Assembly (NCBI GenBank): GCA_010015805.1
Contig: ML978130.1
Span: 310,001-374,000 of the forward strand
DNA from: Rhizodiscina lignyota
Taxonomy: Eukaryota
DNA length: 64,000 nucleotides
Direction of reading: 5' to 3'
Part shown: one piece after another, positions 1 to 64,000 of the stretch
Layout of the letters: each line of letters starts with the position of its first letter
Numbering within the stretch: position 1 is the first letter of the stretch
Notes under the pieces: generated by a model
What the model saw: the letters and a program-made list of their open reading frames with translations, nothing else
Told to the model about the DNA's origin: nothing
Databases searched by the model: none
Translations under genes and position numbers: made by a program

Positions 1-1260
1 CGGCAATCTGTACAAGGAGGACGCGCTGAATTTCACAAAGCTGGTGGAGAGGACGCTACGTCCGCGTACACTGCCACCCAGTCAATGGCCTGTCAGGCGA
101 AGCTTGATCTTCCCACCCGGATGCAACTACGTGTATGAGCGCACGCTCAGGGATCCGGCAAATATTAACCACTGCATCGAGTATACGCTGTACATCGGAC
201 AAACCACAGACCGCGCGCTGTGCGCGAGGCTGCTTCTCTTCTCGCAGTGCACCGACGAGCCAGCGTTCAACGTGCTCCGGACAAATGAGCAGCTCGGATA
301 CGTGGTCTTCAGCGGTACTAGCGTCAACAATACGTGGATGGGGTACCGCATCCTGGTGCAGAGCGAGAAGAACCCTGAATTCCTGGAACAGCGGATCGAC
401 GCGTTCTTGGAGGGCTTCGGCAAGACGCTGGTCGAGATGACGGAGGCGCAGTTCGAGAAGTTGAAAATAAGTCTCATCACCAGGCGGCTGGAGAAGCTGA
501 AGAACCTAGGGCAGGAGATGGTCAGGTTTGCGGGTCACATCATAAGCGAGAGATATGATTTCGAGCAAGGTTCGTATATTTAATATTCCTTCATGCGAGA
601 GACTGATTACACCTCCCAGTGGATCACGACGTTGCGAATCTCCAACCCCTTACTCTCGCCGACATCAGGGCATTTTACGACCACTACATCGCCCCCACGT
701 CCCCGCACCGCTCCAAACTCTCCGTGCACTTGCTCGCCCAATCCTCGCCCGCTGCGATCGCAGAGACAATGTCAGATGAAGAGCAGTCCGCTAAGCTCTT
801 CGATGCAATGTCCAAGTTCGTCACGGCGCACGGTATCACCCCGAACCTAGAGAAACTCGCTTCACGCTTCAACGACGTTGACGTCAAACACGGCGACAAG
901 CCCGCCATCGTCGCTGCAGTGCGTTCGTACCTGTCCCAGGACGAGCGCGTTGTAGAGCCCAAGCTCACCGAAATCGTCACCCAGGGAGAGGCCCTCCTCT
1001 CCACAGTGCTGCCGAGTCTGGGCATTGAGCCTGCGCCTACGGAGGCGGAGAAGGCTGCGATGCAGGACGCTGAAAAGAAGATGGTGCATGGCGATGCGAA
1101 GGAGGCGGATGAGAGGGGACACGTTCCTGTGCAAGGTAACGGTACGGTGCCCGTGAAGATTGTGGATGTGCATGCTTGGAAGGCGGAGAGGACTGTTGCG
1201 CCAGGCGCAAGGGCGGTGAAGGATCTGAGCGAGTTTGAGGAGGGGGCTGCGAAGCTTTGA
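1..1260 (+). CDS. STE23: Insulinase-family (M16A) metallopeptidase, IDE/Ste23-like, 3' part only
   Basis: EPAFNVLRTNEQLGYVVFSG and ILVQSEK...LEQRIDAFL match the IDE/Ste23 C-terminal half; intron 570..619 (GTTCGT...CTGAT...CCCAG) joins ORF 44..583 to 619..1260; 5' end is outside the window. Confidence 0.9.
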
Positions 1261-2177
1261 GAAGCTCTGAGAGTATGTGAATGTGTGGGTTAACCGGGCA
1301 GGCGATCGGTGTCGTTTTGTCTCGGCGGAAAACGGAAAACATGATATGGCGCATGGCGCTTTACAACGATCAAAAAATTAACAAAACGGCGAGCTGTGAT
1401 AGCGCATTTTCCTTTCCCTGATAAATGTTTCAATTGAAGAACTCAAAACTCACGGATTTGCTTGCAGGCATGGAGCTGTAGGCACGCATCGTGGGCATCT
1501 TCAATTTCACGATATTCTGAACATAGAGGCACTTTCCATTCATTCACCGGTTTTTTATTTCGTCTGACTGACTACTATACTGTACTTGTGCAGGGGGAAT
1601 TTGCAAGTGAGCAAGCAAGCATCATCGCCGAAGGTAGAAACTACAGGCGCCCTAGTACGAGTAACCCCAAAGGGGACCGATCCAATAGGGTCAGGAATGC
1701 AGAATCTACCCCCGACGAAGTGCCGATACCATGAGAAGCTTCGTGTGTGAGAAGCCACTGTCGTTCCAATCAGTCCGTCACCGTTGAACAGCACGAAGGG
1801 GAAACCAAAAGCAGGAAACAGGAAAGGTATAGTCGCAGGTGAGGAAGTGAAAACACAAGAGCCTGCCAACCAACTTGACTTGTCGCCGCCAAAACAAGTC
1901 CCAAGAGTGGCCTGTCCAAAAGGCCTGATGTCCTCGTTCGCCATTCCGATTTGCCTCCAGTCCGTGAACACCGATGCTAATGCACAGTGTTATACCAAAG
2001 GTCGTGTGATTCGCCAAGTACAGGAAAAGCATCGTAGATACAAGAAAAGACACGATGCCAGAGAAAAGAGAAAGAGAAAGAGAAAAGAAACATCATCCGG
2101 GGGATTTTAGACCGCCATCCTTTCAGGTGAAGATCTTGTTTGACACCAACGTCAGAGTGAAGAATCAAGTGAGGCGG

Positions 2178-3559
2178 TTAGATCTCATCTTCGCAGACGA
2201 CGAGCTCCTTGGACTGCTCCTCCACTTCGGCTTCAACCACCTTCTGCTTGCCCTTGCCACTCTCCTTGGCGATGGCCTCGAGCTTGGCGCGGGGAGACGG
2301 CACCGCGGGGACGGCAAAGTCGAACTCCTTGGACAAGCCAGACGGCTTCTGTGGAGAGAATGGAGATAGAGAGGATGGAGTGGACACCACTTCTGCGGGC
2401 ACGACGACCTTAGAGGACTCGTTCAGGCCCTCATCGTAGAAGTCCTCCACGTTAAGCTCACCGAGGGGGTTGCGATCTTCGAGCATCGCGTCGGGGTGGG
2501 CATTCCTCTTGGCTCGACGAGTGTTCCTGGCATTCGCTCTCATGGAGGAACTTGGACGAAGAGCAGGAGTTGCAGTGACATCCTCGGCGATAACGAAAGT
2601 GGTGGCACGAATGATCTCGGCAGCAGTCATGTTGAGGAAATTCGGCGGCGGTGGAATGTTCTCCTTGCCGCGCTCACGCATCTCCCTCTGACTGCGAGTG
2701 AGCATGTCGTCGTCAGAGCTAATGTCAAGGGTACTAGCGGAGTGCTCCATGAGGTTAGCAGCTTCCTGATCGGGTGTGTCTTCGTGGATGCTGAAGAACC
2801 AGGTCTTTGGCATGTGTTCGACTGGGTGGACGTCGACGACAGGAGCTGGAGGTGGAGCTGGTTCAGAGACAGCAGCAGGAGCAGACTTTGGCGTGTAGCC
2901 GGTGATGGTGCCCTTAAGAGCCTCGTCGATGGAGAAGGGAAGACCTGTGGGGGTGCTGTTGAAGGTAGGAGGATCGATGCGGCGGAAGGGAGAAGAAGAG
3001 GCACGGCGGTTTTTGTTGAGGATGCCTACGCGCTTGTGCTTCGGAGATCCGCGGCTCGCAGAGATCGGAGTGGTGGTTGTAGTGTTTGGCACAGAGAGGG
3101 AGAGCGGCTTCTTAGAGATCGAAGTGGCTGCCTGGTTGACTAGATGCAGAGTGCCTTTCTTAACCGGGGGAAGGTAACCTGGAGCCTCAACGATGAGGAA
3201 CTTGGTCTGCTTGGAGCGCTTCGAAGGTGAATTGAAGACTTCTGGGTCGAGATTCTCCGCGTCGTCGAAGGTGTCCTCGATCGAAGCGTCGGAGAACGTA
3301 CGCTTGCCGGGAGAAGAAAGTGCCTGCTTGGAAGCTTGAAGAGCGGCAGTGATGGCTGTGCAATTTAAAGTAAGCAATCGTTTTCAATTCACGTGTCACA
3401 TTCTTGAAGTGGGTCAAATGTTCAAGTGGAGTATCGTGAAGTGCTGAATAATCAGTCTGGTGGTTGCATACAGTTCTGAGTATTCTTCACGCTGCCCAAC
3501 TTCTGCAAGCGAGTGGAATCGAGGGCAGCAAAGGGCTGCCTAGCCTGAATAGCTGCCAT
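2178..3559 (-). CDS. Conserved fungal disordered protein with ABBA, KEN and D-box motifs; probable Acm1-like APC/C inhibitor
   Basis: Exon 1 3559..3472 (MAAIQARQPFAALDSTRLQKLGSVKNTQN), intron 3471..3356 (GTATGC...CACAG), exon 2 3355..2178; motifs FSIHED, GKENIPP, RNPLGELNVEDF and several S/T-P-x-K/R sites. Confidence 0.8.
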
Positions 3560-3629
3560 TGGTGAGAGTATTTGCTTTCCGATAGCCAAAAGACGAGGGT
3601 GGGTGCAGACAGAGTCCTCTTGACACGTA

Positions 3630-4290
3630 AAAACGCGTCAGTTTGGCGGTCAACGTGTTTGTTGACTCTCTTGTGTTGACGCTGTGTTACTTGGAGTTGG
3701 GAGCGAGGAAGGTTTTCACAGAGTGTGTTGGTGAAGCCAAAAGAACGAAAGCAAGAGCAAACCAAGATGCTGTGAAGCTCACGATGAAGAGGTAGAAGAA
3801 GAGGGGAAGAGGCTCAGCAGGGCAAGGGAATTTTAAGAGGGTGGTTTGCTCCGCGGTGGGTGGCCCCGGCACGCCCTGATACGGCATTAGAGGGCGTCGA
3901 CGCGCCTCCACGCGCTGCTCCGCGTCGAGGCCGCGTCGAGCCACTCCCGCCCGCGATTTCGGCCAGGGCAAAGGCCTGCTGCTGCCGTGCTAGTCCATAT
4001 ATAGCCGGAATGCACCTCAGATAGTCAGACTGTGCCATGGCAAGGCCCGTTCCCACCGGATCGCCGCTGCACTGTGAAAGCAGAGCTGCATCACGCTTCA
4101 CTGCCTCAGGCAGGCCGTTCGAAGCCACGCTTATCCCTCTGGCCCGTCTGGGGAGAAGGCCGTCAATGCTCCCCGAATCATTGGACGAGAGCGCCCGGCG
4201 TTGCACGCGTGGGGCTGAGCTATTTGCGAGGCAATTGAAACGCGCCGCGGACGCGTTCGTGGGCCGAGGGCGCGACGTGACGAGCGCGTG
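3630..4290. promoter_or_regulatory. Cluster of MCB-like (ACGCGT/CGCG) elements in the divergent promoter
   Basis: Exact ACGCGT at 3633, 4205 and 4251, plus about ten further CGCG cores between 3850 and 4290, in GC-rich non-coding DNA. Confidence 0.55.
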
Positions 4291-4752
4291 CCGGCCACAG
4301 GAGGGCGTCATATTAATTGCAGTATAAGACCTGTCGGGAGTACGAGCGTCAGCTACAACGTCAACTAGGGCACGCTCTCTACTCCGTATCTATGCGCGGA
4401 TGAATATGTGAGACTGTTTGGACATGCGATTGTCCGGACGCCTTCTTGAGGTTTGGAGACGCGATCAAGGTGGGGCCGAAATAGCGACCACTGTGAGACG
4501 AAAAAGACCTGAGGTAGCAGCCAAAGAAACAATCCAATTGGCATCTCAACTCCGATTGAGTTGTGTTCGGCCCATTATTCAAGCACAATCGACGCTTTCC
4601 TGTCCCACATTTCGTAGTCTCAAGTGACGTCCTTTCCGCTCTCCCACTAGAGCACCACTCGCTGCCAAGAGTTTCCACTTCACTCGCCCACTCCACCACT
4701 AAAATCATTTTAGCGGACGAAGCATCAGTCTATATTTCTTTCTTAGCGCAAC

Positions 4753-6058
4753 ATGGCCTCGATACCTCACATTGCCGTCATTGGCTCTCTCAATGTCGAC
4801 CTTGTTACTCGCACACCACGTGTACCAGCGGCTGGCGAAACTCTGACCGCCAGCTCCTTTGCCCTTGGCTTTGGAGGGAAGGGAGCAAACCAGGCGTCTG
4901 CATGCTCACGTCTCTCACGTCCCAAACTGCCGAAATCGTCAAAAGCTAAGCCGCCTTCAGCCAAAGTGTCGATGGTCGGCGCGGTTGGAGACGACCAGTT
5001 CTCCCAGGGCATGTTGGACAGTTTAAAAGAGGATGGCGTAGACGTGTCCGAAGTGAGAATAGCAAAGGGCAAGAGCACTGGTACCGCAACTATCTTGGTT
5101 GAGGAGGCAACCGGTGAGAATCGGATTTTATTCACTCCGGGAGCGAATGGAGTGTTCGAAGAGAAGGACAATTTGATACCGAAAGATGTCGACGTAGTCC
5201 TCTTCCAGATGGAGATACCACTGAAGACCGTAAATACGTCCCAATCCTTCTTGCGAGACCTATGACTGATTGTACGAAGGTCCTACATAACATTGAAGTT
5301 GCTAAGGCGCAAGGCGTACAGGTTGGTGCTCTTGATGTTTTCGTCTCCTCATTTTCAAATAACCCGAGAACTCCTGTTCTTCGGATTCTTCGTTTCCGAC
5401 AGCAGTTATCCTTCATTGTCATTGTTTATACTTCTCTACCAGTAATTCTGCAATCCTGCTGCCTACTATTCGATCTGCCCACGGTCACAGTCGTTCACCC
5501 TTCCTCCAGGTCATCTTAAATCCCGCCCCTGCACTACCTATACCTATATCCATCTATCCGAGCATAGACCACCTCATCGTCAACTCCTCCGAAGCCTTGA
5601 TTCTCTCATCCTCTCTGGAAAACCCCGAAGACGCGTCCATAGCACAAACCTCAGACCTCGACACTCTCAGTCAACAACAATTAGACTCTCTCTCAGCGCC
5701 GCTCCTGGATGCTGGTGTCCCAAATCTCATCATCACGTTAGGCTCGCGGGGCTGCTACTACCACACCCTCCTACGCTTTTCCTCCGGTCAGCCGGGCAGG
5801 CTGATTCCTGCCTCTCCAGTGGAGAAAGTCGTCGACACTACCGGGGCGGGAGACGCGTTTGTCGGCGCGTATGCGGTGAAAGTTGCCGAAGGTCTGCGGA
5901 AGAGGGAGAACGTAGAGGTCGAGGGCGAGGGGCGTGGATGGGTGAGTAGAGGCGTCAGTGTCGATGAAGCCGTCGCGTGGGCGAGCAGAGTGGCCGCGAA
6001 GAGTGTCGAGCGGGAGGGAGCGAGAGGTGGTGTTCCATGGGGTGATGAGGTGGAATGA
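4753..6058 (+). CDS. RBK1: Ribokinase (PfkB family)
   Basis: VIGSLNVDL, GGKGANQA, VGAVGDD, VILNPAPA, VDTTGAGDAFVG; introns 5230..5279 and 5322..5509. Confidence 0.93.
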
Positions 6059-6179
6059 TTGGCACTGGTTCTCATGGCAATGAGTGAGGGATGAAGACGT
6101 AGACCAGTCCAGTCTAGTGTATACTACAGTATCCCAAGCCTCTACATTATATGTACACTCGTCCGACACACTCTCACTT

Positions 6180-7165
6180 CTATGCTCTAGCTCTCGCCTT
6201 AGCCTTACCCTTCTTCTTTCCTCCAACCTTCTTCCTCGCACTTCTCTGCAGCGCATTCCTTGCAATCCTGGCGGCACTCTTGCGCCACGCGATCCATCGA
6301 CTACGGCGGAATTGATTCTCCTCAATGCCCGCCTCCTGCGCCACTCGGCCAATCTCATAGTTCGAGAGCCCGAAGCTGTAGTCCTTCTGCATCGTCACCC
6401 CCGTGCCTTTCTTCCCACCCTCGACGCTTGGAGGAAAAGAATTGATATACGTCTCCCAAGGCCATCTTGCACGCCCCGGCAGCGGCGCTGCATGAACCGT
6501 AGCCTCGTCTCCAGCTTCTAGTCCAGTAATCGCACCTTCCTCTTCCACAGCGCTTTGCTCCGTCATCGGAACCGCCGTGAGCCCCAATCTCCGCCTCCTC
6601 GGCATGCCCTTCGGATACGGCAGCTTATCCTGGCTACCGAACACGATTCCGATGTACTTGCGGTCCGGATGCTGTGCCGGGTCGCGGTAGTAGCGTACGT
6701 AGCCGGGCTGGGACGCGCAGATCGTGTGATCGCGGCCCATGTGCGCGTTCTCGCCCGGGTGCCATTTGGAGCCGCGCTGGCGGAAGATGATGGTGTTGGG
6801 AGTGACGTATTCGCCTGTAGACATGGTGCATTAGCTTGGTGGTCCAACTCGTTTCTGCGGTGGAAAAAAGCAGGTGGGAGAGCATCTGCCTGAGCAACTG
6901 CTCACGCGCAACGACTGGGAGAAAAGGGGTTGTATAGCTCACCATTTCCTCGTTTCAAACCCAATCGTCTACCGGGTCTGTTTTTGGCGCCATTTGCAAC
7001 GCCTGCTGCTGCGTGGGTTGCGTTTCGCTTTTGGACGAGACTGAAGGGGGAGGAGGTTGGGTTCGAGAAGCCATTGAGAGCCCAGCGGCACGAGAGACAC
7101 ACTGTCTGAGGCGCCTTCGAAAGGGATCGTGGAGATAGCCACGATAGAAAGTTTGGCGGCGCCAT
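6180..7165 (-). CDS. MRP7: Mitochondrial ribosomal protein bL27m (L27)
   Basis: Basic presequence, then ATHAAAG...GRRLGLKR|GEYV.P..IIFRQRGSKWHPGENAHMGRDHTI (L27 signature); intron 6942..6815. Confidence 0.93.
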
Positions 7166-7609
7166 GGTCCGCGAAGAAAAGTGTTCGAGCAGAGCGCGAG
7201 GTCCGCCTTGAAATGTATTTGATGCCAAGGATTGATGGCTTGGATCCAAAGCTAATCCTAATCAGGCTAGGACGACTTTGGTCAATGTACAGCAGGTGAC
7301 AGTCTTCGTCTACTCCGTAGTGCACTTTAAGATTACCTCTATGCGATTAAAATTATTAATTTAGCTGCGCAGAGATACAGAGTTCGAGATGGTGTTGAGC
7401 ACATCGTAGTATGCACGTAATAATGAATGTTCGTACCTCATTAATTCGAGGTGACTACGGAGCTTACTCATTATGCCCTTGTGGACCTTACAACGAATGA
7501 ATGTTAAACAGTTTCTGTGAAAGGAAATATGATGGCGGATTTCAGGAACAGATGGAAACCCTTCAGTACCAGAAATCTGATCTCGTATATGATCTCCCAC
7601 GATACCCGT

Positions 7610-8920
7610 CTACGCCCCAAGACCAGCAACACCAAGAGGTTCGCCGACTAGATACTTCTGGCCGTTTACACCGCTGTTTGCTCCCAAAATCAACGGTTTG
7701 GCAGCCGCCTGGAACACGAGCACGATGTCGGAACCGCCGAACTCGAAGTGAGATATCTCGTCTCCTTTTTTGACAGTCGGTCTCGGGTTGTCAGAACTTG
7801 GGACGATAGCTTCGTTCAGCACAACAGAAGATACCTGCGCCATGCCGATGGGCAACACGGCGACGTATCCCAAAATATCATTCTGGATGACGACGCTCCC
7901 TCTTAACTGCAAAAACTGGTAGCCGGGGTCGTCAGGTGCATCCAGATCGTCATCTCCATATTTGTTGAAGTTGCGATGGGGCCTCAGATGAGTTTCGCCA
8001 TCAATTGTTTCGGGAATGACATTGAGATACGCAAGACCCATGATATTCTTGGCTTCGACGACCGTGCCGCTGACAGGGGCGTGTTGTCTATGATAATCGA
8101 AGGTATTGAGGAAGGCGTGCATCCAAATGCCGCCGTCGAAGCTGTCCGCATGATCGCTGTTCTCCAGCAGAGCACTAATCGGCCAGTCAAGGCCTTTAAT
8201 CGACACAGTGCCGTTATCAACAGGCCACGCTCCGTCGAAGGTCGAATCGGCGGGATACACGATTACTCTATCATCATCCGGGCAGCTGACTGGGCGCATG
8301 CCTTCTTTCAGTTTTCGTGCGAAAAGTTCGTTGAACGTCTTGAAGCCTTCATCAGGTATTTCCGCTTGCTCAAGGTGATACAATGGAGACCCCGCGAAGG
8401 TCTGAAACGATTCGACAGTTAGAGAATCCGGCGAGTCCATGAACTCGCCTATCTTCTGCGCAAAGTCTACCATCCACTTAGACAGCGGCGTGATTTTCAC
8501 CGACCCATCTTGATTGATCGAAGCGGTGTCAATCTTGGTCTGATATACAATGTCGCTGCTCTGATCGAAGACGAAATAGAACAGGCAGATGACATCGTAA
8601 GTCACCTTTGCACTCGCGTTCTCCGTGGGAACCCATTTCAGCATGCCGCTAGCGAATTTTGCGAAAGCGGTTCCATCCGTAATTTCCCAATCAAACAATT
8701 CTTGGATTTGATGTTTTTGGCGAGCAATGTCTACTGCGCCGTCGAGAATACTCAGCCACTCTTCACCCAGTGCGGTCTCGAGGCCATTGGATACAAACGG
8801 ATCGATCTCCTCCGGAAGTGTAACTGGACAGATCCGGGCAGGCGTCTGCGCAGCTGGTTTGGTGCCAAATGATACACCGACATCGAGTTTCGCTCCAAGG
8901 GCTTGTTCTTCGAAATCCAT
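7610..8920 (-). CDS. Phosphatidylserine decarboxylase-family (pyruvoyl) protein
   Basis: TFNELFARKLK, PADS, DYHRQHAPVSG and the FEFGGSDIV self-cleavage motif; single 436-aa ORF. Confidence 0.88.
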   Translation of the reverse strand: MDFEEQALGAKLDVGVSFGTKPAAQTPARICPVTLPEEIDPFVSNGLETALGEEWLSILDGAVDIARQKHQIQELFDWEITDGTAFAKFASGMLKWVPTENASAKVTYDVICLFYFVFDQSSDIVYQTKIDTASINQDGSVKITPLSKWMVDFAQKIGEFMDSPDSLTVESFQTFAGSPLYHLEQAEIPDEGFKTFNELFARKLKEGMRPVSCPDDDRVIVYPADSTFDGAWPVDNGTVSIKGLDWPISALLENSDHADSFDGGIWMHAFLNTFDYHRQHAPVSGTVVEAKNIMGLAYLNVIPETIDGETHLRPHRNFNKYGDDDLDAPDDPGYQFLQLRGSVVIQNDILGYVAVLPIGMAQVSSVVLNEAIVPSSDNPRPTVKKGDEISHFEFGGSDIVLVFQAAAKPLILGANSGVNGQKYLVGEPLGVAGLGA

Positions 8921-10779
8921 TTCAAAGGTCGCAGAAAGAACGGACTGTTTGGTAAACGAGAAATCGTGAGTACTAAGTCCGGGGATTCAATTAAGCTTCG
9001 AAGGCAAAAGCAACTGGTGATGCAGTAATATATAGAAGATATTGTTTGCACAGCCTTCGAACGAGCTTCTCGACGGAAGGAGCTGGCCACTTGTCTCAAG
9101 CATTCAAAACTTCGGGCAGCTATCAGTCCAATCAGAGCTAGTCCAAACTCGAGCCAAGGCCAGTTCAGTTGTACTGAGTCTCGTACGAATGCTTTGAGCA
9201 GAAGTTACAAAGGCGATCAAATGATGTGGCGGTTTCTGTATGATCGAAGATATGTTTCTAATGGTTCGTCGGATGGTCGATCGAAAGACCAGCGGAAGTA
9301 TCAGGTGCAAGCAGCCGTAGTTTGTTGAGCTTACGGAAACGAACCTATCGAAAACGTAAGGAGGGGTAGGACTTGCATATAATGAGTGAGGCTGGATACA
9401 AGCTGCACTGAAGTGGAATGCCAACACGCAGATTGTGATACTCGAGTGCGGGGTTCTGATATGCAGCAGCTGAAGATGTGCTTCTGCAGAATGCAAGAAG
9501 GCCCAAACTTAGTTGTCAATATCGGATGATAAGTACGAGATCGAGACATTCAGATCAGAAAGTACACTCCAAAAATGAGAGATGGAGTTCTCAAAAACCT
9601 AGCTGTATGTATCTCCATTTTGAGAGAGGAAGGTGCGAAAGAAGATCGAGATTCCTCGAGTACAGCTGTGGAATAAGCTAAGGACTCTGATATTGCGATG
9701 TGGATAAGTTTTTATTGAGGAATCCTGCTGGTGAATGAGTCTGAGGAACAAGACAGGTGCCTAGAGTTCAGAGTCGAGTCGCTCAAAGAGATGGCATACG
9801 ATAAAGAAAGACGGAGAGATGCATGCAGGGGGCCAATCAGCGATTTATCCAGCTCTGGGAATGATTCAAGTATGCATCGTCTAGGATGCTAGTGTAGACA
9901 AGGCTAGCGGAGGAAAGCAATTTCCACAAACGATATGTAGGTTCAACGACCGACGTGTACAGGGAAGTCTATTGAATGTCGCTGCCACAGCAGCGATCAC
10001 GCAATAAGGCACTCAATAGCGCTACTTCCAGCAGCGAGGACCCTAAAGAAATTCAGCTACTCTTCAGATGATCTCCCGCTGCAATAGGTATTGTCGCGTT
10101 TGTGGGAATATCTCTCTAGTGGAGCGGCAAGGCAATTTACCTCCTGAACTGTCGTACATACTCCGGTCGAGGCTGGATTTGCAACAACGCCGAGAGTTGG
10201 ACGAGCTGCATCAATTCTGCAGGACAATGCTGTATTGAGCTAACAGCGCTCAGAGAACATTAGTGACCGAGTCGAAAATTCTGGCCTGTGGAAACTGAGA
10301 TGAAGAGAGAAAATCGACACTCGGCTTGGCTGAAGTTCCCCCTTGAACTTCTAAGCCACTACGATATCCCACCCTAATCCTAAATAGGTAAGCTGTAATT
10401 GACTCAGGCTGTTGAGACACAATCACCGTTCTGACGATGTTTAAACCATCTCTTGCCTTGGAATGAACTTAATGAATGTTACTCTCTTCGCGAGGTTGTA
10501 CATTACTTCTCAAAGCCGAATCGCAAGTCGATCAATTGGTTGGAGTATGAAGAGTATGATGGTACGAGTAAATATGTAATCACTGTCGTTCAAAGAGAGC
10601 ATGTTAAAGAGATGACATGGTAGAACTCGTATGGCTTGCATACTTTCTTGTATTAAAGCTCTTTCAGAGAATACATAGCTGGCATCGCTCATCCCATCAT
10701 GCCCTTCGCGAGCCTGAATCGAAAGTCATTTCTCATGTGCTGAAGGAATCAAACCCCATTTCTCGTGAGAGAACTGGAT

Positions 10780-11441
10780 CTACCATCCACCTTGCTGCCT
10801 GCCCTGCTGCTGGCCCTGATTGTACGAGTTGTCGACATTGTTGTCGAAGTTTGACACATCGCCCTCTGCACGATTCGCGTCGCGATCAGCGCCGCCCATC
10901 TTGTCGCCGACCCACTGAGCAGCATCCTTAAGGCCACTACCAATGTCAGATGGGACATTCTCGGCGCCTCCGACAGCCTTGCCGAAGCCTTGCTCAGTGT
11001 CGCGGCCAATGTCGCCGGGAATCTGTATCGCTATGTTAGATGCTTGCTTGTGAGGTCTTTTCATACGAAAGTGACGTACGTTCTCCGCTCTCTGAGTATC
11101 CTGGCGCACGTCCTGGCCCATCTGGTTGTAGTCGCCCTCTGGAATAGAAGTCAGCCGGGTCCGTTCACCCAGTTGTGACAAAGTGGATACCTACCAGCAC
11201 GACCAGTGGCGTAGCCAGTGTCTTGAGCAGCGTTCTGGTCGAAGCCGCCTTGGTTACTGCTGTTATTGTTATTGTCGTTACTATTATAATTGCCGCCTTG
11301 GTTGCTGCTGTTATTATTGTAGTCGCCGCCCTGGTTGCTGCTGTTATTATTGTAGTCGCCTCCCTGGTTGCTGCTGTTATTATCGTAGTTGTCGCTATTG
11401 TTATAGCTATCGCTGTTGCTGTTGCTGTTGTAGTTGTCCAT
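10780..11441 (-). CDS. Small (~180 aa) N/Q/G/D-rich hydrophilic protein with oligopeptide repeats
   Basis: Exons 11441..11195, 11138..11080, 11022..10780 with canonical introns that keep the frame; ends YNQGQQQGRQQGGW*. Confidence 0.85.
11244..11435 (-). repeat. 33-bp coding tandem repeat (YNNNSSNQGG[D/N]) x3-4 plus AAC/AGC runs
   Basis: Unit GGTTGCTGCTGTTATTATTGTAGTCGCCGCCCT at 11300, 11333 and 11366 (partial), with a degenerate copy at 11252. Confidence 0.9.
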
Positions 11442-11902
11442 GTTGATCTTTGTTTTGTGTGGAGGTATATTTGAGGTCTATGTCGGAATGCTCTGATTGA
11501 GAATTTGGAGTGTGTTTGCTTGAGATCGAAAGAAGCAGAATGATTGACAGGAAAAGAGTTTAAATACGGCGAGAGCTTTGATGTACGTAGCAGTTGTTCT
11601 TTCTTTTGCAAGGGTAGCTCATCCTGTTTGCAGCTTCAAAGTAAGCTCCACCGACGTCATTTGCGGCAAGGATAGGCCACTGAGGTTTTAAGGGTCATTG
11701 CAGGTGTTGCGATACCTGTGATAAACCTGCTTTCTGGGCCATTTTGCTGAAGTGAAACATGGTGCCTTGTGGGAGCGGAAAGCGTGAGAATCGGACGATC
11801 GGTGAACCCCGTTGACGCCATTTCCAAGCCATCATGCAATCAAGATGCGATGACCAAGGGTCCTCAGCTGCAAGACAGAAAGCCCTCGTTCTATCGGCCG
11901 TC

Positions 11903-12118
11903 GAGACCCCTCGTATATTTGCAATGCCTCAATTTCAGCTTTGGGGTAACACGCTAGAGATGCACGATCGAAGGCGAACGAGCCGGATAATAGAGATCTA
12001 GCGGGGAGCAAATCGGAGATGCCGCCGCACGTGTAGGATAATAGTCAATCACATCCGATCCCGAAGCGCAGAGATTTATTGCCAAAGAACAACACTTCTT
12101 TGGAGAAACAGAACTGCC
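11903..12118. repeat. Dispersed direct repeat, copy 1 (copy 2 at 27902..28111)
   Basis: 11911..11980 vs 27910..27979: 61/70 identical without gaps; 12062..12118 vs 28055..28111: 48/57 identical. Confidence 0.9.
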
Positions 12119-12456
12119 TCTCCCTTTTAAACTTCTTTACAGATTACATACACCTTTAATGAGTTATCCTCTCAACGAGTCCCATCCGCGAGCCACCTGT
12201 AGTTACCTCCGTTAGCCGCACCTTCGATTCTCCCTTCGTAAGAACCACTTCATGTTGGATGGCCTATCATTCGCCGGACACGTCGGATAGTATATCCGAG
12301 CGTTCACTTGTATGTATAGCTTGAAATCACCCTTCTATCGAGGCCTCAACGAAATTCAACGAACAAAATCTTTCCTTCGTCTGACAGATGATCTTGGACA
12401 AACCCCAAGGGGACAGAATAGGCTCTCAAGCGCGAGTGCATAGAATCTCAGTCCCA

Positions 12457-13501
12457 TCAAACCTCTTCATTATTTCCTCCGGAAATTTGTACCTTGTCGA
12501 ACCTGAATCGTGCCCTCAGGATGGTGCAGAACTTTGAAGTGTCATATTCAACATCCACAGTGTCGAACGCGTATAGCTAGACAAGTTCAGAACGTGTAGA
12601 GGGGGCTAGTGTCAATCGCAAGACTTACCTGGTCGAACATGGAGGCGTCCCAGAAGTTCGTGTCGAGTCCCATACTATCAATGAGATAGCCCGAGTTTGC
12701 GATCAATCCGTCCATTGCTTGTGGTGGCATTTCCGATATGGAAAAGGTGGTGTCCATCCGCGAAGCATTCTCAATCGAATTGTTATTCTGTGGCAAATTC
12801 CTTGAGTCTTTGCGCTGCTCCGGGTCCATCTGCTTCATCCAACCCACCACAGAAAAAACCATGTCATACATGAGAGATGCGCCCATCCGCGATTTCACTT
12901 CCTGTCGTGGCCTTACGACTTCTTGCGAGGCTTCCTGACGCAGAAGGCAAATCAATCTTGCTATAATATGGAGCTCGTCCCCTTCCACTGTCGAGCAGGT
13001 GCTCAGCAAGTCTACTGCCCGCTGAATGGCAATTTCACTCTGGATAACCTCGAACTTAGGTAGGCCTTTTGTCAGACTCAGCTTCAGGAGTGCCAGGCAG
13101 GCATATCCAAGGCTCTTCCAATAAGCTCGAGGGTAATATGTTTGCACGGGCAGGCTCCGGGTGGAGTCGGTTCCATCTGCTTGTGCTGAAATAAGAGGTG
13201 TAGCGACAAATAACTGTATCAATCTTGTGGCACAACCGAATGCAGAAAGTCGCAGTTGTGTGGCTTCAGATGTCCTCAGCTTTATGGCTTGGTTGAGCCC
13301 AAAAGAGTAGAGATTGAGCTTGGCCACAAGTAGTGAAAACTCAATCCTGCTGCCCAACTTCGCTTCCGTCGTTCTCATTGAGTCGGCTAAGACGTTCAAG
13401 TCTGATTCAAGCATGTTCAACAGTCCAAAATGAGTGGTGTCTTTATCAGTGATTGGGTTAGTAGACATCTTCAGTGGTTTCCTGCCCCTAAAAACGTTCA
13501 A
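12457..13501 (-). pseudogene. C-terminal fragment of a fungal Zn-cluster TF (Leu3/Sef1-like region); no DNA-binding domain
   Basis: LLVAKLNLYSF, YYPRAYW and VKSRMGASLMYD motifs; donor GTAAGT after FDQ; frame begins at the stop codon of the upstream TF, first ATG at 13468. Confidence 0.6.
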
Positions 13502-16267
13502 TATATTATAGGCATATTCAAATTCGAATACTGCTGTAGCAAGAGATCATGATCCATATTCATCGGCTCCTCCCCAAACAGATCATTCCACCACCTATCA
13601 TTATTCGTCGACAGACTGACCTGGATCGCATTCGCCGCCCCCTGCGCAGCCAACAAGCTATCAATATCCAAGATCTCCAGCTCCTGCGACGGATCCAGCA
13701 CGTCCGGGACGTCGTTGAGCGCGTGCACCGCCGGCTTCCCCGTGTTGCTGCTGCACTCCGACACGAGCTGGGCCATGATCTCCGCGATGTCCTTCGCCTC
13801 GTTGTCGATCTCCACGTCGCGGACCTCCATGTTCTCGATCGAGCCGTACTCGATTGAGGTCTGGAAGCGGCAGGTGCGGAAGGACTGGGTCTTGGCGTAG
13901 GTGAACTCGGCGTGGGCGGCGCGGAGGACGCGGCTGTAGGCGCGAGTGAGCTTCCAATAGTGAATTCGGCGTTTGTAGACGGAGAAGACTTGGTAGATGA
14001 AGTTTGTGGTGCTGAGTTTAGGCGCGTTTAGGGGCACGCCGTCGTTGTCGTTGAGGAGAGCGATCTTCATCATGAAGAGGGACGAGAGGTAGAGGGCGTA
14101 GTCGAGGAAGGGCGTTCCAAGGAGATTCATTGGGTCGTTGCTGATGTCTAAGATGAATTTTGCGCTGTCGATTGCCTATGACTTCGTTAGTAAAGCTACT
14201 TGATATTTTTCAACGGACAAGATATCGACAAATAATATAGATCTTAATGGACAACTCAGATCTTTACAAATCATCCAGATATCAACAAAGAATATAAAAC
14301 TCGACAGACAACGTAGAACTCAGCAGACAGCATAGCAGACAGCATAGCATCCAGCAGACAAAGTAGAAATCGTTAGACAAAATAAGTAACATACTGTTTG
14401 TATAATATGCTTCGAGTCTTGTAGTGTTGCAGGTCTGAGAGCATGTTCACCGTTGCTTTCCGTCGCATACGCCAACAACTCCTCCGAAGCATACTCGAAG
14501 GTCTTCAAGCCGAGTAAGACAAACCCAATCTTACTGACAAGATGCATGAAGATAAAGCTACACCCCAGCGCGAAACCAGGAACACTATGAGCGGAGTAGT
14601 TCTCGAAGTTCCATTTTGATCTCTTGGGAAGCTCTGTGTCCCATTGAGTGAGATTTCGATGTGCGTGGTTAGTCTCGATTCTTAGCTTTTCCGCGGATTC
14701 TTCTGGGGCAAAGGCCCAGCGGGTGATTTCGCCCCAGACTTTGCAGACTTTGACCATGTGGCCGAATGTTGCTATATTGTCTCCTTGGGGCGATGGAGTA
14801 TAGAAGGTACGGTTCCCTAATTCGGCTGAGTCGTGTGTCAAGACCTGCTGAAGTTAGCTAATGTGATAAAAAAGAGACAACAGGAAACGACAAGATGAAA
14901 TAGAAATAATAAGAAATGACAAGAGAAATCAAAACAACAACAAGAGAATCTCACGTCGACATACCGGCCGGAAAAACATAAAATCGTTCTCAGAACTGGG
15001 CAACTGAATATTCACATCTTTTAGGTCAATTAGATGATGTCGAGGGAGACCTGGACTACCCGAAAGCACGTTCTGAGCATGATTTCCAGACGCAAGTAGT
15101 CGTTCTATGACGAAAGCGCCCCAAAAGCACCTTCTCCGGCACTCCCTTATCTTCCAAGGTGCATAAAGCGGAGAAACGGTCAATCGATCTTCCACGACTT
15201 CTTTTCCTAGGTCTAGTGACAGCACCGATCGTATTGCAATTCCTGTATGAATTAGCTGCTAAGTTGGATAATACATTCTCCAAGCCTCTCACCTAGATGC
15301 AACCAAGCTTCTTTGCCACGTTTCATGCTGAACTCGTGCAAAGTGAGCAATAGCATAGCGATAATGAAGTCCAATGTTCCCATTGAAGTTCCGGATAGGA
15401 GGAAGCCAACCGCAGCTTTGCCGTAGAACTCGGCAGCAGCGAGAGGTGTTCCATGTTTGGCAATCTCTGTTGTACTGAACCTGAAACTGGCATATTAGCA
15501 CAGCCTTCTATATACTGATCTGATCATACCTCGCCGCGTGCATACAAATTCCCAATGCTAGTTCAGGGGATAGTTGACCTCGCAAGATCTGGGAAGTGAT
15601 GGTAGGCTTGTGAAAGACACCAAAAATCTCAATGTATGTGGACCGAAGGAAAATTTCCCACATCTGAATTAATCCGCGTTTGTCTGGCTGTGCACATGTG
15701 TCAGGCATCAATCAAAAGGGGTAAAGGGGCCAGGAGGGCCTTACCAGGACCAACCCATGACAACGCCAATTGGGTTCGCTATTTTCTTAGACACTTGATG
15801 TGCGTGGTCAATGACCCTTTGAAGTTCTAACCTGTCAATTGGCGGGACCTCCATCTCATGGAGGTTTCGCAAGGAACTCGTGCCCTCCTCGCTTCTCTCC
15901 TGGAAGTACTGGGCAGCGCCCATCGGCATCTCGGAATGGTCATATCGGAACCCAGGGGATGATGCCTGTGCCCTGCTGAGTCTAGAATTTGCAGGATGAG
16001 CTGAAGCTGCTCCACGAGCTGGCCTTCTTCCCCTCCTATTTGGCAGCGTAGGCCATACACATTCCACGAGAGTGGCCACACAGGTGCCGCATTGAGGGTG
16101 CACGCCATCGCAGCGTACTTTGCGTGATCTATTCTAAGTCAGATTGGATATCTGACAAGTTCTGGCCATACTAACCTGCATCGTGTGCATGCTTGAGCTG
16201 CTCGGATTTCTGCTCGGGCCTGTCGGTTTTCGTGCGCCGGAGGAGCAGGACTTGCACTTGAAGACAT
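13498..16267 (-). CDS. Zn(II)2Cys6 transcription factor with fungal-specific TF domain
   Basis: Spliced N-terminus MSSSASP...ACTRCR|SRKVRCDGVHPQCGTCVATLVECVWP; RECRRRCFWGAFVIER middle homology region; multiple introns. Confidence 0.9.
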
Positions 16268-16722
16268 CCTGCTCAAAACTCAAGTATAGACTCATGAGTT
16301 TGATAGCGACATGGCGAGTTTCGGGATTCTTCTCGGTGGTAAAGAATAGGGGATGCATGTAGACAATCTCATGGCTACGTGTTCGGGGATGTTATATATC
16401 CGGCGATGTTGAATTGGCCGAAAGTTGCCGAAAAATACTATTGAAAACATAGCGCGATTAGCGATTAGGAATCGACAAAGCCAATTTAGACGCCACTGTC
16501 ACTTGGCAACTCCTTTCGATCAAACGTAGTCAGAATAGTCTCACCCGGCCCGAGCACGTTTTAAAGGATGAAGCTGTGATTAGCGACGCTTCGGAAAGCT
16601 AAATCCGGCAAAATACACGTGAACCCACTTGTTGCGCCAAGAAACGTTCAAATCACACGATGTCGCGGATTTACTCGTTATTCTGATCGTTGGACGGACA
16701 AATCTCAATTATTGGAGGTTAT

Positions 16723-17574
16723 CTAACAGAAAACAAGAGCTCGAACCTCAATCGACACTCTATGTGCCGCATTTTTGGGCGTTCGTGGGTCCTGAAATGC
16801 AGAATGTGGTGCTCTTCCCCCGACGACTTTCGAACCAGGTCGAAACGCGTCACTATCAAAACATTGTAGCATAATTCGTTCATTACAGTCGATCCCCGAC
16901 CAGTAATACCACTGATGTTCATCACTGTATTTGACGCCACCAGTCTCTCCGTCGTGATCAGGATATATATGCTTAATACCGACATATTCTTCCTCCTTCG
17001 CTGAAGATGCAGAGACAATTCCGAGTGGAAACTCTACTACCGGGCCATTTACTGGCATCCAGATGTTGATGATGCGGAAACGCCCCTCCAAGAGCTCTTC
17101 AGCTTCCTTTGGTAGGTGATATCTGACTCTTGCTACTGCTGATGCGGGAGTTTGATCGAGATGGCATCGAGTGAGAGGCGGTCGAGCTGCGTTTGGGTTC
17201 CAGGAGCGGATGGTGTGGTCGAAAATGAAGACTTTTTTACAATTTGGGATGTTGTCAAAAATGAGCTGCTCGACTTCTGGGTAGTAGTTTCTTCTGATGC
17301 TGTCGTCATTAATGAAATCCTTCTCCTTGCTTCGTGGTACATTGCTCAGAAGCTGGAACGAGTCTTTGTCCAGGTTGAATTCGTCTTCCCGACCTCGTGC
17401 ATCCTGCAGAGTAACTGAAAACGCTTCATCGCTGTAATTGCGCTCTGGTTGGCCGGCTGGAGGACTTTCAACGTAGTTGAATGGTGCTGAACCGTCCTTG
17501 GGAACAGAGTAATAATTGATTGTCGTCGTCACAGGCCCTCGAGGTATTTGGTCGTTGACAATAGTAACGGCCAT
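16723..17574 (-). CDS. AsaB/CmcJ-like oxidoreductase (often annotated 7-alpha-cephem-methoxylase-like or methyltransferase)
   Basis: YYPEVE, FDHTIR, HLDQT, INIWMP, APHSAF.DP, RVSIEVRALVF motifs; intronless 283 aa. Confidence 0.85.
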   Translation of the reverse strand: MAVTIVNDQIPRGPVTTTINYYSVPKDGSAPFNYVESPPAGQPERNYSDEAFSVTLQDARGREDEFNLDKDSFQLLSNVPRSKEKDFINDDSIRRNYYPEVEQLIFDNIPNCKKVFIFDHTIRSWNPNAARPPLTRCHLDQTPASAVARVRYHLPKEAEELLEGRFRIINIWMPVNGPVVEFPLGIVSASSAKEEEYVGIKHIYPDHDGETGGVKYSDEHQWYYWSGIDCNERIMLQCFDSDAFRPGSKVVGGRAPHSAFQDPRTPKNAAHRVSIEVRALVFC

Positions 17575-17792
17575 GGCTGACTTGTATTGATTTCGTCACA
17601 TCCACCCTTTGGCACTATATATATTTTTGAAGACATCACGTAAACTAAATCAGGCATGGAAATGGTCGCGTGATGCTGAGATAGTACCATCCTTAGCCTT
17701 CGGCCAAAACCTTCTCGAAGGTCAAATTACCTTTCTACAATAGGGTTGTAAGTAAACATTGATACTGGGAGCAAGTGAAGTGAGGTATTTTG

Positions 17793-17809
17793 CCGCCGGT
17801 ATGCGGCGG
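17793..17809. promoter_or_regulatory. Palindromic CCGCCG-N5-CGGCGG, candidate Zn2Cys6 binding site
   Basis: Inverted repeat of CGG triplets ~220 bp upstream of the AsaB-like ATG. Confidence 0.3.
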
Positions 17810-18314
17810 GAATATTCATGCTTAGAGTAGGTGGCTCGGCGACTTCGATGTCAACACGATGTTCCACTTCCGTATGCTCCACGGGTCGACCCAAACGGGC
17901 AAGGGAGGTTTAGTCACTTTAGATTACCAAGCATCATAGCCATTAGGCTATGAGTCTTCTGTTACAGAGGGTACACAATATTTGCTTACGATCCTCTCTG
18001 CTCGACCCATTACTTTTGGAGTTCATGGCTTGCTATGGTCTAGATAGTAAAGTGCGCATCTGCATGTCCTGTCACAGTGATAGATTATGTCCAACGTTTG
18101 AACCAGCCGAGAAAATCAGACCAGTAGTGATCTTTATGTGTATGATTAGATTAAAGCGTTTCTTTCGATATTTTTCCTTCACATGAGTAGAACGCAGCCG
18201 GTGCTGTTATTGCAGTATAGATTATTTGACATCCTTTGATATTACTATTGATTTAAAATATAAGCACGCATGTGATTATACCTGCTATGCCTGAAACCCT
18301 TCAATGTCTGGATT

Positions 18315-20616
18315 CTATCGTCCCAGAAGAGAGGACGTATATGACATAATGTACTGCCAAAAACACCTATGTGCAACGGAACAAACTTGATTGGTAGAGG
18401 ATGGTCTTTTGAGAATAGTCACCTCATCACCAACTGACCCGTCGCTGCCTTGGATGAAAGTAAATGAAAGCGCAGTAGAGTTGATAACCCGAAGTTTGTT
18501 GAACCCGTAATGTCGTTGATCAAGCTTGGCCGTGATTCGTGCAATGGACTGGTTCGCACTCAACACCACGTGAGATTCGCTGTTGCCGGCCATTCCATTG
18601 ATGATGTGGGTCATTGAGACTGTGGGATTGGTGTAGTATATATTGTCAGTTTTGATAGAAGATGTATCAACAGAACCATTCACAGTCATAGGCCAAAGGC
18701 GCTCGTACCAATGGATGTGACTAGAAATGGTCAGCGGAGAATTGGGTGAGAGCAAGTCAACAGAAATTACTCACCCGGATAGATAGACATCAACCCCATG
18801 TTCAAGTAGAAGAGTCTCAAAAGCCGCGCGTATGTCTTTTTGATAAGCTGAGACCTGAGTGCTATACATGGGCCGGTGAGACATGACAAGAATCCAAGGT
18901 GTCTTACGTCGATCAACAGCAGCCAAGTCCTTAGCAAGCCACTGGTACTGAGCGTAGGCCTTATTATCGTTATAGTCGCCGTCTACCTTCCCAAATGGCC
19001 CACTGTCAGTCACATGGGTGCTTTTCCTGCTAGGGTTTGTCTCGTTTCCTATAATGTTGCTGGCAAAAGGATGTTCTGGACTATTGGCGAAGTCGGTCTC
19101 TCCATCTAAGGAAATGAAATGAGCCAAACCGTAGTCAAATGAATACCACATGTTACCGACACCGCCACCATTTACTCCTCCAGCCATATTGAAGCGATGT
19201 TGATACGCGGTGAAGTTTCTGTGCCAATATTAATAGGAAATACCAATAAGTTGCTCGGGTGTTGTGTACCTCTGAGACGGTGGACAACTATAGTATGAAA
19301 GATCGCTACCCCAATTGGTCTCTCCTTCTTCGGATGTTGTGTTAGAGGTTCCATTGTTCAGGTATGCCGTCAAAAGATTTCCCGGACCGTCAAACTCTGC
19401 ACAAGCAGCCTCGTGGTTTCCGGGTAGAACCATATAAGGTATTTTAGTGGTAATATTGGACATCCCTGATACATCAAACCACCAAGTTAGCATTTTTGGA
19501 TAGTAAACTTCGAATCTATTCGAGGCTTCTCTCAATGTAGATGAGAAGTCTAGGCCATGACGAATTTGCAGTCACGTTATTAGAAAACAACACTTACACT
19601 GTTGCCAAAGATCCCAATTAGATTCGTAAATCACAGACATATCCCCGCCTTGTGGGCTTCCCCAGTTGGGAACTTCTCCAGGAGGCAGTGATGTGTCATA
19701 TTCTGCAATGTCCTCTGGAAAGTCTCCGGGGATCCTGCTGTCTGTGCCATTGTAGCAGACAGGCCACCGATCTTCTGGTGCGCATGGCAAGAAACCCAAG
19801 AACCAATCGTCTGCGTAACTCAGATCCCCTCCGTGCCAAGCAAAGGCGACACCGTCATCAACTGCCTAACAAGTCAAAGGTCAGGACACAGTACTTGTGC
19901 AAGAAATATGTCGGTCGAAAGTTTACCTTTGTCAGGTACTTATGCGTACCAGCAGCGTTCGTGTAGCCCATGTCATTCAATATCACGGCTGTGTACTCTT
20001 TGGCATCTCCGGCAGCACGCGCTGTAGAGAAGTTCAAGATCTCGGAGCGTGTGGTGCCATTAGATGCTGGAATTTGATAGTAGTAAGTCGTATCGGGTCT
20101 CAGGTTGTTGAGTCGTACTTCGTGAAAGAATTGACTGCATTGTGTTACAGTTGTCATAGAACATGGTGGAGTGCGATCATAACTAAATCAATACACACGT
20201 CAGCCTAGTGTCGCATCTCCAAGCTCTCGTCGTGGACATCAGTACTTGGAAACGTACGTATGAGAATAGCCAAATGCCATGCGATTCAAGTTTCTTGGAG
20301 ACGTTCCCCATTGTATAGACGGAGCTCCGTTCAATCCAAATGGTGTTTGGCAATGGATAACAATGCCATCAGGGATATACGCCATAGATATGACATTGAT
20401 ATTGTTCGAAGGGTTGTTCGTGGCCGGTTTCACCGCAGGAAGTTCTACCAAACGTTTAAAACCCTTTCCATCACCACTAACTGATGTATCAACCCAATCA
20501 CCAATTGGAACAGCGGGGCCCATGTATGGATAAGATTGGTCAACCACTGGAAGGGCGCACACAGTAGGACTGAGTAAACCCCCGAATAGCACAGCCGCCG
20601 CCGTGGGCTTCCACAT
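18315..20616 (-). CDS. Secreted purple acid phosphatase (metallophosphoesterase, AphA-like)
   Basis: Signal peptide MWKPTAAAVL...; NDMGY, GDLSYAD, PGNHE, MSHRPMY and GHIHWYER metal-ligand motifs over several exons; exact 3' end uncertain. Confidence 0.92.
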
Positions 20617-20941
20617 GATGTTTCCAGTAAATACAACAGAAAATATGAGATTAATTATATGACCAGACAGAGGGGTGGCCGATGAGATCTTAAAAGTGCA
20701 GGGCAAAATCTGGTTGTTAAGGAAATAGAAATATGCTACAATCGATGTTAACTGGGCTTGTACGGGATGTTTAGCATCTAATATTTGGCGTTACACATAG
20801 CGGTTGACCTTTAAGGTCAGATTAAATATGCAAATTGACTTGAGAATTACCCGAGAATTACTTTAGCTTCCTAACGATGACAGAGCTAGGCTAGACCTTA
20901 AGGTGGTGGGGATGTGGCTTGGTGAACGGACTGCCATGAAG

Positions 20942-20947
20942 CACGTG
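20942..20947. promoter_or_regulatory. CACGTG E-box, candidate Pho4/NUC-1/PalcA site
   Basis: ~330 bp upstream of the acid phosphatase ATG; a single hexamer, so weak evidence. Confidence 0.3.
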
Positions 20948-21008
20948 TCACCGGAAGCTATTATCCACATACAGGGCTAAGTGTGCTAGTAACTCTAGTT
21001 AGTATGTA

Positions 21009-21535
21009 CCGTGATTATCTCGTTCTTTCGCTGAAGCTAGTAGGGGCCCCTGGGGGTGCACGAGCTGCATAGAGGCTGTGGATACAAGTAAGCGATCGCC
21101 TTAGGTATTTAAGTGGGTGACAAAATAGTTGAGTCGTGGCTGTAGTATATAGAACTACGAAGATGTATATCCTCGATAGTTAATATAAGTTATACACGCT
21201 GAAGCTGCGTAGTTTAGATAAACAGACTCTAGGATATAATTTATCGACCTTTCAGAGATACTCTCGCTAGCGTTGAAGAGGAAACTTCGCTTCTGCTGAA
21301 CACGTTCAAACTTTATAGAACTCAACTATTTTGTCACCCTCATAGTATTCTATACTTTCGTAACTTTGCGTAGCCTTCATATCGATAATCACTATAGAAA
21401 CAAGAGCACAAGCCTTTAGAAGGCCCTTATAAGGTCATCGAACAGTTTGAAGCCTATGAGCCGAAGGGCCTCCGAGCAGCTCGTGCACCCCAGGGGCGCC
21501 CTACTAGCTTCAGCGAAAGAACGAGATAATCACGG
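21009..21535. mobile_element. Non-autonomous Tc1/mariner-type element (MITE) with ~60-bp TIRs and TA target duplication
   Basis: TA|CCGTGATTATCTCGTTCTTTCGCTGAAGCTAGTAGGG... at 21009 and its reverse complement ending at 21535|TA; first 37 bp perfect; TpA-rich interior. Confidence 0.9.
21111..21343. mobile_element. Nested ~230-bp impala/mimp-like inverted-repeat element
   Basis: Perfect 20-bp IR GGGTGACAAAATAGTTGAGT (21115..21134) / ACTCAACTATTTTGTCACCC (21320..21339); left end AGTGGG resembles CAGTGGG Tc1 termini. Confidence 0.65.
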
Positions 21536-21873
21536 TATTCTAGACCAAGTGGGTATCATGGATTATCTATCTGATAAAGTGGCCGAGGATCAAGTTGTAG
21601 ATTTCGCCGATTTCCTCGGCGCAGATGTATGGATTCGAATATAATCTATGTAATAAAAAGTCTCTATATTATGAACGAACTCAACTGATGAACAATCAAT
21701 AGAAAAGATTTTGCCTTCTGCATGTACTGCTTCTTTACTATGCAGTACCGCTCTGGCCTGTGAATTTCAATACTTGGCTCCGGTCATTCACACATCAAAT
21801 CTTTCCTCAGCCAGGTAGAATTTTCTCAAGAAAGAAAAATCGAGAAAGCTGGCTTATCAGGTAGACATGCGTC

Positions 21874-23561
21874 TTACACGGTGAGTACCTCCTCGATATC
21901 CAAATCAATTTCTCCCTTCTCATCGATTTGCATGGCAATTTGCTCCTTTCGTCTCTCGTTTGCCATCTGCTCTTCGGTAACAACTCCTTCAGCAGTCAAT
22001 AGTTCTTCGAATTTGTGGGGAACAATGACGTTTTCCTCAAGGAAGTAGTTGGTCTCCCTAACTTGCGTTATGATGATCATCAAAAGCGTAAAGATTCCGA
22101 CCACGTAGAGAACAAATTGGAATACCAGCTGGTGGAGGAAAGAAACACCTTGAGAGTCCATAATGAATGCTACCATCAAACCCCAGCCGATAGTGCCCTT
22201 GAATAAACCAGCGTATCTTGAGCAGGTGTCGGGGTCATTAGTCAGAGCCGCAAGCACCCATTGGACGCAGATCTGGTACGTCTACTCAATGTTAGTAATT
22301 CTAAAGCTTGTTGGTGTTTGAACACGTACTCCGTAAATGACTGCTTGGAGGAGATAAATGACAAAGCCAGGGCCAAAGTTTGAATCCGTCCAATCCACGT
22401 TGCGTGGGGTTCGATCCACATTGTTTGTGACGACCCAAGCTATGGCACCAGCAGAACCTGCAAAAGTAACAATACCTAACACCGTGGTACCAACGATTCC
22501 GCGCATTCGACGAGATTTGATGAAGCCAGTGTCCATTATTGCCGAGAGAATAAGGGGACTTGGGATCATGATGAGTTGAAAGCAAGCATTGTTAAGGGAA
22601 CGTGTTCGGAGATTGTAGGTATATGCGTTGATTACACTTGACAAGACCTTGAATTTCGACAAGTCAGCCAGAAGTCACATAGAACGGAGTTCTCTACCTT
22701 GATCGGGCGGCCGCACGATCAATTAGGGTCGAATAATACTTACCAGACTCATCTCAGCCACAAAGATGCCAGGAATCATCACCCAGACTTTCCAGTCTGT
22801 GAACAATAGCATGAGGCGTTTTGATTCGATCATGATGGAAGTGTGCTTGAAAATCGCGATGTGCGTGCCGTCATCTCGAGTGACGTGCTTCGGATTTACG
22901 ATGAAGAAAAGAGAAAGCAGGATGGCCATGCATTGGATGATAATGAAGACAGTGTAGAGAGTGTCTGTGGTTCTGGTTTCTGTGGCGTGGAAGTTGATAC
23001 CAAAGGCAATAAAACTGCCAACGGTACCTCCAAGGGAAGTCAACGCCCACTGCCACGAGATGAACCGCCCCTTTTCATCTTCATTTGCGTAGGCGAACTG
23101 GATGAAGCCAGCAGCAGTCCAGAGTAAAGCAGCAGTCAATCCTAGCCAAGCCCCTGCCAGATATGCGAACCAAACGTGTCCAGTCCGATCAAGATACCAG
23201 AGGGATCCGATGTAGATGGGATAGCCTGTAGCCGCGAACATAATGATAAGCTTTGGTTTGACAAGATTCAAAATAGTGCCTCCAAGCCATCCAGAGAGAC
23301 CGTAGAGACCAAAAGTGATAGCACTAGCGGTAGAAACCACATGCTGGGCCGAAGCAGTGCTACCTCCAGCTCCCAGACCCGTAATGGCAAGATAGATACC
23401 GGGAAGACAGAACAAGATGGAGCCCATCACATAATTCTGATTCCATGTTCTGCCATTGTTAGATATTGTTATTCAAGGATTTTATGCGTATGATAATACC
23501 GATTGAGACGAAATTTTCCTTTAAGACCGAGGTCTAGGGAGAAATTCTGAAAGCGATCCAT
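21874..23561 (-). CDS. MFS transporter, UNC-93-like family
   Basis: LFCLPGIYLAITGLGAGG, AALLWTAAG, YANEDEKGRF, VTRDDGT, NAYTYNLRTRSLN, SRYAGLFKG; 5' exon MDRFQNF at 23561; several introns. Confidence 0.9.
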
Positions 23562-24402
23562 GATGTATTATTGAATGTGAAAGTTGAAGATGGGAATGAA
23601 ATAAACTTAGCTGCAGATCAATGGAGGACCTACAATATTTATGCTTCTCTTCCTCCATTATTTCTATGGTTCTTTACTACATTACCACATGTCGTTGCGG
23701 AACTTGGAGATTCTGGATAATCATCTCAAAAGCGACCAATGAGTCCTGAGATATAAAAAACGTGGGAGCCTGAAAAAAGAGTGCTGTTCTATGTATACGG
23801 CCTAGAACATGCCTCGGTTGGCTACCACCCGGAATTCTTATTCAAGACCCGTACCAAATCTCATTGTGATAATATGGCCAAGAAAGAAGGGGCAGAAAGT
23901 GGCTAGCCAATATTGCGTATTTTCGACCAAAAATTCGGGACCAGTGCTCCAAACCTTATGACTTCGAAATCTTCCGCGGGTCTCGGCGAATTGGTGACGG
24001 TTTAGGCGAATTCGAAGATACGTGATGACAGTGCGGGTCGGCAACTTCATGACCCGTTTTCGGGGAAGCTGAGGTACAGACGCATAACTTCCCGTAGATT
24101 AAGAAAATCTCGAGAGCAAAGCCCACGCTATTGAACTATATTTTCCAGTGGTCATCCACGTTCAGATTCCCATCGATATAATAGGTCATCATATCATCTC
24201 TCAATCACCTTTTCACCATAGGCGTTTTAGACAGGACCCTTACCCACGCCACATGGCACGTGCACATACACGTGCGCTTCGCTCCCACACGGCCGCCAGG
24301 TGAGTGTTCGTTTTAGTTTTCCTCGACCTCGTCGTCGAGGTACATGAGGTTTGTGCTGTTTCGTGTTCCCTTTCTCTTCCTACAAGTTGTATGACAGTAA
24401 AG

Positions 24403-24995
24403 ATGGCTACGTTCAACTATCCGCTTACCGGACGTTGTGTTTGTGGAGAGTTGGTCTATCATATGGAGGTGCCGCCGATGGCCACACACTGCTGTCAGTC
24501 AGTCTCACCCACCCTCGTCGTGATTCAGCATCGAACTTTGACATTTTCATTTTTTCCACGAAAATGCATGTTAAACAGATATATCATTGTAGCTGTCGCT
24601 GGTGTCAAAAACAAACGGGTGCTTCCTTCGCATTGCACGCATTTATCGAAAAGAACAAACTCAAAATACTAGCCGGGGAGGTCGAAGAAGTCACCGTGGA
24701 AAGCCCAAGTGGTGCCGGCCAGGTCATGACTCGATGTTCGAAATGCCACTTTGCCGTGTGGAGTGTTTACTTGTCTTTGGGCCCCGAAGCTGAGGTTGTA
24801 CGAAGCCTTGATGTCGGGACACTCGACGAACCTGATGCTTGCCCACCCGATTATCATATATACACTCATCACAAGCAACGGTGGATCACATTTTCCGACG
24901 ACATTCCGGTATTCGATCAGTTGTATGATGAGAACGAGATCTGGCCTAAGGACAAGCTCCTGAGACGGAGAAAAGCTCTTGAGGTAAGTTTATAA
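24403..24995 (+). CDS. GFA/CENP-V (Mss4-like) zinc-binding protein
   Basis: GRCVCG...THCCH|CRWCQKQTG...RCSKC...VGTLDEPD..PPDYHIY; intron 24498..24592. Confidence 0.9.
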
Positions 24996-25491
24996 CCCCT
25001 GATCAAATGTGCTTATTCTGAACTACTATCCGGGCCCGCGAAAAACCGTCTTCATAGAAGAAGACCCAGAAAATGCGACTGGAACCAATCCATGAAGGAG
25101 ATTATGTAGCAGGATAAAGTATGCTTTAGAGATATATTGCATTGACGTAGCCAGTCGGAACAGCGTGGTCTTGTTCATATAGCTTAAATGATAGACTTTG
25201 GACCGTAGAGATATGAAACCGAATGTTTAAATTAAGCCATCATGTCAATTTTAATGATTTCTAATGAGTATCGGGGTCTTATCACTCTTTTGCGCATGGT
25301 AGTCAAACAATTTAAGTGGGTATTAGAATTTCTCTGCAGAACATGTATAAATACAGCGTCGCCCGCTCTTCCCACCCCAGCATTGCAAACACACCTTTCA
25401 AATGTCAAATACTTTTGCAACTTATGAACCTTCCACAAAGCACCCAACCTAGTGTCCATGTGAGATATTTTCCATCAAGAGTTCCACGACC

Positions 25492-27384
25492 ATGATAGAC
25501 TCCAAAAATGCAATTCGGCAAACAGTTGCTCCAACTACCACAACCCCGATCCTACAACCAGACCCCAAAGCTCCCACCGAAACAACCAGACTCCTGCTTC
25601 CAGATGATTCCTCTGAAGTTTCAGCTACGACACAAAATGTGCATTATCAAAACGTTTCCGGCATTCAATTTCGCTGGCTCTTTGGCTGCCTCATGCTTGC
25701 CAGTCTCGTCGCCTTCTTCGACGGCACCCTCATGGCCTCTAGCCATCCGATCATCGCTTCCTATTTCCAAGCCAGCAATTCCGCCTCCTGGCTTTCAACA
25801 GTCTTCTTCTTGACCTTGACCGTCTTCCAGCCTATGTATGGGCGTGTTTCTGATCTCATCGGACGACGGCACGTTTTACTCTTTGCGTTGGTTGTCTTCT
25901 TCCTCGGCACCGGTTGGTGTGCTGCTGCGCCGGATATGGGGAGCTTTATCGCCGCGCGTGCATTATGTGGTTTGGGGGCAGGTGGCGTCGCTGCTATGAC
26001 GGTCATTCTGGTCAATGACGTGGTGCGATTGGAATATCGTGGGATATATCGTTCGTTGACCCTGTGCTCCTCAAAAGGAGACCAGTCCTCTCCGCTCTTC
26101 TAACTGCTAATACTTCCGCTAGAATCATACTACAATGTAGCTTGGGGGTTGGGCAATGGACTTGGAGCAGCGTTAGGTGGAGTTCTCTGTGACCAGCTTG
26201 GCTGGAGAGCTGCATTTGGCATTCAGCTGCCGTTCATTTTTGCCATTGGAATCGTCGCCTGGATTGTGACACCAAGTAACCTGGGTCCCAACCTCGCCAA
26301 ATCCGAAATCCAAACTTTTGTTGAAGCTGCACAAGCCTTTGACATCCCCGGCGCCTTCGTCTTAACGGTTACAATCACATCTCTAACTCTTAGCTTAAAC
26401 CTCCCCGGCACTGTCCTTCCTTGGACTCATCCCATCGTCCTCATATCCCTTGCCACCTTCCTTATCAGCAGCTGCTTCCTCCTTCACGTCGAGTACTACG
26501 CCCCACGTCCCATACTCCCTCTCTCTCACTTGTCAACTCCTCCGATGCTAAATTTAATGTGGTCCAACTTCCTTTCCGCCACCACTATCAACACCGTTCT
26601 ATTTTATCTACCACTCTATCTTCAAGCTGTTCGAGAACTGTCCCCGACCGCTTCAGGTCTTTATCTTCTTATTCCCCTGGCCAGTGCCTCTGCTGCTGGT
26701 CTCATCTCCGGTCTATGGATCACCAACATCCGAAAAACGAAGCCTCCTATCCTTGCAGGAAGCGTCTTCTTTCTCCTCGGGGCTATCTCGACCACGGTTC
26801 TCTGTATAAACCCCACCACTGCTACCACCATCTCACCCTGGGCTATAGCCCTTCTCATACCAGGCACATCTATTGCGCAAGGCATGAACTGGTCAGCCAC
26901 TACAATCGCCGTTCTTACCCTTCCAGGGCCTAGTTCCAAACCCGCGTCCAGCTCTCCTGATGGCAGAGAAACCACTCCCTCCCGAACAACGACATCTCCA
27001 TCGCAATCCACAACGACAACGACTCTCGCCCTAATCCGCTCCATCGGCTCTACCCTTGGCATTGCCTTCAGCAGCTGGATCTTCCAGGTCACCCTCCTCT
27101 ACTACCTGAACCAGAACATCACTTCCAATCCTGAAGGAACAACTAAACAAGCACTCATCGACCACATAACTCACGCCTCTATTTCTGCTATTGCCACTCT
27201 ACCTCCGCTCATCAAAGCACAGGCTATCGCGTCGTACGTCCAGGCGCTCCGGTTAACGTTTGCATCCGGCATCATAGGGGCGGTTGGAGGGCTGCTCTTA
27301 GTAGTTGCGGTCAGAGATAGGCTTCCTTCTTTGAAAAGAGAGTCTAAAGAGGAAGATGAAGAGGAGGAGGAGGAAAGTAGATGA
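25492..27384 (+). CDS. 14-TM MFS transporter (DHA2/Vba-like)
   Basis: FQPMYGRVSDLIGRR, ARALCGLGAGG, LGWRAAFGIQLP; intron ~26051..26122. Confidence 0.9.
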
Positions 27385-27901
27385 CAAACGAGGGCACGGA
27401 AAATTAACGACAACGCCATTTACTTTGCCATATAGCTGATCAACGCACACCACATTGTGCGGTATTTGCATAAATTTATAAGAACACCGACTTCTGATAC
27501 TGGTTTCATCTTTTTGAAATGGCCTTCCTGCGAGTCTATTCGCCTCTATGCACGAAATGTTTACCGTTAAAGATAGTTCCCAAATGAGCCTATCTCTTCC
27601 CCTTCTCTCAGTGCTGTACTCATACCTAGGATACGATCATTAGGGGCGACTGGCTCTGTCTAAACAGCGGCCTTTACCTCATCTTCCCCAACATCATGCT
27701 TTACTCCTCCGCCAAGGACATTATCCGCGGACTGTCAATGGCCGTAGGTGTTCCCTCGCTGCCGAGGAAGGCGGCAGTGCTCTAGTTCCGACAACTGCCA
27801 TCAGCGACAGGTCAGCCTCGGAATCAATTGAAGAGATAGTGATTAAATCAACGCTAACAATAACGCTGTTGAAGACTGGTTAGGGATTTTCCATGGGCGC
27901 T

Positions 27902-28111
27902 GAAACTCCTCGTATATCTGCAATGCATCAACTTCAGCTTTAGGACAACACGCTGGAAGTGCACGATCGAAGGCGAACGGTCCGATAATAAAAATATATC
28001 GAACAAGAAGCAAATCGGAGACGCCGCCACACTTGGCCAATCACACATCGACCTCGAAGCGCAGAGGTTCGTTGCGAAAGAATAAGACTTCTTTGGGGCA
28101 ACAGAACTACC
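27902..28111. repeat. Dispersed direct repeat, copy 2 (copy 1 at 11903..12118)
   Basis: Same orientation, offset ~16.0 kb; see copy 1 alignment. Confidence 0.9.
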
Positions 28112-28459
28112 CAGATATGTATCTGGATGAAAGCAATATCATGTAGGCGAAGCTAGATCATCGGCGCTAAAGTGTCAAGCTTTATGTTGTGGCGTCTTGG
28201 TATACCCCACTACTGCAGCAAAGCAGTGCTAATATTCCATTGGATATGGTTTCTTCGCATTCAAATTTATCAAACCTTCACGTAGCGCTAGGAATGTGAG
28301 GCTAACTCATGTGTCGCATACGGCACAAATATGTCCTTTTCAACTTTAGTAGGATTTCAATCAACTGTCTCCTAAATAAAGCCGTCGAGCAAAAAAAAAA
28401 ACGCTTCAGAGATGCCTCTCGTCTTGCTCTGATAAATAAGCTGACTTTCATCCATAACC

Positions 28460-28654
28460 ATGAATCCAAGTGCTGCAGGCGATAATGACACTAAGATTTA
28501 CGACAACTCGCCCATCTCCTTTACTCCTACGAGCGAAGACGGAATCTTCGAGAACAACATAGATCGCCTCAACGCCACTAAGCCAAGGCCGGTTCGTTCC
28601 ATCTCATCGGAAGACGTGATTACACCGGGACGGATGGATAACGCCGGCTCGTGA
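28460..28654 (+). CDS. Possible small ORF or gene remnant (64 aa)
   Basis: ATG in good context (AACCATG) after a TAAATAA and poly-A promoter-like tract; no recognisable domain. Confidence 0.25.
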   Translation: MNPSAAGDNDTKIYDNSPISFTPTSEDGIFENNIDRLNATKPRPVRSISSEDVITPGRMDNAGS

Positions 28655-29701
28655 TGGTGAGCCCGGATCTCAGGAATGAGTATGCGTAGAAGACAGTAAT
28701 GGGTGGCTCGGCTTCCGGAATCCCATCTCAGGAGGGTGATTAGGCCGCGATAAACGGTAGAGAATAAGCTGTTTCGCTTCATGGCATGACGTATGGGAGA
28801 GGTTCGGGATTCATGAGAGGTCAGAGGGAACCCGGAAAGTACGCTCGAATTATGACAGATTGACCCTAGGGAGAACTTTAACCAGTAGGCATCAAGGTAG
28901 AAAACGAAGTAGAGAAGTCGGTGATGAATGATGATTGAGAGCAGGGGGTCTCTAGAGATGTTCTGTGTTTGTTAAGGTCTAGCATTCATTAAGCGGACTT
29001 GGATTTTCGGAGAACACCAGCACCATACAGTACGATAACGTCTGCGATGGCGTGTTTAGGCTGTGCTTCAGGGGCAAATCTCTTTGAGAATCAAAGACCT
29101 CTCGAAGGTTATCCGGAAGATAGCTCGATTGGTTGTGCTTCAGTGTTGGAGTCCGGTCGTTAAATCGAAGTCTCGTCCATATTTATGAGACAACTTTGAG
29201 GCATAAAATGACTGAAGAAAACTATTCAGGTGAAATGTCAATGAGCCATAAATGATACCGAAACAGGATGGATACACTTTTTGTATAGCGGAGGTTTACG
29301 AAATTGACTTTCAATTTAGGTTGACAAATTCGTCAAGTCGATGGATGGTTCAGAGCAATGCCTGTATCTGGAAACATCGTGTGAAATCATTATGGCAAGG
29401 ATGCTGGGGCCCTAAACAAGTGCGTTTCATATTGTTTCGTTGTAATCGCGCCCCTTTGTATATTGCCTTCCCAACCACGCAATCGGAGAAAAGCCGTTCG
29501 TTGAGTAACGCCGCTAAGGACCACATGGCACTCAACATAACCTCTGGTTCATGAGTTCGCATTACGATGACTCGCTTGTGAGGCTCTCCTCTCTTAACCA
29601 CAAACTGTCCAGCATCACCAGCTGCACGGTCCTTAGCAGAGCTTGTCGATAAGGCTCGAGGCTATCCGACGCTATCGATTATTTCTGTGATAGTGTGATC
29701 G

Positions 29702-29962
29702 TTATGACCGCTCTCCCTGGTCATTCGGCCTCCGCATGTGTGAGAGGAGTGCGAGTTTTAAGCGGATATAGGCTTCGGTGACAGAATCTGATGTGTTATG
29801 TTGATCTCCTGGTGCTCTCGATGGTGCCGATGTTCGTGAGGGGACAGATCGAGACCAAGACTCGATGGAAGAGGTGTGATGAGCGGTTTGTATAGAATGA
29901 GGATGCTGGCCAACCTCAGATGGACTCCTAGTAGAGGAAGATAAGGGACATGGCGAGGCGGA
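29702..29962 (-). CDS. Small hypothetical Ser-rich protein
   Basis: MSASPCP...IESWSRSVP...EAYIRLKLALLSHM; plausible ATG context after a pyrimidine-rich leader. Confidence 0.4.
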   Translation of the reverse strand, partial: SASPCPLSSSTRSPSEVGQHPHSIQTAHHTSSIESWSRSVPSRTSAPSRAPGDQHNTSDSVTEAYIRLKLALLSHMRRPNDQGERS

Positions 29963-31245
29963 CATATTGAATAGCGAGGAGAGATGCAACTTTCAATACT
30001 GAAAAAGGAATCTCCGCAGAAAAACAATGGAAAATGAAAATAATAATATGAAATGCCGCGAAAACGGAAGCTAGCTTAGCACATATGAAAGGTGGTGGAA
30101 CTGGTGTATCTGGCCTTATATCAAGTTGGAGATAAACCTCTCCAGCTTCGTGGATAGATAGTAAGTAGAGCTGAGAAAGCACATGGTGATTTTCAAATCG
30201 AGTAAGCACGTCTGTACCCTTCCACATTCGCCTGTCTTCATATCAATGGGCCAATAAACGTCGGAGGCGTTAAACGAGAAAGGTTAAATTTGCTCACAAT
30301 GTGGAGCAAGATGGAAACAAAGGCGGTCCTCATGCTCCCAGACGAGCGGGTAAACCACGGGCGTGACAAATACATTGCAGGAGTGAGGTTCCGAGGGATG
30401 CTGCAGTAGCAATACAGCTGTGAGGTGGGCAAGAAGAGCGCTGATGGCGTTAGCAAAACAAAGCCCGTCGATGTTTGGAATTCCAAATCTTCAGGGCGAG
30501 GCTGGGGGTTGCGGGAAGCGGTGGGTCCATGCACAGGTACGATTTGAGATTATGATTCACAGATCGTCCACCTGGTAGGCGAGTATCAGATCATGTCTTG
30601 ACGGTGTTAGCGAGTTGGCGCTCGGCTTTGATGGGGAGAGATGATTTGAAAGATGGAGAGGATTAGAAAGGAGCTGTGGACCGAGGGTTGTGACTACTGG
30701 TTACTAAAAAGGAGGCCAAAAGCCTTGGTCCGTGCAACCAGCGCGACGGACAATCCGACAAGTTACAACCGACAACCGCCACAAAGCCACTTGCCACTGC
30801 ACGAACCTCTCTCCAACCACCTGCAGCATCACCTCTCTTTCACGTGAAATAGGCAAGTACTGAATCATACTATGTGCATATTTTCCAGGCTATTTCCCAA
30901 AGACACTCTGGTCTTGCGGGGAGACGGCCGCGCACTACGCACGCACGTAGCCGCTCACGAGTCACGTTCGACAAAAGAAAGCACCGCATTGTCATCTACA
31001 GTTGGGGTGTAATCGCAAGCTAGGCGTCTATCAGTACTCCCAAGCTGTCAGCGTTGCATCGGCGGCTAACCAGACATTTGGTGCTACGTGGTATCCTATC
31101 ATTTAGCCTCACTCTTAAGCTTCTGGCAAGGAAACTAAAATCGCAGATTGCAAGTATTCTGTACTGGGTACTAACGTAAGGTACATTTAAACCACTAAGT
31201 ACAAAGTATAACAGTGCGCCTTATCTTACTGATGAAGCTTCGACA

Positions 31246-32829
31246 TTATGAATCCCAAATCGGCCCATAAGCACTGACTCCTTGACCTCGGAGTCCCCCG
31301 ACAACGGCTTTGGTCAGCTTTTGATTCGAAATCACAAACACAGCCTCGGATTGAGTCGTTTCATACAGTGTGTACGCCATTTTGTGTAAATCAGGTCGTC
31401 CTGATTTCTCCGTGTCGACAATTATCGAACTCGGATCAGCTCGAAGGACGGAGCCTATAATTCCTTGTCCGTAAGTCTTCTCCGGACTTTTTGTCGACCA
31501 TATGATCCGGCAGTCGAGATCTGGACACCCATTGAATAACCCCAGGCACGGCCCGATGCCAGAACCAGTAGCTACAATGACTACTCGACTGAACATTGTA
31601 GCGTTCCAAAGCACCCCTCGCATGGGAATCTCTCGTACCCACAACTTCTCCGGTGGATTTCGAATAATATTACCTGTCCAGTCACCAGCATTTGAAACAA
31701 GGACAGAATATCCTGACCCACGGTCCGGAGCGGGGATACATGCAAAAGCATGGTTCTCTCGAAGCGGTGCGTGAGACAATTTGACAGCCATACATGGCTC
31801 AGCAGTCGCGTAGTCGAAATGAAACCGAACTACGTGGCTGGAAATTCGTTCAATCCGTACACTTCTCTTGCGCAGGCGCAGCCATGGATACACCAATAGG
31901 GCTGTGATGAGGACGAGTAACCAGAACGACTGAGTCCGGACCAAGCGAGAGCCAAACGATAACTTTTCCGCCTTCGCGAAGGTCGCGATAACCAGCATCG
32001 TCTGCGTCCAGAACAGACCGATTACTGTCCAACCAGCAAACCGATGGACCACTTCAAACTGATCATGCAATCTCGCGCGCAATGTGGGATGTGCGAAAAC
32101 CAACATTGAGATCAGCAGCAACCACACAATCCATGTGATGCCTATTATGGCTGTGTCTACGGGCTGGCGGTTCTGGAAGTTGCATGTTGTTGCTGTGAGA
32201 AAGAGGCAGTACCACAATATGCCCGCAACGGCACAGCCACTGTGAATACCGCCGTAATGGTGAATCATACTCAGGAATGTATGTCGAGTAAATGGAGGCG
32301 AGTTTCTGGCAACGACGTTTGCTAACCCGTAGAAGAGGTTGACCAAATGCTCGTTCCGAACTGCAACCAAAGCGAAGAAATTTGTCGCTGCCGCGGTGAG
32401 GACGCAGTCAAGTCCCAGTTCACGCAGCGTGGCGAATCTGTACAGGATCCAAACGAACGGAATCATGTTGCCAATGAAGACGATTCCAAATAACCATTGG
32501 TATACCGAGAATGGTAAACGCCGCAATAGATGGAATCGCCAGTAATCTTTGCTCGTCGACACACTCGGCTCTCCTTTCTCGCATTCAAGGATGCTAGAAG
32601 TCGAGATGCAGCTCACTTGCTGAGGGGCGATTATCCTTAGCATATCCCACTGACAACTGTTGGGTGAGCTTGATGGAAGAAGTGCCGGTGGTGGCCGTGT
32701 GATTGGAAGTTCCAAATCATATTCCAGTCCTGTGAGCGATCTTTCCGCACCAATATGGCCTTTCTCGACGTCTTGGTAACATGTCCGGGACCAGGAGGAA
32801 TATGAATGTTGATTTCGCGTGCCTTCCAT
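31246..32829 (-). CDS. TmpA-like integral membrane flavoprotein (ferric-reductase-like TM plus FAD/NAD-binding domain)
   Basis: HYGGIHSGCA, HDQFEVVHRFAGW, ENHAFA, VATGSGIGP, C-terminal AYGPIWDS; intronless 527 aa. Confidence 0.88.
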   Translation of the reverse strand: MEGTRNQHSYSSWSRTCYQDVEKGHIGAERSLTGLEYDLELPITRPPPALLPSSSPNSCQWDMLRIIAPQQVSCISTSSILECEKGEPSVSTSKDYWRFHLLRRLPFSVYQWLFGIVFIGNMIPFVWILYRFATLRELGLDCVLTAAATNFFALVAVRNEHLVNLFYGLANVVARNSPPFTRHTFLSMIHHYGGIHSGCAVAGILWYCLFLTATTCNFQNRQPVDTAIIGITWIVWLLLISMLVFAHPTLRARLHDQFEVVHRFAGWTVIGLFWTQTMLVIATFAKAEKLSFGSRLVRTQSFWLLVLITALLVYPWLRLRKRSVRIERISSHVVRFHFDYATAEPCMAVKLSHAPLRENHAFACIPAPDRGSGYSVLVSNAGDWTGNIIRNPPEKLWVREIPMRGVLWNATMFSRVVIVATGSGIGPCLGLFNGCPDLDCRIIWSTKSPEKTYGQGIIGSVLRADPSSIIVDTEKSGRPDLHKMAYTLYETTQSEAVFVISNQKLTKAVVGGLRGQGVSAYGPIWDS

Positions 32830-35800
32830 CGCTGGTGTTTCGTAGAAGTGCCTATGATGGAACGAATATGAAATTTGCTTGAGTCGACCAAGGACCGCCT
32901 TGCCTTAACGAATGGAAACCACGAGAGTCTGGAAGTAGAGACAATGCCAGCTTCAATACATTTGTATGGCGTTTCCTTCGTCTATTCCGGGAATTTATAT
33001 GCAGAGCTCCAACGTTCAACGGCCGACATGGATAAACGACCGTTGGAGCGAGCACGCGTTACGATCTCCGCAACGTTTAGCATCCATGCAATCAACCGAG
33101 TTTTGACTGGATGTCATAGCAGTTGGCGTTGTGCAAATGTTGACATACCCTCCCCGTCGGGCTGCGTGGTACCGTTGGTTACTGACTGAGGCGCAAGGGA
33201 TTAGCATCGACTCAAACGCACACCTTCCAGAACGTACGTATATATTCCGAAGATATACTCTAATCTCTTTTTCCAGATGTTCTAATCTTGAATATTTCCC
33301 GGCTTTGCTCGACTAATTTGAAGATGGCTTCTCAAATTCTTGTATGCGCGATCAAAGGGACAGGCAACGTTCAAGCTTGTATCGAGGCCAAACTCCACTT
33401 CAAAGAATTCTATTTTTCGAGACATCTTCTCTGGAATTTCCAACAAATGTAACAGGCCTAACTACAAACCACTGGTTGGCCCAGAGATTGTCTTTCCAGA
33501 AACAGCGCTAGACGTAAACGTCGAATAATTTGGCATGTTTCATGCTCCCTCGACGCATTCCAGTGTTCGCCGATCCACATTCCCTGGAAATCTGGAAATC
33601 TGCAGACTGTTTACGCGACATTGCCACACTGAGATTCCACTCTCGAGATCCTACCTGCCCTGAGCCTGGTATTCAGGTGCCCCGCGTGGCCCATGTGTTC
33701 GGCTTGCAGTATGCGGTTACCTGCATTAAACAGGGGGGCAACCTCTGCTCTGAACAGCATCCAAACCTATCGTCAGTCAGATTTAATAGATGTTTCTTCC
33801 ATGAATCGTTCAATATCATATACTTCGCAGATCAGGCGGTAATATCGTACTAGTCTCCAACCCGAGTTTTGCAACATGCTAATTCCACGCAAAAACATAT
33901 GGTCTCATCGCCATTTCCAAATCTCAACCATAGGCTTAGCTTTACTATCCCAGTCGAACGCTATGCGGCCTTAACGCCGGACTTCAGCTGCACACAGCTA
34001 TTCAAGATCATCTCGCGTAGTTGCAGATGTATCTCACCGGGCCCGCTTCTCCACCTCCGCGCGATTGTACAAGCAAACTTAGCATTAGCTGCCAGCTCTG
34101 CATCAAGCGAATACCGACAATAGAGACTCAAGCTCCAAAGCATCGGCAACAGCCTTCCGAGTATATATAGTTCTCTATGGAGCTACTCCAGAACTGAGTA
34201 AGAACTATAAAACGGCTATAATTTTCAACGTCGCTAACCTAGCGCCATCACTGTTTCTAGAAAAGATGGGAATTCTGTCCGTCGCCTTCTTCCGTCGATT
34301 AATTAAAGAGTGCAACGAGCCTCTGCATGCTGCGGATAGCTTACTGACTGAAGGGCATTTGGAACCACTTACGCTTTCTTGACGATATGTCAGCTGAGCT
34401 AACGGCACAAGACAATGACACAGCTGCACATTGGTGGTGCCTTATCGTCTGACTGGAGTTGAAAAATGCAGTTCAGTCTTGTTGGGCGAAGCCTTTGACC
34501 GCATTTGGGCCCAATCTTGCTGGGCACCTCCAGCGGATCTCTTCCGATAGAACCAGCACCATGTTGCTGTCGGACTCATTAGACTTGTATTGAGATTCGT
34601 TTTCCTTGACCTGGGACGGCGGCTCGAAATGAGCCTGACATGCGAGATCGAGTGGAGCCATACCTTCCCGGATATACTTTGCATGATGCATTCGCGTAAT
34701 CATTCGGATACCTGCATCACTTTCTACAGGCGCCACCTCTCTATCTTTCTAGGCTTTGCAGGACTTGAAGATGGACGCAGACATTGCCGCATTCCAAACA
34801 GCTCCACTCCCGGTGAGACATCTGTGCGCACTTTCGCTGATTTGCAACACTTCGACTGTCTTGTGGACTTGGCTGTTGCTCTCATGTCGCACCAAACCCT
34901 TCTCTCGTGCAATATTGTATCTGCTAAAATTTTCAGGCACATATGACTTCTTCATCATAATAATTCCATGTCCGGTATGACATCCATCAAGCGCTGTAGA
35001 AACTGGGTTATTATTCGACCTTCATCGATCGTCTTCCAAATATTCTCGCATCCTCAGAATTCGCCGAAGATACCAAGAACCTTTTCCATGATCGTACGCC
35101 CACCACCTGTGCACATCCCTGGCTTCCCGTCCTTAAACGTCCTAAGCAACCATCCTATCGGCTTCACCGACGGCGATCCGGCATCCAGGTCGAGCTCTCA
35201 ACCCTTCCAGTAGACACCAGCATGCACTGAGCAGCCCGGATCATGGGCATTGCACCACGCCAGCAGCGAAAATTCACTGACCACTGTGTGAATATCAATT
35301 TTACCAAGTCTCGCGACATTCCGGGTTCTTTACAGAAGTCACCCATTGATCAGCCTTTGAGTGTCATTTTCATAACCTCGGATTGCAACAGGATGCGGAC
35401 TCCCAGAGCCTCTGTGTAACCCTCAACAATTTGACTCATTCCTGTCATAGCCTTTTCCTTCTTCACTTCACATAACCGTCACTAGAACACGATCGGAGAG
35501 ACACCCGTGACATGCTCTGCAAGGCTAGGCCCTTCACCTACTTGTGTCTTATTTAACCCTTAGTTGGTTCTGGTCGCACAAAAGGAGGGGCCATTCTGAG
35601 TGCTGCAACACAGCAAAAACTGGAATTCAGCAGGGGTCTCCCTGACAGATAGAAAAATCTTTGATGAAAGCGCGTAGTTGCGCTTTAGAGTCGGAAGCCT
35701 ACTGTCAATATTGACGTCGTATTTTCTACAGCTGCCGATACCACGTTTACCTGTCCTGGACCATAGCGCCGATGCATGCTGCCTTCCGCTCGTTCGACCC

Positions 35801-36541
35801 AAAGCACGTGCGCACGTGAGGCGGGAAGGGGCGTGAACGGAATCTAAATCTAAGAGCGTCATCATAAGGTGGTGACGTATTTTGGATTCTTCTAGAGCCA
35901 TTGGACATATTTCTCAATATCTGTGGTACTTCCGACCAGCTACGCATAGCCAGCAGTGCGAAGGACGCGAAACTTTGCTCTGGGTGGAAGTGATGCGCAT
36001 GGCTTGAGAAGCACTTTCAAGATTACTTTAAGCGCCGCTCTTAAAGACCTTCTCGTGTCTGAAAACGATGCTGCACTCAAATATATCTTTATTTTTCTGC
36101 TCTGTACCTCAAGTTTCGACCGCTGATAAACGTAGACCATGATGTCTCGCGGCTAGGTTGTGCAGCATGTGTCTTTACTTTGTTTACTATCACCTCTCAC
36201 CTGTTTGGTTGAACGTTTTGCCTAACGACTTCGACCTTTAGAACGCTTGCAATTGGATGGCGTAGCGGTGTCCTCACACTAATTCCTCCAATCCAGTATG
36301 ACGAAAAGCTCGAAACCGAGTTGGTTTATCGAATGTCGCTCTTCTTATTCATCCCAGAGCCAGTCCCCCGGTCTGGACGCCCACGAGAGCTGACCATGGT
36401 GAGATTCTCAACCCTCGTGCCTCATCGAAACGCGGAACATTGTTCTCCACAGACTTCTTCCTTCAAGACCCTTTAGGCAAACTGGAGGAATAAATTTCTT
36501 CTTGTATGTCGTTGTCACTCGTTTCTCTTTTAAGAACTGGA

Positions 36542-37906
36542 ATGTCGTCGCCCGAGCTCCAGCCCGATTCCGCAAAAGACGCCTTGAATCCCACGGACAT
36601 CAGTTGGCAAGCTTTAGCTCCTGCGCTATCACTGTCGTCTGTGGCACTGGCACTGGTCATACTGAGATGGTATACGCGACTCTTGATCGTCCGCAAAGTT
36701 GGTCCGGACGATATCATGATTGCATTTTCGGGAGTAGGCAAGCATAGAGGGATCTGGAGGGCAAATTACTGACGAAGTGGTAGCTCTTGAGTGTTGGAAT
36801 GACTGTTGTCATTGCTATTCGTAGGCTTCGCATTGCCTCAAAGTCGCGCATATATCTAACCGCGGCGTAGAATTCTTCCAGAAGAATCAAGTGACAGTCG
36901 GACAGAATGAATGGGGTGACTTCACAATTGTGATCGCCCCAATAGTAGCAAAGGTCAGAATGAAGAGACAATATGTCACATTGTGGATCGATCTGATTGC
37001 TACAGCTCGTACTGGTCAATAACGTCCTTTACATCGTAACTACGAACCTCACCAAAGCCTCCATCGTCGTCCAGTACCTTCGGCTCTTCCGTGGCAAGTG
37101 GATGCGTCGAGCATGCTGGGTGACACTATGCTGTCTCTTTGCTGCCGCAATGTACGGCATCTTTGCCGGCATATTTATATGTGTACCCATTCGCAAGTTC
37201 TGGAGGCCTGGCGCCAAAGGTCATTGCCTGTCGGCGCAGACCGTTTGGTTAGGTGCTGCAGGGATTAACATCGTGATGGATTGGACAGTATGGATCATTC
37301 CAATGCCAACCGTTAGCCGCCTCAGGCTCCCAAGAAGACAGATGATCGGAGTTTTTGCAGTTTTTGCACTGGGTGGATTGTAAGCTGAAGATACGACACA
37401 AAGCCATAGTGTGCTAAAGGCTTCACAGTATTTGTGCGACAAGTATCGCTCGACTTACTCTTGTGCATATCGCTGCAGTGCAGGATGAGAACACAAGTGA
37501 GTCCAATACTTGGTATATGATAGGAAGAAACTAACAAGTGCGAACAGGGGCTAGTGTTGGCTCTGTCACTTGGTCAGCGATTGAGGCAAACGTCGGCATC
37601 ATTTGTGCATGTCTAATGGCCATGAAACCACTCGTCACCAAGTTCTTCCCAAACCTGCTGATCGACAAACAACCGCCATCCCATCACATGCGTCTTCCCG
37701 TGATCGAACAGAATCAATACTTCTGGGCGGGCAGCTCGATGAGTACGACGTGTGCGGCGAGTGAAATGACAACGATGACAACGCCTCCAGCACAAAAGGA
37801 GATCAAGGTGACAACGGAGACGACAACGATCAGTCGACCAAGCAGTGTTATATCTCGACTAACGACGAGGTGGCCTTACAACGCTCCTCTTGGTACTTTG
37901 TTATGA
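36542..37906 (+). CDS. PTH11-like (fungal rhodopsin-domain) integral membrane protein
   Basis: LRWYTR...GPDD, TKASIVVQYLRLF, CVPIRKFW, LRLPRRQ...FALG, WSAIEANVGIICACL; several introns. Confidence 0.9.
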
Positions 37907-38397
37907 GTTGGTGGGCTGTAACAGTGGACATGCCACCATGCGACGTGCGAGTTTAAATGATCAATGTAATCTGTTAATGTGTCATGTATTCTCTTAGTTC
38001 AAAGAAGTAGCCAAAAGAATCGAGGTCATGATGTTGTTGCAAGCTAAAATCAGATAAACACCGGCTCCAGATGTAAGTACAGAACCCACGGATTTAGGTG
38101 GTACTGTACCGAAATAAAGGTGGAAAAGCTCCCGGTATTGGTTATCCTCTGGGTGCCCCTGGTACCTTTGTACTGTAGTTCCCGGGACCCTAGCGCTTTC
38201 GTAAAGCGACGCGCCAAGCCACCCACGCTCAACCCACTCACCATTTCCGTTAACCACCACAGTTCAAAACAGGAAGTTTCGTAATCACCTTTGCAACACT
38301 CATGATCAGACGAAACACAGGTGGCATTGGTCCTCAACGACGAGCCGAGGCAATGGCATTAGCAAAATTTCACCTGTCCAACAACAACCGATGAACA

Positions 38398-41300
38398 ATG
38401 GAGCTCATTCCAATCGCGTCTCTCTCACCCTCCCTCGCGTCCCTAGACACGAAGTCTATACGCGCCATTGTCACCCTTATATGGCCGTACTCGTCATCTA
38501 CACGTAGTGCCGCCCTGCTCCTCGCTGAGCCCGACTTCCGTCTCCGTCGAAACAAAGGGCAAGTGCGCGTATTACTGAGGGGTGCAAGCGCGGCAGCTGT
38601 TGCCAAAACCCAGATTGGCATCGGAGATGAGGTCATCCTGGGGTTGGACGGAGCACGATGGATAGCAGATGCTGGAGCTGAGGAGGTGGTAAGGACACCG
38701 GGGAAGAGTGTGGACTGGGAGCTTCAATTCGAGAGGAGAATCGTGCTTCAGGTATGTATTTTACTATTTACGAATGAGGCAGGAATGGCTGATGCCGTTG
38801 GCATAGATATCTCGAGACTCGAAAGAGCTCACTTCTCTCGACCTGGCCAGTTCTTCCCCGAGCCCTCCGCCGGAGCGACCTCATATCGACTCCGTCGAGA
38901 CACGTGCCTCTGCTCCCGGCCTCTCCACACCCGCACCTGTTGCATCTGTTCCTATCGGAGGAAGCTTGTGGCAAGATTCGCCCTCTTCGGTCTTGTTCAA
39001 GCGCTCGCGACTCTCAGGAGGCAGCCTTACATACTCTCCATACGACCCATTCGCAGAGGATGGAAGACGGGCAAAGAAGCGACAACGCAGAAGCTGGATG
39101 GAGGTTGGCTCATGGAAGCTCTCAGACCGGACACCATCTCCTGAAAAGGATGATGGCCGGTCAGTCAGTGATGTTGATCTGAGCGACTCATCCGATGAGA
39201 AGGATCTATCACCTCAAACCGAACAAGCGGCATACGAGACTCCTATATCAGGCAACGAGGCCTCCGTTCAGAGCGACGTCATTATTGATGCGGGGCCAGC
39301 AGACGATGGACTGTCAGCGGACGAACAAGTGCCAGGAAAAGAAGCAATTCCAGCGGAGAGGGTTCTATCATCCCAGGCGATACAGGCTCAACACACCCAG
39401 GAAATCATAGAGATGGTTGCTGGGGACACGGAGCCAGAGACGGATATAGATGCTTCGGAAGACGATTTTGTCGAGCATCAGAACGAGTTGCATTTCGATG
39501 CAGTACAACAGTCGTTTCAAGATGACAATGAAGGACATATGGAGGAATCAAATTTCGACGCTTTCGTAGATGTCGAAGCGGAAGAAGTTTCTGAACGGGC
39601 CATCAGATTTTCTGAACATCCCTCTGATCTCGATGAGAATGATTATGATGAATTCTCCCAAGAATCCTATTCTGAGATTTCGGACGACCAGGACAGCGAG
39701 GAGGATGAATTGGAGGAAGCTTCGCAAGATCAAGACATGATTAATCCGGAGGCCGTCCAATATGCTGTCCCTCCTGAGAGAGTGCAAGGCTCACAATTTC
39801 AGCCAATCGTTCTTGGCGATACTCCAGTCAACAGCGATAGTGATTCTGAAGAGGAAGGGCTACGAGAAGAGGAGGAGGATGAGGACGAGGAAGTGGAAGA
39901 CGATGAGGACGAGGAGGAGGATGAGCTACAGGAGGAGGAGGAGGACGAGGAGGAGGAGGAAGAAGAAGAAGAAGAAGAAGAACATTGGGAGATGGAAGAG
40001 ACCAGTGGTATGCATCATGCTGAGATTCCGGAAACCCAGCCTGAAATCAGTGCCCAAATACCCCAAGCGTCTACTACTGAAGAATCACAGTATCCGTCAC
40101 TTCCAACAACCTTTGATGGACTGATGCCACCTCCTTCACTGCCGGCCCTCCACACGCCAAGCCCTCTGCTTCCTATAAGCGATGCTCGAGCGCCAACACC
40201 AAACAGGAGTCCGGATCAACCAAAAACTCCGGAGTTACAGCCGGTTTCTTCGACCATGCTGCCACTACCATCGCCATTTCCTGGGGCCAACGATACTACT
40301 CCACGATCATATTTCGACGGGTCCGGAAGACTCGAAGACTCAAAAGAGCGCGTCATCGATGAGACGCAGGCAATCTCCAACATTCCACACACGATGGAGT
40401 ATACCAGCCCAAAGCTTGATGTACCGTCAACCAAAGATCGGAGGAAGAGATCATCATCGTCCGCATCTCGGCTCAGTGAGATCGGCCCTTTTGGTGAACA
40501 CTTTCGCGCAAGGCATCCGTTCGGCATGGATGGCTCCTTTATGTCCAGAGAAGATGCCATAATGGACGAGCCAACACTTGAATCATTCGAGGAAGTCGAA
40601 CATATTCCACACTCTCTGAACGACATCACTTCTGGTCGTCACAAGAGCGCCACCCCCGCTATTGAGCCTATGCAAGATCTCCATTCGGAGCCCATTCCTA
40701 ACATTGAGCTTATTCCACAGGATGTTTCGAGGGAAGAGGCCATTGGAGATGAGCCCTCTCTTGAATCGTTCGAGAAAATTGAAGAAGTTCCTTATACCTT
40801 CGATGAGATTGGATCTGGTCGTCATAAGAGCATTACTCCCGCTACTGAACCTACGCAGGATCAGCATGCAGAACACATGCATGATGTCCAGTATACTCAA
40901 CAAGAAAATTCCCATACTCCTGAAATTGAAACTCAACACGATCAACATTTGGAGCCCATTCCTGACATCGAACATACTCAACAAGAAGATTCACACACTC
41001 TTACAAATGAGCCTACGCCCGATGAGCATTTGGAACACATCCCTGACATCCAGTATACTCAACCGGAAGATAGCCAGCCTCAGTGGGAGCCGGATGACTG
41101 GTTTGAGCCACCGTCTGGCGATTTCGATGCCGTTCCAGTTATGCCCGAAGATGTGCTTTCAGACGAGCCGATTCCGCGAGAGTCGACATTCCCAGGACCG
41201 AAGGAAGATATCGAATTCGATATGGCTCCAGATGTGCAATATTCAGACGAGCCAGCTCCGCAGGAACAGAAGATCTTTGAGTCCACGGAAGAACCACTAT

Positions 41301-43339
41301 TGGACATGGCCCTGAAGAAAGATGTTCTTGAGCCGAAACTTCTTGATCTGAAGGAGGAATTCGAATTGGACGTGGCTCTGAAGAAGGATGCTATGGAGGA
41401 CATTTCCATGGAAAAGTTCGCTGTGGAGGCCGTCCCCTTGGAAAAGATCGCTCTGGAGGCTACCTCTCTGGAGAAGACCCCTCCGAAGAAGGGTGCTCTT
41501 CCGCCCCCTAGTACGTGGGCAACTGACATTATTGACCTTGGCAGTGGAAGTGAAGGAAGCGAAGAGGAAGAAGGTGATGACATGGCAGTTGAAGCTCCCG
41601 TATTTACTCAAGCTTCTATTGAGCTGGGCAGCACTCCTGGATTTCGAGTCAACGCTCATGACGGCACTGCTGAGCAAGGAATAACAGAGTCTCAGAAGAG
41701 TAGGTTTTTGGGGGTCACCGTTATCAAAGATTCTGAAGAGGGCAGTGTTAATTCAGACAAGTCAATTTCGACGATTCCTGAATCACCGGACGATGAATCT
41801 CAAAGGAGGAGGGACACGAACAAGGATATTGCCCAGACGGCTCAATCCGATGAAGTGGTGTATCCGTCGCTGCCTGAATTGGGTACACAAGAGGAGCTGA
41901 TTCACATTGAAAAATCTACCGAGATGAGCCCGCTATCCGACGTCGTTGGAGAGTTCGAAAATGATCATTCACGTGTCAAAGACCATTCCACACATGAGGA
42001 AGTCCAACCCCCTTCGAGTTTATCCCCATTACCGAACACGACTCAAACTTTGATGCAGCAATCCCAATCACAGCCCCTCTTAACACCTTTCTCTCAGCAA
42101 ATCGAGTCGCAAATTGACCTCGATGGGACCACCCCGGAAATGGTGGAATCTTCCATGACTGAGCAGCACTTTGTATTTCCAGAGTATACTTCAGCGGAAC
42201 ACGACAGCGCGCCTCCTCCGACCCCTTCATTCACACAGCAAACTATGTATCAAGATTCGGCGGACGCTGTCGGTGACCCCTCAGTCACAACTCAAAGCAA
42301 ACTGAAGAAGAAGAGAGAAAAGAAAAAAAAGGCCCGAAAAAGTACGGTCCCTGATGTTATTAGTCAATGGTTTGCGCCGAGCCGAGCCAGCCTGCAGGCG
42401 ACAGAATCCGAGTCAGAATCCGATGAAGACGGGGATAAGGATGAGGATGAATATACAGATGCGGAGGCGGCCGAAAGCCAGCTGCTCAAGGAACAAGCTG
42501 AAACAATCCAAGAGTTTTCCACGGGTTCTGATCTCGCGCTCATCGAAGAGGCGAAATCCAAGCTGTTCGCCATGACCGAGGCAACAGCCGAAGAATTACA
42601 GACGCAAGCTTCACGACCTACGACAGCCGAGAGTCAAGCCAGCGGAACTCGTTCGGTGCCACTCGGCCTGCGAACACCTCTGTCGTATTATACACCGCTT
42701 CATCCCACGCGCCTCAGACCATTACTTAATTTCTCCGCTTCCCAGCACACGTCGTCGCAAGAGGGCACGATGGATGTGATCGCAATAGTGACCTCTTCTG
42801 CAAAGGCACCTCAGCGCGCCGATAAGGGACCAAGGGACTGGAACACAGTCTTCCATATTGCCGATCGAAACTCATGGGCCTTGAAGGATACGGAAGAGAG
42901 TGAATGGCCCAGCGGCGATGTTCAAGTGCAGTGTTTCATGGGTGGCAACTCCGGGAAAGACTTGCTGCCGACTGCTGACATTGGGGATGTCGTGCTGCTG
43001 AGGGAGTTTGGGGTAGTAAGCCGCAAAGGAAAGGTCGGGTTGATCAACAAGAGTAGAGGAAGTGGCTGGTGTGTCTGGAGGTTTGGCATCTCGAATGTGG
43101 CAGTAAGCGGAACCACGCCTGATTCAGAGAAACCCATCTGGGCCCGTAAAGGCGCTGTGGTTGGTCACGGAGGCGAGGAGTCGTCCGATGCTCGGCCGAT
43201 AGAAGAAATGAAAGGGGCCCCTGTTGAGATTGAGGATGAGGAGAGAAGGGAGGCCATGCGAATCCGACGGTGGTGGGAGTCCGTCCCAAAGGATGAGAAG
43301 CGAGAAGTCCAATATGGGTCTCAAGCTCAGTTGCCTTGA
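38398..43339 (+). CDS. Large acidic protein with N- and C-terminal OB folds (POT1/Cdc13-like ssDNA-binding)
   Basis: N-term AIVTLIWPYSS...LLAEPDFRLRRNKGQVRV...IGIGDEV; C-term LRTPLSYY...DVIAIV...GPRDW...LPTADIGDVVLLREF; intron 38752..38805. Confidence 0.8.
39865..39981 (+). repeat. GAG/GAA trinucleotide tract encoding poly-Glu/Asp
   Basis: (GAG)n interrupted by GAC/GAT, followed by a pure (GAA)n run. Confidence 0.9.
40541..41070 (+). repeat. Internal coding tandem duplications (183-bp unit x2, then ~27-29 aa units)
   Basis: SREDAIMDEPTLESFEEVE...SGRHKSATPA vs SREEAIGDEPSLESFEKIE...SGRHKSITPA (TCTGGTCGTCA at 40631 and 40814); then H.EHMHDVQYTQQENSH / HLEPIPDIEHTQQEDSH / HLEHIPDIQYTQPEDSQ. 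Confidence 0.85.
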
Positions 43340-43702
43340 AGACTCGATCTGCAAGCCACAGCCGTATCGTATGTTCCACAGAAAGCAATTCATCCAATTT
43401 CGCAAACATAAGATAGCCTATCGTCACCAAATTCAGATGCTACCTGACAACGCGCAAGCCTTTCCACTTTCGATGAAATACTTCCCATACCTAAAAAGAC
43501 TAAAACCCGACCCACGAAGCACCTAAGGCTAAGCTGGAGGAGGTATTACCTAAGGACCGCCATGATTCCGTCTAGAGTTGAAGCTCGGCCGATTAAGGTA
43601 AGATCCCCACAAAATTGGTCACGTGTAACCAAACTTAACTCATCTTTTTCCCATCTACCTTATTCTAAACATCCAATCAACGCGCATCGCCTTGCAGGCA
43701 TC

Positions 43703-44269
43703 ATGGATGCGCCTACGAACTCAAATGCCATCGAAAATCCGGACATCATCACTGGGTCAAAGGGCCTCGCAATACGCGAAAGTATATACTCTGCCGCCGA
43801 AGAACTTCTTAACGACTTTTGTCCGTGGGAGGCGGTCGGAAAAGAATGTCCCGGTCTCCTTAGCCATGATCACGACTGCGTCTATAAACATGTCTGCATG
43901 GAATGGCACAATGGCAAATCGTGCAGCAAGCTACTGGATGCAACGGGAATGAAACACAGACACGATAATGCTGTTCATATACTCAAGACGTGTGTGTCGG
44001 TCGCGAAGGGCGAGGACTGTAAATTTGGTGATCGGTGCGAGTTCGGCCACGATCATCCACACATACGGTATGCTTTACGTGCTTTTCTGGATTCAGAAAC
44101 TGATCACACATTGCAGTCGCGAGCTCAACAGGCGTCGAAGGGAGGCCATAAAGAAGTCGCCAAATCCGCCAAAGAGAGAAAGGCGTCAAATACGAAAGGG
44201 ACATCGGGAAGCAAAGCGAGATGGCAAGCAGGAGAAGCGACGGCGACAGAAGGCCAGCCTGCGAGATAG
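43703..44269 (+). CDS. Small CCCH zinc-finger-like protein
   Basis: CVSVAKGEDCKFGDRCEFGH (C-x8-C-x5-C-x3-H) preceded by two degenerate Cys/His clusters; likely start MDAP at 43703. Confidence 0.65.
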   Translation: MDAPTNSNAIENPDIITGSKGLAIRESIYSAAEELLNDFCPWEAVGKECPGLLSHDHDCVYKHVCMEWHNGKSCSKLLDATGMKHRHDNAVHILKTCVSVAKGEDCKFGDRCEFGHDHPHIRYALRAFLDSETDHTLQSRAQQASKGGHKEVAKSAKERKASNTKGTSGSKARWQAGEATATEGQPAR

Positions 44270-44932
44270 GCAAAATGCGAGGAGACCTTGATCGTGTGGT
44301 GCTGCCGCTTTGGTGAGACGGGTTTGATGTTCACTCAGTGGGCGCGGGTATCAATGGCCCTGCGGAGGCCAGTAAGGACTAAACCGGATTAACAGTTGCA
44401 CAGTGGAGGATGCGGAATCTTCCAAATAGCGTCAGAAAGATGTCTCTAAAATGGGTCACTGTTTCAGTAGCTGAAAAGAAATCCACCATAACATGCAAAT
44501 GCGATGACAGCTGATGAAACGTCACTTATGTCATAAATAACTGAATATAAACGGCACACCGAAGTAAGTTATGGCATTCACGTAGAAATTTCAATCTTAT
44601 CAGAAGTTCGAAGTGCCAAAAGAGCGTAACTATTGCCTTTGCATTGTACTTGAATTCCATTCTTTGCTCCGAACTCGTATCAAGTTCAAGGAAGTGTGTA
44701 CCGACGCCGAGGTTGGTCTCCAAGGTTCGGCGCCCCACTTCACCAGACTCTCCCACTTCCAAACTTCACAATGTGACAACCAATCGACTAGCCTTCGGGC
44801 ACTCTACTCCTGCAGATTTACTTAACGAATCGAGAACACGCATCTATCCCAAAACCTCGAACGATCGTTCATCTAAGCGGAATCGAAGTGCCTCGTACCC
44901 CTTAGAACGGCAGCATCGACGAACCTCTCGCG

Positions 44933-45766
44933 ATGCTTCTCCTCGGCCTCACAGGCTCAATCGCAACCGGGAAATCGACCGTCTCAAACATCCTCCGCTC
45001 ACCTCCCTACAACCTCCCGATTGTCGATGCTGATGTTCTTGCGCGACAAGTAGTCGAGCCCGGCACCCCTGGCTACGCCGCAATTGTAAAGAACTTCGGA
45101 CCCACGACGCCAGACTTGTTACTCCCGGCATCAGACCCATTGTGCAAAGGTCGAGAAGACGGACCAAATGGCAAGGGCAGGCCGTTGAATCGACCGGCGC
45201 TGGGAAGACAGGTGTTCGGTGACGGAGAGGAGCAGTTCAAGCGGCGGAAAGTCTTGAATGGGATTGTGCATCCGGAGGTGCGAAAGGCGTTATGGCGGGC
45301 GCTGTTCTACTACTACATTATGGGCTATTGGGCAGTTGTGCTCGACATTCCACTCTTATTTGAGTCTGGATGGGAAGCCTTGTGCGGTGCGGTGCTGGTG
45401 GTGGCAGTGACGGATCCCAAGATCCAAATGCAGCGATTGTTGGCACGGGATGCGTTTCTGACTCCCGAGGACGCACAGAATCGAGTACACAGTCAGGGGG
45501 ATGTGCGGGAGAAGGCGAGGAGAGCAGAAGCGAGAGGGAAGGGATGGGGCGCCGTGGTCTGGAATGATGGGGACCGAGAGGAGCTGGGTAGGGAGGTTGC
45601 GAAGAAGATGAAAGAAATTGGGGACACATGTCCAGGATGGTGGGCGAAGATTTGCTGGTTGTGTCCTCCAGTGGGCCTGATGAGCGCTGGGTGGTGCTAC
45701 TGGAAGAGCAGAGGTATGCAGAATAGGTGGGAAGAGCAGGTGAAGAACGAGAAGGCGAAGCTATAA
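44933..45766 (+). CDS. CAB5: Dephospho-CoA kinase
   Basis: LGLTGSIATGKSTVS P-loop, DADVLARQVVEPG, LNGIVHPEV, LDIPLLFE. Confidence 0.95.
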   Translation: MLLLGLTGSIATGKSTVSNILRSPPYNLPIVDADVLARQVVEPGTPGYAAIVKNFGPTTPDLLLPASDPLCKGREDGPNGKGRPLNRPALGRQVFGDGEEQFKRRKVLNGIVHPEVRKALWRALFYYYIMGYWAVVLDIPLLFESGWEALCGAVLVVAVTDPKIQMQRLLARDAFLTPEDAQNRVHSQGDVREKARRAEARGKGWGAVVWNDGDREELGREVAKKMKEIGDTCPGWWAKICWLCPPVGLMSAGWCYWKSRGMQNRWEEQVKNEKAKL

Positions 45767-46167
45767 GCGAAAGGCAGATGCCGCTCATAGAACACCTGCA
45801 TTTCTGAATCAACTGTGACTGGAAGTCTGTGATATTCGCCATTCACTGGATGGATGGTTCGATTATGTGCTATATTAAGCCATCACACCTTCCCGCGCAA
45901 CACGGCAGGGACCTACCCGATATGGACTTGACCAGCTGCGCAACCATTCTTTCTTCTGTTTTACCAGATCTCGCTTTCATTCTGCCTTCGTTCCAATTCG
46001 CCATTTATCCCTAGATACTGTCCAAAAGCGTTCAAATCTGTTCATATATTGTTGGTCCATTCACGGAAGAGATGCCATGACCCATGGGCCACCAAGGGAA
46101 CAAGGCAATGGTGGTAGCCCGCTGGAAAGCGGGGTGTGGCGACGAAAACACTTGGGCTTAAGGAGCC

Positions 46168-49100
46168 ATGGCGCGTTCGAATTACTTGTACGGCAGCACC
46201 ATCGGTCCGGAACCTCGCTCAGGAGTACGGATCAGAGTACCAAAGGCTAGAGCCGGGCCTCCACCGCCGTCACTGGCCAGCGACAACGACGATGATCCCC
46301 ATCTCTCATTCAGCCGTCGGCGACATGTAAGAGAGTCCACGCGCGGTATCTATGAGGGCAGCAGAGGCCGCCGACACTCTTATCCGCTATCAGATACTCC
46401 CGTGAGCCGACCATTTCCGAATCGGACGTCGTTGCCAAATTCGCCACCGACACGGCAACTTCCGCGATCCGCACTACGTCCTGTTCCCCATGGCAACAGC
46501 GACAAGCCGAAAACCAAACATGCAAAACGTGTCACCTTCAATCCAATTGTTGAATTTGATGACGATATCAAGATGGAACCCGATACAAGCGATCAGGGAA
46601 GTTGCATCGACGATGGAGAAGGGCTGGCCCTGCGTATGCCACAAGACGATGAAGAAATCACGAGACGCAGAAAGGGACGGCCCAATGTGAGATTTGAAGA
46701 TTGTAGTGATGACACCGGAAGTTTGATCGACTCGGGCTCCGGCGAAGTTCTCAGACCTCCAAGAGGTCGCGAAGGGTTGCGTCAAGTCTGGTCAAGTTCA
46801 CTGCCAGAGAAGAAGAGGAATTCGCGATCAAAATCTCCGCCGCGCTCACCATTCAAAGCAGACTCATCAATCAAACAATCTGCCGCAAACAGGATGAATG
46901 ACGAAGATATTCGCTCGGCGCTGAAAGAAGACGTCCGTCACGCCCTCACCGAGGTAAACGCAAGGGCATCATTGATTGGTGGAAGAGTGGATGGGGAAAG
47001 CCAAAGCGTCATCATTGCGACCGGACCACCAAAGCTTAAGGGGATAATCATCGAGGGAAAAGATGGAAGGAAAATCGTTATCGGCCCTACCAACATGCCT
47101 CCTATGCCGACTCGGCAAACCTCCTTCGGTGGGAGTGCAAATTCTTCTCGAGTACAAAAGCCCGTGTTCGTGAGGAAAGCTGTGAAGGCGCCATCAGCAC
47201 CGAAAGAACCACCCAAGGAAGAACCTGCTGTAGAGAAGAAGAATGTGCAGCCAAATATGAAACTCCCAGAGACAATCGTGAAGAAGAAACAGATCATCAC
47301 GGCAGAGGAGGAGAAGTCGCGAATATTGCTGTTTCCTAAAATAGGCCGGCCAGTTTCTAAAACTCCCAAGCCTGGACTGCCACTTTCCAAGAAGAGGCCG
47401 GTAGCCCCGCCATCTAAGCTAAGTAAGCCACCTCCGCCATCTTCTCAATCTTTATCCAGTGTTACCTCTTCATTAGGTTCGTCATCGTCGTCGTCTGGGA
47501 GCTCTGGCTGGCAAGTACCAAGGAGCGATCTATTCAAGGAGTCGAAAGATGGTGGCGAGAAACCTGTGCCTCTCCCCTCTAAGCCTGAACCTCCCAGTCA
47601 GGGTAAAGAAGGGAGCAAGAGCAAAAGCAAAAGCAAAAGCCCCACACCACCAAAGTCTCGATCAACATCCAAATCTAAACGGTTGCTGAACCGTTGGCCT
47701 TCGCCCGCTGGACTGCCAAGTCTGCCGGTGCCGGTGCAACCCTCACATCTACCCACACCACCGCAGAATTTGGGTCTCGCAGCCGTCCAGAGCTGGGACT
47801 ATCAGCCTGACGTACCGGTTTCAGGAGCAGGCGAGGGTTGGTCTGCCAAAGTTCCGCCAGATAAGAAGTCGTCTTCATCCTCCACTACTTCTTCCTCGAC
47901 TTCCGGGGAGGCCAACCGCCACAGTGCATCCTCTGGCAACCACTCCGTGCACTCAAATGAGCATTGGATGTCCGGGGCACTTCCGGCTGCCTCACTTGTT
48001 TCATCATCGAGCTCATCCGCAGCTAGTACGGCGACCGTGAAGCCTCCAAGTTCTGAGACACGACGTCGCATTTCAAAGGGTTTCCGACATGTCGCCCCTC
48101 TCACACATCCGGCACAGAAGCCAGAACAAGTACACACTTCAAGCGGTAGCAAATACCAGGAAAGCCGCCAGTCAAGGTCGTCTCGGCGATCGAAGAAGAC
48201 CGATCGGAGTGCCATCCCAACTGCTGAAGGCAGGATTGTGCCCATTTTTGAGGCAGTGGTACCTGAGATCCTTGTCTCACCAGTGAGTGGCTATGCACCT
48301 AGTTCTAATTATCAACCGCCGACCGTCGAGAGCGATCGTACGAGTCAGAGCTCACGGCGCTCAAAAACCAAGACGGACTTGCGATCCAAGAATTCGCTAT
48401 CAGATGATGGTCCCATCCTGGAAGAGATGGCCACGGCCCAAGATACGTTGATTGTACCAGATCGTGGTGGTGCGAATGCGAAGCAATGGGATCAACCTGC
48501 TGAAGAGGTCGGATCGCGAAAATCGAAGAAGTCGAGCGAATCTCGCAAGAATGTCCAGCAGAGTCATGGTGACGGAGCTGAATCAACATGGGATCAATGG
48601 GGCGAAACAGCTCAGGATACTCTCTGGGACAAGCAATCAGGCTCATCAGAGACATCGTCGAAATCCAATAGCACCGTGAAGGCTAACGAAGCCGGCATGA
48701 CAATTACGGAACAGCGACTTCCAGGTGGGCAGGATCGAGAATCACGAGAAGCAAGATCCAACTCTTCGAAGAAATCAAGCAAGTTCGAACGAAGCGCAAA
48801 GGAAAGCGATACTGTTGCAGCACCTGCCTGGGAGCTACAAGAGCCGCTCGGAGGTGGCCAGGAATGGGAGGTGAGGTCGCACCACTCTAAGGAGTCATCC
48901 AATTCGCGCAAGTCGGGTAACCAGCTTAATACTGCCCCAAAATGGGGCGTCTCGGGCAATAACGACGTCGGTGATGAAGCATTGAAGGCCGGCTCCGGCG
49001 ACCCCAGGAAATCAGAGAGCAAGCCACAGAAGTCGACCTCTAAGACCGAAATAATTTCCAACACCAACTCGAAGAAGAGCAGCAGCAAGAAGGCGAGCGA

Positions 49101-49170
49101 TGAAGAGCCCGTATATCAATATCTGCATGGTGTCATTCCGGTGCGCATATCGCGCAGGCGTTTGCATTAA
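46168..49170 (+). CDS. Hypothetical 1000-aa disordered Ser/Pro/Lys-rich protein
   Basis: Uninterrupted 3-kb ORF; no recognisable folded domain. Confidence 0.8.
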   Translation: MARSNYLYGSTIGPEPRSGVRIRVPKARAGPPPPSLASDNDDDPHLSFSRRRHVRESTRGIYEGSRGRRHSYPLSDTPVSRPFPNRTSLPNSPPTRQLPRSALRPVPHGNSDKPKTKHAKRVTFNPIVEFDDDIKMEPDTSDQGSCIDDGEGLALRMPQDDEEITRRRKGRPNVRFEDCSDDTGSLIDSGSGEVLRPPRGREGLRQVWSSSLPEKKRNSRSKSPPRSPFKADSSIKQSAANRMNDEDIRSALKEDVRHALTEVNARASLIGGRVDGESQSVIIATGPPKLKGIIIEGKDGRKIVIGPTNMPPMPTRQTSFGGSANSSRVQKPVFVRKAVKAPSAPKEPPKEEPAVEKKNVQPNMKLPETIVKKKQIITAEEEKSRILLFPKIGRPVSKTPKPGLPLSKKRPVAPPSKLSKPPPPSSQSLSSVTSSLGSSSSSSGSSGWQVPRSDLFKESKDGGEKPVPLPSKPEPPSQGKEGSKSKSKSKSPTPPKSRSTSKSKRLLNRWPSPAGLPSLPVPVQPSHLPTPPQNLGLAAVQSWDYQPDVPVSGAGEGWSAKVPPDKKSSSSSTTSSSTSGEANRHSASSGNHSVHSNEHWMSGALPAASLVSSSSSSAASTATVKPPSSETRRRISKGFRHVAPLTHPAQKPEQVHTSSGSKYQESRQSRSSRRSKKTDRSAIPTAEGRIVPIFEAVVPEILVSPVSGYAPSSNYQPPTVESDRTSQSSRRSKTKTDLRSKNSLSDDGPILEEMATAQDTLIVPDRGGANAKQWDQPAEEVGSRKSKKSSESRKNVQQSHGDGAESTWDQWGETAQDTLWDKQSGSSETSSKSNSTVKANEAGMTITEQRLPGGQDRESREARSNSSKKSSKFERSAKESDTVAAPAWELQEPLGGGQEWEVRSHHSKESSNSRKSGNQLNTAPKWGVSGNNDVGDEALKAGSGDPRKSESKPQKSTSKTEIISNTNSKKSSSKKASDEEPVYQYLHGVIPVRISRRRLH

Positions 49171-49712
49171 TGGGTATATCTCACGGAAAAGAGCGGAGTT
49201 ACTTATGAGAGATATTGCAATAATGGCTATCTGCTATTACTACCATGAGTCTATCTCTCATGGTGTTTGCGATGAGTGCCTCTTTGTTGTTAATACAATG
49301 GATCTGTCTCGAATGGTGTTTCATGGGCTCAACATCCATATCAGATCGGCGTTTTCTTATCCAGGCAATTTTGATGTATGCCAACACATGGTGTTTTAGT
49401 TTAACAAATCCAAACATGCAAAACACAGTGATCCAATTGAACACCGTATGGCGCGGTGCGTGTGATATCACAGTTAAGTATACTCCATATATCTCGCGAG
49501 AAATGCGGCTCCAATGAACCGACCAATCGCAATTATTTTCCAAAATAAAAGATTTGTGGCGCATATTGAATAGAACCCTGCACGCATGAGGTGCGGAGCT
49601 GGGCTGCAGCCTCGCGCGGATCGGCCACAATCTACGGTTTCCTAGTCTACCATGGTTTGTGACACCAGCAAATCTTGCCCATTCAGTCACGTTTGCCTAA
49701 TAATAGCCTCTT

Positions 49713-51378
49713 ATGCGACTCCTGCGCTCCGACAATCTCAAATTTGAGGAGTTCGAGGGAGAGAACATCAGAGGCAAGGATTATGCTATCCTCTCGCACA
49801 CATGGGACGGCCCAGAAGTGCGCTTCCAAGACATGGAGTCTGGGCCTGGAGTTGCAAGAAGAAGAGCCGCCAGCTATGCAAAGATTCAAGGATGCGCCGA
49901 GAAGGCACATATTCACGGCTTTGATTATTTCTGGGTCGACACGTGCTGTATGTTGTATCTCATCGTCTGAAGGCGCGAATGATGGGATAATCTCAAGCGG
50001 CTGATATGTATGCGACAAAGGCATCGATAAACAAAGCAGTGCAGAACTCTCAGAAGCAATTAACTCCATGTACAATTGGTATAGTAATGCCGGGAAATGC
50101 TATGCGTATCTTTCGGACGTGCCGAAAGTGCCATGGAAGAACAGCAGGTGGTTCACTCGGGGCTGGACACTGCAGGAATTACTAGCACCTCAAGAGGTTA
50201 TATTCTATGACAGTAACTGGCGTCGCATCGGTACGAAGGCGGAGTTGGCAAACGATCTCGTAGAAGTGACCGGTATCAGCTTGGAGGCATTAAGTGGATG
50301 GGATCCATCGGCATTTCCTGTTGCTCGTAGAATGAGCTGGGCATCAAAGCGGACGACGACACGAGTGGAGGACATGGCATATTGCCTCATGGGCATCTTC
50401 GACGTTAATATGCCACTTCTGTACGGTGAAGGAACGAAAGCCTTTCGGAGACTACAGGAAGAGATCCTGAAGCAGATTGACGACCATTCTCTGTTCGCTT
50501 GGAGAGCCGTTGCCAGAGTGGCGCCTTACGAATACTCTGGTCTACTTGCGCCATCTCCGGCCTGCTTTCAGGACTCAGGTGATATAAGCAATCATTGGTC
50601 TGAAAGCAATCAACGGCCAATTACAATGTCGAGCAGAGGCATCCAATTTGACACACGATTAATTCCGAATTTTCGAGGACCAGACGTCTACGGTGTTCTG
50701 CTTCAGTGCGGCTACAGAGAAGATAGCACGCGCTTCTTCCCAGTCATATGCCTTATCCGGATGAAGGATAAAGGCATCATACCCGAAGCTGGCGCTGTGA
50801 TTGAAGATCCCTCCGGTAATTTTGTTCGCGTGGATGCTGGAAATCTCGATTGGAGCGACTCGGACTATTTAGGGATGGCCACATTCTGCACAATATCTCT
50901 TCCTTCGGCTGTACGACAACAACCCTTGGTTCCGTCCAGGCCAGAAGCAACTATGCGTTTACACATAGTGTCAACAATCTGCGGCCCCCCGGAAGAGGCC
51001 TTCGGAAATGACCTTTGGATGCCAGATCCAGTGAACGTTTACTTTCTTCCACGCGCAGGCAAGATCTTGGGCCTTTTCTTTGCCAGCTTACAATGCACTG
51101 TCGTGGTGGGCCTGACGAAACTCGGTCTTCCCTGGTGCAAGCTCTTGTTCCACGGCCTCGGACGAGACTGGCCGGCATCATTACCTGGAGTTGCAAGGAG
51201 GGAGTTTGAAAGTTACGACACATTGGCATATGCGCAACAAACGATAGATAGAGTCGATGATGTGGAGTGTCACATCGGTTTGCGCGGTGGCACAAGTCGG
51301 ATATATTTGTCAATGGATCTGCGACATGTGCGCAGGCCGCGGAGTGTAGAATACGATGATGAGGACACTCTATATTAA
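49713..51378 (+). CDS. HET-domain (heterokaryon incompatibility) protein, HET-E-like N-terminus
   Basis: MRLL...YAILSHTW...FWVDTCC|IDKQSSAELSEAINSMYNWY...SRWFTRGWTLQELLAP...TTRVEDMAYCLMGIFDVNMPLLYGEG; intron ~49949..50020. Confidence 0.93.
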
Positions 51379-52118
51379 AATAAAAGGCATAATCCGCATT
51401 ACAAAAAGGAGGCCGCCAAACTAAAGTACGATTGCAAAAAAGACGTGACTTCTCGGCACGCAAGGCGTGTTAAGGACGCCCGCATCTTGTCTAGGAGCTT
51501 CTTCGGGTGTCCATGAGCATGAACGCGTAGCTTCAAATGACATGAGTGCGGCATTTCTTAAGCAATGGTAAGAAAACGAAAGTGTCGGGTATCCTCACCT
51601 TCGCATTATCAATTACGATGACGTTCCTCGACTCATCTCCGACATCCCGACCGGATTCCGCCGCGCCGCCAAGGCGAGCGGGATGTCTTGTTGATGGCTT
51701 GGCTCTCTTGGCGTCTCTCGCGTCCTGATTTTTGACCCGTACGAACGCCTGGTTCCACCACGCGCATATCACCACCCTTGTGTCCTGTCATCATGGTGCT
51801 TGCGAGATTCGCTCGAATGCATCTTCAAGTTACCTCGCACGCCGATTTACGGTCTCGGCGTGCAGTGGAGAAGTGGGGGATGGTGAATGGCTATGATGCT
51901 ATTAGCAATGACCGTCAGGAACCGATGGCTCTCCCGCACTTACGAGCCCAACCTCAAGACGTCTGTAGGTAGCTTTGACGGAACTATATAGCTCCCCATC
52001 CGCATTGAAAGACTAAGAAGACTGAGTAGCTTGAAGTCTGTCATCAATCTTTCCGCTCGCTGCTTCAGATTCTTCTCTCATTATCCCCCCTTCATCAATC
52101 CTCTCTAAGCTACACGCT

Positions 52119-53430
52119 ATGCTTTCTGAAGTTCTCACTATTGTTCTGTTGGGAAGTTTCGTCGAAGCTGTGCCCGCACCATGGGGCGGTTGGGGCTTTC
52201 ATCACAAGGGACATGGCATCAATGTGCAATTGGGCCCGAGGCCCTACTATCTTGTACGCAGCGCAACTATGACTGTAATGAATTCGCATATCTTACAATG
52301 TGCTAGGTTGACAACATGGATGCTGGTCCACTGAAGGAAAAGCTTCAATCGTGTACCGAGAAACCAATCAAGACGTCTTCCTTCTCAATCGGCCACCGCG
52401 GTGCACCGCTCCAGTTCCCAGAACATAGTCGCCAATCGTACATGGCAGCTGCTCGCATGGGCGCAGGTGTCATGGAATGCGATGTCTCTTTCACCTCTGA
52501 CAGCAACTTGTGTGCCGACACTCGCAATGCGATCTGCACTTCACCACGAACATTCTCGAAACGCCATTGGCCGCCAAGTGCAGCACGCTGTTCAAGCCGG
52601 CCAATCCAAAGACTGGCGAGCCTGCGAGCGCGAACTGTTGCACAAGTGACATCACTCTTGCTGAGTTCAAGTCTCTCTGCGCGAAAATGGAAGGCAATGG
52701 CGACAACGCAGCCGTCAACGGCACCGAGTTTCAGGGCCGGCTTTCTCCCACTCCAGATTATCGCACTGATCTCTATGCCACATGTGGCACGCCAATGAGC
52801 CATAAAGACAGCATCGAGCTCATCAACTCCTACGGGCTGCAATTCACCCCAGAGCTCAAGACTCCTGAGGTTGATATGCCATTCCAAGGAGACTACACAC
52901 AGGAGGAGTACGCACAGCAGATGATCGACGAGTACAAGGAGATGGGCATTGATCCCAGCCGAGTCTGGCCACAGAGCTTCTTGCCAGACGACATCTTCTA
53001 CTGGATCGACAATGAGCCCGAATTCGCCAAGCAAGCCGTCTACCTCGACGAGCGCGTCGACACTGCGGACGGATATGCCGAGGCTGTCGCAAGCTTGCCC
53101 GGTTTGAAGGATCGCGGTGTGAAGATCATGGCTCCTGCGATCTTTGCCCTCGTCAACGTTAGCGACAGTGGTGAAATTGTCCCCTCTCCTTACGCCGAGG
53201 CTGCGAAGGAGGTTGGGCTGGATATCATTACTTGGAGCTGGGAACGTGACCCTCCCATCAGCCAAGGAGTGGCTTACTACTATCAATCCGTAGCTGACGC
53301 TGTGAACAATGATGGCGATGAGTATACGATCATCGACGTGGTTGCGAGAAAGGTTGGAGCACTCAAGATGTTTGCGGACTGGCCGGGGACTATTACGTAT
53401 TATGCGAATTGCTTTGGTATTGGGCTGTGA
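52119..53430 (+). CDS. Secreted glycerophosphodiester phosphodiesterase (GDPD), frameshifted in this sequence
   Basis: Signal peptide, QLGPRPYYL|VD, IGHRGAPLQFPEH, ECDV.FT.D, CRHSQCDLH, FTPELK, MFADWP; intron ~52254..52307; one base missing near 52503. Confidence 0.85.
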
Positions 53431-53906
53431 GATGCCTTCCTGGTTTATCAAACACGGAGCCTTCACAACCTCCATTGCAATGGTAAATTAGAGAATGCGA
53501 CATCTAAACTAATGAGACCGAAGACTTGTTGGGAAGGGCTACAATAATCATGATGGACAATGCACATTGTGTTTACCTCAGTGATGTAAATCTTGCGCGT
53601 CATGACCAGTTCGAGGCGTGTTTCAATTTGCAACTTTGATAATCGTGTTGGCTTGCCGGCCGAGAGTGAAGTCGGCGCGCAATCCATGAATCTCTCGATG
53701 TCCGCAGTCGGTAGAATTGACCCCTTGCAGTATCAAACGCAGCGCCCCATGTCAGTGCAGTCATCCTTCGCATATCCTTATCCGAGTTGCCCTGTTTTCG
53801 CCAAACAATGCAAGTGCAATTTCTGGCTCCGAGTCGCTCGATCCAGTATAATGGTCAGTCATGCGAAAGTATCACACTTGGAATCCAAAACCTTACACCC
53901 ATGCAA

Positions 53907-54314
53907 CTAGATACCGAACTTTGATAATACCACTGAAATAACAATAACCGCGATGAGTAGGGATAGAATAGAGCCGTAATACAAGAATTTGCGAACTTTG
54001 CGCCTCCGGATCCAATGGTCTGAAGATCCGAGAGTTGGATTTGGAATGCGGTGGAAGAAGTTGTGGAAGGAATGGAAGGTGACGGGCCCAATGTTTGACT
54101 CAACATCGTAACCGTGACTTCCACTGGGCTGGAATGTTGGCTGCGGCCGGCTAACGTCGTGCGGTGATAGTCGATCCTCTCCTGTCCATGTACCGTTGCC
54201 ATCCGCTGCGATATATGAGGAGGGTAAGTTCGAGAGCAAGAATGCAAGCTGATGGGGATCCAAAGGCTTGTGTGCTGGAGGTAGCCCCGCAAAGCTCGAA
54301 CTTCTTGATGGCAT
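53907..54314 (-). CDS. Small hypothetical protein with C-terminal transmembrane helix
   Basis: 135-aa ATG ORF ending WIRRRKVRK-FLYYGSILSLLIAVIVISVVLSKFGI. Confidence 0.65.
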   Translation of the reverse strand: MPSRSSSFAGLPPAHKPLDPHQLAFLLSNLPSSYIAADGNGTWTGEDRLSPHDVSRPQPTFQPSGSHGYDVESNIGPVTFHSFHNFFHRIPNPTLGSSDHWIRRRKVRKFLYYGSILSLLIAVIVISVVLSKFGI

Positions 54315-54739
54315 GGTGATATGATAGTGTACGAAGAGATGCGCAATGTCAACTGATGTGAGACGACGATATTTTGCAGAAACTTTGAGATGTGAGAAAG
54401 AAGGAAAGACATCGAATTGAGGAGAGACTTATAAACTTAAGAAGGGGGCAGACCGTTGGAACGTGCTGATGAAACAACCAAACGGCTTTTGAATTGTCGT
54501 TGGACTGATAGGCCCAGATTAGCACAAAGTTCTTGACAGTTGAATCTGGTGCGTCTTAATCTAGTATGGACAAGAGGCATAGAGCCTTTAAGCAAGCCTT
54601 TGCATTGCCAGTTCGATGATCATATCGTACCTCCAAGCCTAAGGCACAGCATCTGTGTAAACCTCAAAACGCCCACGCTATGCTTCCGGGTTGATAAAGA
54701 CGCCGCGTAACAGCCAAGTATAGTCATATCAATAGGTGA

Positions 54740-55287
54740 TCACAAGCCCAGTCCTTTCCGGACATTGTCCCTCACCATCTTCTCGTAGTCGCTCCTCCGC
54801 TCGCGCCACATGCGGGCCGCATCGACGTTTGCAGGGCTCTCGTCATTCGGCTCAGCGAGCATGCTCATGACGCTTATCAGTATCTTCTCGACGCTTTGTA
54901 TTGGGGACCATCGTTCCGACGCGTGCTCGTAGTGGTTTGGATCGTCGCCGGGTGCGTGGAGGATGGAGATGCAAACCATGCCGTTAGGGTATACTAAGGG
55001 AACGTCAGCTATGTTTAATATGCGCGGGGGTGAGACCTACCATTTGGATGCCACATGTCGCATGTAAATCGCATTGTCGGTGGAGCAAGTGGGTAGTCCT
55101 TTGGGAACTTGAGCTCCGCTGGGAAGATGCCACCTTCGAAAGGTGTGCCTTCCGGGCCTTGTATTAAGGCTTCCCAGACATAAATATCATCCTCGGTTAC
55201 TGGCCCTGCAGTGATGCCTTCTGGTGGATCATTGGTGATTGTCCTGTACTCTTGGAATAAGCGTTTTGAGGCGACCGATGAAGCCAT
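54740..55287 (-). CDS. UBC7: Ubiquitin-conjugating enzyme E2, Ubc7/UBE2G2
   Basis: ASKRLFQEY...[10 protein letters not shown]...[50 protein letters not shown]; one intron ~55040..54995. Confidence 0.96.
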
Positions 55288-55757
55288 CGTTGTGGGTGAA
55301 TGCTCGAAACGAGTTCCAAGACTCGACCGGAGTTTGAGAGCTGGTATGGGAGAGCAAATGTCTCTTCTGGGGATGGCGGGGTGAGATAGAAGTTGTGAGT
55401 GGAAAAAGAGAGCGCAGAGGTGAAAATATAGAAAGGCGAAAGAAGTGAGCTAGACAAAGACAATACCAATGTGTCAACCACAGCCGACTCCGCTTTTGGA
55501 AGGTGGGCGGCGGAAGTACTCAAGCGCGAGTCTACATATCACTTCAAGGCAGCCCTTCACCACATTTATTTCCTTATTTCTTAAAGACACTGGGCAAATT
55601 TTCGATTTGATTTGCAAACTCGGAGAGTTTATATGTTACGTACTGCTCTCTAAATTTTCCACATGTGCCATTGCTGCACGCCATCAACAACCAATCTCTC
55701 GTGCCGAAGCTTGAACCCAGGGTTCCGCAAAGGAGATAGGAGTACAAGGAGATAGAC

Positions 55758-57074
55758 ATGACAGCAGAAAATCCCGTCAAGCCATGGCTTCCCCCGCCGC
55801 AAGAAAAGTACATCTTCCACGGCGCGTACCTGATCGACCCCATTGTGGGATCCATAAGCACCAAAACCGTAACAATAGCTGGGGGTTTGATAGCGTCAAT
55901 TGATGAGCCCTTTGACGAGCCACTGGAAGATACTGTTGATACAATTGATGTTGATGCGAAGGGGAAGTATATTTGTCCCGGCCTCATCGACTGCCACGTC
56001 CACATTTGTGCTGTTCCCGGAGAGAAGGACTTGGCAAAGATCTGGAGCGTTGTCGACTCTGACATTTCGAAATATCGACATGCATGGGTTTGCCGTGCAA
56101 CACTGGAACGCGGCTTCACGAGTGTGAGAGACACCGGAGGAGCGAATCTTGCCTTGAAGCAGGCTATCGCCGAGGGCGTCTTTCCTGGCCCGCGATTGTT
56201 CATTGCAGGGAAGTCACTCACTCAATCAGGAGGCCACGGCGATCTGAGAAGCTCACACGATCATGGAGAATGTTGTAGCAGCGGGCTGTCACGGTTGTGT
56301 GATGGGGTACCAGAGTGTTTAAAGGCAACCCGCGAAGAGCTGAGACAAGGCGCCGACTTCATTAAGATCATGGCGGGCGGCGGAGTGTCAAGCCCAACGG
56401 ACAAGCTTGAACATTTGCAATTTACAGCAGAAGAGATCAAGGCAATTACGACCGTTGCCGCGAACGCGGGTACGTATGTCACGGCACATGCGTACACGCC
56501 ACAAAGCATACGTCTCGCGGTGGAGAACGGGGTGAAAGGAATCGAACATGGTAATCTGATCGACGAGGAGACTGCTGAATTCATGGCTAAGAATAATATC
56601 TGGCTGACACCGACTCTCATTGCATACTCTCAGATGGCATCGGCGGACGGTTTCCTCCCGCCAGAGTCAAAGGTCAAAAATGACGAGGTTCTCCACGCAG
56701 GGTTGCAATCTCTCCGCATCGCGTCGGAAGCTGGGGTGAATATGTGCTACGGCACTGATCTGCTCGGGCCTCTCACGGCAGCAGAGACACATGAATTTCA
56801 ACTGAGATCTATGGCGTTGAAGCCGTTGCAGATACTACAGTCTGCCACTGTAAATCCTGCGCGGATGCTTGGTCAAGAAAAGCAGCTCGGCCAGATTCAG
56901 CAAGGGTTTCTCGCGGATTTGCTAGTACTAAATGCGAATCCGCTAGAGGATATCAACGTTCTCGACAAGCCGGACAGCCATTTACTGGCTGTGGTGAAGG
57001 AAGGTAGAGTCGTAGTGAGTAGGTGGTCGGAGCTATCCGTGGAAGCTGTTTCGACTCTCTCGACTATAGAGTAA
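55758..57074 (+). CDS. Metal-dependent amidohydrolase (Xaa-Pro dipeptidase-like subgroup)
   Basis: PGLIDCHVH, GFTSVRDTGG, GADFIKIM.GGGV.SP.D, AHAY, IEHGNL, GTDL, GFLADLLVL; intronless. Confidence 0.92.
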   Translation: MTAENPVKPWLPPPQEKYIFHGAYLIDPIVGSISTKTVTIAGGLIASIDEPFDEPLEDTVDTIDVDAKGKYICPGLIDCHVHICAVPGEKDLAKIWSVVDSDISKYRHAWVCRATLERGFTSVRDTGGANLALKQAIAEGVFPGPRLFIAGKSLTQSGGHGDLRSSHDHGECCSSGLSRLCDGVPECLKATREELRQGADFIKIMAGGGVSSPTDKLEHLQFTAEEIKAITTVAANAGTYVTAHAYTPQSIRLAVENGVKGIEHGNLIDEETAEFMAKNNIWLTPTLIAYSQMASADGFLPPESKVKNDEVLHAGLQSLRIASEAGVNMCYGTDLLGPLTAAETHEFQLRSMALKPLQILQSATVNPARMLGQEKQLGQIQQGFLADLLVLNANPLEDINVLDKPDSHLLAVVKEGRVVVSRWSELSVEAVSTLSTIE

Positions 57075-57123
57075 CCGGTGAAGATGCTGGCGAACTGGTT
57101 TGAGAGCTTCCGTCGTAGTCTAG

Positions 57124-57740
57124 CTACGGAAGTCGAACGTAGTCATCGGAAGCTGGCTTAGGAGGTTGATCTTCAAGGTCTCGGTACGGTTCCATGTCGC
57201 TTAAGGCAGGATTGAACTCCTGATCATGCAGCGACTGCCTGCAGTTCGGGCATCCTTCGTGAATCGAAAGGAAGCAAAGTCCATTCGCAGCGAAAAAGTA
57301 AACGTGAATGGCACTGCGAAAATCAGTCACTTTCAGAAGCTATTCAATCAAACTGGCGTGACGTACAAGTTTATCATCAACGGCACTGTTGCATACGTCC
57401 CAAGCATGATGTCTCCTCGGTGTTGCCAACACTGTGGTACAAAAATCCAGCTTGGAATCAAGATAGCAATCAATGCCACGCCCAAGCCAAAGTCCGAGAG
57501 ACAAACATGTGCCCGGGTCAAGCTGATTGGAGAACCGCTGAATGCGATTTTGTCGCGGTACATGAGGAAAGCGCCGAGGACGGCAGAGGCAAAGAGGGGA
57601 ATTAGACCAAGCGCTGGAACAGCGCACTCCGCGACGATTCCATGGACAACACAGAGGATCAGAGCTGGTGGGAACGTGAAGACAGTGGTCTTGCGGAGGA
57701 AGAAGGTAAGATGAGGCGTGAGGACCAGTTGGGGAGGCAT
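57124..57740 (-). CDS. Small hypothetical membrane protein
   Basis: Exon 1 with 3-4 hydrophobic helices ending MLGTYATVPLMINF, intron GTACGT...CTGAC...CAG, exon 2 AIHVYF...CPNC. Confidence 0.7.
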
Positions 57741-58511
57741 CCTTGAGATTGAAGTCTTGGAGTCTGAACCTTCTCTATGTCAACTGAACTGGTTGGTAGA
57801 CTCGAACTTGGCCGGAAAACAGAAGTATAAAGCAGTCTCGAGGTGAGAGTGAGTTGATTGGAGATTGAGCAGGACAGGAGCAACTAGTATTTGAGCAAAT
57901 CGAGGTAGGCAGCAGCAGACCTATCTGGTGGAGATTGGCGTGTAGGAACGCCTTGGCTACAAGGCGTTTCAGCACCTGCGCCGCAATTTGTGGAACTGTG
58001 GGAATGGCTTAGACGACGAGGGTCTGATCCTTCGGAGACTTTTCTGTTATACTATAGAGCCTACCGTAGAGTCGGGCAGGCTTGATGGATGAATGCGAAA
58101 TCATTATAGCAATCATTGATGACAGGCCGCCAGGCGGGTCACGGTGTAGGCGAATTCTTCCTTCAAGCAGATAAAATGGTTCGCCACGGAGTAGAAGACT
58201 TGCCCGTCCCTTAATAAACCCTGAGGTTCCGATTCAGGGACCTGGAGAACACGCCACTTCGACAGTCCAGCAGAATCCTGATGATCCTGAACGAGCTCGA
58301 AAAAGCTCTGAGCACGAGATAGAGGATCACACAACATTTGATACGAGGCTGATGACGACGACCGACCGAGGCATCCTCCTAATGCGCCATCGACTAAAAG
58401 GGTAAAGCATTGGCTAAGACATCCCCGCAGCCTTCCAGCTCGTAAACTCCTCGGAAGCCGACCTTCAACGACGACCCAAGGAGGCCTTATGACAACGAGT
58501 CAAATGCGATC

Positions 58512-60115
58512 ATGGGATCCAAAACACCAGACGATCACCGCCGAGGCCCAAATGGTATGGAGAAAAAAACTTGCCGTGCCGCTTGCGTTGTAAGCTATTC
58601 TGACACTTTGAGCAGAGTCATCGGCAGGTGCTGCAATTGCAGCCGTCAATCCTCCCAAGCCAGCCTCAGCGAGTGGACTCCTTCAAGGTGTACTCGAGGG
58701 GGAAGATGAAGACGGAGATGATGACGACGACGACAAGATTGGAGCTGACCTGAAATCTGGCGATCAACCCACTAATGGTAAGGCCATTTCACGTCGCTGC
58801 ATACTTGAAGCTAACTCCCGAAGGCAAAAAGAAGAAAAGAAAGAGTAACAAGAAGAAGAAAAAGAAGGCACCGAGTGGACGGCAGACCGCTCCTCCGAGG
58901 GTTGCACTCGCCAACCTCTTTCACGATCAGCGATATCCAGAGGGCGAGATTGTCGAATATGCCGTCAACAATGACAATCTTCAGCGCACCACCGCTGAAG
59001 AACTTCGTCACCTGTTCAACGCGACCAACATGGATGATGAGTTCCTGAATGACTACCGCAAAGCTGCCGAAGTCCATCGCCAAGTCCGCCAGTACGCACA
59101 GACGATCGCAGTGCCCGGCGTTTCCATGAGCCAGCTTGCCCAAGAGATTGAGGACGGCGTTCGGGCACTGACCAACCACCAAGGCCTTGAGACCGGAGAT
59201 GCTCTCAAAGCTGGCATGGGATTTCCGACTGGGCTCTGCTTGAACAACGTAGCTGCTCACTGGACTCCCAACCCTGGAGGGAAGGAGGTTATCCTCCAAT
59301 ATGACGATGTCATGAAAGTAGATTTCGGAGTTCATGTCAACGGCAGGATTGTTGATAGTGCCTTTACCGTCGCTTTCAATCCGGTCTACGATAATCTGCT
59401 CGCGGCTGTTAAGGCAGCCACCAATGCTGGGCTCAAGGTAAGCGAATCTGCCCTTCATGGCATCTACAAAGCTAAATATACGCCCAGGAAGCTGGCATCG
59501 ATGCCCGGATAGATCACATCAGTGAGGAAATCCAAGATGTAATGGAGAGCTACGAAGTCGAGCTCAACCAAAAAGTCTTCCCTGTCAAAGCGGTTCGGAA
59601 CATAACTGGTCACAATATCCTGCGTTTCAAAATCCATGGCGACAAACAAGTCCCCTTTATCAAGACCCAAACTTCTCAACGCATGGAAGAAGGTGATGTG
59701 TTCGCCATCGAAACCTTTGGTAGCACTGGCAAAGCTTATCTCAAAGATGACGACGGAGTTTACGGGTACGGGCGCAATGAGCGTGCAAGCGCAGCTGGTC
59801 TTCATTATGGCTCCGCCAAGTCGTTGCTGAAGACCATTGATGAGAACTTTGGAACTCTGGTCTTCTCTAGACGTTACCTAGAGCGAATTGGAGTGAAGAA
59901 CTACCACCTCGGCATGAGATCGCTTATTTCGAATGGCATTGTTGAGTGCTATGGGCCTCTGGTCGATGTTCCTGGCTCTTATGTTGCACAGTTTGAGCAT
60001 GTGAGTATAGTCAACGAGTTAAAGACCGCGGAATATGCTGACACAATCTTCTAAACAGACCGTTCTGCTTCGGCCCAATTGTAAGGAGGTGATCTCTAGG
60101 GGAGACGATTACTAA
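58512..60115 (+). CDS. MAP2: Methionine aminopeptidase type 2 (MGSK-type fungal paralog)
   Basis: Acidic and poly-Lys N-terminus; metal/substrate residues AAHWTPN, KVDFGVH, IVDSAFT, TGHNI, AIETFG, QFEHT; ends ISRGDDY*; four introns. Confidence 0.95.
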
Positions 60116-60449
60116 GGAAATATTGGAGATCGGGGGATCAAATTGATTGTGAAGGTACTGGTTGCATTTGATCATCTGCGTTCCTGGCTTCAACAGTCAA
60201 GGAAGTCATCTTGCTAAAGCATTTCAACATGCTTTACTTACATAGAATATCCCACCGAAGACGCTCTTTTGAAACTCAAAATATCAAGAATCGAACACCA
60301 CCGTGTTGCATTGTCTCGCTATACTACGATTTGAACCTCTGCGTTCTATCTAAGAAGAGCTGCCAGAATACCAGCTTGCTGTCCAGTCACGCCTTGACCC
60401 CCTTCGGAGACTGTTTTACGTAAGCACCTCCAGTCATCAACCAGAGTTA

Positions 60450-60515
60450 CGGGTGCCGATACTCCCGGGATTAGGTACCTCTTACCTAGAGTTTAGGTAC
60501 CCTGACACCCAGAGC
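60450..60515 (+). repeat. Degenerate fragment related to the 61276..61410 MITE interior
   Basis: GGTGCCGATACTCCCGGGATTAGGTACCTCTTACCTAGAG vs GGTGCCAGTACTCCCGTGATATGGGTACTTCTGTACCGAGG (61319). Confidence 0.55.
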
Positions 60516-60675
60516 TTATCCGCCGAGGCAAAGCAAGCCGAGATTGCCTCACAGGTGCTCACCAGTAAGCTTCATAGGTTCCCTGTGCGCCTGAACGCCA
60601 ATGTCCCAACCTGAATATTGCGCAAACCTAGATACCTTCCAGACTTTTCTTTGAAATATTATTATATCCGGGCTT

Positions 60676-63189
60676 ATGCCTGAAGCATATGAAGAGATTT
60701 GGCAAGACGCAGACGATGAAAACTCTACACCCCGAAAGTACCTCAATCTGTGTGACAGCTGCCAAAATATCATGACCAGTCCAACGAACATCAAGCAACT
60801 CAAGAGTCAAACGGGCCTTCGACTTTGTTCGGGATCACAAGAGGTGTCAAATTGTGCCCTCCGCGCCATTGCTTTGGAGAGTATCGGTGTCTTCAATGCT
60901 CGTCACCCTGGTCATATCAATCAAGATGATGACGGTGTCGTGAATGTGTTTGGGAGGAAACTCGGGAAAGGCGTCGAATGGTATGACATTGACACGTTGG
61001 AGCTGAGATACTTCCGCGAAGACTCGTCCGGCTTGAGGTTCACTCCGCTGTTGGAATTCGATGTTCTCGCTTCGCCAGGTATGACTTTTGCTCTTTCGCC
61101 TACAGCGCACCGAGGGCGACCGAGCTTCCACTGAGAGCAGTTTAATACTTCTCCATGCATTTGGTGTTGAACGGAGTCCATTCATCTGCGTCAAACTTGG
61201 AAATTCAGATGCGCAGCGACTTCGGCTTGCATCTGTCGGGCTACTCGCACTAGTTATCCATTTCACGCTCATCTATCCCCCTTAGCGCTAGACGCATTCC
61301 CAGTTTTAGGAAGGGCTAGGTGCCAGTACTCCCGTGATATGGGTACTTCTGTACCGAGGGCTGGGGGTACTTCTGTACCGATGCCGGGGATGCCCTAGCG
61401 CTCAGAGGGATATTCCTTATAGTATATATCGATTCCGGTTCATGTTTCTGAAGAAAGAGTATTTGGAACTCCGCGGCTCATATGCTCCCCTTTCTGGAGG
61501 ATGCACCTGTTTTGAAAGGGGCTGTGAATCCCACTCACAAAGGCGGAGCATGTGCGCGAAATACGTGCTGCAAACATGACGATGCCTCATACATGCTGAT
61601 TGGCTTGACGGCTACTTAAAACACGATGCAAACATGTCGCTGATGACCTCTGTACAGATGATCCAGCGGCCGAATACATAAGCACGCGACCACCGGAGCT
61701 GAACATGCTCTCCGAGCAATCTTTCAATCGCATCAAACGTTGGATCACCGACTGCGAGAAGAACCATATAAACTGTCCAGCACCTTCAGCAGCGACTCTT
61801 CCGACACGGGTTATAGATGTCGGTGTCCTTGAACAAACGCAGATTGCCCGGGTTTATGAGACCGCTCATGAGAATGGCAGGTATGTAGCATTGAGCTATT
61901 GCTGGGGTGGCCCGCAGATGATAGCACTTACTACCGCAACACGATCTCAAATGGAAAGGGGTATTTGTATCTCAAGTCTGCCGAGGACGTTGCAAGATGC
62001 CATATTCATTACGAGGATGCTCGGACTCCGATATATCTGGGTCGACTCGATGTGCATCATCCAAGATGACCCAGCAGACAAAGAGAAGGAACTGAAGGCG
62101 ATGGCGCAGATATATAGAGATGCCTTTGTCACCATCTCTGCCGCCAGTACAAAGAGCTGTCAGGATGGTTTCCTGGCGAGGAGAAAGCCAAAGGCGTCTC
62201 ATTATCCGCGGTTCACTCTACCGTACTGTGCGTGGGACGATGAGTCAAAGATTGGTAGCGTCGTTCTGCAACAGCAGTTCTACCATGACTTTCTTACCGA
62301 ACCCATAAACAAACGGGCGTGGACTCTGCAGGAACGACTGTTGAGCCCGCGAATCCTCATATACGGTACTCATGAACTCTGGTGGCAATGTCAAGCTGAG
62401 CAGCTTAGCAACGGCGGAACAGGCAAGTTCTACGATCCAGGCGCGGAACGTCTCTTGTCAGCCTTCTTCCAGCATGATAAGGAGACATTAACACACAAAG
62501 AGTGGTGGTACTCTTGGGTCGATACCGTAATTGACTACACGCACCGGGAGCTCAGCTTCGAAGAGGATAAGCTAGTCGCGATATCCGCCATTGCCTCTCA
62601 GTTCCAAGCCGTCCAGAGCAACGACTACCTCGCCGGATTATGGAAATCAACTCTGCTGATGGACCTCACGTGGATGATCGACCCATCAAAGAGTCAGCCT
62701 CTGAAACCCCGACCATCTAAGTATGTGGCTCCCTCTTGGTCATGGGCCGCTGTGCAGGGAACAGTCTCATTTGCCTCATCCTGGAGCTCGGAGAACGAAG
62801 CATCATATGCGGAAGTGTCGCGATGCGAAACCACCTTGTCAACTAATGAGCTCCCGACTGGTAGAGTCACTGCTGGCTTTTTGGAGGCTCGAGCAAAAGT
62901 CAAAGAGGCGAGATGGAGATCACGAACGACCGACCTGCTCGATTATGAACCTTATGATCAGTCCAAAACAATTGGCAGGGCCTGGATGGACGCAGAGGAA
63001 GAGAAGCCAGAGAGACTCTTTTGTATCAGACTCGAGCGGAATGTCGGGCTTATCGTGACAGAGCAGAGTCCGTGTGTATTCCAGCGAGTGGGCTTCTTTG
63101 AGATAATTGGAGAGTCGAGTGAAGAGAGCGTTGCTCTCACGGATAAATGGTTCGAACAATGTGACACGCAGATAATTACGATAATTTAA
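60676..63189 (+). CDS. HET-domain protein (TOL/HET-6-like architecture)
   Basis: Exon 1 60676..61078, 579-nt intron, exon 2 from 61658 (DPAAEYISTRP...LPTRVIDV...YVALSYCWG...YIWVDSMCIIQDD...RAWTLQERLLSPR...YLAGLW...APSWSWA). Confidence 0.92.
61276..61410. mobile_element. 135-bp MITE-like element with imperfect ~25-bp TIRs and TA duplication, inside the HET intron
   Basis: TA|TCCCCCTTAGCGCTAGACGCATTCCC ... GGGGATGCCCTAGCGCTCAGAGGGA|TA; internal direct repeat GGGTACTTCTGTACCGA x2. Confidence 0.65.
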
Positions 63190-63629
63190 GCATAACTGAA
63201 GGAGAGCGAGAGGAATGTGCAGAACAGATTAGATCTTTTTATGGAATTAATCCACATGGCTGCCTCAAGGGTAGTAAAATTGTTACCCGCCGGGTAAGTT
63301 ACGATAGCCTAAGGGCGAGGAGCTTTTGTATCTTACTTCAACGTAAGCGAGATTATCTCTGAAAGCTTAATTCTACATTCTCTAAAGTATAGATACGAAT
63401 ATCATATTAAGAAACCTTTATCTTCTTTTCCTGGTTATGGATGCTGTTCTCTGTCCTGAAAGTTGCGATTAACTTTGTCACTCTCCAGCTTGCATCCAAC
63501 AAGTCTCGCCGAGGTATGTAATCACGAGCCCCGCAAGCTTCAACGCAGTCGCTCTTTGTATGCTAATGGAGCACTTCTGACTTGAATTCCTGTTAATCAA
63601 GGTCCAGAAACAGCTTCACGAGCCAAAGC

Positions 63630-64000
63630 ATGGCTCCTAAAATATATTACGCCCCAAGATATTACTCGATACCCAATTTGGACCTCTTGTCCATTCTTTT
63701 CGGTCAGTACTACACCGGAGGATCTATGCAGGCTAATATCTCACAGTACGTAGATCCAAATGAACATTGTTTGTCAAAAAACGATGCTAAAATACACATT
63801 GATGCCGCCAATACTGCCAACTATCTCACTAAAGCCGGTTGCCGCAAACTACTAGAACAATTTGCATACAGTTTCCGCAATAAATTCGGCATCGGAGCAT
63901 CTGGTCATTCAAAAGATGTCATTGTCGGATTTTCCACTCTGCAAATTCTGCTCCCTATTGCATTCTACGGAACAATAGCTGCTGGCGGCATTTTCTCATG
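63630..64000 (+). CDS. AMP-dependent acyl-CoA ligase (4-coumarate-CoA ligase-like), 5' part only; absent from the ORF track
   Basis: MAPKIYY...IPNLDLLSILF|DPNEH...FGIGASGHSKDVIV...AFYGTIAAGGIFS; intron 63703..63753; frame open to the window end. Confidence 0.75.
   Translation, partial: MAPKIYYAPRYYSIPNLDLLSILFGQYYTGGSMQANISQYVDPNEHCLSKNDAKIHIDAANTANYLTKAGCRKLLEQFAYSFRNKFGIGASGHSKDVIVGFSTLQILLPIAFYGTIAAGGIFS

Follow-up and report, generated by a model that had tools for sequence, protein, structure and literature searches.

A conserved Pezizomycotina protein family with an ordered ABBA, KEN and D-box cassette, a candidate Acm1-like inhibitor of an APC/C coactivator

Acm1 of Saccharomyces cerevisiae is a pseudosubstrate inhibitor of APC/C-Cdh1 (structure 4BH6). 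Its A motif together with the adjacent helix (residues 61-80) is enough for Cdh1 binding, and Glu65, at position P5 of the ABBA motif, pairs with Lys333 of Cdh1 and confers Cdh1 specificity. An N-terminal D-box (DB1) serves the Cdc20-dependent destruction of Acm1, and a D-box extension (DBE) disturbs Apc10/Doc1 and makes Acm1 an inhibitor. Among the filamentous ascomycetes are Aspergillus nidulans, the principal fungal model of the cell cycle, and most plant-pathogenic and industrial moulds. The authors who studied A. nidulans stated that it has no obvious homologues of Emi1, Acm1 and Rca1, and the role of Cdh1 inhibitor is therefore unfilled. Here we describe a gene of Rhizodiscina lignyota and its relatives throughout Pezizomycotina, which give a concrete candidate gene for a Cdh1-inhibitor role in filamentous ascomycetes.

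The gene, its product and its family

The window analysed is a stretch of 64,000 nucleotides of Rhizodiscina lignyota contig ML978130.1, and all coordinates below refer to it. The gene occupies positions 2178..3559 of the minus strand, with its ATG at 3559, and its two exons encode a product of 421 aa. Exon 1 (3472..3559, minus) and exon 2 (2178..3355, minus, TAA stop included) are separated by a GT..AG intron of 116 nt (3356..3471, minus; GTATGC to CACAG). The exon junction is the same as that of the deposited R. lignyota model P0003; 333 of 347 aligned positions are identical between P0003 and the window protein, the remaining 14 being accounted for by one 13-position gap and one adjoining substitution. 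Within the 64-kb window no WD40 genes were found, and the MluI box (ACGCGT) occurs at 11 sites versus 10.7 expected, with no window-wide enrichment.

A preliminary description of this locus had called the product disordered and devoid of an enzyme fold, which agrees with our results: a Pfam scan of the 421-aa protein gave 0 families at E<=10, and an AF2 model (66-sequence alignment) had a mean pLDDT of 56.4 and a pTM of 0.22, with short helices only. By this model the protein is disordered, without a predicted fold. Its N-terminal half is basic (net +7) and its C-terminal half acidic (net -12), down to the acidic end ...ELVVCEDEI. Lysines lie on either side of the degrons, so the sequence holds nothing that forbids ubiquitination. 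The protein contains 13 [ST]P sites; in the family the median number is 9, with 2 sites of the full [ST]P.[KR] form.

The family is represented by 590 cluster representatives throughout Pezizomycotina, from Dothideo-, Sordario-, Eurotio-, Lecanoro-, Lichino- and Geoglossomycetes and other classes, and it is apparently a single, subphylum-wide family. By locus tag, its members include NCU07771 (N. crassa), PTRG_10864 (Pyrenophora) and CHGG_10777 = XP_001226044.1 (C. globosum). In the literature searched, whose index does not extend to supplementary tables, there was no mention of NCU07771, CTHT_0050460, PTRG_10864, CHGG_10777, SNOG_10964 or XP_001226044, and searches by topic turned up no account of a family like this one. 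The members listed carry either no name or "thymidylate kinase", a label mentioned in the preliminary description and indeed present as the UniRef name of at least 27 of the 120 entries listed, and of many entries in further listings. The label is rejected: there is no P-loop kinase domain, Pfam found 0 kinase families in the window protein and 59 members, and no fold is predicted. The present finding corrects this widespread mislabel.

The degron cassette and the other conserved blocks

The ABBA motif lies in WFFSIHED (2778..2801, minus), where FSIHED itself (2795..2778) forms residues 187-192 and is preceded by an invariant Trp. Directly after it comes a predicted helix, TPDQEAANLMEHS, and then an acidic/Ser cluster, LDISSDDD (2706..2777, minus). 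The KEN box follows in GKENIPPP (2646..2669, minus; KEN at 2666..2658), with prolines at +2 and +3, and then the D-box in RNPLGELNVEDF (2439..2474, minus), where RNPLGELN at 2474..2451 continues into an extension that is also conserved, [DE]-[FY]-Y over positions 11-13. These coordinates were worked out by hand. FSIHED, KEN and RNPLGELN stand exactly where the preliminary description had placed them, and its 12-residue D-box string extends to 2439.

The preliminary description had also suggested aligning orthologues to look for conservation centred on the motifs, and across Pezizomycotina this was observed, with the order ABBA, KEN, D-box kept. Motifs were counted in 552 non-identical family members, of which 539 were testable for the ABBA motif and 529 for the D-box. 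F-x-I-[HY]-x-D is found in 534/539 testable members; P1 is F in 534/534 and P3 is I in 530/534, and among the same 534 sequences P4 is H in 439, Y in 91, R in 3 and F in 1, P5 is E in 446 and V in 56, and P6 is D in 527 and E in 7. A Trp stands two residues before the motif in 526/534. In the AF2 model of the window protein the helix directly after the ABBA motif (194-205) belongs to the block of highest pLDDT (88). The cluster LD[IL]S[SD][DE] after this helix is present in 536/552 members, its L and D being invariant in alignments A2 and A3.

The KEN box is found in all 552 of 552 members; 532 of them have P at +2 and 549 have P at +3, and G, D or N stands before the K in 548. Its distance from the ABBA motif is fixed in the family at 38-46 residues (median 43). 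Of the 529 testable members, 528 contain the D-box R-x-[PA]-L-[GAS]-[DE]-[LM]; among these 528, P1 is R in 528, P3 is P in 429 or A in 92, P4 is L in 523, P5 is G in 349, P6 is D in 246 or E in 239, and P7 is L in 368 or M in 154, while in the extension P12 is F in 369 or Y in 153 and P13 is Y in 434. The KEN-to-D-box distance ranges from 24 to 72 residues and is never shorter than 24. In a family otherwise 22-23% identical per column, conservation is highest in the columns of the three motifs. The variation inside them matches the published consensus, which for ABBA is given in a review as Fx[ILV][FY]x[DE]: P2 and P5 of the ABBA motif are the variable positions, and the D-box reads R-x-x-L-x-[DE]-hydrophobic. 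The strict [FY] at ABBA P4 covers the Tyr forms only, most members having His at this position. What this analysis observed directly is the presence of the motifs, the order and distances in which they stand and the degree to which they are conserved.

Further conserved blocks lie outside the cassette, and the RQPFAALD, ENLDP, SPGK, SPSK, SPFR and SPQK of the preliminary description were all recovered in the window protein. The N-terminal block RQPFAALDSTRLQKLGSVKNTQN (3473..3541, minus) starts with R-x-P-F-[AG]-x-[LVI], which resembles a D-box with Phe at position 4. Among 519 M-starting members, 321 have R-x-P-[FL]-[AGS]-x-[LIVM] in the first 45 residues (position 4 F in 313, L in 8); in 269 of these 321 the block continues as RL..L...KN, and columns 12-34 of alignment A2 are nearly invariant. 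ENLDP (3243..3257, minus) is a KEN-like xEN..P box whose E, N and P are invariant and whose residue before the E is variable: EN[VILMF][DE]P is present in 440/552 members, and E, N and P are each found in 58/58 of the alignment A2 sequences with a residue there. A non-K box of this kind, DQEN, works in cyclin A2. SPSK (3219..3230, minus) is a full CDK consensus site adjoining a basic KRSK cluster, within a conserved block F.SP.K[RK].K (alignment A2 columns 142-150). More CDK sites lie inside basic clusters in the block GSPKHKR ... RRASSSPFRRIDPP (2985..3047, minus), where RRxSxSP would fit a 14-3-3 or basophilic-kinase site; G[RK]SP is found in 339/552 members and alignment A2 columns 346-388 are conserved. 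PFSIDEAL (2916..2939, minus) is a conserved block with a short helix predicted by AF2 at 142-147, and PFS[ILV][DAE] occurs in 475/552 members. Near the C-terminus, LVVCED (2187..2204, minus) is an ABBA-like motif that reads [FI]-x-[ILV]-W-E-S in most relatives (alignment A2 columns 821-826); such a motif is present in 273 of the 339 members with a tail long enough, position 4 being W in 239, Y in 18 and F in 16.

Possible function and alternative explanations

Judged by its motifs, the window protein almost certainly docks on an APC/C coactivator, which is most likely Cdh1/CdhA. We tentatively propose it as a candidate Acm1-like pseudosubstrate inhibitor of this coactivator, a reading that falls just short of probable. 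The ABBA motif with its adjoining helix, the KEN box at a fixed distance and the extended D-box would dock on the WD40 propeller of the coactivator; all three degron sites would then be filled at once and substrate recruitment would be blocked, as it is by budding-yeast Acm1. CDK phosphorylation of the basic N-terminal half may protect or localise the protein, and its own timed destruction may be brought about by the D-box-like block at its N-terminus and by the xEN box. We infer coactivator binding, inhibition over turnover and the functions given here to phosphorylation and the N-terminal block. A more specific version, in which the family is a stoichiometric Cdh1 (CdhA) inhibitor, an Acm1 analogue or very distant orthologue whose cassette clamps the propeller and whose N-terminal degrons lead to Cdc20-mediated destruction in anaphase, is possible, though less likely than not. 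If this version is true, Acm1-type control would be widespread among ascomycetes and no peculiarity of budding yeast. A Cdh1 inhibitor of this kind would add an extra layer of G1/S control in filamentous ascomycetes, and would mean that multi-degron pseudosubstrates arise repeatedly or outlast recognisable homology.

On the receptor side, we compared a Cdh1 encoded by an uninterrupted metagenome ORF (L080:314-1804), which was found by a short degenerate pattern and assigned to Ascomycota by its nearest Atlas cluster only. PF24807 covers its full length, and its best PDB matches are FZR1 and yeast Cdh1. By hand reading of the alignments, this Cdh1 keeps the equivalents of I311, K333 and P374, whereas human FZR1 has Ser and Ala at the first two, which favours the proposal; against it, a second metagenome Cdh1-like ORF (L012), also read by hand, has Ala at the K333 position.

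The family could instead be a genuine APC/C substrate with its main job elsewhere, its N-terminal conserved blocks perhaps regulating, for example, chromatin, cohesion, CDK or a phosphatase, and its degrons only timing its destruction; we consider this somewhat unlikely. The ABBA motif would then permit early or checkpoint-proof degradation, as for cyclin A2, a substrate which combines D-box, xEN/KEN and ABBA. Because ABBA, KEN and D-box also occur in true substrates such as this one, the layout alone is not proof of inhibition. Pfam Cyclin_N2 (PF16500), the APC/C-binding region of cyclin A, matches the ABBA block weakly in 5/59 members (E<=10; the best E is 0.018, and every match falls under the curated cut-off). 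Outside the degron cassette there are four or more additional conserved blocks, and lysines are available in the window protein. Acm1, with 209 aa, is half as long as the 421-aa window protein; given this doubled length and the further conserved blocks, APC/C docking may simply regulate another function.

Genetic results in A. nidulans also bear on this point, as no redundant CdhA inhibitor was seen there. Without the cyclin PucA the fungus is not viable, and deleting cdhA rescues it, from which the authors concluded that CdhA is not sufficiently inactivated by any other mechanism; the family protein therefore cannot be a strong independent CdhA inhibitor. An Acm1-like protein needing CDK for its stability would still fit the PucA genetics. 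Against a plain substrate, the ABBA-to-KEN distance is fixed and both the helix and the D-box extension are conserved, which are traits of the high-affinity simultaneous binding of inhibitors, and Pfam found no enzymatic or known binding domain pointing to another function. Even as a plain substrate, the family would offer a clean natural case in which ABBA, KEN and D-box cooperate at set distances from one another.

An improbable variant is a Cdc20-directed inhibitor or competitive substrate of the Mad3/BubR1 or Mes1 kind, which may engage two coactivator molecules. There are two motif sets in the window protein, the N-terminal D-box-like block with xEN and the C-terminal ABBA-KEN-D-box series followed by a second ABBA-like motif; BubR1 blocks two Cdc20 molecules with KEN, D-box and ABBA motifs that are each present twice, and the pseudosubstrate KEN and D boxes of Mes1 are arranged as in Acm1. 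Val replaces Glu at ABBA P5 in Eurotiales, with 56/534 members having Val; the Glu that specifies Cdh1 in Acm1 is nevertheless present in 446/534. In addition, Pfam gave no match to the TPR/Mad3 domain (Mad3_BUB1_I) in the window protein or 59 members, and the C-terminal ABBA-like motif, mostly with Trp at P4 and Ser at P6, lies outside the consensus.

The motifs might also be conserved for reasons unrelated to APC/C, for example for another partner, the match to degrons being coincidental. Short motifs are degenerate, and in composition-preserving shuffles of the window protein KEN alone arose in 8.7% and R..L..[LIVM] in 22.7%; the degron reading itself comes from sequence motifs. However, the ordered triple of strict ABBA, KEN and R..L..[LIVM] appeared in 22 of 200,000 such shuffles, and the three independent motif classes have the right variable and invariant positions, flanks and order and are kept across more than 500 sequences, which makes coincidence very improbable.

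That the family is the securin of filamentous ascomycetes, a separase inhibitor destroyed through KEN and D boxes, is extremely improbable: its disorder, its basic N-terminal and acidic C-terminal halves and its KEN and D boxes are securin-like, and a protein-atlas search gave a lead only (rank 12, score 0.78, an Ascomycota cluster with 55% of members carrying Pfam Securin), but Pfam Securin (PF04856) matched 0/59 members at E<=10 and the published C. globosum securin, XP_001225358.1 (Cromer et al., 2019), differs from the family member CHGG_10777 = XP_001226044.1, and for these two reasons securin is rejected; moreover, the variation of F-x-I-[HY]-x-D fits an ABBA motif and not a fixed pseudosubstrate Glu.

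Comparison with known APC/C-docking proteins

Pezizomycotina securins resemble the family in being disordered, in carrying KEN and D boxes and in a conservation limited to the subphylum. In securins the two degrons are N-terminal (Cromer et al., 2019), and there is an invariant-Glu separase-inhibiting patch; the degrons of the family lie in the C-terminal half and include an ABBA motif. Sororin and S. pombe Sor1, an APC/C-regulated cohesin protector, share disorder with the family. In vertebrates, sororin carries a KEN box and serves as a substrate of the APC/C during telophase and G1, and an uncharacterised Pezizomycotina family that includes XP_001941430.1 (which may be PTRG_10864) was proposed as a sororin relative. 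At the C-terminus, the Sororin domain consists of a motif with conserved Phe residues that follows a K/R cluster; the acidic tail of the window protein lacks this pattern, the K cluster of PTRG_10864 has no Phe after it, and a sororin identity was rejected.

The Mad3/BubR1 ABBA-KEN-ABBA cassette and Mes1 use KEN, D-box and ABBA multivalently as pseudosubstrates on coactivator propellers, as the family may do, and the second ABBA-like motif of the family follows its cassette. The family lacks the TPR domain and any Bub3- or kinetochore-binding element of Mad3/BubR1. Mes1 is about 100 aa long.

In cyclin A2 the D-box comes before the ABBA motif. Its motif order thus differs from that of the family, and its D-box (D1) lies 41 residues from ABBA. 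The N-terminal APC/C-binding region of cyclin A (PF16500, Cyclin_N2) and Clb5 are like the family in that a disordered region brings together an ABBA motif, a KEN-type box and a D-box; the family has no cyclin box, and cyclin A is a substrate.

The preliminary description regarded the window protein as a filamentous-fungal counterpart of Acm1. The layout and further Acm1-like traits support this view in part; a sequence relationship was not found. Three queries, namely the family profile A1, the window segment and the ABBA-helix-KEN profile A5, gave no Acm1 chain at E<=10 among the PDB sequences, a set that should contain the Acm1 chain of 4BH6 and in whose listing the Cdh1 chain of 4BH6 alone was seen; from the large family profile search, the best 150 of 590 matches were inspected. 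As no sequence relationship was detected, "counterpart" means analogue only at present. PDB matches to the NADH dehydrogenase 24-kDa subunit (E 0.57-1.2) and to ubiquitin over LDIS...GKENIPP (best E 0.0037, single domains each at E ~5) were taken as chance.

The family differs from Acm1 in several respects. It has mostly His at ABBA P4, its KEN-to-D-box linker of 24-72 residues is longer than that of Acm1 (about 20, with 15 sufficing), and it adds a conserved N-terminal block of 23 residues, PFSIDAAL, LDISSDE and a C-terminal FxIWES. Like Acm1, it is disordered and presents an A motif/ABBA, a helix, the KEN box and the D-box in this order. The ABBA-to-KEN distance is 37 residues in Acm1 (F61 to K98) and 38-46 in the family, and the Glu at ABBA P5 of Acm1 is shared by 446/534 members. 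The AF2-predicted helix 194-205 would be the counterpart of the Acm1 helix after the A motif, and the N-terminal D-box-like block, mostly with Phe at position 4, may parallel DB1. The [DE]-[FY]-Y extension of the D-box may correspond to the DBE. Finally, both Acm1 and the family have CDK sites and a possible 14-3-3 site, those of the family being assigned by consensus only.

Gene structure and degron positions

The minus-strand gene of R. lignyota starts at an ATG at 3559 and consists, in the window sequence, of an 88-base exon 1, a GT..AG intron of 116 bases (3471..3356) and an exon 2 ending with the TAA at 2180..2178, giving a product of 421 aa. The deposited partial model P0003 has the same exon junction and is identical to the window protein at 333 of 347 aligned positions; the remaining 14 are 13 in one gap and one adjoining substitution. 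P0003 excises a 39-base GT..AG segment at 2513..2551 (minus strand), so that one Thr stands for 14 residues of the variable linker between KEN box and D-box. The reading frame is open throughout this segment, and a fungal intron of 39 bases would be very short. P0003 is also shortened at its 3' end.

In the translated gene, the ABBA motif FSIHED (2795..2778), the KEN box (2666..2658) and the D-box RNPLGELN (2474..2451), all on the minus strand, lie exactly where the preliminary description had placed them, and the N-terminal RQPFAALD, the ENLDP and the SP sites that it listed are all found in the protein. Shuffling the window protein 200,000 times produced the ordered triple 22 times. A Pfam scan of the exon-2 product returned zero families even at E<=10, and the AlphaFold2 model (66-sequence alignment) had a mean pLDDT of 56 and a pTM of 0.22, with short helices only; therefore the earlier view of a disordered protein with no enzyme fold is correct.

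The ∼700 bases before the ATG contain three MluI-box-like ACGCGT sites (3633..3638, 4205..4210 and 4251..4256), the nearest at a distance of 74 bases, which could hint at G1/S transcription of the gene; across the whole window ACGCGT is not enriched (11 observed vs 10.7 expected). The neighbors with an assigned domain are a HET (heterokaryon incompatibility) domain gene (61609..63189, plus strand) and genes of a housekeeping type (PfkB kinase, phosphatidylserine decarboxylase, MFS and UNC-93 transporters, dephospho-CoA kinase, amidohydrolase, M24 peptidase); none of them is cell-cycle-related. Two very long plus-strand open frames of 1510 codons (38807..43339) and 1002 codons (46162..49170) gave no Pfam family at E<=1e-5.

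Spread of the family and conservation of its motifs

The first search gave 324 relatives, of which the 120 listed were from Dothideomycetes or unnamed, except one row labeled as a bacterial MAG. When 1.84 billion cluster representatives were searched with a profile, 590 matched at E<=0.001, 253 of them at E<=1e-30. Taxonomic placement relied on name look-ups and two further searches, and among the best 120-150 rows of each search no named member fell outside Pezizomycotina. Members occur in Sordariomycetes (including N. crassa NCU07771 and C. thermophilum CTHT_0050460), Eurotiomycetes (Onygenales, Penicillium and Aspergillus, with A. fumigatus), Lecanoromycetes, Lichinomycetes, Geoglossomycetes and Coniocybomycetes. 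Among the matches listed, all names were 'hypothetical', 'uncharacterized' or a propagated 'Thymidylate kinase', the last in 27 of the 120 listed rows of the first search. Stray labels on other family records (P0249 and P0394 among them) read 'RNA helicase' and 'Atrophin-1 multi-domain protein'. The record P0072, filed under a Terriglobus roseus MAG, suggests fungal DNA binned into a bacterial genome. Topic searches of the literature found no description of such a family, and searches with the locus tags of six orthologs found no paper; supplementary tables, which are not indexed, may mention them.

We aligned 59 representatives, mostly <55% identical to one another, with a mean column identity of 23%. 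Invariant columns lie at the KEN box (K, E, N and the next P), at the D-box (R and L), in an acidic cluster (L-D) and at a single Ala. Motifs were then counted over 552 non-identical family proteins. All 552 carry KEN. Pro occupies +2 in 532 of them and +3 in 549, and the residue before K is G, D or N in 548; the published flanks are Asp or Asn before and prolines after. A D-box was found in 528 of 529 testable members as R-x-[P429/A92]-L523-[G349]-[D246/E239]-[L368/M154], extended at positions 11-13 by [DE]-[F369/Y153]-Y434 (published consensus RxxLx[D/E][hydrophobic]xN). ABBA was found in 534 of 539 (P1 F 534; P3 I 530; P4 H 439 or Y 91; P5 E 446 or V 56; P6 D 527 or E 7), against a published Fx[ILV][FY]x[DE], and a Trp stands two residues before it in 526 members. 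Judged from these alignments, the variable and invariant positions are those predicted by the published consensus. The degron layout noted in the preliminary description is confirmed and strengthened, and conservation across the family centers on the motifs.

A profile of the family block TCVLDIS...GKENIPP (window 2646..2735) weakly matched ubiquitin residues ∼12-40 (polyubiquitin E 0.0037; single domains each at E ∼5). We took this likeness as chance, although many ubiquitin entries show it.

Probable coactivator docking and alternative roles

It is very probable that the protein docks on an APC/C coactivator. For the receptor side, we compared one Cdh1-type protein from a metagenome contig, placed in Ascomycota by its nearest Atlas cluster. 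PF24807 matches it in full, it carries both a C-box and an IR tail, and its PDB scores to FZR1 and yeast Cdh1 exceed those to Cdc20. In alignments read by hand, the equivalents of yeast Cdh1 I311, K333 and P374 are kept, whereas in human FZR1 the positions of I311 and K333 are Ser and Ala. A second Cdh1-type ORF (L012:254-2296, on a 65.9-kb metagenome contig) is without the K333-equivalent Lys. Its PF24807 match is divided in two by a ∼45-residue Ser/Pro/Leu-rich insertion in the propeller, which may be either an added loop or an in-frame intron left unspliced.

Whether docking serves inhibition is less certain: an Acm1-like pseudosubstrate inhibitor of Cdh1 is a reading to which we give slightly less than an even chance. 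In A. nidulans, pucA (cyclin) deletion is lethal and is rescued by deletion of cdhA (Cdh1), and it was concluded that CdhA inactivation has no redundant route; the same report gives Emi1, Acm1 and Rca1 as having no obvious homolog there (Paolillo et al., 2018). An inhibitor that is itself CDK-dependent would be compatible with these genetics, but such a protein cannot be a strong independent brake on CdhA. A regulated substrate with another function is rather unlikely, though cyclin A2, a true substrate, is reported to carry the same three degron classes. The only family that Pfam scans pointed to at the ABBA block was the cyclin-A APC/C-binding region, with sub-threshold matches in 5 of 59 members when E<=10 was allowed and in 3 of 59 when the limit was E<=0.2. 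Because the family protein has two degron sets, a Cdc20-directed inhibitor, Mad3- or Mes1-like, was also considered, and we regard it as improbable. A securin was suggested by the charge layout of the protein (N-half basic, C-half acidic), by its degrons and by an Atlas lead scoring 0.78, but was rejected: the C. globosum securin of Cromer et al. (2019) is a protein other than the family member XP_001226044.1 and has N-terminal degrons, and Pfam Securin matched 0 of 59 members. A 2024 paper mentions an uncharacterized Pezizomycotina family weakly matched by a Sororin-domain model. Sororin was likewise rejected, since the C-terminal Phe motif that defines it, placed behind a K/R cluster, is missing from the window protein.

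Comparison with Acm1

The preliminary description had proposed a counterpart of Acm1. Its architectural part held, and the likeness is, as far as sequence comparison goes, one of architecture and not of demonstrable descent; the full profile, the window segment and a 56-position ABBA-helix-KEN profile hit no Acm1 chain in the PDB sequence set at E<=10. The window protein has about twice the length of Acm1, and the family has further conserved blocks: PFSIDAAL (475/552), LDISSDE (536/552), an xEN..P box (440/552) and a C-terminal [FI]x[ILV]WES (273/339). The protein should not be classed with the Acm1 family; at most it works like Acm1.

In Acm1, the A motif (61-70) and the helix that follows it up to 80 are together enough for Cdh1 binding, followed by NEN (90-92) and KEN (98-100), with a CDK site, DB3 (119-127) and a 14-3-3 site also present (He et al., 2013). 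The predicted helix directly after the family ABBA is the most confident stretch of the AlphaFold2 model. Between ABBA and KEN the family keeps a fixed spacing of 38-46 (median 43), compared with 37 in Acm1; the KEN-to-D-box spacing of 24-72 is never too short to reach. At the start of the family protein lies an R-x-P-F-[AG]-x-[LVI] block, which may parallel DB1 of Acm1, an N-terminal D-box that serves Cdc20 (He et al., 2013). ABBA P5 is Glu, as in Acm1, where this residue is reported to pair with Cdh1 Lys333 and to give Cdh1 specificity. The family D-box has a conserved extension; in Acm1, a 'D-box extension' is reported as what makes that protein an inhibitor instead of a substrate.
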